Assembly (NCBI RefSeq): GCF_000015025.1
Contig: NC_008578.1
Span: forward strand, 1,530,001 to 1,562,000
Origin: Acidothermus cellulolyticus 11B
Lineage (GTDB): Bacteria > Actinomycetota > Actinomycetes > Acidothermales > Acidothermaceae
DNA length: 32,000 bases
Direction: 5' to 3'
Position numbers and translations under genes: made by a program. The notes beneath the pieces were generated by a model, which searched no databases, had not been told where the DNA came from, and saw nothing but the letters and a program-made list of their open reading frames with translations. Shown in pieces: positions 1 through 32,000 of the stretch (position 1 is the stretch's first letter; each line of letters begins with the position of its first letter).

Positions 1-1983
1 CGGGAAGGCCGGCACTCGCCGTTCGCGGCATGGTTTGACATCGACTGGGACGCCGGCGACGGCCGGATCGTCTTACCGTTCCTCGACGGGCCATTGACCG
101 AGAACCTCGGTCATTTCTCGGTCGTCACCGACGACGAGCACGGCGCAATGCTCGCCTACTATGACCATCGGTTCCCCCTTGCCGCCGGCACCGAACAGTT
201 GCCCGTTGCCGAGGCGCTGGACCGTCAGCATTACCGGCTCATCGACTGGCGCGCCGGCCCGCAGGAGCGGAATTACCGGCGCTTCGTGGACATCGATCAG
301 CTGATCGCCGTCCGGGTGGACGATCCAACGGTGTGGGATGCGACGCACGCCGTCATCGTCGACCTCGCCTGCCGCGAGCTGATTGACGGGCTCCGCATCG
401 ACCACATCGACGGGCTGCACGATCCGGCCGGATACCTCCGGCGACTGCAGAACGTGACCGGAGTGGACTGGGTCGTGGCCGAGAAAATCCTCACGCTGAA
501 CGAAGAACTCCCGGCCGACTGGCCGATCGCCGGGACCACCGGATACGACGCCCTGGCGGTGCTGAACGGCCTGCTCATCGATCCCGACGGTTATCGGCGG
601 ATTCGCCGGTGCTACGCCGACCTTGCGCACATGACGGCCGAACGCACCGAGGTCGTCACCGAGAGCAAACGGGCGGCGCTTGCGGCTTTTGCCGGCGATA
701 TCGAGCGATTGGCCGACGCGCTCTCCGGTGAAGCCGGCTGTGCGCCTGCCGTCGCGCGGGACCTCCTGCACCGGATCCTCCTGGACCTGCCCGTGTACCG
801 GCCCTATCCGAGCGACCCGACCAGCATGACAGCGCTGCACGCCGCGGTCCGTCAAGCGGTGGGCGCACACGCTGATGCGGCGGACTGCGCCCGGTTCCTG
901 GCGGCGGCGGTCCGCGACGGCCGGCCGGTCGGGGCGCGTTTTGGTCAGCTTGCCGCCGGGGTTTACGCCAAGGGCGTGGAAGACACCGCCTTCTACCGGG
1001 ACATCGCTCTCCTCGCCGTGAACGAGGTGGGGTGCGATCCACGTCGTCCGAGTTGCTCGGTCGCCGAATTCCACGACTTCATGGCCCGGCTGGAAGCGCA
1101 CCATCCGACGACGATGACGACGCTCTCGACGCACGACACCAAGCGGTCGGAGGATGTCCGGGCCCGGCTCGCCGTCCTCTCCGAGCTTCCCGAGGAGTGG
1201 GACACCTGTGTCCGCCGGCTCAGCACGCTCTCAACCGCGTTGGGCTGCCCCGACGAGCACGCCGCATACCTCGTCGTCCAGACCTTGGTCGGCGCGTGGC
1301 CGCTCGACCTGCGTCGCACCGCAACCTACGTGCGCAAGGCACTCCGGGAAGCAAAACGGGCCACCTCATGGCAGCATCCGAATGCCCGGTATGAATCCGC
1401 GGTGGCGTCATACCTCGACGCGGTCTTCGCGTCGGCCGATTTTCTCGGCCGCATCGAGGAATTCGTCAACCGGCTCGCCCCGTACGGGCGCGCCAACAGC
1501 CTGAGCCAGAAACTCCTCCAGCTCACGATGCCCGGCGTCCCGGACGTGTACCAAGGGTGTGAACGCACCTCGCTCCGGCTCGTCGACCCCGATAATCGGG
1601 CGCCGGTGGACTTTGCCGCGTGCCGGGCGGCATTGGACGAATTCCTCGACCCGAAAGTGCGGCTTACGGCCACCGTGTTGCGGCTTCGCCGACGGCATCC
1701 GGAATGGTTCACCGGCTACCATCCGCTCGTCGCGGACGGCCCGGCGGCCGACCATCTGGTCGCGTTTCACCGCGACGGTCCGGTCGTGACAGTGGCCGGA
1801 CGGCTCACCGCACGCCTTCGCGCCGCCGGCGGCTGGCGCGAGACGACGGTGCACATCCCCGCCGGAACGTGGGTCGATGCGCTCTCCGGGCGGGAATGTG
1901 ACGGTGGAGAACACGCAGTAGGGAGCCTGCTGGGCGCCGCCCCGGTTGCGCTTCTCGTCCCGGCAGTGGAGGTCACGGCATGA
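1..1983 (+). CDS. treY: maltooligosyl-trehalose synthase (GH13 family), 5' end outside window
   Basis: Frame 1 is open from nt 1 (REGRHSPFAAWFDIDWDAGDG precedes the TTG at 94). TreY-like blocks are present: LIDGLRIDHIDGLHDP, TTMTTLSTHDTKRSEDVR, MPGVPDVYQG. The stop overlaps the treZ ATG (ATGA, 1980-1983). Confidence 0.9.
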   Translation, partial: REGRHSPFAAWFDIDWDAGDGRIVLPFLDGPLTENLGHFSVVTDDEHGAMLAYYDHRFPLAAGTEQLPVAEALDRQHYRLIDWRAGPQERNYRRFVDIDQLIAVRVDDPTVWDATHAVIVDLACRELIDGLRIDHIDGLHDPAGYLRRLQNVTGVDWVVAEKILTLNEELPADWPIAGTTGYDALAVLNGLLIDPDGYRRIRRCYADLAHMTAERTEVVTESKRAALAAFAGDIERLADALSGEAGCAPAVARDLLHRILLDLPVYRPYPSDPTSMTALHAAVRQAVGAHADAADCARFLAAAVRDGRPVGARFGQLAAGVYAKGVEDTAFYRDIALLAVNEVGCDPRRPSCSVAEFHDFMARLEAHHPTTMTTLSTHDTKRSEDVRARLAVLSELPEEWDTCVRRLSTLSTALGCPDEHAAYLVVQTLVGAWPLDLRRTATYVRKALREAKRATSWQHPNARYESAVASYLDAVFASADFLGRIEEFVNRLAPYGRANSLSQKLLQLTMPGVPDVYQGCERTSLRLVDPDNRAPVDFAACRAALDEFLDPKVRLTATVLRLRRRHPEWFTGYHPLVADGPAADHLVAFHRDGPVVTVAGRLTARLRAAGGWRETTVHIPAGTWVDALSGRECDGGEHAVGSLLGAAPVALLVPAVEVTA

Positions 1984-3713
1984 GACCCCGGGTCTGGGCA
2001 CCGAACGTCAGCCAGGTCGAGCTGGTGACTTTCCGCGACCCGCAACCGGCCGTGACGCCGATGCAGCGGCGTGACGACGGCTGGTGGGAGACCGCCGACG
2101 CTCTCTCGCCCGGGGACCGGTACAGCTTCCGCCTCGACGGCAACGACGTGTTGCCGGATCCACGGTCCCGGTGGCAACCCGACGGCGTGCACGGCCCAAG
2201 CGGCGTACCGGACCTGCCGCCGGCCCGGCCGTGGCGCGGGCGTCCGATCGTCGGCAGCGTTATTTACGAATTGCACATCGGCACGTTCACACAAGCGGGA
2301 ACATTCGACGCCGCCGTCGAGCGTCTCGATTATCTCGTCGACCTCGGCGTCGATACGGTGGAAATCCTTCCGGTTGCGGCATTTCCCGGCCACCACGGCT
2401 GGGGGTACGACGGGGTGTTCCCGTTCGCCGTTTACGAACCGTACGGCGGGCCCGCCGGGATGCGGCGTTTCGTCGACGCCTGCCACGCCAAGGGGCTCGC
2501 CGTCGTCCTCGACGTCGTGTACAACCACCTCGGCCCGGACGGCAATGTGCTCGGACGATTCGGGCCGTATTTCACCGACACGTATCGGACGCCGTGGGGA
2601 CCAGCGTTGAATGTCGACGCAGCCGAATCCGACGACGTCCGGCGATATGTCATCGACAATGCGTTGTGGTGGTTGGAGGACGTCGGTGTCGACGGTCTCC
2701 GGTTGGACGCCGTGCACGCGATCGTCGACCTCTCGGCCACCCACATTCTCGAAGAGCTTGCCGTCAACGTTTCCCGTGCGGCGCAGCGATCCGGCCGTCC
2801 GCTGCAGCTCATCGCCGAATCGGACCGGAACGACCCCCGGCTCCTCACACCGCGCGGCGACGGCGGATACGGCCTGGACGCGCAGTGGAGTGACGATTTT
2901 CACCATGCGCTGCACGTCACGCTCACCGGTGAGACCAGCGGTTACTACGGGGATTTCCGCGGACCCGCCGACGTCGCGGCGGCCCTGACGCACGGCTACG
3001 TCTACACCGGGCAGTACTCCCCCTATCGACGACGGCGGCACGGTCGGCCGCTCCCGCCGGACACGTCCGCGCACCAGCTCCTCGGGTATGCCCAGACACA
3101 CGACCAGGTTGGCAACCGGGCGCGCGGTGAACGATTGTGCCATCTTGTATCGGTCGAGCGGGCGCGGATCGCCGCCGCACTCGTCCTCACCGCACCGTTC
3201 ACTCCCATGCTTTTCATGGGTGAAGAGTGGGCGGCCGGCACCCCATGGCAGTACTTCACCGACCACCAGGATCCGAATCTGGCCCGGGCGGTCCGGGAGG
3301 GACGCCGGGCGGAATTCGCCGCATTCGGTTGGTCGCCGGATGACGTCCCGGATCCGCAGGATCCGGAGACTTTTCACCGCAGCATCCTGAACTGGTCGGA
3401 GCTGGCCGATACCTCGCATCGCGAGATGCTGGAGTGGTACCGGACGCTCATTGCGCTGCGCCGCGCCGAGCCGGCACTCCGCGATCCGCACTTCGCCGAC
3501 GCATCCTGGGACGGGGCGACCCAGATCCTGCGCATCCAGCGCGGTGACATCGTCGTCGCCGTCAATCTCGGCGACAAGCCCATGCGGATCGCGCTTCCGG
3601 TACGCGACGTTCTCCTGTCATCCGGCGACGTCGACGCGACCGGGGCGGACCTTCACCTGCCGCCGCTTGCGGTTGCGATTGCCCGCACCACCCAGCGGGG
3701 AGAAATGCCGTGA
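1980..3713 (+). CDS. treZ: maltooligosyl-trehalose trehalohydrolase (GH13)
   Basis: 577-aa ORF with alpha-amylase-family blocks GLAVVLDVVYNHLGPDGN, VDGLRLDAVHAI, LIAESDRNDPRL and QTHDQVGNRARGERL. It lies immediately downstream of, and overlapping, treY. Confidence 0.93.
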   Translation: MRPRVWAPNVSQVELVTFRDPQPAVTPMQRRDDGWWETADALSPGDRYSFRLDGNDVLPDPRSRWQPDGVHGPSGVPDLPPARPWRGRPIVGSVIYELHIGTFTQAGTFDAAVERLDYLVDLGVDTVEILPVAAFPGHHGWGYDGVFPFAVYEPYGGPAGMRRFVDACHAKGLAVVLDVVYNHLGPDGNVLGRFGPYFTDTYRTPWGPALNVDAAESDDVRRYVIDNALWWLEDVGVDGLRLDAVHAIVDLSATHILEELAVNVSRAAQRSGRPLQLIAESDRNDPRLLTPRGDGGYGLDAQWSDDFHHALHVTLTGETSGYYGDFRGPADVAAALTHGYVYTGQYSPYRRRRHGRPLPPDTSAHQLLGYAQTHDQVGNRARGERLCHLVSVERARIAAALVLTAPFTPMLFMGEEWAAGTPWQYFTDHQDPNLARAVREGRRAEFAAFGWSPDDVPDPQDPETFHRSILNWSELADTSHREMLEWYRTLIALRRAEPALRDPHFADASWDGATQILRIQRGDIVVAVNLGDKPMRIALPVRDVLLSSGDVDATGADLHLPPLAVAIARTTQRGEMP

Positions 3714-4462
3714 TGTCCGCGCCGCAATTCCGTCAGCTCTACCCGGCGTCCGATGACGTGCCCGACGTCCCTGCCTGCTACGCGTACCCCGACGAGCGGT
3801 GGCTGCGCGGCAATATGATTGCCAGCCTGGACGGCGCGGCCACCGTTGATGGTCGTGCCGGGCCGCTGGGAAATACCGCCGACCAGTGGATGCTCGCCCT
3901 GCTGCGCGCACTGGCGGACGTCGTCCTCGTCGGTGCGGCGACCGCAGAGATTGAAGGGTACCGGCCGATCCAGATTCGGGAGGAATTCGCTTCTTTACGC
4001 CGTGACCGGCCTTCTCCAGTGACCGCGATCGTCTCCCGCACGCTGCGGCTCGATGTCACGGGCCGGCTCTTCACCTCTGGAGCACGACCCCTGGTCATCA
4101 CGTGCACATCCGCGCCAGCACGGGCCCGGCACCAGCTCGCCGACGTCGCCGACATCGTCGTTGCCGGCGACGAAACCGTCGATCTGCACCACGCCGTTCG
4201 CGAATTGGCCGACCGCGGTCACCGGCGGTTGCTCTGCGAGGGCGGGCCCCGCCTTCTCGCAGCCCTTGCCGCCGAGGACCTGCTCGACGAGCTCTGCCTG
4301 ACCATCTCCCCGCTCCTCGTCGCCGGTTCCGCGCCGCGAATTCTCGACGGTACCGCCATCACACCGCGTCGGATGCGGCTCGCGCACCTGCTGATGGACG
4401 CCGACGGGCTGCTGTACACCCGCTACGTCCGACGCCGTGACCGGGAGAGGAACCGGCCGTGA
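3710..4462 (+). CDS. RibD C-terminal-domain / pyrimidine-reductase-like (DHFR-fold) family protein
   Basis: 250-aa ORF with segments typical of the RibD_C fold: GNMIASLDGAATVDGRAGPLGN, ADVVLVGAATAEIEGY, RRLLCEGGPRLLAAL..LCLTISPLLVAG. The GTG at 3710 (or the ATG at 3713) overlaps the treZ stop. Its own stop overlaps the ligase GTG. Confidence 0.72.
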   Translation: MMSAPQFRQLYPASDDVPDVPACYAYPDERWLRGNMIASLDGAATVDGRAGPLGNTADQWMLALLRALADVVLVGAATAEIEGYRPIQIREEFASLRRDRPSPVTAIVSRTLRLDVTGRLFTSGARPLVITCTSAPARARHQLADVADIVVAGDETVDLHHAVRELADRGHRRLLCEGGPRLLAALAAEDLLDELCLTISPLLVAGSAPRILDGTAITPRRMRLAHLLMDADGLLYTRYVRRRDRERNRP

Positions 4463-5541
4463 ATCTTCCGGTCTCACCGCCGGTCGAGCCGATGCTCGCC
4501 CGCCTTGCCCCGAGCATTCCACCGGGCATGCATTACGAACCGAAATGGGACGGCTTTCGGTGCATCATTTTCCGGGACGGCGACGAGGTGGTGTTCGGCA
4601 GCCGTACCGGCCGACCCCTGGAGCGATATTTTCCCGAGCTCGCGGACGGCGCACGCCGGGAATTGCCGGCCCGATGCGTCATTGACGGGGAAATCGTCGT
4701 CCTGACCGACGGCCGGGTCGATTTCGGCACGCTGCAACAACGCATCCATCCGGCGGCTTCCCGAATCCGGGCGCTCGCCGATGCCTCCCCCGCGGTCGTC
4801 GTCGTCTTCGACTTGCTCGCGACAGCTGATACGGCGATGCTCACGCGGACCTTTCATGAGCGGCGGGCCCGGCTCGTGGAGCTCCTTGCCGGCAGCGGGT
4901 TTCCCTTCCTGCTCACTCCGGCCACTGACGACCACGCCCGGGCGGCGTACTGGTTCGCCGCGCTGGAAGGCGCCGGCCTTGACGGCATCGTCGCCAAACC
5001 CTTCGACCTGCGTTACCAGCCGGGGAAACGGGTGATGGTGAAAATCAAACACGAGCGAACCGCCGACTGCGTGGTCGCCGGCATGCGGCCGTATCGCGGC
5101 GGCAGTGGTGTCGGGTCGCTCCTGCTCGGGCTGTATGACGACGCCGGGGTCCTGCAGTACGTGGGGGTCTGCGGCGCATTCGCCGCCTCCTCCCGGACGG
5201 CACTCGCCACGGAACTGTCGCCGCTGGTCACCGAGATCACCGATCACCCCTGGGGAGCAGGGCACGGCCGGGTACCGGGTACGCCGAATCGATGGAACTC
5301 CGGAGAGAACCTGGACTGGGTTCCGCTGCGGCCGGAGCGGGTCTGTGAGGTGGCCTACGACTTTCTGGACGGCGCCCGGTTCCGTCACACCGCGCAGTTT
5401 CGGCGCTGGCGGCCGGACCGGACCCCGGAATCCTGCCGTTTCGACCAATTCGAGGCGCCCGAACCGATCGACCTCGCCGCGGCCCTCGATCTCCCGCCTG
5501 CAGACCGATGCCGGCCGCGGCCCCAGCCGGCTGGGCCATAG
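4459..5541 (+). CDS. ligC: ATP-dependent DNA ligase, stand-alone LigC-type
   Basis: 360-aa ORF. The N-terminus VNLPVSPPVEPMLARL is typical of bacterial ATP ligases. Adenylation motif I KxDG is present as EPKWDGFR. An OB-like C-terminal half is present and there are no fused polymerase or nuclease domains. GTGA overlap with the upstream gene (4459-4462). Confidence 0.87.
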   Translation: MNLPVSPPVEPMLARLAPSIPPGMHYEPKWDGFRCIIFRDGDEVVFGSRTGRPLERYFPELADGARRELPARCVIDGEIVVLTDGRVDFGTLQQRIHPAASRIRALADASPAVVVVFDLLATADTAMLTRTFHERRARLVELLAGSGFPFLLTPATDDHARAAYWFAALEGAGLDGIVAKPFDLRYQPGKRVMVKIKHERTADCVVAGMRPYRGGSGVGSLLLGLYDDAGVLQYVGVCGAFAASSRTALATELSPLVTEITDHPWGAGHGRVPGTPNRWNSGENLDWVPLRPERVCEVAYDFLDGARFRHTAQFRRWRPDRTPESCRFDQFEAPEPIDLAAALDLPPADRCRPRPQPAGP

Positions 5542-5583
5542 AATCGCCGCGAATCACCTGCTGAGCGCCGCGAAGGGACCGCC

Positions 5584-6624
5584 ATGACCCCCCCACCGCA
5601 GCCAGCCGGCGACTGGGTCGTCGTCGGCCTCGACAACGGGGGCACGGCCAACAACGCAACTGTCCTCACGGGCGACGGCCGGTTCCTGGTGGACGCCCTG
5701 GTGGAGAGTCCAAGCCGGGTGACGGAGGGACCGACGGCTGCGCTGCAGGCCCTGCTGGCGGCGTACCACGACATTCTCGCCCGGACCGGCTGTTCGGAGG
5801 GGCAGGTCCGCGCAGTCGGCCTGGACAGCCCAGGCCCGGCAAGCGCCGACGGCGTGATTTCCCGGGTCGGGGCAACGAATTTCGGTCATCCGGATTGGCG
5901 GGGATTCGATTTTCGCGGCGAACTCGAGAAGCTTCTCGGCGTCCCAGTGATTTATCACAATGACGGCAATGCCGCGGCGCTATACGCGCACCGCATGTTC
6001 TTCGGTGACGAGGCGCCGATCCGATCGTCGGTCTCGGCCATCGTCGGCACCGGTCTGGGCGGCGGGATCATCGTCTCCGGGGCGGTGATCCGTGGAGCCG
6101 CCGGGATGGCCGGCGAACTCGGCCACGTCCACATTCCGCTCGACGGCATTCTGGCCGACGGCCAACCGGTACCCCGGTGCAACTGCGGCTTTCGTGCGGA
6201 CGCCGAGAGCATCGCCAGCCTCAGCGCCATCGAGCGGAACCTGCTGCCGTTCTGGCTCTCCCGGTACCCCGGCCACGCCCTGGCCGCCCTGCCGATCCGA
6301 CAGGCGGCCCGTGAAGTCCGCCGCCTTGCCGAGCAGGGGGATCCGTTGGCGCTCGATATCTTCCGGCAGCAGGCGGCGGCGATCGGCCGGCTCTTCACCA
6401 TCCTGGCGAACGTCATCGACCCGGACGCCTACTTTATCGGTGGCGGCGTCGTCCAGGCCACCGAACAGTTCCGTGAATGGTTCCTCGCCCAGGTCAGGGC
6501 GGAGACCCGGCTCCGTCCCGAGCAGCAGGAGACGGCCGCCTTCGCGCTCACCCCCGACCTGGACATGGCAGGGGCCCGCGGGGTCGCCATGGCGGCGCGG
6601 GACGCCGTCCTCGCCGGCCGCTGA
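5584..6624 (+). CDS. ROK-family sugar kinase (specificity unknown)
   Basis: 346-aa ORF with the N-terminal ATP-binding block VVVGLDNGGT, then GTGLGGGIIVSG, and a ROK zinc-site region AGELGHVHIP...CNCGFRADAE. The usual third Cys of CxCGxxGCxE is Asp here. GAAGGGA lies upstream of the ATG. Confidence 0.78.
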   Translation: MTPPPQPAGDWVVVGLDNGGTANNATVLTGDGRFLVDALVESPSRVTEGPTAALQALLAAYHDILARTGCSEGQVRAVGLDSPGPASADGVISRVGATNFGHPDWRGFDFRGELEKLLGVPVIYHNDGNAAALYAHRMFFGDEAPIRSSVSAIVGTGLGGGIIVSGAVIRGAAGMAGELGHVHIPLDGILADGQPVPRCNCGFRADAESIASLSAIERNLLPFWLSRYPGHALAALPIRQAAREVRRLAEQGDPLALDIFRQQAAAIGRLFTILANVIDPDAYFIGGGVVQATEQFREWFLAQVRAETRLRPEQQETAAFALTPDLDMAGARGVAMAARDAVLAGR

Positions 6625-6668
6625 CCCGCCGCCGCCGATCCTGGGTCGGATCTCCGCCTCTGGGCCGG

Positions 6669-7688
6669 CTAGTGGACCGGCCGGGCGCCGCGGGCCCGGC
6701 TTGGCTGGACACGCACCGGTTCCCCCGGCATTTTCGGGAAATTCGGCGGATAAGGGGCGTCACCGAGGCCGCGGTCGCGGACATCGCGGTCGGCCATCTC
6801 CAACAACGGCGAGAGGTCATGGGCAATGTCGTCGATCGTCCGGTGCAGGTCGCCAATGGCCGCGAACCGCTCGGGAACGGTCGCGATGGTGAAATCGTCC
6901 GGTTCGGCGTCGTCCAGCTCCGCCCAGCTGATGGGTGTTGACACGGTGGCGCGCGGATTGGCCCGCACGCTGTAGGCGGCGGCGATGGTGCGGTCCCGCG
7001 CATTCTGGTTGAAATCCAGGAAGATTCTCGCGCCGCGCTCCTCTTTCCACCACGCGCTTGTCGCCAGCTGCGGTGCACGTCGTTCGATTTCCCGTGCGAA
7101 CGCAAGCGCGGCGCGTCGTACCGCGACGAAATCCCACTCCGGCCGAATCCGCACCAAGACGTGCAGGCCGCGACCGCCGGACGTCTTGGGAAAACCCCGG
7201 TACCCGAGTTCATCGAGCAGCTCATGAACCAGTCGCCCGACCGCACGCACCTCGGCGAATCCCGTACCCGGCTGTGGGTCAAGGTCGATGCGGAGCTCGT
7301 CCGGATGCTCGGTGTCGGGACGCCGTGACGGCCACGGATGAAAGACGATCGTCCCCATATTGACCGCCCAAATCACGGCAGCGAAATCGATAACGCACAA
7401 TTCGTCCGCTTGCCGGCCGCTCGGAAACTGCACTCTGGCGGTTTGAATCCAGTCGGGGCGTGACGCCGGGACCCGCTTCTGGAAAATCATCTTTCCGTCA
7501 ACGCCGTCCGGAAAGCGCTGCAACGTGCAAGGCCGTTCGTACAACGCCCGCACGATGCCGTCGCCGACGGCGAGGTAATACCGGACAAGGTCGAGCTTGG
7601 TCGCGCCGAGCGCCGGAAAATACAGCTTGCCGGGATGGGATATCCGTACGGTCCGGCCGCCTACGGTGAGCTCCACCGCGTCACTCAT
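6669..7688 (-). CDS. stand-alone LigD-polymerase-domain protein (archaeo-eukaryotic primase-like Prim-Pol)
   Basis: 339-aa ORF. It starts with the typical N-terminus (TVGGRTVRISHPGKLYFP). It contains the catalytic DxD context ELRIDLDPQPG and the SGGRGLHVLV motif characteristic of the LigD Pol domain. Confidence 0.87.
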   Translation of the reverse strand: MSDAVELTVGGRTVRISHPGKLYFPALGATKLDLVRYYLAVGDGIVRALYERPCTLQRFPDGVDGKMIFQKRVPASRPDWIQTARVQFPSGRQADELCVIDFAAVIWAVNMGTIVFHPWPSRRPDTEHPDELRIDLDPQPGTGFAEVRAVGRLVHELLDELGYRGFPKTSGGRGLHVLVRIRPEWDFVAVRRAALAFAREIERRAPQLATSAWWKEERGARIFLDFNQNARDRTIAAAYSVRANPRATVSTPISWAELDDAEPDDFTIATVPERFAAIGDLHRTIDDIAHDLSPLLEMADRDVRDRGLGDAPYPPNFPKMPGEPVRVQPSRARGARPVH

Positions 7689-7787
7689 GAGCTGACGGTA
7701 CCCTCGGCGGCCTACCGCAGCACCGGGAGACGCAGGCCGCGGTCGCCGCGCGGGGTGTCACAGTGCCGGACGCGGTAGGGTCGGGGT

Positions 7788-8189
7788 GTGGAACGCATCA
7801 TCCGCTCCGAGGCCGAGTGGCGCGCTCAGCTCAGCCCCGCGGAATATGCCGTCCTGCGCGAGGCGGCCACCGAGCCGCCGTTCAGCGGCGAGTACGTGAA
7901 CACGACGACACCCGGTGTCTACGTCTGCCGGGCGTGCGGTGCCGAATTGTTCCGCAGCGAAACGAAATTCGACTCCCACTGCGGGTGGCCGTCGTTCTAC
8001 GCGCCGCAGGACACCGACGCCGTCGAACTGTTACCCGACCACAGCCACGGCATGATCCGGACCGAGGTCCGCTGCCGGCGCTGCGGGTCTCATCTCGGTC
8101 ACGTCTTCCACGGCGAGGGTTATCCGACGCCGACCGACGACCGTTACTGCATCAACTCCATCGCGCTGCGCCTCGTCCCGGAGGATTGA
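7788..8189 (+). CDS. msrB: peptide-methionine (R)-S-oxide reductase
   Basis: 133-aa ORF with two zinc CxxC pairs (CRACG, CRRCG), the catalytic-Cys context RYCINS, and GWPSF. Confidence 0.93.
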   Translation: MERIIRSEAEWRAQLSPAEYAVLREAATEPPFSGEYVNTTTPGVYVCRACGAELFRSETKFDSHCGWPSFYAPQDTDAVELLPDHSHGMIRTEVRCRRCGSHLGHVFHGEGYPTPTDDRYCINSIALRLVPED

Positions 8190-8194
8190 CCGCA

Positions 8195-8887
8195 TTACGG
8201 CAACGCGGCGATGATTTCCGCCACCGGACGCCGGGGACCGGTGAAGAACGGTGTTTCCAACCGGGTGTGCCGGCGCGCCCGGGCCTCACGCAGCCGGCGC
8301 ATGAGATCCACGATCCGGTGCAGCTCATCCGCCTCGAATGCAAGCAGGAATTCGTAATCGCCCAGTGCAAATGCGGCCACCGTGTTCGCCAGCACGTCCG
8401 GGTACTCCCGGCCCATCCGGCCATGTTCGGCGAGCATGTCCGCCCGGTACGCCGCCGGCAGCAGATACCATTCGTGGTCGCGGTTGTACGGGTAGACGCA
8501 GACATATTTCTTGGGCGCCTCACCGGCAAGAAAGGCCGGAATATGCGCCTTGTTGAATTCGGCCTCCCGATGCACGCCGATCGCCGTCCATGCCGGTTCG
8601 CACGCCTGGCCGAACGCCGTCCGGCGCAACCGTTGGTAGGCGTCCTGCAACGCCTCCGCCTCGCCGCCGATCCACCAGATGAGCACGTCAGCGTCGGCCC
8701 GGAAACCGCTGATGTCGTACACACCGCGGGTGGTGACCCCTTTGCCGGCCGCCTCCGCGAGCAGATTCTCCACTTCCGCCGAGACATGCGATCGATCCAG
8801 GTCGGCCAGGGCGCCCGGGCGGCCGCGAAGCACGGCGTACATCACATACGTTGTCTGCTGGTCTGCTGTGCTCTGCTGGGCTGTCAC
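8195..8887 (-). CDS. hemQ: coproheme decarboxylase (chlorite-dismutase-like HemQ/ChdC)
   Basis: 230-aa ORF with HemQ-like blocks (YVCVYPYNRDHEWYLL, FALGDYEFLLAFEAD). It lies directly downstream of hemY and hemE on the same strand, the canonical actinobacterial arrangement. Confidence 0.87.
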   Translation of the reverse strand: MTAQQSTADQQTTYVMYAVLRGRPGALADLDRSHVSAEVENLLAEAAGKGVTTRGVYDISGFRADADVLIWWIGGEAEALQDAYQRLRRTAFGQACEPAWTAIGVHREAEFNKAHIPAFLAGEAPKKYVCVYPYNRDHEWYLLPAAYRADMLAEHGRMGREYPDVLANTVAAFALGDYEFLLAFEADELHRIVDLMRRLREARARRHTRLETPFFTGPRRPVAEIIAALP

Positions 8888-8897
8888 AGGCCCATTC

Positions 8898-10289
8898 TCA
8901 TCCAGCCGTTCGCGACACCGACCGCGGCCCGGTCAGCGACGCCACCGCCCGCTGCGCGCCCGCGATGCACGCCGGAATGCCGACACCGTCATACGCCGCG
9001 CCGCAGAGCGCAAAACCGGGCAGCCGAGCCGCGGCGCTGCGGATGCGGGCGACACGGGCGGCATGGCCGACGTCGTACTGCGGGAGTGCGCCGGCCCACC
9101 GGGTGACGATCGAATCGATCGGTTGCGCCCGCAGCCTAACGATCGCGCCCAGGTCAGCGAGCACGCCGGCGACGAGCTCGGCGTCGTCACGCTGCAGGTC
9201 GGCGGTGTCACCGAACCGGCCGATCGAACAGCGGACGACGGCAACGTCCGAACCGGCGTACCAGGGCCATTTCACTGACGAGAACGTGGCCGCCTTGACG
9301 AGCCGCCGTTCCACCGCCGGAACCAAGAATCCGCTTCCGGCAGGCAGATTCACCTGATCCGCCGGGAAGGCCAGCGTGACGACGGCGACGCTGGCGTACT
9401 CAATCCCGGCCAGTTCAGCCGCAAGACCCCCGGCCTCCGGCCCGAGCATCCGGGCGGCCGCCGGCGCCGGCACGGCAACCACCACGCCATCCGCGTCCAC
9501 CGCCTCCGGCGCGCTCGCCGGCCCGACGTCGCACCGCCAACCCGTCGGCGTGCGCCGCAACACCCGGACCATCGCCGAGGTCCGCAGCTCGACGCCGTCC
9601 GCGCGCAACACGTCGACGAGCGCCTCGCCGAGCCGGGCCACGCCGCCGGGAATCCCGGCGAAGACTGGGTCGGCGCCACCCGGCGGCGGCAGGTCCCGCA
9701 GGCCGCGCAGGAGCGAGCCGCGATCGAGGACGTCGACCAGCTGCGGCAGGGTGGCCCGCAGGGAGAGCCGGTCGGCACGCCCGGCGTACACCCCGCCGAG
9801 GAGCGGTTCAACCAGCCGGTCGACGACACCACGGCCGAGCCGGATCCCGATCCCGCGGGCGACGGGGACGTCGTCACCGACCGGAGTCGGGGGCAGGAGG
9901 AGGTCGGCGGCTGCCCGCAGGACGGCGGTCGGCGGCACGATCCCGGTAGCGGCAAGGCTGCGAAGGCTCCGCGGCACGCCCATGACATGGCCGGCCGGTA
10001 GCGGCCGGAGCCGGCCACGGGAGTAGACCGCAGCCTGGGTGGTCGCCGGCGGAACGAGCTCGCCACCAAGACCCACCTCGCGCGCGAGATCGACCGCTTC
10101 CGGACGCCGTGCCAGCAACGCCTCAGCCCCAAGGTCCGTGCTCACACCGGCCACCTCGGCGCGGAGCAGCTTGCCGCCGAACCGTTTCGACCCTTCCAGG
10201 ACGGTGACGGAGAATCCGCGGCGCCGGGCGTAGAAGGCTGCGCTCAGCCCGGCGATGCCGCCGCCGACGACGACGATCCGCGCGGTCAC
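8898..10289 (-). CDS. hemY: coproporphyrinogen III / protoporphyrinogen oxidase (FAD-dependent)
   Basis: 463-aa ORF with an N-terminal FAD GxGxxG fold ([16 protein letters not shown]). Its start overlaps the hemE stop (10286-10289). Confidence 0.87.
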
Positions 10290-11392
10290 CCGGCCGCCTC
10301 CGCCGCAGGATGTTCCGACCCGAACCGATCCACCGCAGTCGGCACCCCGCGCGCGGACCGGTCAGCACTCCACGCGTGCACGAAGTCGACGATCGCGGCA
10401 AGCACCCCGGGGTCAGTGGACGGGAGCACCCCGTGCCCGAGATTGAAGATGTGACCGCGGGCGGCCCGACCACGGATGAGCACGTCACGGACCGCGGCTT
10501 CCAGCACCGGCCACGGCGCAAAGACAACGGCCGGGTCAAGGTTTCCCTGGACGACGGCGTCCGCGCCGATGCGCCGGGCCGCAACGTCGAGGGGAACCCG
10601 CCAGTCCACGCCGACGACGTCCGCACCCACCGCCCTAAATTGCGGCAGCAATTCTCCGGTTCCGACGCCGAAATGGATGCGCGGCACGGGCAGGCCGGCG
10701 AGGAGTTTCCCGCTGTGCGGCGCGACGTAGCGGCGGTAATCGTCGGGGTGCAGTGCACCGGCCCAGGAATCGAATACCTGGACGACGCTCACACCCGCGT
10801 CGATTTGCGCGAGGAGAAATTCGCGGGAGATATCAGCAAGCCGGTCCAACAGGGCATGCCACGTCGCCGGATCCGAGTACATGAGGGCCTTGGTCACCGC
10901 GTGGTCCCGGGACGGGCCGCCCTCGACAAGATAGCTGGCAAGGGTGAACGGCGCGCCGGCGAATCCGATCAACGGAATTCCGGCAAGCTCGCCGACGAGA
11001 AGACGCACCGCCTCGACGATCGGTGTCATCGACCCGCGGTCCAACGGGCGGATTCGAGCGACGTCCGCCGCCCTGCGGACCGGTTGGTCGAACACCGGGC
11101 CGACTCCGGGCTCGATGCGCAGGGAAACACCGCTCAACGCCAACGGCACGGTGATGTCGCTGAAGAGGATGGCGGCGTCGACTCGGTATCGGCGAACGGG
11201 CTGGAGGGTGAGCTCGACAATCAGGTCGCGGTCGAGGCAGGCCTGCAGCATGGGAGTCTCCCCCCGGGCGGCTCGGTACTCCGGCAGGGCGCGACCGGCC
11301 TGCCGCATGAACCAGACCGGTGTCACCGGCGCCGGTTCGCCACGACAGACCCGGAGCAATGCGCCGTCGCTGCGGGGGAGGACGTCAGCCAC
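10286..11392 (-). CDS. hemE: uroporphyrinogen decarboxylase
   Basis: 368-aa ORF carrying the URO-D signature [15 protein letters not shown] near the N-terminus. Confidence 0.93.
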
Positions 11393-11446
11393 GGACCCAT
11401 CGTCGCACGGGCCGTGGCAGCCGCCCGCCGATGGGAACCACGCGGA

Positions 11447-12298
11447 TCATCCCGCGGCAAGCAGCGGGATTCCGGCCAACACCAGGACAATGCCGGTCGT
11501 CTGGATGTGACGCAGCCGTTCGCCGTCCAGGAACCGGGCGAGCAGCACGGTAACCGCCGGGTACAGCGACGCGAGAACGGCGACGACGCTCATCAGCCCG
11601 GAACGGCTTGCCACGGCGTACAGGCCGTTCCCCGCGACATCCGCGCATCCGACAAACAGAACGCGGGTGACGTCCCCCATCGGCCACCCGCGCACCGGCA
11701 TCCGCGGCCTGCGTGACCGCACACGGAAAAACCCAACACCAGCGAGAAAGAGAACGACGCTGGTGAGGCGCATGATGAGCAGCGTCATCACGACGCTGGT
11801 TTTCGCCCCGCCGGCAAGGAGAACGAACACCGTGCCGAAGCATCCGCCGGCCAGTGCGGCCAGCAGAATCGGCCTGCGCGTCCCCCCGCTCCGCAGCTCC
11901 GGACCCCCGGCGAGGATCACACCGACCACCGCTGCGGCAATCCCGAGAATCTGAGCCGCCGACGGCGCTTCGCCGCGCGCAATACCCACAATGACCGGGA
12001 TGCCAGCACCCGCGCCGGCAATCGGGGCAACCACACCCATCGTCCCGGTGGCCAGCGCCCGGTAGAACGCGCCAAGCCCGAGCAGCCCGACCACGCCGGC
12101 GGCCAACGCCCACGGGAGATAGCCAAGCGGGCTGGTGAATGCGCCGGAAGCGGCGGCGATCGGCAGCAAGACGGCGGCGCCGATCGCGTACGCCAGCGCG
12201 ACGACCACCAGCGGCTGATGCCGGCGGCTCACCACTCCGCCGACGTAATCGGAGCATCCCCACGTGACACTGGCGAAGAGCGCGAGAAAAGCCGCCAT
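11447..12298 (-). CDS. EamA/DMT-family transporter
   Basis: 283-aa ORF that is hydrophobic throughout (about 10 TM helices) with a two-fold internal EamA-like organisation. N-terminus: FLALFASVTWGCSDYVGG. Confidence 0.78.
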   Translation of the reverse strand: MAAFLALFASVTWGCSDYVGGVVSRRHQPLVVVALAYAIGAAVLLPIAAASGAFTSPLGYLPWALAAGVVGLLGLGAFYRALATGTMGVVAPIAGAGAGIPVIVGIARGEAPSAAQILGIAAAVVGVILAGGPELRSGGTRRPILLAALAGGCFGTVFVLLAGGAKTSVVMTLLIMRLTSVVLFLAGVGFFRVRSRRPRMPVRGWPMGDVTRVLFVGCADVAGNGLYAVASRSGLMSVVAVLASLYPAVTVLLARFLDGERLRHIQTTGIVLVLAGIPLLAAG

Positions 12299-12407
12299 GG
12301 TGCAAGCCTGTCAGAGCAGGTCGCCCGTCACGCCACCGGTGGTGACGGAACCCACGATCGAGGCTCGTCAGGGCTGGGACGGCGCAGCGGGCCGGACCTG
12401 CGGCCGG

Positions 12408-13625
12408 TCAGGAACCTGCCGACGCCGGTGCCGGCCGGCGCGACGCGGATCGCAGGGTACTGAGAAGTCTCAACCGAACGCCGCTGTGGAGAGCCGCAAC
12501 CTGGTATATCCGCGACGCCAGCGTCAACGCCAGCCCGCTGAAGAGAACCGCAGCCAGGAGAGCCAACCCCACCTGCCAACCGGGCACATGTCCGGCGAAA
12601 ATGCGCTGCGGCATCGCAACGGTGCAGAGCACCGGAAGGAACGAGGCGACCGTCACGGCCGCACCTTTGCCGATGAGGGCGAAAATATAGGTCGCGATAA
12701 CGAGAAGTTGGATGGGCATCGTCGCCGCAGGAACATCGGGAATTCGGGACGCCAACGCGCCGAGCCCGGCGAAGAGGAACGCGACGGTGGTGAAACCCAC
12801 CAGGTAGAACAGGAGAAACCAGCCGCCGGACCGAAGAATCGCGTCCAGATGCGGGATGCCGCCGACGGCCGCCGCCGCGGCCGCGGCTGCTGCGGCGTAC
12901 AGCGTCATCTGTGCAAAGGCGACGGCGACGTTTCCGACGATTTTCCCTGCCAGCAAAGCGCGTGCCGGTATCGCCGCCAGCAGCACCTCGACGACCCGCG
13001 ACTCTTTCTCCTCGGCCGCTCCGGTGGACATCGCGGTGCCGAAGAGCTGGCACGAGACGAAGAACAGCACACCGAAAGCGGCTGCAATGACGCGATCCGC
13101 GGCCTGGTCCTGGCGCTGCGGGACGAGCGCGACCGGGGTCACCCGGCTCGCGGCAATGAGTGCGTTCGGGGCAAGACCGGCCCGCACGGCGGCGTCCTGC
13201 AGGACGCCCCGTTGGACCGCCTGCGTCAGGTAGGCGACGAGCGTGGCGCTGGGCGTACGTTTCGCCACGACCAGCCAGCCCGAGCCGTCGCGTGGCGGCA
13301 CGAGCGCCGCGTCGATGCGCCCGGATCGGACGGCGGCTTCCGCCGACTGGCGATCGGAGAATTCCTGCTCCCGAATGACAATGGTGCCGTGCCGGCCGGC
13401 CACGGTCTGCACAATTGCCGAGGCATCCGCCGAAACGGCACCCACTCGGTACGTCGTCACCCGATTGGTAAGGAAATGCACGGCGATAATGCCGCCCAGC
13501 ACCGCGAGCAGCGTGATGCCGGTGGAGACCCGAACCGCCATGCTCGTCGCGGAAACCCGGATTTCGCGGCCGGCGACCAGCGGCCACGCCGCGCGGCGAA
13601 ACGCGCGCCGGAACCGGCGTATCAT
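12408..13625 (-). CDS. ABC-2-type transporter permease (NatB/YhaP-like topology)
   Basis: 405-aa ORF with one N-terminal TM helix, an extracytoplasmic loop of about 150 aa, then about 5 TM helices. Its start overlaps the stop of the upstream ATPase gene (13622-13625). Confidence 0.75.
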   Translation of the reverse strand: MIRRFRRAFRRAAWPLVAGREIRVSATSMAVRVSTGITLLAVLGGIIAVHFLTNRVTTYRVGAVSADASAIVQTVAGRHGTIVIREQEFSDRQSAEAAVRSGRIDAALVPPRDGSGWLVVAKRTPSATLVAYLTQAVQRGVLQDAAVRAGLAPNALIAASRVTPVALVPQRQDQAADRVIAAAFGVLFFVSCQLFGTAMSTGAAEEKESRVVEVLLAAIPARALLAGKIVGNVAVAFAQMTLYAAAAAAAAAAVGGIPHLDAILRSGGWFLLFYLVGFTTVAFLFAGLGALASRIPDVPAATMPIQLLVIATYIFALIGKGAAVTVASFLPVLCTVAMPQRIFAGHVPGWQVGLALLAAVLFSGLALTLASRIYQVAALHSGVRLRLLSTLRSASRRPAPASAGS

Positions 13626-14503
13626 CGCGTCACCTCCTGATAAATCTCAGAGAGGGGCCGGATCACCTCGGCAAAATGCGTCACCGGCCCGGATTGCAGC
13701 GCCCGTTGCAGCACCGCCTGCGCCCGTTGCGGCGTCTCGGGGATGAACACCACCCGGTCCGCTGTCTTCTCGGTGACGGTAATACCGGGCATTTCGTGGA
13801 TCCATTCACCGACAGCCGGGGCATCCAACCGCATCAGCGGGGCGTGCCGGGCGCGGAGTGCGTCAGCCGAACCGGCTGCGACGATCCTTCCGGCCGAAAT
13901 AATGACGATCTGATCGCAGAGCCGTTCGACGAGATCGAGCTGGTGACTGGAGAACAGCACCGGCACACCCTCAGCCGCTGCGGATCGTACCAGGCCGGCC
14001 ATCGCATGGACGGCGTCCGGATCCAGCCCGGAGAACGGTTCGTCGAGAATCAGCGCTCGGGGCCGATGCATCAAGGCGACGGCGATTTGCACCCGCTGCT
14101 GATTGCCCAGGGAAAGCTGCTCGAGTTTATCCCCGGCGCGGGACGTGAGGCCAAAAATGTCGAGCAATTCATCGGCGCGTTGCGCCGCCTGTCGTTTCGA
14201 CATCCCATGCAGCCGGCCGAAATACAGCAATTGTTCGCGGACCGGCTGCTTGCGGTACAGGCCGCGTTCCTCCGGCATGTAGCCGAAGGTGCGCTGCTCC
14301 TCGAGGCGGAGCGGTGCGCCGTCCCAGAGCAAGGCGCCGGAGTCGTACGGAACCAGTCCCATGACAATGCGCATCGTCGTCGTCTTACCGGCGCCGTTGG
14401 CTCCAACAAATCCGGTGATCTCCCCAGGGCGCAGCGTCATCGATACGGCGTCCAGCACCCGGCGCGGGCCGAACGCTTTGGTGATACTGCGCAGCTCGAG
14501 CAT
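13622..14503 (-). CDS. ABC transporter ATP-binding protein
   Basis: 293-aa ORF with Walker A GANGAGKTT, signature LSLGNQQR, Walker B ALILDEPFSGLD and H-loop FSSHQL. Confidence 0.92.
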   Translation of the reverse strand: MLELRSITKAFGPRRVLDAVSMTLRPGEITGFVGANGAGKTTTMRIVMGLVPYDSGALLWDGAPLRLEEQRTFGYMPEERGLYRKQPVREQLLYFGRLHGMSKRQAAQRADELLDIFGLTSRAGDKLEQLSLGNQQRVQIAVALMHRPRALILDEPFSGLDPDAVHAMAGLVRSAAAEGVPVLFSSHQLDLVERLCDQIVIISAGRIVAAGSADALRARHAPLMRLDAPAVGEWIHEMPGITVTEKTADRVVFIPETPQRAQAVLQRALQSGPVTHFAEVIRPLSEIYQEVTR

Positions 14504-14660
14504 GGCCCCGCCTTCCGCGCCGAGCGACGTCCGGTCTTCTCACCTGACGAATCCCGGATGATCGTACCGAGCGGACGGAACCGACCCCGGAGGCGCGGCG
14601 GGCCCTGCGGACGACGGGCGACACGGCGGGCGGATCCGCTGAACAAACCCGTCGTCGTCC

Positions 14661-14666
14661 TACGCT
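14661..14666 (+). promoter_or_regulatory. candidate -10 hexamer (TANNNT) implying a leaderless transcript for the DUF3000 gene
   Basis: TACGCT ends 6 nt before the GTG at 14673 and no Shine-Dalgarno sequence lies between them. Leaderless mRNAs with this geometry are common in actinobacteria. This is sequence pattern only. Confidence 0.3.
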
Positions 14667-14672
14667 GCCAGG

Positions 14673-15290
14673 GTGGCGAGTCGGCAACGGCCGTCGGAGC
14701 CGCCGGAGGCATTTGCGCGCGCGATCGCCGGGTTGCGCGCTGTGCGGTTGCGTCCGGAAATCCGGCTCGCCGAAGCACCGGCGCCGCAGCGGCTCGCGCC
14801 GTTCGCCCTCGCGTTCACCGGTGACATTGACGCGGCCGGCGAGGAGCTCGCCACCGGTCGGTTCGTCGTCCTGCACAATCCGGCGGGCGAAGAGACCTGG
14901 CAGGGCGACACCCGCGTCGTCGTGTACGTCCGGGCCCTGCTCGAACCGGAGATGGCCAACGATCCGTTCCTCCCCGCGGTGGCGTGGACCTGGCTCACGG
15001 AAGCCCTCACGCACCGGTTCGAGCCGGCCATGCCGGTTGCATTGGGCGGCACGGTGACCCGCGTCCTGTCGGAGTCGTTCGGGACGATGAGCAGCAGGCC
15101 GCCGAGCGCGCACGTCGAGCTTCGGGCATCGTGGACGCCGTCCGGTGACCTCACCGCTCATCTCGAGGCGTGGGGCGAAGTGCTCGCCTCGGCCGCCGGG
15201 CTGCCGCCATTGCCGCCCGGAGTAGCCGTTCTCCCCCCACCGGGCGATGCCCGGCGGACCGCCGCGACCCGGCCGCCGCGGCGGCGCTGA
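14673..15290 (+). CDS. DUF3000-family protein
   Basis: 205-aa ORF. The N-terminal region (FARAIAGLRAVRLRPEIRLAEAPAPQRLAPFALAF, FVVLHNPAGEETWQG) matches my recollection of the actinobacterial DUF3000 protein that normally sits between hemE and rnd. Confidence 0.78.
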   Translation: MASRQRPSEPPEAFARAIAGLRAVRLRPEIRLAEAPAPQRLAPFALAFTGDIDAAGEELATGRFVVLHNPAGEETWQGDTRVVVYVRALLEPEMANDPFLPAVAWTWLTEALTHRFEPAMPVALGGTVTRVLSESFGTMSSRPPSAHVELRASWTPSGDLTAHLEAWGEVLASAAGLPPLPPGVAVLPPPGDARRTAATRPPRRR

Positions 15291-15332
15291 GCCGGGTGAC
15301 GACCCGACGCCGATCCGGGTTACTGAACCGGG

Positions 15333-16436
15333 TTACGACGACGGCACGGGCTCGCTCCGCCGATTGCTCGGCGCAAGCGGCCCGCTCGGCGCCCCGCGCG
15401 GCATCCGCAGGGTGAGCGTCGTCCCGGGCTGCGGCCACGAGGTGATGTCCAGCGAACCGCCGGCCAGCCGGACCCGCTCCCGCAGCAAGCCAAGCCCGAC
15501 ATGCCGGCCGCGCTCCGGCCGGACCTGCTCCGGGTCGAAGCCCGGGCCGTCGTCGTGAACCACGGCGACCACGTGGGTTTCGTCAACCGTCAGCGAGATC
15601 CGGGCGATGTCGACGTCCGCATGCTTGACGACGTTGAGCAGCCCCTCCTGGAAGAACCGGTACACCGTCACCGCGGTGACCAACGGCAGCGGGTACGGCG
15701 AACTCGGCCACTCGATGAGAACCTCCAGCCCGTACCGCGTGCGCAGGTCGTCGCGGAGCGCAAGCACCGCCTGCGCGAGATCGCCGTCGCGGAGCGCGGG
15801 TGGTCGGGTCCGGGCCATCACCGCGCGCACTTGGTCCTCCGCCTCGGCGACCAGCTCACGGATCGTGACAAGATCGGATGGCTCCACCACCGGCGAGGTG
15901 AGCAGCGACCGCGCGAGCATCAGGGTCTGCGCCACCGTGTCATGCAGCTCGGCGGAGAGCTGACCTCGGGCGGATTCCTCCGCCTCCACCAGGCCGGAGA
16001 GCAGTTCGAACATGCCGGCACTTGCCGTCTCGGCCAACTGGCGGTGGCGGGCCGCGACGTCGTCCGAGACCCGGATCCGCAGGTGCAGCGCCTCCAATGC
16101 CCGGGCCAACTCCAGCAGCTCGGGAACAGCGCTGACCAGAACGTGGTCCTTGCTGTCGCCGACGAGCGGCGCGTGGGCGTCCTCCAGTCGATGCGTGGCG
16201 TTCTCCCGCAAATGCCGAAGGGCAACCGCGAACCGCCGCCCTGCCCGGTAGCCGACCCAGGCGCACAGCGCGGTCACGACCAGCGCAACACCAAGCGCGA
16301 GCCAGCTTGCTGCGTCCAGTCGATCAGCCGCGACGAGACCGAGCGTGACGACGATCAGCGCGGCTACTCCGCTGGCGGCCGCAAGACCACTCGTCCAGAC
16401 CGCAAGCGGAAATCCGTGTCCACGAAACGGTTTCAC
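15333..16436 (-). CDS. sensor histidine kinase, HisKA_3 (NarL-partner) class, intramembrane-sensing topology
   Basis: 367-aa ORF with two N-terminal TM helices separated by only about 8 residues (ADRLDAAS). It has the H-box LSAELHDTVAQTL and a C-terminal HATPase_c region (LLNVVKHA, DDGPGF, GLGLLRERV). The GTG start overlaps the stop of the upstream gene (GTGA, 16433-16436). Confidence 0.86.
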   Translation of the reverse strand: MKPFRGHGFPLAVWTSGLAAASGVAALIVVTLGLVAADRLDAASWLALGVALVVTALCAWVGYRAGRRFAVALRHLRENATHRLEDAHAPLVGDSKDHVLVSAVPELLELARALEALHLRIRVSDDVAARHRQLAETASAGMFELLSGLVEAEESARGQLSAELHDTVAQTLMLARSLLTSPVVEPSDLVTIRELVAEAEDQVRAVMARTRPPALRDGDLAQAVLALRDDLRTRYGLEVLIEWPSSPYPLPLVTAVTVYRFFQEGLLNVVKHADVDIARISLTVDETHVVAVVHDDGPGFDPEQVRPERGRHVGLGLLRERVRLAGGSLDITSWPQPGTTLTLRMPRGAPSGPLAPSNRRSEPVPSS

Positions 16437-17920
16437 CGCACTGATTGTGTCTGCTCATTGTCCGGCTGCGCCGCCTCCGGCAGCCGGATTCCGGGTGCCA
16501 CGCCGTCCGGCTTGGCGGTTCCCGGCAGCAGGCCGGTCGTGGTCCATTCGCCTTCGCGGCGGACCGGTGCACTGGGAGTCGCGTCCAGTTCGCGCAACGC
16601 CGGATCGGCGGCCAACGCAATGGCACCGAGCAGCGACGCAACCGCCCGTTCCACCGCGTGCAATTCCTCGACGATCTCCCGGACCGCATCGTTGCTGCCG
16701 GTGCTGGCCAGCCGCGCAAGCCGGGTCGCCGACTCGCGGAGCATGTCGAGCGCCGGCGCGGTGTCGGCTCCAAGGTCGCCGAGGCTGCGGGCGGCCTGGT
16801 CCGCCGCGTGAGCCCGGGCCATCGCGCGGTCGCGGGCAGCCGCGAGATCGGCGACGGAGAGCCAGGATTTCGCCTGGCCCACCAGCACCTTGACCAGAGC
16901 AACTTCACGACGTCCGAAGCTCGAGCTCCCCTCGGCCCGTCGCGCGATCATGACGGCCAACGGTCGGTCGTGCTTGCCGATGACGGCTGAGCAGAACGGA
17001 CGGCCCTCCTCAGAGCCGACCAACACGCCCCGGGCGCCCAGTGCGCGCAAGGCCCACGGCTGGTCGAAGGCGTGCGGGTCCGGTCGGCGCTGGGTTTGTC
17101 CGGACTCGTCACCGGTGTAGACGACCGGGCCTTCATGCTCCAGGACGACCAGCTCGACATCGGCACCGCCGAGCACCCGGGCGGCCGCGGTGAGGACGAC
17201 TCGGGCGGAGATGTCCACCGAATGCGTGACCGCCTGCTCTTGACCGCGGGCGAGCTCGGCGAAGAGCCGGGCCTCGGCGCTCTTGGACGTCTGCTCGTCG
17301 AAGGCCACCCAGAGGAGGAAGACCGGCACGAGCAGCCCGAGGAGACCGAACGGTGCGTGGACCATGAGCCACGAGGCGAGGAGACCGACGCTCGTCGTGC
17401 CGGCGGCGTGGACGGCGTACACGCCCGCGTCTTCGAAGATCATGGCTCGGAGACTCTGCCGGCCCATGATCGACAGCGGGATCGCCGACATCACTTGGTC
17501 GGTCATCCACCAGATGGCCATCGCCGCTGCACAGGCAACAACACCGCCGTGCAGGTGCACCGCCGTGTAGGCGGCGAGCGTGCCGGTAAGGAAGTACTGG
17601 GCAAGGTTGTAGAAAACCTTGAGCGGTGAGGACCGCTGCCGCAGGAGTGCCGGGAAGAGACCGAGGCAGGTCGCCGGGACGATCCACCAACCGGGGGCGA
17701 GGAGGAAGGCGCCGGCAAGAACGCCCTCGGTCATCGTGAAGGTCACGAGCATGCGGGCGATGGTGATGCTGATCCGCAGGATGTTCGCGGCAGCGACGAG
17801 GATCACCAGCAGCGGCAACGCCCACAGTGCGGGATGGCCCCAATGCGTCGCCGCGGCGAGCGGCAGGCTGGCCCCGATCGCCAGAATGGCGACGAGCCGG
17901 AGACGCCAGGTTGGGCTCAT
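16433..17920 (-). CDS. polytopic membrane protein (about 8 TM helices) with cytoplasmic GAF-like domain and helical tail; putative accessory sensor
   Basis: 495-aa ORF. Residues 1-207 are hydrophobic helices. Residues about 232-356 have a GAF-like pattern (ARVVLTAAARVLGGADVELVVL ... RPLAVMIARRAEGSSSFGRREVALVKVLVGQA). Residues 357-435 are predicted helical and include EELHAVERAVASLL. No kinase ATPase domain is present. ATGA overlap with the protease stop (17917-17920). Confidence 0.7.
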   Translation of the reverse strand: MSPTWRLRLVAILAIGASLPLAAATHWGHPALWALPLLVILVAAANILRISITIARMLVTFTMTEGVLAGAFLLAPGWWIVPATCLGLFPALLRQRSSPLKVFYNLAQYFLTGTLAAYTAVHLHGGVVACAAAMAIWWMTDQVMSAIPLSIMGRQSLRAMIFEDAGVYAVHAAGTTSVGLLASWLMVHAPFGLLGLLVPVFLLWVAFDEQTSKSAEARLFAELARGQEQAVTHSVDISARVVLTAAARVLGGADVELVVLEHEGPVVYTGDESGQTQRRPDPHAFDQPWALRALGARGVLVGSEEGRPFCSAVIGKHDRPLAVMIARRAEGSSSFGRREVALVKVLVGQAKSWLSVADLAAARDRAMARAHAADQAARSLGDLGADTAPALDMLRESATRLARLASTGSNDAVREIVEELHAVERAVASLLGAIALAADPALRELDATPSAPVRREGEWTTTGLLPGTAKPDGVAPGIRLPEAAQPDNEQTQSVR

Positions 17921-19674
17921 GATCCGTCACCCCAGCTCACAGCGTCCCATATCTGGGCGCCCCACATCCGCGCATCCCAGACATCAGCGCCCCACATCCG
18001 CGCACCCCACATACGGGCGCCCCACATCCGCGCATCCCACGAGCCGGCGCCCCACATCCGCGCACCCCACATCCGGGCCTCCCAGGAATCGGCGCCCCAC
18101 ATCCGCGCGTCCCAGGAATCGGCACCCCACATACGGGCACCCCACATCCGCGCATCCCACGAGTCGACGCCCCACATCCGCGCACCCCACATCCGGGCGC
18201 CCCACATCCGGGCGAGCGGCCAGACCGGCGCCCAGTAGGAGACCGTCGAGAACCACTGCCGCAGATTGAGACCCTGCTCACCGGTGTTGAGCGGACGCGC
18301 GTCCCCGTCGCCCGGGACACCCACGAGTCCCTGGCCGTCGGCGTACCCGGGCTGAATCGGCGTGGCGGCGTTGCGGATGGCGGACTTGACCACCCACGGG
18401 TTGGCATGCGGGTGCGCTTGCAGGTACAGCGCCGCGAGACCGCTGACGATTGCGGTGGACTGGCTGGTGCCGGAGCCGCGGAACAGCCCATTGGGTTGGC
18501 GCCCATTGGGGAATTGTTGCGCAATCACCGTGTCTGCCGGCATTTCGCCCAGGATGTTGACACCTGCGGCGACGACGTCCGGCTTGACAATGCCGTCGAC
18601 GTTGCCATAGCCGCTGAAGCTGGCGACCACCGGGGTGTCGCCGGTGGTGTCCGCGGCGCCGACGGTCAAGGCATCCGGCGAGAAACCGGGATCACCCACC
18701 ACACCGGGGGTATTGCCGGAAGCCACGACGACGGTGACTCCGGCGTACCGGGTCAGGGTGACGGCGAAATTCAGCGGATCGATGCCGTAGCCGGACGTCG
18801 GCGGCGTCACGCTCATCGACAGGTTGGCCACGTCGACCGAATTCGCGTGGGTGGCGACCCAGTTGAGTCCGGCGATGACCGCCGCGAGCGAGCTCCGGCC
18901 GGTGTCGTCGGCGACCTTGACGACGTCAACGGTCGCCCCGGGGGCCACGCCGAGCGCCGTACCGTTCGTGCCATCAACCACGCCGCCGGCGATCAGCGAT
19001 GCCATGAAGGTGCCGTGGCCGTAGCCGTCTGTGAACGTGCCGTTCTCGACAACGTGACCACCGCGGGTGTTCAGCCCGGAGGTGTCAACGGCGTCCACGA
19101 GCCGACCGGAGGCGCGATCAAGCGCCGGCGTGTCGCTGACGCCGGTGTCGATCAGGGCGACCGTGACACCGGCGCCGGCCCCCGGCTGGCCGGCCGGGGC
19201 GCCAAGCGTCGTCGGCGCGAGAACGCCGTCAACCGGCGAACTGCCGGAGTCACCGGACGTAGCGCCGCTGCTGCCGGAGTCGCTGGACGTATCGGCGGCC
19301 CCGCTGCTGCCGGACGAGCTCTGGTCGGTGCCGCCGCCCTGGGCGCCTCCGTCATGACCGCCGCCTCTGCCCCCACGGCCGTAGGCAAACCCGGCGACGT
19401 CAACGGCAACGTTGGGCGCGACACCGAGGACCCCCGGCTGCTGCGCCAGTGCGGTGAGCGCCGCCGTGTCGCCGGTGACGACCTCGACGTGGACGGCGTC
19501 CAGCAGAGCCTGCAGGTGCACACCCGGAACGAGCACGGGCGCGGTCCCCGCGAGAGCGACGACCGCTTGCTGCTGAGCGGTTTCGGCTGCGGCCGGGGTC
19601 GCCGCCACCATGCCGAGCGCTGCTGCCAGTGTGGCCCCGGCGGCCAGCCATCTGCGGAGTGCCTGCACGATCAT
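17917..19674 (-). CDS. secreted subtilisin-like serine protease (peptidase S8) with C-terminal Trp-pentapeptide repeat tail
   Basis: Catalytic contexts are VTVALIDTGV (Asp), GYGHGTFMASLIAGG (His), VVVASGNTPG (oxyanion Asn) and GSGTSQSTAIVSG (Ser). The start is placed at ATG 19674, with purine-rich GAGGGGA just upstream. The N-terminus MIVQALRRWLAAGATLAAALGMVAATPAAA/ETAQ looks like a Sec or Tat signal. A propeptide-like segment is followed by a Gly/Ser-rich linker (about 19234-19383). The ORF-track start (TTG 19983) is rejected. Confidence 0.85.
   Translation of the reverse strand: MIVQALRRWLAAGATLAAALGMVAATPAAAETAQQQAVVALAGTAPVLVPGVHLQALLDAVHVEVVTGDTAALTALAQQPGVLGVAPNVAVDVAGFAYGRGGRGGGHDGGAQGGGTDQSSSGSSGAADTSSDSGSSGATSGDSGSSPVDGVLAPTTLGAPAGQPGAGAGVTVALIDTGVSDTPALDRASGRLVDAVDTSGLNTRGGHVVENGTFTDGYGHGTFMASLIAGGVVDGTNGTALGVAPGATVDVVKVADDTGRSSLAAVIAGLNWVATHANSVDVANLSMSVTPPTSGYGIDPLNFAVTLTRYAGVTVVVASGNTPGVVGDPGFSPDALTVGAADTTGDTPVVASFSGYGNVDGIVKPDVVAAGVNILGEMPADTVIAQQFPNGRQPNGLFRGSGTSQSTAIVSGLAALYLQAHPHANPWVVKSAIRNAATPIQPGYADGQGLVGVPGDGDARPLNTGEQGLNLRQWFSTVSYWAPVWPLARMWGARMWGARMWGVDSWDARMWGARMWGADSWDARMWGADSWEARMWGARMWGAGSWDARMWGARMWGARMWGADVWDARMWGAQIWDAVSWGDGS
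17929..18213 (-). repeat. 19 contiguous in-frame 15-nt units encoding ARMWG (x12) and VDSWD/ADSWD/ADSWE/AGSWD/ADVWD/AQIWD/AVSWG
   Basis: Read directly from the sequence (units such as gccccacatccgcgc on the + strand). Trp (cca on the + strand) is present in every unit. The units differ at synonymous positions. The array ends 9 nt before the stop codon. Confidence 0.95.
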
Positions 19675-19898
19675 CCGTCCCCTCGCGTCTCGTCGACGTG
19701 GAGCCCGGTCGACTCCCTGCTGGAGGTGTCGGCATCCGCGGCATCCAACTGTTGCAGGAGGCAGCAAACCGCCCGATCGGAGCAAGCCGGCAGGACGAGC
19801 GGCCGTATCGATACCCCGAAACAGCCCAAGAACGGGACGAAACTGGATAATCTGACGCCACTCGCGCTGGGCGGTTGGCACGGCGGCTCGCTGCGGCC

Positions 19899-19983
19899 TC
19901 GCCCGGCCGAGCACCGCGGCAAGGAACGCCCGTGGCGAGACGGCGTTCGCCACTATGTGTCGCCCGGCCGAGCACCGCGGCAA
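19899..19983. repeat. perfect 24-bp direct repeat pair TCGCCCGGCCGAGCACCGCGGCAA (19899-19922 and 19960-19983); candidate operator
   Basis: Both copies are identical and lie 61 bp apart start to start, inside the divergent intergenic region between the protease operon and the response-regulator gene. Coordinates are confirmed by two ORF-track entries that both begin MPRCSAGR at 19922 and 19983. Confidence 0.9.
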
Positions 19984-20118
19984 ATGACCGACAGCCGGTT
20001 ACCGCGAATGCAGCACGCAAGGGTCGGCGAATGCTTCAGCCCGCGGCCGCCGCATCCGATGACTCCGGGTGACACCGGGTCGGGTAAGCCGACCTCGACG
20101 AGCAGAGGAGGGACCAGG

Positions 20119-20796
20119 GTGACGGCGTTGGCCGAGCACGTGCCGCCCCAGCCGGGGAACTCCGCGGGTTTCACCGCAATGGTGGTCGACGACCACCCGT
20201 TGGTCCGCGAATCCATGGTGAGCCGGCTCACCGCGATGGGGGCGCGGGAGGTGATAGAAGCGGCCAGTTGCGCCGAGGCCAGGGCCCGGGCCCGGTCGGT
20301 CGGACCGTGCGACGTCTGCATCGTGGACGTCGGCCTCCCCGACGGTTCAGGGCTCGATTTGATCGCTGAACTGCGGGCCGCGGGATGGCCCCGGCTCGTC
20401 GTCCTCTCCGCCGCTGACGACCCGTACTCGGTGCGCGCAGCCTTTGTCGCGGGCGCGCAGGGGTATCTGCTGAAATCCGCCTCGCCGGTGGTGGTCACCG
20501 ACGGGGTGCGCCGAGTGCTGGACGGCGGTGTGTACGCCGACCCCGCCGTGGCCTCCCTCCTGGCGGCTGGGCTGCGCAACAACGCCAGCAACGAAGGCAT
20601 CGGTGACCTCTCCAGCCGGGAGATCGAGGTACTCCGGTTGGTCGCCGACGGTCGGTCCAACAAGGAAATCGGGGACCAGCTCGGACTCTCGGCACTGACC
20701 GTCAAGAGCCACCTGGCCCGCATCGCCCGCAAGCTCGGCACTGGGGACCGCGCCGAGATGGTGGCGCTCGCGATGCGCGCCGGCATCATTCGGTGA
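20119..20796 (+). CDS. response regulator, NarL/LuxR family (REC + HTH)
   Basis: Receiver motifs are VVDDHPLV, CIVDVGLPDGSG (phospho-Asp context) and YLLKS. The C-terminal LuxR HTH is LSSREIEVLRLVADGRSNKEIGDQLGLSALTVKSHLARI. The GTG at 20119 is preceded by AGAGGAGGGA. The ATG at 20179 is an alternative start. Upstream in-frame codons have poor GC3 and are rejected. Confidence 0.88.
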   Translation: MTALAEHVPPQPGNSAGFTAMVVDDHPLVRESMVSRLTAMGAREVIEAASCAEARARARSVGPCDVCIVDVGLPDGSGLDLIAELRAAGWPRLVVLSAADDPYSVRAAFVAGAQGYLLKSASPVVVTDGVRRVLDGGVYADPAVASLLAAGLRNNASNEGIGDLSSREIEVLRLVADGRSNKEIGDQLGLSALTVKSHLARIARKLGTGDRAEMVALAMRAGIIR

Positions 20797-20860
20797 GTGC
20801 CGGCGTCATCTGGCGCGCGCGACAGCCTCGCGGCATCATTCGGTGAGTCCCGGCGTCATC
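20781..20860. repeat. 30-bp direct duplication (1 mismatch) of the response-regulator 3' end including its stop codon
   Basis: CGGCATCATTCGGTGAGTGCCGGCGTCATC at 20781-20810 and CGGCATCATTCGGTGAGTCCCGGCGTCATC at 20831-20860. The first copy contains the real TGA (20794-20796). Confidence 0.9.
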
Positions 20861-20961
20861 GGATACGCGGGTTTACATCCTGACCCAAACCAAGGTGTCC
20901 GATCGGTTGAGCACGCGCCGCGCGGCCGCCTTCCCACCGGCCGGCTCGTTACCGTTGGGTC

Positions 20962-22212
20962 GTGTCCGACTCTCCACTCGTTGCGAAGGTTCGACCGCAT
21001 CTGAGTCTGCGGGACGGTACGCCGGATGTGGTCGACACACCGGAGAAGCTGGCCGCTGCAGTCCGCGCACTGGCGGCGGCCGACGGACCGGTCGCCGTCG
21101 ACGCCGAGCGGGCCTCGGCCTACCGGTACGGGCATCGGGCCTATCTCGTCCAACTGCGCCGGCCGGGTGCAGGCACGTTCCTCATTGACCCGCTCCCCTT
21201 CGCCAACCTGCGGCCGGTGCATGAGGCGCTCTCGACAGCCGAGTGGATCGTACACGCCGCAGCACAGGATTTGCCGTGCCTCGCTGAACTCGGCCTGCGG
21301 CCCGCTCGATTGTTTGACACCGAGCTCGCCGCCCGGCTTGCCGGCTATCCCCGGGTTGGGCTTGCCGCGATGGTGGAGGAGCTTCTCGGTTTCCGGCTGA
21401 ACAAGGACCACGCCCGGGTCGATTGGTCACGGCGCCCCTTACCGGAATCGTGGTTGCGCTACGCGGCACTCGACGTCGAAGTTCTCGTTGAACTAAGGGA
21501 GATTTTGCATACCGAGCTGCAGCGTCAAGGAAAACTGCGTTGGGCGGTCGAGGAATTCGAGCATGTGCGTACCGCGCCGCCTCCGTCGTCACCGGTGGAA
21601 CGGTGGCGGCGGGTCTCGGGAATTCATCAGGTTCGGGGACGGCGTCAGCTGGCCGTCGTCCGGGAACTTTGGCATGCCCGTGACCGTCGTGCCCGCGAAC
21701 TGGATATGTCGCCCGGCAAAGTGCTCTCAGACTCGGCAATCATCCGCGCCGCGACCGGAAAATTCCGGAGCAAGAAAGAACTCGCCGCAACCCCGGAATT
21801 CTCCGCCCGGCCGGCACGGGAATTCCTCGACGAGTGGTGGGACGCCATCGGGCGGGCGACGGCGTGCGGTGAGGCGGAACTTCCCGCGCCGACGCCGAAT
21901 ATTGACGGTCCGCCGCCCGCGCATCGCTGGTCGGAGGCGAGCCCGGACGCCGCCGCCCGGCTTTCGGTCGCGAAAACCGTCGTCGCTGCTCTCGCCGACG
22001 AACACCGGCTGCCGGCCGAGAATCTGCTGGCACCGGACGTCGTCCGCCGGCTCGCCTGGCAGCCACCGCATTCGCTGGATGATCACGCTGTCGCGACCGC
22101 GTTACGGCGGCTCGGCGCCCGGCCTTGGCAGGTCGGCCTGACCGCAGAACCGCTCGCCAAGGCGCTGCGACGTGTCGAGCTGCATGAGCTGAGGCATTCA
22201 ACCTCGCCGTAG
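20962..22212 (+). CDS. rnd: ribonuclease D (DEDD 3'-5' exonuclease + HRDC)
   Basis: 416-aa ORF with DEDDy motifs in PVAVDAERASAYRY, IVHAAAQDLPCL and RYAALDVEVL. An HRDC-like segment follows (VLSDSAIIRAA...). Confidence 0.87.
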   Translation: MSDSPLVAKVRPHLSLRDGTPDVVDTPEKLAAAVRALAAADGPVAVDAERASAYRYGHRAYLVQLRRPGAGTFLIDPLPFANLRPVHEALSTAEWIVHAAAQDLPCLAELGLRPARLFDTELAARLAGYPRVGLAAMVEELLGFRLNKDHARVDWSRRPLPESWLRYAALDVEVLVELREILHTELQRQGKLRWAVEEFEHVRTAPPPSSPVERWRRVSGIHQVRGRRQLAVVRELWHARDRRARELDMSPGKVLSDSAIIRAATGKFRSKKELAATPEFSARPAREFLDEWWDAIGRATACGEAELPAPTPNIDGPPPAHRWSEASPDAAARLSVAKTVVAALADEHRLPAENLLAPDVVRRLAWQPPHSLDDHAVATALRRLGARPWQVGLTAEPLAKALRRVELHELRHSTSP

Positions 22213-22307
22213 CCGATCCGGTGGCCCGAGGCAGCGGACGCTTCCTCGGCACTGGGCACAGGACGCTAGCCGTCCCCGACACCCGACGCCGCACGCTCAC
22301 CGCCTGC

Positions 22308-22348
22308 GCCCGCCGACGCACCGACCCTGCCCGCCGACGCACCGACCC
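22308..22348. repeat. tandem 21-bp repeat x2 (GCCCGCCGACGCACCGACCC at 22308-22327 and 22329-22348)
   Basis: Two perfect 20-nt copies separated by a single T, in the 257-bp spacer between rnd and the next CDS. Confidence 0.85.
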
Positions 22349-22469
22349 CGGGCGGTAACACGCGGACCTCACGAGACACGGTTTTCCCAACCGTCACGTT
22401 TTCGTCTCTCGGGGTATCGGGGGCAACCTGCGAGGGGTACCGTCCTACGTATAGCCGGAGGAGGGGGGC

Positions 22470-23345
22470 GTGGCGCCAGCACGTAATCAGTCCGACGCCG
22501 AGAGTTCGGCGTCGTCTGTCGCACTGCGGCAATGCCTGCTCGCGGTGAGCGTCACCGCCGACATCGACCTCACCCCGACCGACGACGGAGCCGTCATTGC
22601 GGGCGTGCCTGTGGTGCGGCTGACATTCTCCGAAGTGGCCGAGGCGATCCGCAACGCGGCGCCGCAGACCGCCCTGGCTCGTCGCAGATTGCTCCGCTGG
22701 ATAAGGCTCCGGCGGGCTCTTGCGGAGCGGAGCATCGACGAGCTCGCCGAATCAGCCCGCCCGGTTGGCCTGCCGATCGGACACGAATTGCACCCCGGGC
22801 CGGACTGGGTGTGCGAGCACATCCTCGGCGGATGCCTCGACCTCGGGATCGGCATCGTCGGACTGGACGACGCCGATCCGCAGCGGGTTGTCGTTGTCCC
22901 ACCCGGGGTGTTCCGCGCCACGAACATTGACACCACGGAGTGGTGGCGGGCGGCGTACGAGTATCTGGAGAACATGGGCGCATTGGCGACCGTGCGGTGG
23001 CGCCGGGAACCACGGCGGCCCCTCCACCCGATGGGCGATTGCGACGTGGTGACGCTGCTCGGCTCTGCGGTGTTCCGGGGTGCCATCGCGGCCGACGCGG
23101 GCGGGATGCGCGCCGTCGCAGCCCCCATGCGCCATCGCGGTTGGCTTGAGTTGTCGCGGATCGATCCGGCGTTTGTGCGCGCCGCCGCCATGCTCACCGA
23201 CGACGAGAATCGCGGCTTCGTCCGCCCGGTTCTCGTCACCGCCGATGAAGTCTGCCTTGCCGGGGACGGCGACGGCGTACGGATCGTGCTGCGGGATCCC
23301 GCCGCCCGCGACGAGCGGTGGCTGCGCGACGTCCTGTATCACTAA
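22470..23345 (+). CDS. hypothetical protein (no domain recognised)
   Basis: 291-aa ORF. The GTG is preceded by a very strong SD (GGAGGAGGGG, 22457-22466). Codon usage appears consistent with its neighbours. I recognise no motif. Confidence 0.6.
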   Translation: MAPARNQSDAESSASSVALRQCLLAVSVTADIDLTPTDDGAVIAGVPVVRLTFSEVAEAIRNAAPQTALARRRLLRWIRLRRALAERSIDELAESARPVGLPIGHELHPGPDWVCEHILGGCLDLGIGIVGLDDADPQRVVVVPPGVFRATNIDTTEWWRAAYEYLENMGALATVRWRREPRRPLHPMGDCDVVTLLGSAVFRGAIAADAGGMRAVAAPMRHRGWLELSRIDPAFVRAAAMLTDDENRGFVRPVLVTADEVCLAGDGDGVRIVLRDPAARDERWLRDVLYH

Positions 23346-23355
23346 GCCGGCTAAA

Positions 23356-23384
23356 CCGGCGCGAAGCGTTGAACGCCGCGCCGG
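23356..23384. terminator. candidate intrinsic (I-shaped, no U-tract) hairpin between convergent genes
   Basis: CCGGCGCG (23356-23363) pairs with CGCGCCGG (23377-23384). Beyond an AA bulge, 4 more pairs form (GCGT/ACGC) around a 3-nt loop. It begins 11 nt after the stop of the 291-aa CDS. Confidence 0.35.
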
Positions 23385-23508
23385 CCGGACGCCGCTTCCC
23401 CGCGGCGGCATCGCACCCGGCGCGTGCTCCGGTCTGGACGCCGGCCGCCCTGGCCCGGACGCCGCGGTCCGGACGCTGCCGGCTACCCTGCTCCGGACGC
23501 CGGCGGCG

Positions 23509-25410
23509 TCAGTCGATCACCGGCTGACGGTCGAGGCTGCCGAGGCTTGCAACGGTTTCAACCACAGAGCGGGCGATGTCCTGCGCGGACAATCCGATGT
23601 CGGCGAGCACTTGCGCCCGCTTGCCGTGCGCCAGGTAGCGCTGCGGGATCGCGTGAATGCGCACCGGGGTGTCCACGCCCTTGTCCCGCAACGCGAGCGA
23701 GAGCGTCGCTCCCGCCCCGCCCTGCCGGCAATTGTCTTCGATGGTGACCACGAGCGCGTACGCCGCGCAGAGCGTCAGCAGCGCCGGATCCATCGGCAGC
23801 AGATACCGCGGATCCACCACCGTGGCGGAAATACCGTGCGCGGCCAACCGGTCCGCGACCTCCAACGCGACGTGGCTCATCGGCCCGTAACCGACGAGCA
23901 GCACCTCGGCGTCGTCCGCCTGCCGGAGCACGTCCACACCGCCGATCCGGTCCACCGCCTCAACGTCGGCCGGCAATTCGCCTTTAGGAAAACGAATCGC
24001 GGTCGGCCCGTCGCTCACCGCGAGGACCTCGTGGAGCAATTCGCGCAGCCGCCGGGCGTCGCGCGGCAGAGCTATGCGCATCCCCGGCACGAGGGAAAGA
24101 ATCGCCAGATCCCACATGCCGTTGTGGCTCGGACCGTCATCTCCGGTGATCCCTGCGCGGTCGAGGACGAACGTGACCGGGAGGCCGTGCAGGCCGACGT
24201 CCATCAACACCTGGTCGAACGCCCGGTTGAGAAACGTCGAATACACGCAGACCACCGGGTGCAGGCCGCCCATCGCCATGCCCGCCGCAGAGGTCACCGC
24301 GTGCTGTTCGGCGATCCCAACGTCGAAGACGCGATCCGGATACGCCGCGGCGAATTCCGCCAGCCCTACCGGATGCAGCATCGCCGCCGTCAGCGCAACA
24401 ACGTCCGGGCGGTCCGCGCCGATCCGCACGATTTCCTCGGAGAAGACAGCCGTCCAGCTGCGGGGTTTGGGCATTTCCTTGCCGGTGCGCGGATCGAACG
24501 CACCCGGGCCGTGCAGGTGGTCAACTTCATCCCGCTCGGCCGGTGCGTAACCGTACCCCTTCCGCGTCACGCAATGCACGATGACCGGGCCGCCGAACCG
24601 CTTCGCTTGAAGAAAAGCATGCTCCATGGCGCCGATATCGTGGCCGTCGATCGGGCCAAGGTATTTCAACCCGAGGTCCTCAAAAAGTCCTTGCGGCGTA
24701 AGGACGTCTTTCAACCCCTTCTTGATGCCGTGCAGGGTGTCGTACAGCGCCTCCCCGACGAGTGGCGTACGGCTCAGCACGTCCTTGACGCGCGCCAGTA
24801 CCTTCTCGTAATTCGGGTTGGTGCGCAGTGCATTGAGATGCGCGGCCAGCCCGCCGATCGTCGGTGCGTACGACCGGCCGTTGTCGTTGACGACGATGAC
24901 GATGCTGCGATCCTTCGCCGCCGCAATGTTGTTGAGCGCCTCCCAGCACATTCCGCCGGTCAGGGCGCCGTCACCGACGACGGCGACAACGGTCCGCCTC
25001 TCCCCCCGCAGGGCGAGCGCTTTCGCCAGCCCGTCGGCGTAACTCAACGCGGTCGACGCGTGCGAATTCTCGATCCAGTCGTGCTCGGATTCAGCTCGTG
25101 ACGGGTAGCCCGAGAGACCCCCGCGTTGACGCAGCATCGCGAACCCGTCCCGCCGTCCGGTGAGAATCTTGTGGACGTACGCCTGGTGCCCGGTGTCGAA
25201 GAGAATCGGTTCGGACGGGGAATCGAAGACCCGGTGCAGGGCGATGGTGAGCTCGACGGCGCCAAGATTCGGGCCGAGATGGCCGCCGGTTCGTGACACC
25301 GCCTGCACGAGAAAGTCGCGGATCTCGCCGGCCAACCGGGTCAGCTGCGCATGATCGAGCGCACGCAGATCCTCGGGGGTGTTGACGGATTCCAGCAGAC
25401 CAATGGCCAC
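23509..25410 (-). CDS. dxs: 1-deoxy-D-xylulose-5-phosphate synthase
   Basis: Dxs blocks are [30 protein letters not shown] and the ThDP motif [19 protein letters not shown]. The start is set at GTG 25410 ([18 protein letters not shown]), which matches the usual Dxs N-terminus. The ORF-track start at 25476 would add 22 atypical residues. Confidence 0.92.
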
Positions 25411-25601
25411 CTTGCCTCTCTCGCCGGACCGAATCCGTGCGCCGCGGCCGGCACCGCAGTGGTGGTCGATCGCCACGGCCTGAGTCTAGTGGAACTTGAC
25501 CCATCGGGGCAGCCCCGGACCGGGTTTCGGCGACGCACCGCCCCGGCGAGACGGCCGGCCCGGCGGCCGGACCGGCTCTGCAGCGCAGGCCACGGCGGCC
25601 A

Positions 25602-25623
25602 GGCGGCCGGACCAGCGGCCGCC
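25602..25623 (-). terminator. candidate hairpin terminator just after the acn stop
   Basis: An 8-bp all-GC stem (25602-25609 pairs with 25616-25623) with a 6-nt loop, 5 nt downstream of the acn stop codon (25628-25630). No U-tract. Confidence 0.33.
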
Positions 25624-25627
25624 GCCG

Positions 25628-28408
25628 TCACGCCGGGCGGGCCAGGATCGACCGCAGGACGTACGGCAGGATCCCGCCGTGCCGGTAGTACTCGGCCTCT
25701 CCGGGGGTGTCAATCCGGACGATCACCGGGAACTCTTTGTCATCCGCGCGGACGACGAGCTGACGCGGAATATGGTCCGCGCCGGCCAGCCCCGCGATGG
25801 TGTAGGTCTCCTCGCCGGTGAGGCCCAGGCTCTCCCGGTTCTGGCCGTCGACGAATTGCAGCGGCAGCACCCCCATCCCGATGAGGTTGCTGCGATGAAT
25901 CCGCTCGAACGATTCGGCGATGACGGCTCGGACGCCGAGGAGCGCCGTCCCCTTGGCCGCCCAGTCCCGCGACGACCCGGACCCGTATTCCTTTCCGGCG
26001 AGCACGATGAGCGGCACCCCCTCGGCGGCGTATCGCATCGCGGCGTCGTACACCGTCATCAGCTCCCCGTCCGGCAGATGGCGGGTGACACCTCCCTCGG
26101 TTCCGGGGGCAAGCAGGTTCCGCAGCCGGATATTGGCGAACGTCCCGCGGATCATCACCTCGTGGTTGCCCCGGCGCGAACCGTACGAATTGAAATCCTT
26201 CGGCTGCACGCCGTGCTCCATCAGATACCGCCCGGCGGGAGAATCCCGTTTGATGGAGCCGGCCGGGGAAATGTGGTCGGTGGTGACCGAATCGCCAAGC
26301 ATCACCAAGGCGCGGGCGCCGACAATGTCCGCGAGCGGCGCCGGTTCAGGGGTCATCCCATCGAAGTACGGCGGACGGCGCACGTACGTCGACGTCTCGT
26401 CCCAGACGAAGAGTTCGCCGTCCGGCACCTGCAGGCTGTTCCACCGCTCGTCACCGGCGAACACGTCCCGATAGCTCTCGACGAACATCCGCGACTCGAT
26501 CGCCCGTCCCATGACCTCGGAAATTTCTTGCTCACTCGGCCAAATGTCGCGAAGATACACGGGGTTGCCGTCTGCGCCGATGCCGAGCGGCTCGGTGGTC
26601 AGATCGACGTCCATCGAGCCGGCCAGCGCATAGGCGACGACAAGCGGCGGTGACGCCAGGTAATTCAGCTTGGTGTCCGGATGAATCCGTCCCTCGAAAT
26701 TCCGGTTGCCGGAGAGGACCGACGCGACCGCAAGCTCGGATTCGTTGATGGCCCGTGACAGCGGCTCGTCGAGCGGACCGGAATTGCCGATGCACGTGGT
26801 GCACCCGTAACCGACCAGGGCAAAACCCAGCTTCTCCAGGTAGGGCACCAGCCCGGCCGCCTCGTAATACGACATAACGACCTTCGACCCGGGGGCGAGG
26901 GTCGTCTTCACCCACGGCTTGGGAGTCAGGCCGCGCTCGACCGCCTTCTTCGCCAGCAGCGCCGCGCCAATCATCACCGAGGGATTCGACGTGTTCGTGC
27001 AACTGGTGATCGCTGCGATCACTACCGCGCCGTGGTCCAGTTCAACAGTCGTGCCGTCCGAGAGCGTGACCAGGGTCGGCTTACTCGGCCGCCCATTACT
27101 GCCCTGCGCTGCACTGGCGACAACCCGCGGCTTGTCCCCCGGATGCTCGTGTTCAACGGCGACCGGATCACTCGCCGGAAAGGACTCCGCCAGCCCTTCG
27201 TCCAGCGAACCGTCGGCCGGCTCATCGGTGACGTAATTCCGCAGCGCGGACCGGAATGCACGCTTCGCGCCCGTCAGCGGAATGCGGTCCTGCGGACGCT
27301 TCGGACCGGCGATGGAGGGTTCAACGGTGGACAGGTCGAGCTCCAGCCGCTCGGAGAACTCCGGTTCGTGCTCCGGGTCGTGCCAGAGTCCCTGCTCTTT
27401 CGCATATGCCTCAACAAGCGCCACCCGCTCCGGACTGCGCCCGGTGAACCGCAGGTACCGCAGCGTCTCGTCGTCGATGGGGAAAATCGCGCAGGTTGAG
27501 CCGTACTCGGGGCTCATGTTCCCGATGGTCGCCCGGTCGGCGAGTGGGATGTTCCCGACGCCCGGGCCGTAGAATTCGACGAATTTCCCGACGACGCCGT
27601 GCCGGCGCAGCATTTCCGCGACGGTCAAGACCAGGTCGGTCGCGGTCGCCCCGTCCGGGAGCTCACCGTGCACCCGGAACCCGACCACCTTGGGAATGAG
27701 CATGCTGATCGGCTGGCCGAGCATCGCCGCTTCTGCCTCGATGCCGCCGACTCCCCACCCGAGGACCGACAACCCGTTGACCATGGTCGTGTGCGAGTCG
27801 GTGCCGACCAACGTGTCCGGATACGCGACACCGTCTCGGTCGAAGACCACTCGGGACAGGTATTCGAGATTGACCTGGTGGCAAATTCCGGTATCGGGCG
27901 GCACAACTTTGAAGTTGTCAAACGCCCGTTGCCCCCACTTGAGAAATTGGTACCGCTCCCGGTTGCGTTGAAATTCGAGTTCGGCGTTGCGCACGAACGC
28001 ATCGGGACGCCCGTACACGTCGGCGATGACCGAGTGGTCGATGACCAGCTCCGCCGGGCTGAGCGGGTTGATCCGTTTCGGATCGCCGCCGAGGGCGACC
28101 ATCGCCTCCCGCATCGCGGCCAGGTCAACGATGCACGGTACGCCGGTGAAGTCCTGCATGAGGACGCGCGCCGGGGTGAACTGAATTTCGGTGTCCGGCT
28201 CTTTATCCGGATCCCAATTCGCCAGCGCGCGGATATGGTCGGCCGTGACGTTGACACCGTCCTCGGTGCGCAGCAGGTTCTCCAGCAGCACTTTTAAGGA
28301 AAACGGCAGCCGATGGACCGACGGAACGGCGTCCAGCCGATAGATGGTGTACCGTGCATCGCCCACCGCAAGCGTGCTACGACTGCCGAAGCTGTTCGCC
28401 TCTGTCAC
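25628..28408 (-). CDS. acn: aconitate hydratase A
   Basis: 926-aa ORF with aconitase motifs [39 protein letters not shown] and SGNRNFEGR. The GTG start is preceded by GAGGAGG. Confidence 0.96.
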
Positions 28409-28483
28409 GATGCCTCCTCATCACGGCGACCATCAACGCGGTTCGAGCCTATCCCCGCTGCTCTCGAGACGGGCGGGCCGATC

Positions 28484-28581
28484 GCTGCGTCCGCGGTCAC
28501 GCGCGTCCGTGGGGCGCGTCCGCGGTCAGGCGCGGAAGTCGGCTGCGTCCGCGGTCACGCGAGTCTCCGGTCAGGCGCGGA
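28484..28581. repeat. repeat array upstream of acn: GCGTCCGCGGTCA x3 at exact 29-bp spacing, within an imperfect 58-bp duplication
   Basis: The 13-mer occurs at 28487-28499, 28516-28528 and 28545-28557. An identical 20-mer GCTGCGTCCGCGGTCACGCG occurs at 28484-28503 and 28542-28561. CGGTCAGGCGCGGA occurs at 28523-28536 and again at 28568-28581, where it spans the stop codon of the upstream small CDS. Confidence 0.9.
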
Positions 28582-29005
28582 CGTGGAAACTGACCAGCCA
28601 GTCCTCCCGGGTCTCACCGTCGATTTCCAACCGCCACGCGTAACGACCCGGCGGCAGCACCAGACCCGGGCCGATCGTCACGACCACCGGAACGTCGATC
28701 GTGATGCCTTCCGGCGCCCCCGGCGGACGTTGCACGCGGAATGCCTGCTGGTGAACCAGCGGCTGCGGATTCTCCGGCGCGCCGGCCAGCACGGCCCGCC
28801 CGTCGGCGTCCTCCAGGCTGAGCCGCAGCAGGTGGTCTTCACCGGTCCGATGCCACGGCACGTGCACGAGGACCACGACAGCCTGCCCAGGCAGCGCGCC
28901 GGTGGGACCGGCGCCGACCACAGTCCAGCCAGCGCCGAGCATGTGCACTTTGCCGGCCGGATCCACCTCGGCGGCGTCGCACAACAGCAGGGTCGCGTGC
29001 ATCAT
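28571..29005 (-). CDS. small hypothetical protein (144 aa, predicted beta-rich; family not recognised with certainty)
   Basis: The ATG at 29005 overlaps the stop of the methyltransferase gene (ATGA, 29002-29005). The sequence MMHATLLLCDAAEVDPAGKVHMLGAGW... has no TM helix or signal peptide. Confidence 0.6.
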   Translation of the reverse strand: MMHATLLLCDAAEVDPAGKVHMLGAGWTVVGAGPTGALPGQAVVVLVHVPWHRTGEDHLLRLSLEDADGRAVLAGAPENPQPLVHQQAFRVQRPPGAPEGITIDVPVVVTIGPGLVLPPGRYAWRLEIDGETREDWLVSFHVRA

Positions 29006-30195
29006 GGCTCCGGGCGCAGAATAGCCACGCATTCCACGTGGTGGGTCTGAGGGAAGATATCGAACGCCCGCACCGAGACCGCCTGGTAGCCCGCCTCGCT
29101 GAAGACGGCGAGATCACGGGCCAATGCCGCGGGATCGCAGGCGACGTACCCGATCGCCCGGGGCCGGAGTGCGCAGATGCGCCGCGCATTCGGCGGCCCG
29201 AGACCGGTCCGCGGCGGATCGGCGACGACGATATCGAACCGCTCCCCTCGGTCGGCCGCCGCGGCAAGGAACTCCGCAACGTCCGCCCGGCGAACCTCGA
29301 CGGTATCGAACTCGGCGAGGTTGACGGACGCATCAGCGGCTGCGCCGCGATCGCCCTCGACCGCGACGACCCGACCCGAAGACCCGACCGACTCCGCGAG
29401 GAATGCGGCAAAGAGCCCGGCGCCAGCGTACAAGTCGAGCACCCGCTCGCCGGGAGCCGGCGTCACGCCCGACACGATCGCCCCGATCAGCAGGTCGGCC
29501 GCCGCCGGGTGCACCTGCCAGAACGTCGTCGGCCGGAGGCGGAACCGGCGGCCCCGGACCACTTCGATCAACCGACGGTCGCCGATCAGCCGCCGGCGGC
29601 CGTCCGACCGGGTCACGAGCACGCTGTGCGAGCCCGTTGCGACGCCGACCGCCGCCTCGACCGCCCGGGCCGCCGGCCACCGCCGTCCTTCGATGTCGAG
29701 CGCCTCAACCGCCGGGTGCGCGATGGCGCACCTCTCGACCGGAAGGACGGCGTGCGACCGCCAGGGATGGAAACCGGCCCGGCCCTGGTCGTCGACCGCG
29801 AACTGGACGCGGGTCCGCCACCCGAGGTCGGTGCCGGTCGGCTCGACGGCCACCTCTCTCTGCAGGCCGGCAAGCCGGGTGAGCTGCTCGCCAACGACGG
29901 TCGACTTGAGCTGCCGCTGGTACGCGGCCTCGGCGTGCTGCCAATCACAGCCCCCGCAGCCGCCGGGAATTGCGTACGGACAGGCCGGAGCAACGCGGTG
30001 CGGCGACGGGTCCAGGACGTCGATCACGTCAGCCCGGGCGAATCGCGACCGGACGTCGATGAGGCGCGCGACGACCCGTTCGCCGGGCAGCGTGTGCCGG
30101 ACGAAGACCACGCGCCCCTGATGGCGGGCGACGCAGACCCCGCCGTGAGCGACCGGACCGATCGTGAGCTCGAGGCGGTCTCCGACAGCGCTCAC
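29002..30195 (-). CDS. class I SAM-dependent RNA (uracil-5)-methyltransferase, RumA/TrmA-like with TRAM-like N-terminus
   Basis: 397 aa from GTG 30195, which overlaps the permease stop (GTGA, 30192-30195). It has a Cys cluster (ACPYAIPGGCGGCDW ... ERCAI), the SAM motif VLDLYAGAGLFAAFLA, and DIVVADPPRTG. The upstream 265 codons of the ORF-track entry are rejected. Confidence 0.85.
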   Translation of the reverse strand: MSAVGDRLELTIGPVAHGGVCVARHQGRVVFVRHTLPGERVVARLIDVRSRFARADVIDVLDPSPHRVAPACPYAIPGGCGGCDWQHAEAAYQRQLKSTVVGEQLTRLAGLQREVAVEPTGTDLGWRTRVQFAVDDQGRAGFHPWRSHAVLPVERCAIAHPAVEALDIEGRRWPAARAVEAAVGVATGSHSVLVTRSDGRRRLIGDRRLIEVVRGRRFRLRPTTFWQVHPAAADLLIGAIVSGVTPAPGERVLDLYAGAGLFAAFLAESVGSSGRVVAVEGDRGAAADASVNLAEFDTVEVRRADVAEFLAAAADRGERFDIVVADPPRTGLGPPNARRICALRPRAIGYVACDPAALARDLAVFSEAGYQAVSVRAFDIFPQTHHVECVAILRPEP

Positions 30196-32000
30196 GATTC
30201 GGGCGGGCCGGGACGAGTCGGAAGCTCCACCGGGGGCCTGCCGTCGGCCGGTAGGTCGGTGGGCGATGCGGTGGCCGTGTGCCACCAGGTCGCGGCGTCC
30301 TCCAGTTGCGCCGTCAGCCGTTCCGACGACTTGAGCTGGTACGGCACGCTCACCACCATCACCCCCGGGGTGAAGAGCAACCGGCCCTTGAGACGCAACG
30401 CGGTCTGATTGTGCAGAAGCTGCTCCCACCACCGGCCGACGATGTATTCGGGGATGAACACGGTGATGACGTCCCGCGGGCTGCGGCGCCGGATGCTCCG
30501 TAGATATTCCACGATGGGCCGGGTGATTTCGCGGTACGGCGAGGCAAGCACTTTGAGCGGCACGGGAATGCCCCGCTGCTCCCACTCCTGAACAAGCGCC
30601 GCAGTCTCTTCGGGATCGACGTCGACGATGACCGCCTCCAGGACCGACGGGCGGGTCGCCCGCGCATAGGCAAGAGCCCGCAGCGCCGGCTTGTGCAGCT
30701 TCGACAGCAGCACGATCGCGTGCACCCGCGCCGGCAGCGCCGTTTCGGCGTCCAGATTCGCGAAGAGCTCCCGGCTCACCGCGTCGTAATGACCGCGGAT
30801 GCCGCGCATCGTCAGGAAAATCACCGACATCGCGGCGACCGAAATCCACGCCCCGGCGAGGAATTTGGTGACGAGCACGACGAAGAGCACGATCCCGGTC
30901 ATCGTGGCGCCGAACGCGTTGATGGCGCGAGAGCGAATCATCCGGCGCCGTTCCGCCGCGTCCGTGACCGTGCGCAAGTGCCGGTTCCAATGCCGCACCA
31001 TGCCGATCTGGCTCGCGGTGAACGACACGAACACGCCGACGATGTACAGCTGAATGAGCCGGGTGGTCTGCGCGTCGAAGACGACGATGAGCAGGACGGC
31101 GAACCCAGCCAGCAAGATGATGCCGTTGCTGAATGCCAGCCGGTCCCCACGGTTCTGCAACTGCCGGGGCAAATACCCGTGTTTGGCGAGGATCGACCCA
31201 AGCACCGGGAAACCGTTGAACGCGGTGTTGGCCGCCATTACGAGGACGACGCCCGTCGCGGTCGCGACGAAATAGAAGCCCGGCGAAAATCCGCTGAACG
31301 CCGCCTTGGCCAGTTGGCTGATGATCGGATCCTGCCGGGCGGCGAAGCGGTGAACGTCGGTGATCCGAGCCAGCACGACGACCGAGAACATCATGGTGAC
31401 GGCGATGGTCCCGAGCAGGAGCAGCGTCGTGGCGGCGTTCTTGGACTTCGGTTCGCGGAAATTCGGTACGCCGTTGGAAATCGCTTCGACACCGGTGAGC
31501 GCGGCGCTGCCCGAAGAGAAAGCCTTGAGGATGAGGAACGCCCCCAGCAGGCCGGTCAGACCGTGCGGAAATTCCGTCGACGGCGGCACGGGTATCCGCG
31601 CCGTCTCCGCCTGCGGCAGGGTGCCGAGCGCGGCCCGGACGAAGCCGACCAGCGCCATGCCTAGGACACCGATCATGTACGCGTACGTCGGAATGGCGAA
31701 TGCCGTACCGGATTCCCGTATCCCCCGCAGGTTCATGGCCATCAGAACGACGACAAGGCCGACAGCCAGCGCCGCCGTATGCCCCTTGAGCAAAGGAATC
31801 GCCGAGGCGGCGTAGTCAGCCCCGGAGGAGATGGAGACGGCGACGGTCAGCACGTAGTCGACCATCAGCGCGCTTGCCACCACCAACCCGACGGTCGCGC
31901 CGAGGTTGTGGCTGGTGACCTCGTAGTCGCCGCCGCCGTTCGGGTAGGCCCGGACGGTCTGTCGATAGGACGCGACGACAGTCACCATGACCACCGCCAC
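30192..32000 (-). CDS. APC-superfamily permease with large C-terminal cytoplasmic domain, N-terminus outside window
   Basis: The frame is open to the window edge. It carries YPNGGGDYEV near the N-terminus, about 12 hydrophobic helices, then a soluble tail of about 200 aa. A permease followed by a methyltransferase matches actinobacterial synteny as I recall it. Confidence 0.85.
   Translation of the reverse strand: MAVVMVTVVASYRQTVRAYPNGGGDYEVTSHNLGATVGLVVASALMVDYVLTVAVSISSGADYAASAIPLLKGHTAALAVGLVVVLMAMNLRGIRESGTAFAIPTYAYMIGVLGMALVGFVRAALGTLPQAETARIPVPPSTEFPHGLTGLLGAFLILKAFSSGSAALTGVEAISNGVPNFREPKSKNAATTLLLLGTIAVTMMFSVVVLARITDVHRFAARQDPIISQLAKAAFSGFSPGFYFVATATGVVLVMAANTAFNGFPVLGSILAKHGYLPRQLQNRGDRLAFSNGIILLAGFAVLLIVVFDAQTTRLIQLYIVGVFVSFTASQIGMVRHWNRHLRTVTDAAERRRMIRSRAINAFGATMTGIVLFVVLVTKFLAGAWISVAAMSVIFLTMRGIRGHYDAVSRELFANLDAETALPARVHAIVLLSKLHKPALRALAYARATRPSVLEAVIVDVDPEETAALVQEWEQRGIPVPLKVLASPYREITRPIVEYLRSIRRRSPRDVITVFIPEYIVGRWWEQLLHNQTALRLKGRLLFTPGVMVVSVPYQLKSSERLTAQLEDAATWWHTATASPTDLPADGRPPVELPTRPGPPES

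Follow-up and report, generated by a model that had tools for sequence, protein, structure and literature searches.

The window, which is the whole stretch of 32,000 nucleotides analyzed here (Acidothermus cellulolyticus 11B, GCF_000015025.1 NC_008578.1:1530001-1562000), contains four genes between those for DUF3000 and RNase D (Table 1). In order from DUF3000 to rnd, they code for a histidine kinase (-), a membrane protein (-), a secreted S8 protease (-), and a divergent response regulator (+). The operon structure proposed in a sequence-only reading of this DNA was recovered, as the gene calls and both junctions were found again: neighboring genes of the minus-strand trio share 4 nt with each other (ATGA, 17920-17917; GTGA, 16436-16433), and the NarL/LuxR regulator is transcribed away from them across a spacer of 444 bp (19675-20118). 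Among relatives, the overlap between the protease and membrane protein genes recurs in 38/57 loci and that between the membrane protein and kinase genes in 40/75, so the overlaps are a conserved feature and not a product of chance. The protease, the membrane protein, and the kinase are predicted to be translationally coupled.

Table 1. Genes and predicted features of the locus in the window
Feature	Position	Strand	Basis
DUF3000 gene, left locus boundary	14673..15290	+	Pfam E 2.3e-67
HisKA_3-type histidine kinase, 367 aa	15333..16436	-	HATPase_c, HisKA_3 matches
Membrane sensor-like protein, stand-alone, 495 aa	16433..17920	-	Fold and family profile
S8 protease, secreted, subtilisin-like, 585 aa	17917..19674	-	Peptidase_S8
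Trp-repeat tail of the protease, residues 481-585	17917..18234	-	15-nt tandem repeat
16-bp box TGCTCCGATCGGGCGG, predicted regulator binding site	19769..19784	- (operon strand)	Conservation
Sigma-28 (WhiG/FliA)-type promoter of the regulator gene (predicted), TTCA-N16-TCCGATGA	20035..20062	+	Consensus match
NarL/LuxR-family response regulator, 225 aa	20119..20796	+	REC and GerE
rnd (RNase D), right locus boundary	20962..22212	+	Profile match

The relatives were 80 fetched species-level genomes (Acidothermaceae, Frankiaceae-like, and "Mycobacteriales" MAGs), and the order rnd, regulator, S8 protease (where present), membrane protein, kinase, and DUF3000 is found at the identical site in 80/80 of their loci. 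The gene combination, for which a search in other genomes had been suggested, is thus conserved. The regulator, the membrane protein, and the kinase occur together in every informative locus. In 53/68 informative loci the genes for the regulator and the membrane protein are separated by that for the protease, which is missing in the other 15/68, so it is not the fixed member of a four-gene block that it had been taken for.

The regulator (start GTG at 20119) has clear receiver and DNA-binding domains (Response_reg, E 8e-18; GerE, E 5e-19). Its counterpart is WhiI (SCO6029 / vnz_28820), an orphan atypical NarL-family response regulator. Streptomyces WhiI is the textbook "orphan, atypical" response regulator, which is essential for sporulation and acts only as a heterodimer with BldM, and we know of neither a kinase nor a signal for it. 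The ends of Streptomyces venezuelae WhiI were derived from published primers (PMC4125116), and a degenerate scan built on them retrieved 51 metagenome loci with a 220-aa Streptomyces-type WhiI. The regulator shares 52% identity with these proteins over 213 residues (E 2e-61), rising to ~80% in the DNA-binding domain, and both have an N-terminal extension of ~20 residues. Other relatives are more distant, with a best PDB match at E ~1e-23 and a best NCBIfam match at 5e-32, under cut-offs. Position gives the same picture: in ~20 Streptomyces-type contigs the gene order is DUF3000-whiI-rnd, the very slot that the regulator occupies here, and in Streptomyces coelicolor a "putative ribonuclease" (SCO6028) adjoins whiI (SCO6029). 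Identity and position together lead us to assign the regulator as the positional and sequence ortholog of Streptomyces WhiI. The earlier view that the module could not be assigned to a named system consequently fails for its regulator.

A published survey also touches on the distribution of WhiI. Chandra and Chater, using reciprocal best hits, reported WhiI to be absent from Frankia and from the simple motile actinobacteria that contain WhiG (PMC4255298), and this absence call counts against WhiI orthology of the regulator.

The same comparison bears on the proposal that the four genes were inserted as one block into conserved synteny. The base composition of the block is the same as that of its flanks, the arrangement holds the identical site across the 80 species-level genomes, and the regulator keeps its place also where its three companions are missing, as in the DUF3000-whiI-rnd contigs. 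The proposal is only partly right, as the regulator itself belongs to the slot. The WhiI-bearing loci of Streptomyces type, which lack the three-gene operon, gave no match to any of its products (kinase, membrane protein, protease), and in their contigs it is whiI that stands between DUF3000 and rnd.

Two conserved elements lie in the spacer. The first, T[AT][CA]A-N15-17-nCCGA, was found at most 220 nt upstream of the regulator in 58/67 loci, versus 6.3 +/- 2.3 in shuffles (maximum 14), and Streptomyces-type whiI has TAAA-N16-GCCGAAGA in the corresponding place. The motif was not recognizable in seven protease-less loci. The WhiG promoter consensus comes from a preprint (PMC12871210), and Acidothermus has a WhiG ortholog as well as flagellar genes (PMC4255298). 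From this conserved match we predict a sigma-28/WhiG-type promoter for the regulator gene, which points to a motility or developmental program. The envelope-stress framing of the sequence-only reading finds no specific support.

The second element is a 16-bp box located ~110 nt upstream of the protease ATG. The pattern CCC[GA]NN[CT]GGAG[CT]A is present in 27/67 spacers versus 0.2 in dinucleotide shuffles, and TGNNCCGNNCGGNNCA (at most one mismatch) in 24/67 versus 2.2, although the patterns were refined post hoc and these statistics are optimistic. The box pattern has a single match in the whole 32-kb window. Its resemblance to the Streptomyces BldM-WhiI Group II box, TGnnCCGnnCGGGTGA (PMC4125116), extends to three of the four unconstrained positions, and one half of the conserved box is like a BldM half-site. 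No such box was seen upstream of Streptomyces-type whiI. We can predict that the box is a binding site for the regulator, similar to that of BldM-WhiI.

The kinase consists of two N-terminal transmembrane helices, a juxtamembrane helix, a DHp domain, and a catalytic ATPase domain (HATPase_c, E 3.7e-11; HisKA_3, 18.7 bits, under the gathering score). All of its catalytic motifs are kept: none of the H, N, G1, and G2 boxes varies among 74 orthologs, and the invariant H-box, LSAELHDTVAQTL, includes the DxxxQ phosphatase motif in ELHDTVAQ. The short loop between the helices, remarked on previously, was seen again by hydropathy and inspection. The helices span residues ~11-37 and 45-63 and are joined by a linker of ~7 residues (DRLDAAS), which leaves the protein without an extracellular domain, and the orthologs also have two hydrophobic stretches near each other. 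The nearest solved structures are those of DesK and VraS, and the similarity to LiaS, VraS, and DesK is weak.

A difference from Streptomyces lies in the receiver. The phosphorylation pocket of the regulator is complete, and its five residues (D24, D25, D70, S97, and K119) are (near-)invariant across 68 sequences of the clade. Streptomyces-type WhiI, in contrast, carries V/A where the Asp pair should be and has lost the pocket Lys to a deletion, so that it is short of this Lys and of one of the two Asp residues. With an intact pocket and a kinase gene adjacent in every locus, the regulator does not qualify as an "atypical orphan," despite its orthology to WhiI. A reading in which regulator and kinase are neighbors and not partners seems quite unlikely. 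The WhiI ortholog would then act without phosphorylation, for example as a heterodimer with a BldM-like protein, and the kinase and membrane protein would have a different regulator as their target or serve mainly to control the protease. Streptomyces WhiI and BldM do function without phosphorylation, the BldM pocket being intact yet not needed, and the BldM-like half of the box fits such a scheme. The scheme is, however, at odds with a pocket maintained in 68 divergent orthologs when the receiver of Streptomyces WhiI has decayed, with the co-occurrence of regulator, membrane protein, and kinase in all informative loci, and with the retention of the catalytic motifs by the kinase.

The membrane protein comprises a MASE9-like polytopic domain (~1-213), a GAF-fold domain (~235-330), three long helices that form a coiled coil (337-446), and a disordered tail. 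A Pfam search with the window's own protein gave no match, GAF and MASE9 included, but the label "GAF" given to it before agrees with the fold. The AlphaFold2 model has a mean pLDDT of 81 (~90 in the GAF region), and most of the best 50 PDB matches listed by Foldseek are GAF domains or proteins that contain one (probability ~1.0), with target-normalized TM-scores of ~0.5-0.67 for single-domain targets. For the N-terminal domain, 4/27 members of the protein family matched Pfam MASE9 (PF20972) at E <= 0.01, two of them (P0014 and P0035) with 26.6 and 29.8 bits against a cut-off of 24.3. The family profile also matches the N-terminal 260-350 residues of MASE9-PAS-HisKA-HATPase kinases (E 1e-19 to 1e-27), among them P0355, P0360, and P0373, which share the homologous membrane domain and match Pfam MASE9. 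In those distant relatives, sensor and kinase form one polypeptide with a HisKA dimerization domain, whereas here the sensor is separate and has a GAF fold, and the HisKA_3 kinase has two helices of its own.

The suggestion that the membrane GAF protein is the likely sensing partner of the kinase is plausible in view of these fusions. A role other than kinase sensor, be it as substrate or anchor of the protease, as a scaffold, or as an independent co-expressed GAF signaling protein, we consider very unlikely. Consistent with such a role, the protein has no recognizable output domain, a profile comparison of its C-terminal helices with the kinase revealed no similarity, and its tail bears an invariant WTTTG motif of unassigned role. 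Against it, the protein stays with the kinase in the 15 protease-less loci, its stop codon shares nucleotides with the start of the kinase gene in most loci (40/75), and MASE9 domains serve true kinases as N-terminal sensor modules. In DosS/DosT-DosR (DevS-DevR) of mycobacteria, too, a GAF domain acts ahead of a HisKA_3 kinase and a NarL-type regulator. The fold matches listed include GAF domains of DosS/DevS, and DevR is among the nearest solved regulators. Sequence similarity is low, at 9-17% identity for the fold matches listed, and DosS and DosT are soluble, with haem-binding GAF domains fused to the kinase.

The protease (Peptidase_S8, E 3.3e-37; start ATG at 19674) has an intact D/H/S triad and is built of a signal peptide, an I9-like propeptide (35-93), a Gly/Ser linker, a catalytic domain (~160-450), and a Trp-repeat tail. 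The tail is real, as a 15-nt tandem repeat is detected with a TRF score of 200-306; it codes for ~21 W-x-x-x-x units of the form W-[GD]-A-[RD]-[MS]. We rejected a PF00805 beta-helix for the tail, which scored 19.2 bits against the Pentapeptide family (gathering score, 20.2) and gave no confident AlphaFold2 fold (pLDDT < 35 over residues 481-585). We also rejected mycosin, the S8 protease associated with type VII secretion. TIGR03921 is the best NCBIfam match (E 1.3e-27), but at 96.8 it falls far short of the cut-off score of 278.75, the protein has no hydrophobic C-terminal segment that could serve as the membrane anchor of mycosins, and no mycosin or other ESX genes were recognized in the annotated part of the window. 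The protease may be a frequent but dispensable output or accessory of the system.

Several known systems resemble parts of the locus. Three-component systems built on intramembrane-sensing kinases include LiaFSR, SaePQRS, BceRS-AB, and EsrISR, and the HisKA_3 kinase with a linker of few residues, the adjacent membrane protein gene, and the NarL-type regulator are reminiscent of them. Here, however, a MASE9-GAF-coiled-coil protein stands in the accessory position that LiaF (toast-rack), SaeP/SaeQ, or an ABC transporter has in those systems, and the regulator gene is divergent and has a predicted sigma-28-type promoter. MprAB-PepD and CssRS-HtrA also pair a two-component system with an adjoining secreted serine protease. 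Their proteases are HtrA-type (S1C with PDZ) and their regulators OmpR-type, whereas the operon here begins with the gene for an S8 protease whose tail consists of Trp repeats and which part of the clade does without.

It is accordingly unlikely that the locus is a self-contained envelope-stress module of one of these types (LiaFSR, MprAB-PepD, or CssRS-HtrA) inserted between DUF3000 and rnd, in which the membrane GAF protein would sense damage and the protease would be both output and source of the signal. The very short kinase loop, the weak similarity to LiaS, VraS, and DesK, and a secreted protease that appears to be cotranscribed and translationally coupled all agree with such a module. 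It conflicts with the profile searches, in which none of the four proteins had a LiaF-like (DUF2154/toast-rack) or PspC domain, and with the absence of an HtrA/PDZ protease among them. The regulator is NarL-type, unlike the OmpR-type MprA and CssR, and is the WhiI ortholog with a predicted promoter of sigma-28 rather than ECF type. Moreover, the arrangement is fixed at its site in 80 species genomes with unshifted base composition, and the protease is missing in 15/68 loci.

The explanation that we favor is that the locus is probably the A. cellulolyticus form of whiI, a canonical, kinase-linked two-component system with a split sensor that is putatively phosphorylation competent. It shares with Streptomyces whiI the chromosomal slot, a high sequence identity, the N-terminal extension, and the predicted sigma-WhiG-type promoter architecture, and differs by its complete pocket and by the divergent kinase, membrane sensor protein, and (usually) protease. 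From sequence and fold we can predict its transcription, sensing, membrane protein-kinase interaction, phosphotransfer, DNA binding, and the part of the protease as follows. Polymerase with a sigma-28-family factor (WhiG/FliA) would transcribe the regulator gene from TTCA-N16-TCCGATGA, and the divergent operon would supply the S8 protease, the MASE9-GAF-coiled-coil protein, and the kinase. The latter, with almost no extracytoplasmic loop, should be unable to sense outside the membrane by itself. Strict co-occurrence and the fused MASE9 kinases suggest that the MASE9-GAF protein is its detached sensor domain, which may set the kinase/phosphatase balance. The invariant pocket and the adjacency of the genes point to phosphorylation of the regulator at Asp70. 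Once phosphorylated, the regulator may bind the 16-bp box, either by itself or together with a BldM-like protein, and feed back on the operon, as indicated by the conservation of the motif and its likeness to the BldM-WhiI box. The protease would be a frequent, dispensable output or accessory. We found no prior description of such a kinase-linked WhiI system.

More tentatively, and with somewhat less than even confidence, WhiI may have begun as a phosphorylation-controlled regulator under a sigma-28 (WhiG/FliA) dispersal program, with its kinase and detached MASE9-GAF sensor adjacent. Streptomyces would then have lost sensor, kinase, and protease, its receiver would have decayed, and WhiI would have been rewired through BldM, while the Acidothermus/Frankiales-like clade would keep the ancestral input. 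If so, what the GAF/MASE9 protein binds would be a signal of the sort by which this actinobacterial developmental step was formerly gated.

Acidothermus is a non-sporulating thermophile, and the presence of a WhiI ortholog in it corrects the view of WhiI as restricted to complex sporulating actinomycetes. An ortholog with an intact pocket may reveal the signal input that is missing from Streptomyces WhiI, and the locus offers candidates, both proteins and a ligand-binding domain, for input into the WhiG-to-WhiI branch outside Streptomyces. It would also illustrate how a sensor kinase can be divided between two polypeptides, one for sensing (MASE9-GAF) and one for transmission (the almost loop-less kinase). 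A canonical WhiI ortholog accompanied by kinase and sensor is a test case for the evolution of pseudo-receivers from working two-component systems, and, as A. cellulolyticus is cultured, the system is open to testing.

The ORFs called in the sequence-only reading of this locus were confirmed exactly, and both of the 4-nt overlaps that it had described within the minus-strand operon (ATGA and GTGA) are present. The operon codes for an S8 protease, a 495-aa membrane protein and a histidine kinase, and the regulator, of the NarL/LuxR type, is divergent from it. The same gene order was found in two A. cellulolyticus MAGs. We found no intrinsic terminators or sigma-70-type promoters in 15000-21100, Rfam gave no relevant RNA element in the spacer, and no curated NCBIfam equivalog scored above its cut-off for any of the four proteins.

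Features of the locus and predicted domains of the membrane protein
Feature	Position	Strand	Basis
DUF3000	14673-15290	+	ORF and domain call
HisKA_3/HATPase kinase	15333-16436	-	ORF and domain call
495-aa membrane protein, without Pfam match	16433-17920	-	ORF call
S8 protease	17917-19674	-	ORF and domain call
Spacer between protease and regulator, 444 bp			
REC+GerE regulator	20119-20796	+	ORF and domain call
RNase D	20962-22212	+	ORF and domain call
Protease/membrane-protein overlap, ATGA	17920-17917	-	Seen in sequence
Membrane-protein/kinase overlap, GTGA	16436-16433	-	Seen in sequence
Membrane protein, polytopic helical domain	Residues 3-213		AlphaFold2
Membrane protein, alpha/beta domain	Residues 235-327		AlphaFold2
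Membrane protein, long helices	Residues 337-446		AlphaFold2
Membrane protein, disordered tail	C-terminal end		AlphaFold2

To the left lie hemQ-hemY-hemE, a haem-synthesis cluster (8195-11392, minus strand) coding for a chlorite-dismutase-like protein of the HemQ type, protoporphyrinogen oxidase and uroporphyrinogen decarboxylase, with an EamA transporter and an ABC transporter between it and DUF3000. The ABC ATPase had tblastn matches in only a few related loci and is apparently not part of the module. To the right are a conserved 291-aa ORF without a Pfam match (22470-23345, plus strand, between rnd and dxs), dxs and aconitase. Many loci of the clade (Acidothermaceae, Frankiaceae-like and "Mycobacteriales" genomes) have tblastn matches to this ORF in the same place, with 44-73% identity, and none was detected in metagenome contigs of the Streptomyces type.

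Homologues of the membrane protein number in the hundreds, and almost all come from metagenomes with the label Acidothermaceae, Frankiaceae/Frankiales or "Mycobacteriales"; the distant ones are all metagenomic, and no cultured model apart from Acidothermus emerged. Eighty loci were taken from a profile scan, with one genome per species, and their gene order was established by tblastn with the window proteins. All 80 have the order rnd(-), regulator(-), S8(+) where present, membrane protein(+), kinase(+), DUF3000(-), and in many of them dxs lies further out. Among the 68 loci with both ends visible, the protease is present in 53 and absent in 15, and in these 15 the regulator and membrane protein genes are directly divergent, with 258-589 bp between them. 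The 4-nt overlap recurs at 38/57 protease/membrane-protein junctions and 40/75 membrane-protein/kinase junctions. From these co-occurrence and overlap counts, the invariant core consists of the regulator, the membrane protein and the kinase, while the protease is a common accessory. The block had been read as an insertion into conserved synteny; however, it shows no GC or skew anomaly compared with its flanks and its position is kept in 80 genomes, which rules out a recent horizontal insertion, and the arrangement is old and fixed. In one metagenomic database protein, P0241 (686 aa), the C-terminal part of an S8 domain and a complete membrane protein are encoded by one ORF, either as a true fusion or through a frameshift where the two genes overlap by 4 nt.

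The regulator is ~80% identical across the clade, far above the conservation of its neighbours, and is preceded by a conserved element, T(A/T)CAG-N15-nCCGA(T/A)nA. In S. coelicolor, whiI (SCO6029) adjoins SCO6028, a "putative ribonuclease", and this adjacency, together with the conservation and the upstream element, led us to suspect a WhiI protein. Published primers for S. venezuelae whiI give the protein ends MSVLLEQPASL... and ...RTGIIH (PMC4125116), and a metagenome collection was scanned with a codon-degenerate pattern of these ends. We retrieved 51 contigs that code for a 220-aa protein with exactly the S. venezuelae ends and the published pocket defects (V/A for the Asp pair, the Lys removed by deletion). 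The regulator is 52% identical to the retrieved WhiI (E 2e-61), with a similar N-terminal extension (MTALAEH... versus MSVLLEQ...) and a nearly identical helix-turn-helix region, LSALTVKSHLARIARKLGTGDRA.MVA.A.R.GII. In contrast to the degenerate pocket of WhiI, the regulators of the clade (68 sequences) show no variation at D24, D25, D70, S97 and K119. The Streptomyces-type contigs have the order DUF3000(+)-whiI(+)-rnd(+), with nothing like the kinase, membrane protein or protease in the whiI locus. In mycobacteria, DUF3000 and rnd are presumably adjacent (Rv2680/Rv2681).

The element upstream of the regulator fits the sigma-28/WhiG consensus, T(A/C)AA-N16-GCCGATAA or CTCA-N16-17-GCCGAACT (PMC12871210). 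Of 67 loci, 58 have a sigma-28-type element no more than 220 nt from the regulator start, versus 6.3 +/- 2.3 in shuffles, and the retrieved Streptomyces-type whiI genes have a TAAA-N16-GCCGAAGA promoter 68-112 nt upstream. With WhiI-type context, sequence and promoter, the regulator occupies the whiI slot and is, on sequence grounds, a WhiI orthologue.

Two direct repeats were also seen in the spacer. A tandem 10-bp repeat, TGACTCCGGG / TGACACCGGG (20060-20079, plus strand), overlaps both the -10 element of the sigma-28-type promoter and the start site expected from it, and could be an autoregulatory site. A perfect 24-nt repeat, TCGCCCGGCCGAGCACCGCGGCAA (19899-19922 and 19960-19983, plus strand, copies 61 bp apart), is located between this promoter and a 16-bp box; it has no further copies within the window at up to 3 mismatches, and none of 131 related loci contains an exact match to its 20-nt core.

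The 16-bp box, common to the spacers, reads T(G/A)CTCC(G/A)NN(C/T)GGG(G/C)GA on the operon strand and precedes the first operon gene by a median of 133 nt. The window copy, TGCTCCGATCGGGCGG (19784-19769), lies 110 nt away from the protease ATG, and nothing else in the 32 kb matches the pattern. The core pattern was found in 27/67 spacers versus 0.2 in dinucleotide shuffles, and a palindrome of WhiI half-sites, TGNNCCGNNCGGNNCA, in 24/67 at up to 1 mismatch versus 2.2, figures that are generous in both cases, as the patterns were refined on the data; the four box positions left free come out as G, G/C, G and A. The bare BldM half-site CGGGTGA was not enriched in the spacers (6/67 versus 2.1). 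The box closely resembles the Group II box of Streptomyces BldM-WhiI, TGnnCCGnnCGGGTGA (PMC4125116). No BldM-type or Group II boxes were found upstream of the Streptomyces-type whiI genes, where the operon is absent too, which fits control of the divergent operon by the regulator, with the 16-bp box as its candidate site. A protease-less subclade (related loci L057, L058, L062, L067, L070, L077 and L078) has spacers of 412-516 bp between regulator and membrane protein, with no recognisable sigma-28 motif under the pattern used. All of these except L057 and L062 match the box as TACCCCGAACGGAGTA, ~150-165 nt upstream of the regulator, and regulation may differ in this subclade.

The membrane protein was modelled with AlphaFold2 from 27 homologues (mean pLDDT 81). 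Among the best 50 Foldseek matches listed for the PDB, most are GAF domains or GAF-containing proteins, DosS/DevS among them, with probability ~1.0, E values of 2e-3 to 4e-2 and, for single-domain targets, a target-normalised TM-score of ~0.5-0.67, so the "GAF" label of the sequence-only reading is right by fold. Within this domain, C310 and an FGRRE motif are almost invariant. Pfam gives no match for the window protein itself. MASE9 (PF20972) is matched by 4/27 family members at E <= 0.01; two of them were checked singly, and both score above the Pfam cut-off. An exhaustive profile search turned up remote relatives of the N-terminal 260-350 residues that are complete MASE9-PAS-HisKA-HATPase kinases; the predicted membrane domain therefore apparently belongs to a known class of sensor module of kinases, and here it stands apart from any kinase domain. 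The C-terminal helices contain EELHAVERAV, which resembles a HisKA_3 H-box, and were considered as a pseudo-DHp. This idea was rejected: hhalign gave a probability of 0.02 between this region and the cytoplasmic part of the kinase, family members have either H or Y at the position of the His, and a PDB profile search returned only a coiled-coil artefact. Inside the otherwise variable, predicted-disordered tail, WTTTG (residues 459-463; window 16532-16546, minus strand) is invariant in 27/27 aligned family members and might serve as a short motif for docking.

Hydropathy and inspection place the two hydrophobic helices of the kinase ~7 residues apart, and every catalytic box is invariant among the kinase orthologues. 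The H-box contains the DxxxQ phosphatase motif of HisKA_3 kinases, so the kinase is probably bifunctional.

In the protease, the Asp/His/Ser triad is intact and the N-terminus resembles a signal peptide, and AlphaFold2 confidently predicts an I9-like propeptide and the catalytic domain. Among solved structures, 9ues and 3afg come closest to it (E ~5e-24), it scores far below the cut-off of the mycosin model, and by sequence it is an ordinary subtilase. A 15-nt tandem repeat encodes ~21 W-x-x-x-x units at its C-terminus (17917-18234, minus strand). This Trp tail is a family trait, with W residues at five-residue spacing (W-x-[AS]-R-x) in 118/120 homologues and very different filler residues. 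Considered as a pentapeptide-repeat beta-helix, the tail scores just under the Pfam Pentapeptide cut-off, and AlphaFold2 gives it no confident fold (pLDDT < 35). In the two A. cellulolyticus MAGs the proteases (565 and 560 aa versus 585) have shorter, more uniform tails, which may reflect real repeat variation or assembly collapse.

The module can be described as a three-component system on an intramembrane-type kinase, with an accessory protein of a new type; the nearest analogues of this arrangement are LiaFSR and SaePQRS. The gene layout, its conservation, the evidence for orthology and the conserved motifs are observations; beyond these, we infer that the sigma-28 holoenzyme would switch on the regulator gene, that the MASE9-GAF protein would govern a kinase without a sensor of its own, that this kinase would set the phosphorylation state of Asp70, and that the regulator, perhaps together with a BldM-like protein, would act at the 16-bp box. 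Published accounts describe WhiI as an orphan regulator whose pocket is degenerate and which occurs only in complex sporulating actinomycetes. In a 2026 preprint on WhiG regulons, WhiI falls into a cluster made up mostly of Streptomycetaceae, and histidine kinases are not mentioned; our literature search turned up no WhiI orthologue reported to have a linked kinase. The module had earlier been read as a possible envelope-sensing or remodelling unit, but Acidothermus possesses flagellar genes and an orthologue of WhiG (PMC4255298), which makes a link of the module to a programme of motility, dispersal or growth phase more likely than one to envelope stress.

What the first reader, a model, noticed from the sequence alone, without database searches (positions are those of the whole stretch)
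17929..18213. Trp-invariant pentapeptide repeat array (ARMWG / xDSWD, 19 units) as the C-terminal tail of a secreted S8 protease
SEEN: The last ~98 codons of the subtilase are 19 back-to-back 15-nt units with no spacers. They encode ARMWG x12 interleaved with VDSWD, ADSWD, ADSWE, AGSWD, ADVWD, AQIWD and AVSWG, then DGS-stop. Trp occupies position 4 in 19/19 units, and three further Trp lie in the ~20 residues before the array (QWFSTVSYWAPVWPL). Units differ at synonymous sites (Gly GGC/GGT, Arg CGG/CGT, Ala GCG/GCC/GCT). The peptide sequence therefore looks maintained by selection rather than produced by recent slippage. Basic ARMWG units and acidic xDSWD units roughly cancel in charge. KNOWN: Canonical pentapeptide-repeat proteins (Pfam PF00805, consensus A[D/N]LXX) form right-handed quadrilateral beta-helices. 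They have 4 repeats per turn, with Ala (i-2) and Leu/Phe (i) pointing inward. INFERENCE: ARMWG/ADSWD fits that register (A at i-2, R/D at i-1, M/S at i). That register would place every Trp at the exposed i+1 position and give stacked Trp ladders. Acidic units fall at repeats 4, 7, 9, 12, 16 and 18, roughly every fourth, as expected if one face is acidic. I do not recognise this Trp-invariant variant, or its fusion to a subtilase, as a described domain or sorting signal (it is not LPXTG, PEP-CTERM, a T9SS CTD, a choline-binding repeat, GW or WxL). Possible roles are a non-covalent envelope, glycan or lipid anchor. More speculatively, it could be a multi-copy peptide precursor trimmed by its own protease and sensed by the adjacent two-component system. 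In-frame 15-nt units could also allow copy-number variation between strains.
Basis: partly seen in the sequence, partly recalled or inferred. Interest (0 to 1): 0.82.

Follow-up and report, generated by a model that had tools for sequence, protein, structure and literature searches.

The report
Trp-repeat tail linking protease to sensor
A secreted protease of Acidothermus cellulolyticus ends in 19 five-residue units, each with a tryptophan; hundreds of bacteria have such a tail, almost always encoded just upstream of a membrane sensor, so it may be an undescribed link between protease and signalling.

Summary
The S8 protease gene 17917-19674(-) of A. cellulolyticus 11B ends in 19 in-frame 15-nt units (17929-18213) with Trp at position 4 of each.

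The proposed fold, a pentapeptide-repeat beta-helix with Trp ladders, is not supported:
- PF00805 scores 19.4 bits, below its 20.2 cut-off. Tails of relatives do not hit it at all.
- Position 3, the would-be inward residue, is polar family-wide.
- Two AlphaFold2 runs give pLDDT 30-37 for the tail.

The tail is not a local oddity. 118 of the 120 best homologues and 80 of 80 genome loci carry one (4-38 units, three phyla). Only a small residue at position 1 and Trp/Phe at position 4 are constrained across the family.

In 66 of 78 assessable loci a homologous polytopic membrane sensor follows immediately. Its output is a separate kinase plus LuxR-type regulator here, and fused GGDEF-EAL or PAS-kinase domains elsewhere.

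Small-x-x-aromatic matches subtilisin P4-P1 preference and the propeptide's own end (GFAY|G). Identical units differ at near-saturated synonymous sites.

Best reading (about 0.4): the tail is an array of self-cleavage sites whose state or released xAxxW pentapeptides the sensor reads. No family model or paper describes it.

The parts
17917..19674 (-). S8 (subtilisin-family) protease gene, 585 aa. It is A. cellulolyticus 11B ABK53161.1.
   Evidence: PF00082 E 4.9e-37. Exact match to ABK53161.1. D176, H220, S404 and N321 are invariant in 75 homologues. The best solved relative is pro-Tk-SP, 3afg.
19585..19674 (-). Predicted signal peptide, residues 1-30 (MIVQALRRWLAAGATLAAALGMVAATPAAA|E).
   Evidence: Read from the sequence. 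The cleavage site and the Sec-versus-Tat route are inferred, not tested.
19381..19584 (-). Subtilisin-type N-terminal propeptide, residues 31-98, ending in GFAY|G.
   Evidence: AF2 pLDDT is above 90 for residues 30-90. Foldseek aligns it with the propeptide of pro-Tk-SP and of pro-subtilisins. The end motif [GS]-x-[AGS]-[FYW]-G is conserved in the close clade. There is no Pfam hit.
19237..19380 (-). Gly/Ser-rich low-complexity linker, residues 99-146.
   Evidence: AF2 pLDDT is below 50. Its length varies between homologues.
18265..19236 (-). Catalytic subtilase domain. Triad codons are D176 at 19147-19149, H220 at 19015-19017 and S404 at 18463-18465.
18214..18264 (-). Trp-rich junction (..QWFSTVSYWAPVWPL) between the catalytic domain and the array.
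   Evidence: The family-wide conserved pattern is LN..QW.ST...WG.
17929..18213 (-). The finding: 19 pentapeptide units (A-x-x-W-x), residues 488-582.
   Evidence: The array is conserved as a family hallmark.
17917..17928 (-). Terminal cap DGS plus stop. The stop TGA overlaps the ATG of the next gene (ATGA).
   Evidence: The ending ..SWGD[GAS]x is conserved in the close clade.
16433..17920 (-). Partner gene: a 495-aa polytopic membrane sensor. It has a MASE-like N-terminal transmembrane domain of about 210 aa and a cytoplasmic part that looks GAF-like and helical by eye (not tested).
   Evidence: There is no Pfam hit itself. A homologous domain follows the protease gene in 66 of 78 assessable loci. 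Homologues carry GAF, GGDEF-EAL or PAS-HisKA-HATPase domains, and 5 of 45 weakly hit MASE9.
15333..16436 (-). Histidine kinase (two N-terminal hydrophobic segments read as transmembrane helices, then HisKA_3 and HATPase_c). Its start overlaps the stop of the sensor gene by 4 nt.
   Evidence: It is conserved in all close-clade loci with enough sequence.
20119..20796 (+). Divergently transcribed NarL/LuxR-type response regulator, 225 aa.
   Evidence: PF00072 and PF00196. It is 78-90% identical across the clade and always in this position.

Best explanation
The tail is the defining C-terminal extension of a large family of secreted subtilases that work together with a polytopic membrane sensor encoded immediately downstream. 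It is most likely not a folded domain. I read it as a flexible string of back-to-back recognition sites for the protease itself. In each unit the small residue at position 1 would be P4 and the Trp at position 4 would be P1.

Proposed sequence of events:
1. The protease is exported and removes its propeptide, which ends in the same small-x-x-aromatic|Gly motif.
2. The active enzyme, in cis or in trans, cuts after each Trp. This shortens the tail and releases pentapeptides ending in Trp (GARMW, DARMW and similar).
3. The adjacent sensor reads either these peptides or the state of the tail. That gives the cell a read-out of how much active protease is outside.
4. In Acidothermus the signal passes through a separate HisKA_3 kinase to a LuxR-type regulator. 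In other lineages the same sensor domain is fused to GGDEF-EAL or to PAS-kinase outputs.

What is shown: the array; its family-wide conservation; selection on unit identity; the lack of a predicted fold; and the gene pairing.

What is inferred: cleavage after Trp, release of peptides, and perception by the sensor.
For: 1. Family hallmark. 118 of the 120 best homologues and 80 of 80 genome loci end in a Trp-period-5 array. They come from Actinomycetota, Chloroflexota and Dormibacterota.

2. Constraint pattern. In 188 distinct arrays position 1 is A53/G24/S10 %. Position 4 is W92/F8 % (runs were defined as W/F/Y at that position, so this shows Trp predominance, not independent aromatic conservation). 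Positions 2, 3 and 5 carry 2.7-3.2 bits of entropy. A spacing of three residues is the P4-P1 spacing of subtilisin substrates such as suc-AAPF-pNA (my own knowledge).

3. Propeptide end. In the close clade it reads [GS]-x-[AGS]-[FYW]|G, and GFAY|G in the window. In subtilisin BPN' this segment (AHAY) occupies S4-S1 (my own knowledge).

4. Gene pairing. A homologous membrane sensor domain lies directly downstream in 66 of 78 assessable loci. The median gap is 2 nt and 32 cases overlap. It is the only conserved neighbour in 58 distant loci. Its outputs vary: 23 of 45 carry GGDEF-EAL and 15 of 45 carry PAS-HisKA-HATPase. This argues that the protease acts on the input side of the sensor.

5. Selection for identical units. 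In many arrays one pentapeptide is encoded by almost as many DNA variants as there are copies. For example, 12 ASSWS units use 11 DNA sequences, and 18 GTSWT units use 14. Divergence at fourfold third positions is 0.5-0.67, near the saturation level of the same gene. Only 3 of 79 arrays look recently expanded.

6. Fixed tails. In the ARRWS sub-clade the tail is a fixed 65 aa and is as conserved as the catalytic core (0.908 against 0.889 identity).

7. No fold. AF2 pLDDT is about 30 for the tail in the full-length model and 37 for the tail alone.

8. Precedent. Tandemly duplicated Phr pheromone propeptides are matured by extracellular proteases (PMC11343458). Polytopic sensors without large outer domains are typical of peptide-sensing kinases such as AgrC and ComD (my own knowledge).
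Against: - No cleavage, peptide or binding has been observed. The P4/P1 reading rests on general subtilisin specificity. Gly at P4 (24% of units) is not a classical preference.
- A signal array fused to the protease that cuts it has no precedent.
- In the ARRWS sub-clade and in Actinoplanes the units are heterogeneous but conserved position by position. That fits a defined binding surface at least as well as a multi-copy product.
- Ser/Thr-rich tails could be O-glycosylated and protected from proteolysis.
- 12 of 55 assessable distant loci show no sensor hit at E below 1e-3. At least two of these, L040 and L063, are borderline hits with the same architecture.
- A low AF2 confidence does not prove disorder.
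Confidence: 0.4

Rival explanations
1. The tail is an interfacial membrane anchor or docking tether. It stays intact, lies on the outer face of the cytoplasmic membrane through its Trp side chains, and holds the protease next to the sensor or contacts it directly. The protease then acts on other substrates, or the sensor senses the tail as a tethered ligand.
For: - The Wimley-White interfacial free energy is favourable in 94% of 188 arrays, and about -10.8 kcal/mol for the window tail (scale values are from memory).
- The tail is strictly C-terminal with a conserved terminal cap ..WGD.
- The tail has a fixed length and is conserved position by position in the ARRWS sub-clade.
- The sensor is a polytopic membrane domain with short loops.
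Against: - A generic Trp anchor does not explain the conserved small residue at position 1.
- It does not explain selection for identical residues at all five positions within an array despite saturated synonymous sites.
- An unfolded aromatic-rich tail next to an active subtilisin-type enzyme would be expected to be cut.
- Some arrays are strongly acidic, down to -1 net charge per unit.
Confidence: 0.28
2. The tail is a variant pentapeptide-repeat right-handed beta-helix with stacked exposed Trp, acting as a cell-wall, glycan or lipid binding module.
For: - The tail alone scores 19.4 bits on PF00805, E 7.6e-4.
- A phmmer search with the tail finds mostly true pentapeptide-repeat proteins with ANLWG or ADLWG units.
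- In Acidothermus position 3 is Met in 12 of 19 units.
- A secreted protein with an ANxWN x39 array exists (P0128).
Against: - The score is below the 20.2-bit cut-off and no single stretch passes.
- Ten diverse family tails give no PF00805 hit at E up to 1.
- Family-wide, position 3 is Ser, Thr, Arg or Ala rather than Leu, Phe or Met, so there is no consistent hydrophobic core register.
- AF2 pLDDT is 30-37 and pTM is 0.11. In my experience true pentapeptide-repeat proteins are predicted confidently.
- The acidic units are spaced 3, 2, 3, 4, 2 rather than 4.
Confidence: 0.1
3. The tail is a C-terminal pro-segment, comparable to prepeptidase C-terminal domains. It aids export or keeps the enzyme quiet, and is then removed and degraded with no signalling role. 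On this view the pairing with the sensor reflects regulation of protease expression only.
For: - Many subtilases carry removable C-terminal extensions (my own knowledge).
- The tail has no predicted fold.
- Copy number varies between strains.
Against: - The partner sensor often has a c-di-GMP output and no DNA-binding partner. That does not fit simple transcriptional control of the protease.
- Selection for identical units and a tail conserved as well as the core are more than a disposable segment needs.
Confidence: 0.12
4. The array is a recent slippage product or an assembly artefact without function.
For: - Strain-level copy-number variation.
- Three of 79 arrays look recently expanded.
Against: - The window is from a complete genome.
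- The tail is conserved across three phyla.
- Synonymous sites between units are near saturation.
Confidence: 0.01

Closest known systems
Canonical pentapeptide-repeat proteins (Pfam PF00805; MfpA, Qnr and Rfr-type beta-helices)
   Same: Both have a strict 5-residue period with Ala at the first position. The Acidothermus units ARMWG and ADSWD resemble the ANLWG and ADLWG units of true members.
   Different: The tail scores below the family threshold. The would-be inward central position is polar across the family. No beta-helix is predicted. Trp is the invariant residue here, whereas in true members Trp is only an occasional residue at i+1.
Tandemly duplicated Phr pheromone propeptides of Bacillus and its phages, matured by extracellular proteases (PMC11343458). 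The identification of those proteases as subtilisin, Epr and Vpr is from my own knowledge.
   Same: Both are short, roughly pentapeptide units in tandem. Both involve an extracellular subtilisin-family protease and a dedicated receptor encoded next to the precursor.
   Different: - Here the array is fused to the protease itself.
- It has 4-38 copies without spacers.
- The receptor is a membrane sensor rather than a cytoplasmic Rap protein reached through Opp import.
- Processing here is only inferred.
Subtilases with C-terminal extensions: Tk-SP beta-jelly-roll domain (3afg), prepeptidase C-terminal domains, and mycosins with a C-terminal membrane anchor
   Same: All share a signal peptide, propeptide, S8 core and C-terminal extension. 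The closest solved structure is pro-Tk-SP. The best NCBIfam hit is mycosin, at 96 bits against a 279-bit cut-off.
   Different: The extension here is a Trp-periodic low-complexity array. It is neither a folded domain nor a hydrophobic helix, and no solved structure covers it.
Polytopic membrane sensor domains: MASE9 and other MASE domains (bioRxiv 10.1101/2021.11.05.467447), and the AgrC/ComD peptide-sensing kinases
   Same: The partner protein has a multi-helix membrane domain with short loops and conserved polar residues. That domain is combined promiscuously with GGDEF-EAL, GAF and kinase outputs.
   Different: Only 5 of 45 members weakly hit MASE9, and the window protein hits no Pfam family. 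I found no description of a MASE-type domain paired with a protease.
Aromatic-rich cell-wall binding repeats (choline-binding repeats, GW modules, ChW, WxL)
   Same: All are repeated conserved aromatic residues on secreted proteins.
   Different: Those repeats are 20-80 residues long and folded. None of their models matches the tail at E up to 1.

Membership tests
Pentapeptide-repeat proteins (PF00805) | Tandem repeats with a strict 5-residue period | tested here: met
   19 units without spacers; 4-38 units in relatives.
Pentapeptide-repeat proteins (PF00805) | Consensus A(D/N)LXX: small residue at i-2 and a hydrophobic Leu/Phe/Met at the central position i | tested here: not met
   Position 1 is A/G/S in 87% of units. 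Position 3 is S36, T13, R9, A9, M6, N5, L5 % across 188 arrays. Only the Acidothermus lineage has Met there.
Pentapeptide-repeat proteins (PF00805) | Score at or above the Pfam gathering threshold | tested here: not met
   19.4 bits against a cut-off of 20.2, with no stretch passing on its own. Ten diverse family tails give no hit at E up to 1. True members score 227-249 bits.
Pentapeptide-repeat proteins (PF00805) | Right-handed quadrilateral beta-helix fold | tested here: inconclusive
   AF2 gives pLDDT about 30 in the full-length model and 37 (pTM 0.11) for the tail alone, with no strands. A prediction failure is not a structure determination.
Subtilases (MEROPS S8A, PF00082) with N-terminal propeptide | Asp-His-Ser triad plus the oxyanion Asn, in the subtilisin fold with a propeptide | tested here: met
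   PF00082 E 4.9e-37. D176, H220, S404 and N321 are invariant. Foldseek best match is pro-Tk-SP 3afg, E 4.7e-24 over 452 columns.
Known C-terminal sorting or anchoring signals (LPXTG, PEP-CTERM, T9SS CTD, GlyGly-CTERM and others) and cell-wall binding repeats | Match to the corresponding Pfam or NCBIfam model | tested here: not met
   No such family at E up to 1 for the window tail or for ten diverse tails. The one hit is a low-complexity match of GMSWD to TIGR02953 (MxKDx).
Multi-copy signalling-peptide precursors (tandem Phr type) | Tandem copies of one short peptide kept identical by selection | tested here: met
   The modal unit is encoded by many DNA variants with near-saturated synonymous divergence in most arrays. 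In the window, 12 ARMWG units use 5 DNA variants.
Multi-copy signalling-peptide precursors (tandem Phr type) | Cognate receptor encoded next to the precursor | tested here: met
   A homologous membrane sensor lies directly downstream in 66 of 78 loci. Adjacency is shown; ligand recognition is not.
Multi-copy signalling-peptide precursors (tandem Phr type) | Proteolytic release of the peptides and a response to them | not testable with these tools
   This needs mass spectrometry of culture fluid, in-vitro cleavage assays and reporter assays.
MASE9 membrane sensor domain (PF20972), for the partner protein | Match to the Pfam model | tested here: not met
   The window protein has no hit. Five of 45 partners hit weakly, best E 2.7e-4. 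I describe the domain as MASE-like and unclassified.

The most novel reading that the evidence does not exclude
The subtilase carries its own pheromone array. After export it cuts its tail after each Trp into up to 19 pentapeptides. A dedicated polytopic membrane receptor encoded downstream senses them and sets two-component or c-di-GMP output. This would be a self-contained system for reporting peptide signals or protease activity. It would be widespread in Actinomycetota, where I know of no well-established peptide signalling (my own knowledge), and present also in Chloroflexota and Dormibacterota.
Probability: 0.3. Interest if true: 0.9.

Novelty: new variant of a known kind. Interest (0 to 1): 0.7.

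Why it matters
- If the coupling is functional, it defines a two-gene signalling module, a Trp-tailed subtilase plus a membrane sensor. It is present in hundreds of species: at least 548 loci in one genome per species.
- The module is currently annotated only as 'S8 peptidase' or 'AprX' plus a hypothetical or GGDEF-EAL protein.
- It would give a candidate ligand source for an orphan family of membrane sensor domains that feed c-di-GMP and two-component pathways. It would also give a first handle on peptide-based or protease-based extracellular sensing in actinobacteria.
- The hypothesis is directly testable with synthetic pentapeptides and mass spectrometry.
- For annotation, the tail deserves its own family model so that it is not confused with PF00805.

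Tried and rejected
- **Canonical pentapeptide-repeat membership.** Rejected on threshold, unit consensus and AF2.
- **Known sorting signals and wall-binding repeats.** No Pfam or NCBIfam hits.
- **Solved structures.** PDB sequence search and Foldseek cover only the propeptide and catalytic domain.
- **Literature.** Searches on Trp-rich repeats with subtilases, on the string SWSASSWS, on guessed Acel locus tags around the gene (numbers not verified) and its UniProt accession, on protease plus GGDEF/EAL operons and on the Acidothermus/Frankia secretome found nothing on this tail or module.
- **Nei-Gojobori pN/pS between units.** Misleading, because TCN and AGY serine codons are counted as non-synonymous in these Ser-rich units. 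I replaced it with fourfold third-position divergence and counts of DNA variants per identical peptide.
- **Further conserved neighbour genes.** Only the downstream sensor is conserved in the 58 distant loci.
- **Regulatory signals.** No inverted repeats in the 444-bp divergent intergenic region. No sigma-70-like promoters or intrinsic terminators in 15200-20200.
- **RNA genes.** No tRNA or Rfam hit in the window.
- **Cellulose binding.** Considered and dropped. The family is widespread in lineages with no evident link to cellulose degradation (not checked), and the pairing is with a sensor.
- **WXG/type VII link.** Dropped. The mycosin hit is generic (96 against 279 bits) and the tail has no W-x-G register.
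- **P0154 (GHTMW x23).** Looks like a spurious translation and was not pursued.
Full report
**1. The observation**

The minus-strand ORF ending at 17917 encodes an S8 protease (PF00082, E 4.9e-37). Its last 98 codons are 19 back-to-back 15-nt units at 17929-18213, followed by DGS and a stop. The units are ARMWG x12, VDSWD, ADSWD, ADSWE, AGSWD, ADVWD, AQIWD and AVSWG.

- Trp is at position 4 in all 19 units. The first 487 residues hold only 6 Trp.
- Tandem Repeats Finder sees the period-15 array.
- The protein is identical to ABK53161.1/WP_011720224.1 of the complete genome of Acidothermus cellulolyticus 11B. An assembly artefact is therefore excluded.
- The likely start is MIVQALRRW at 19674, giving 585 aa. 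The order of parts is signal peptide, a subtilisin-type propeptide, a Gly/Ser linker, the catalytic domain with invariant D176/H220/S404/N321, a Trp-rich junction, and the array.

**2. The tail is a family hallmark**

- Of the 120 best homologues, 118 end in a Trp-period-5 array. The two exceptions are a frameshifted and a truncated sequence.
- A scan of one genome per species found at least 548 related loci. All 80 that were fetched carry such a tail, with 4-38 units. Examples:
  - ASSWS, ANSWS, ARRWS and ARNWT in Acidothermaceae, Frankiales and 'Mycobacteriales' MAGs.
  - GRSWS and GRAWT in Actinoplanes, and GRTWG in Blastococcus.
  - GMSWD x29 in Ilumatobacter.
  - GTTWS in Chloroflexota and GQ[ST]WS in Dormibacterota.
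- Over 188 distinct arrays:
  - position 1 is A53/G24/S10 %.
  - position 4 is W92/F8 %. Runs were defined as W/F/Y at that position, so this shows Trp predominance rather than independent aromatic conservation.
  - positions 2, 3 and 5 are variable and polar (2.7-3.2 bits).
  - Pro, Ile, Cys, Lys and His are nearly absent.
  - 84 different modal units occur.

**3. The tail is not a canonical pentapeptide-repeat helix**

- The window tail scores 19.4 bits on PF00805. The cut-off is 20.2, and no stretch passes on its own.
- An exhaustive phmmer search with the tail finds mostly true pentapeptide-repeat proteins with ADLSG or ANLWG units. Those proteins score 227-249 bits on PF00805.
- This resemblance is lineage-specific. 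Ten diverse family tails give no PF00805 hit at E up to 1.
- Position 3, which would have to point into the helix, is Ser, Thr, Arg or Ala family-wide. The alternative register, with Trp inward, puts Arg, Ser or Asn at i-2.
- AlphaFold2 with a 75-sequence alignment models the propeptide and core at pLDDT above 90 but the tail at about 30. A tail-only run with a 12-sequence alignment gives pLDDT 37 and pTM 0.11.
- The acidic units are spaced 3, 2, 3, 4, 2 rather than every fourth.
- No Pfam or NCBIfam sorting-signal or wall-binding model matches. No solved structure covers the tail.

**4. Genomic context**

- In the window the protease stop overlaps the start of a 495-aa polytopic membrane protein (ATGA). 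That gene's stop in turn overlaps a HisKA_3 histidine kinase. A LuxR-type response regulator is transcribed divergently.
- This four-gene set sits between rnd and a DUF3000 gene. It is kept in every close-clade locus with enough sequence.
- In the 58 more distant loci the kinase and regulator are absent. The only conserved neighbour is still a membrane protein directly downstream.
- An HMM of the close-clade N-terminal membrane domain hits that downstream protein in 66 of 78 assessable loci: 23 of 23 close and 43 of 55 distant. The median gap is 2 nt, and 32 cases overlap.
- Of 45 such partner proteins, 23 carry GGDEF plus EAL, 15 carry PAS, HisKA and HATPase_c, 21 carry GAF, and 5 weakly hit MASE9. 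MASE9 is a membrane-associated sensor domain thought to bind ligands within the membrane (bioRxiv 10.1101/2021.11.05.467447).
- The conserved unit is therefore a Trp-tailed subtilase plus a MASE-like membrane sensor with interchangeable outputs. That places the protease on the input side of the sensor.

**5. Selection on the units**

- In many arrays the same pentapeptide is encoded by nearly as many DNA variants as there are copies. Examples are 12 ASSWS by 11 variants, 15 ASSWS by 12, 18 GTSWT by 14, and 14 GSTWS by 11.
- Between identical residues, fourfold third positions differ at 0.5-0.67. That is close to the saturation level computed from the same gene. Only 3 of 79 arrays look recently expanded.
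- In the window, 12 ARMWG units use 5 DNA variants, with third-position divergence 0.53 against an expected 0.61.
- Copy number still varies between strains: 19, 17, 16 and 9 in A. cellulolyticus, and 20 and 19 in Acidothermus sp. The first and last units are fixed. MAG assemblies may collapse repeats, so these counts carry that caveat.
- In the ARRWS sub-clade (32 proteins) the tail is a fixed 65 aa of heterogeneous units. It is conserved as well as the catalytic core (0.908 against 0.889 identity).

**6. Proposed mechanism (inference)**

- The two family-wide constraints are a small residue and an aromatic residue three positions later. This is the P4 and P1 spacing of a subtilisin substrate. 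The S1 and S4 pockets dominate subtilisin specificity, and suc-AAPF-pNA is the standard substrate (my own knowledge).
- The same motif ends the propeptide of these enzymes: [GS]-x-[AGS]-[FYW]|G, and GFAY|G in the window. In subtilisin BPN' the equivalent AHAY occupies S4-S1 after autoprocessing (my own knowledge).
- The alignment to solved subtilisins places a conserved Gly at the position I identify from memory as Gly166, at the base of the S1 pocket. That would be consistent with a roomy S1.
- I therefore read the tail as a spacer-less string of the enzyme's own cleavage sites. Cutting after each Trp would release xAxxW pentapeptides or progressively shorten the tail. The adjacent sensor would perceive the peptides or the tail's state.
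- Selection for identical units fits recognition of every unit by one site.
- Tandem Phr pheromone propeptides matured by extracellular proteases are a precedent (PMC11343458). Polytopic sensors lacking outer domains are typical of peptide-sensing kinases.
- Confidence is about 0.4. None of the biochemical steps has been observed.

**7. Rival explanations**

- *Interfacial membrane anchor or docking tether (about 0.28).* It is favoured by Wimley-White energies, negative in 94% of arrays and -10.8 kcal/mol here, and by the tails that are conserved position by position. It does not explain the position-1 constraint or the identity of all five positions within an array.
- *Pentapeptide-repeat-like solenoid (about 0.1).* See section 3.
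- *Disposable C-terminal pro-segment without a signalling role (about 0.12).* It fits poorly with partners whose output is c-di-GMP and with the strength of selection on the units.
- *Artefact or neutral slippage.* Excluded.

**8. Novelty**

- Databases annotate these proteins only as S8 peptidase or AprX with PF00082.
- No family model covers the tail, and I found no paper on the tail or on the protease-sensor pairing.
- I rate it a new variant of a known kind, namely a subtilase C-terminal extension or tandem short-peptide array. There is a substantial chance (about 0.3) that it is a new type of self-encoded peptide or protease-activity signalling module.

Noticed in passing
window 20119-20796 (+), compared with L001-L024: The LuxR-type response regulator is much more conserved across the clade (78-90% amino-acid identity) than the protease, sensor or kinase it sits next to (42-70%).
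   Followed up: partly
window 19237-19380 (-): A Gly/Ser-rich low-complexity linker (residues 99-146) lies between the propeptide and the catalytic domain. AF2 pLDDT is below 50, and its length and sequence vary widely between homologues.
   Followed up: no
window 14673-15290 (+) and 20962-22212 (+): The four-gene module sits between a DUF3000 gene and rnd (RNase D). The same synteny, with hemE further on, is seen in relatives L001 and L002.
   Followed up: partly
L033, L035, L045, L066 (ends of the S8 ORFs): In some distant family members the Trp array is followed by a conserved extra segment (..FWG[NQ]R.P.W..P..GE.S.P..) rather than ending the protein.
   Followed up: no
P0128 and P0129 (one search hits): Trp-period-5 arrays also occur outside S8 proteases. 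P0128 has an N-terminal ANxWN x39 array in a secreted protein with Flg_new_2 repeats. P0129 has an NGQVW x93 array ahead of GPS and 7tm_2 domains, which looks like an adhesion GPCR.
   Followed up: partly
P0064: One homologue has an Arg/Pro-rich C-terminus in place of the Trp array. It looks like a frameshifted reading of the same repeat, so it is either a sequencing error or a pseudogene.
   Followed up: no
L036, L062, L078: In a few loci the ORF directly downstream of the Trp-tailed protease is another secreted protein of about 590 aa with a single hydrophobic segment, rather than the sensor. It may be a second protease.
   Followed up: no
window 28487-28579 and 22307-22350: There are other short tandem repeats in the window: period 29 with 2.7 copies, and period 21 with 2.1 copies.
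   Followed up: no
window 18406-20796 (+): A 796-aa ORF lies antisense to the protease gene. Only its last 225 codons, the response regulator, are supported by homology.
   Followed up: yes
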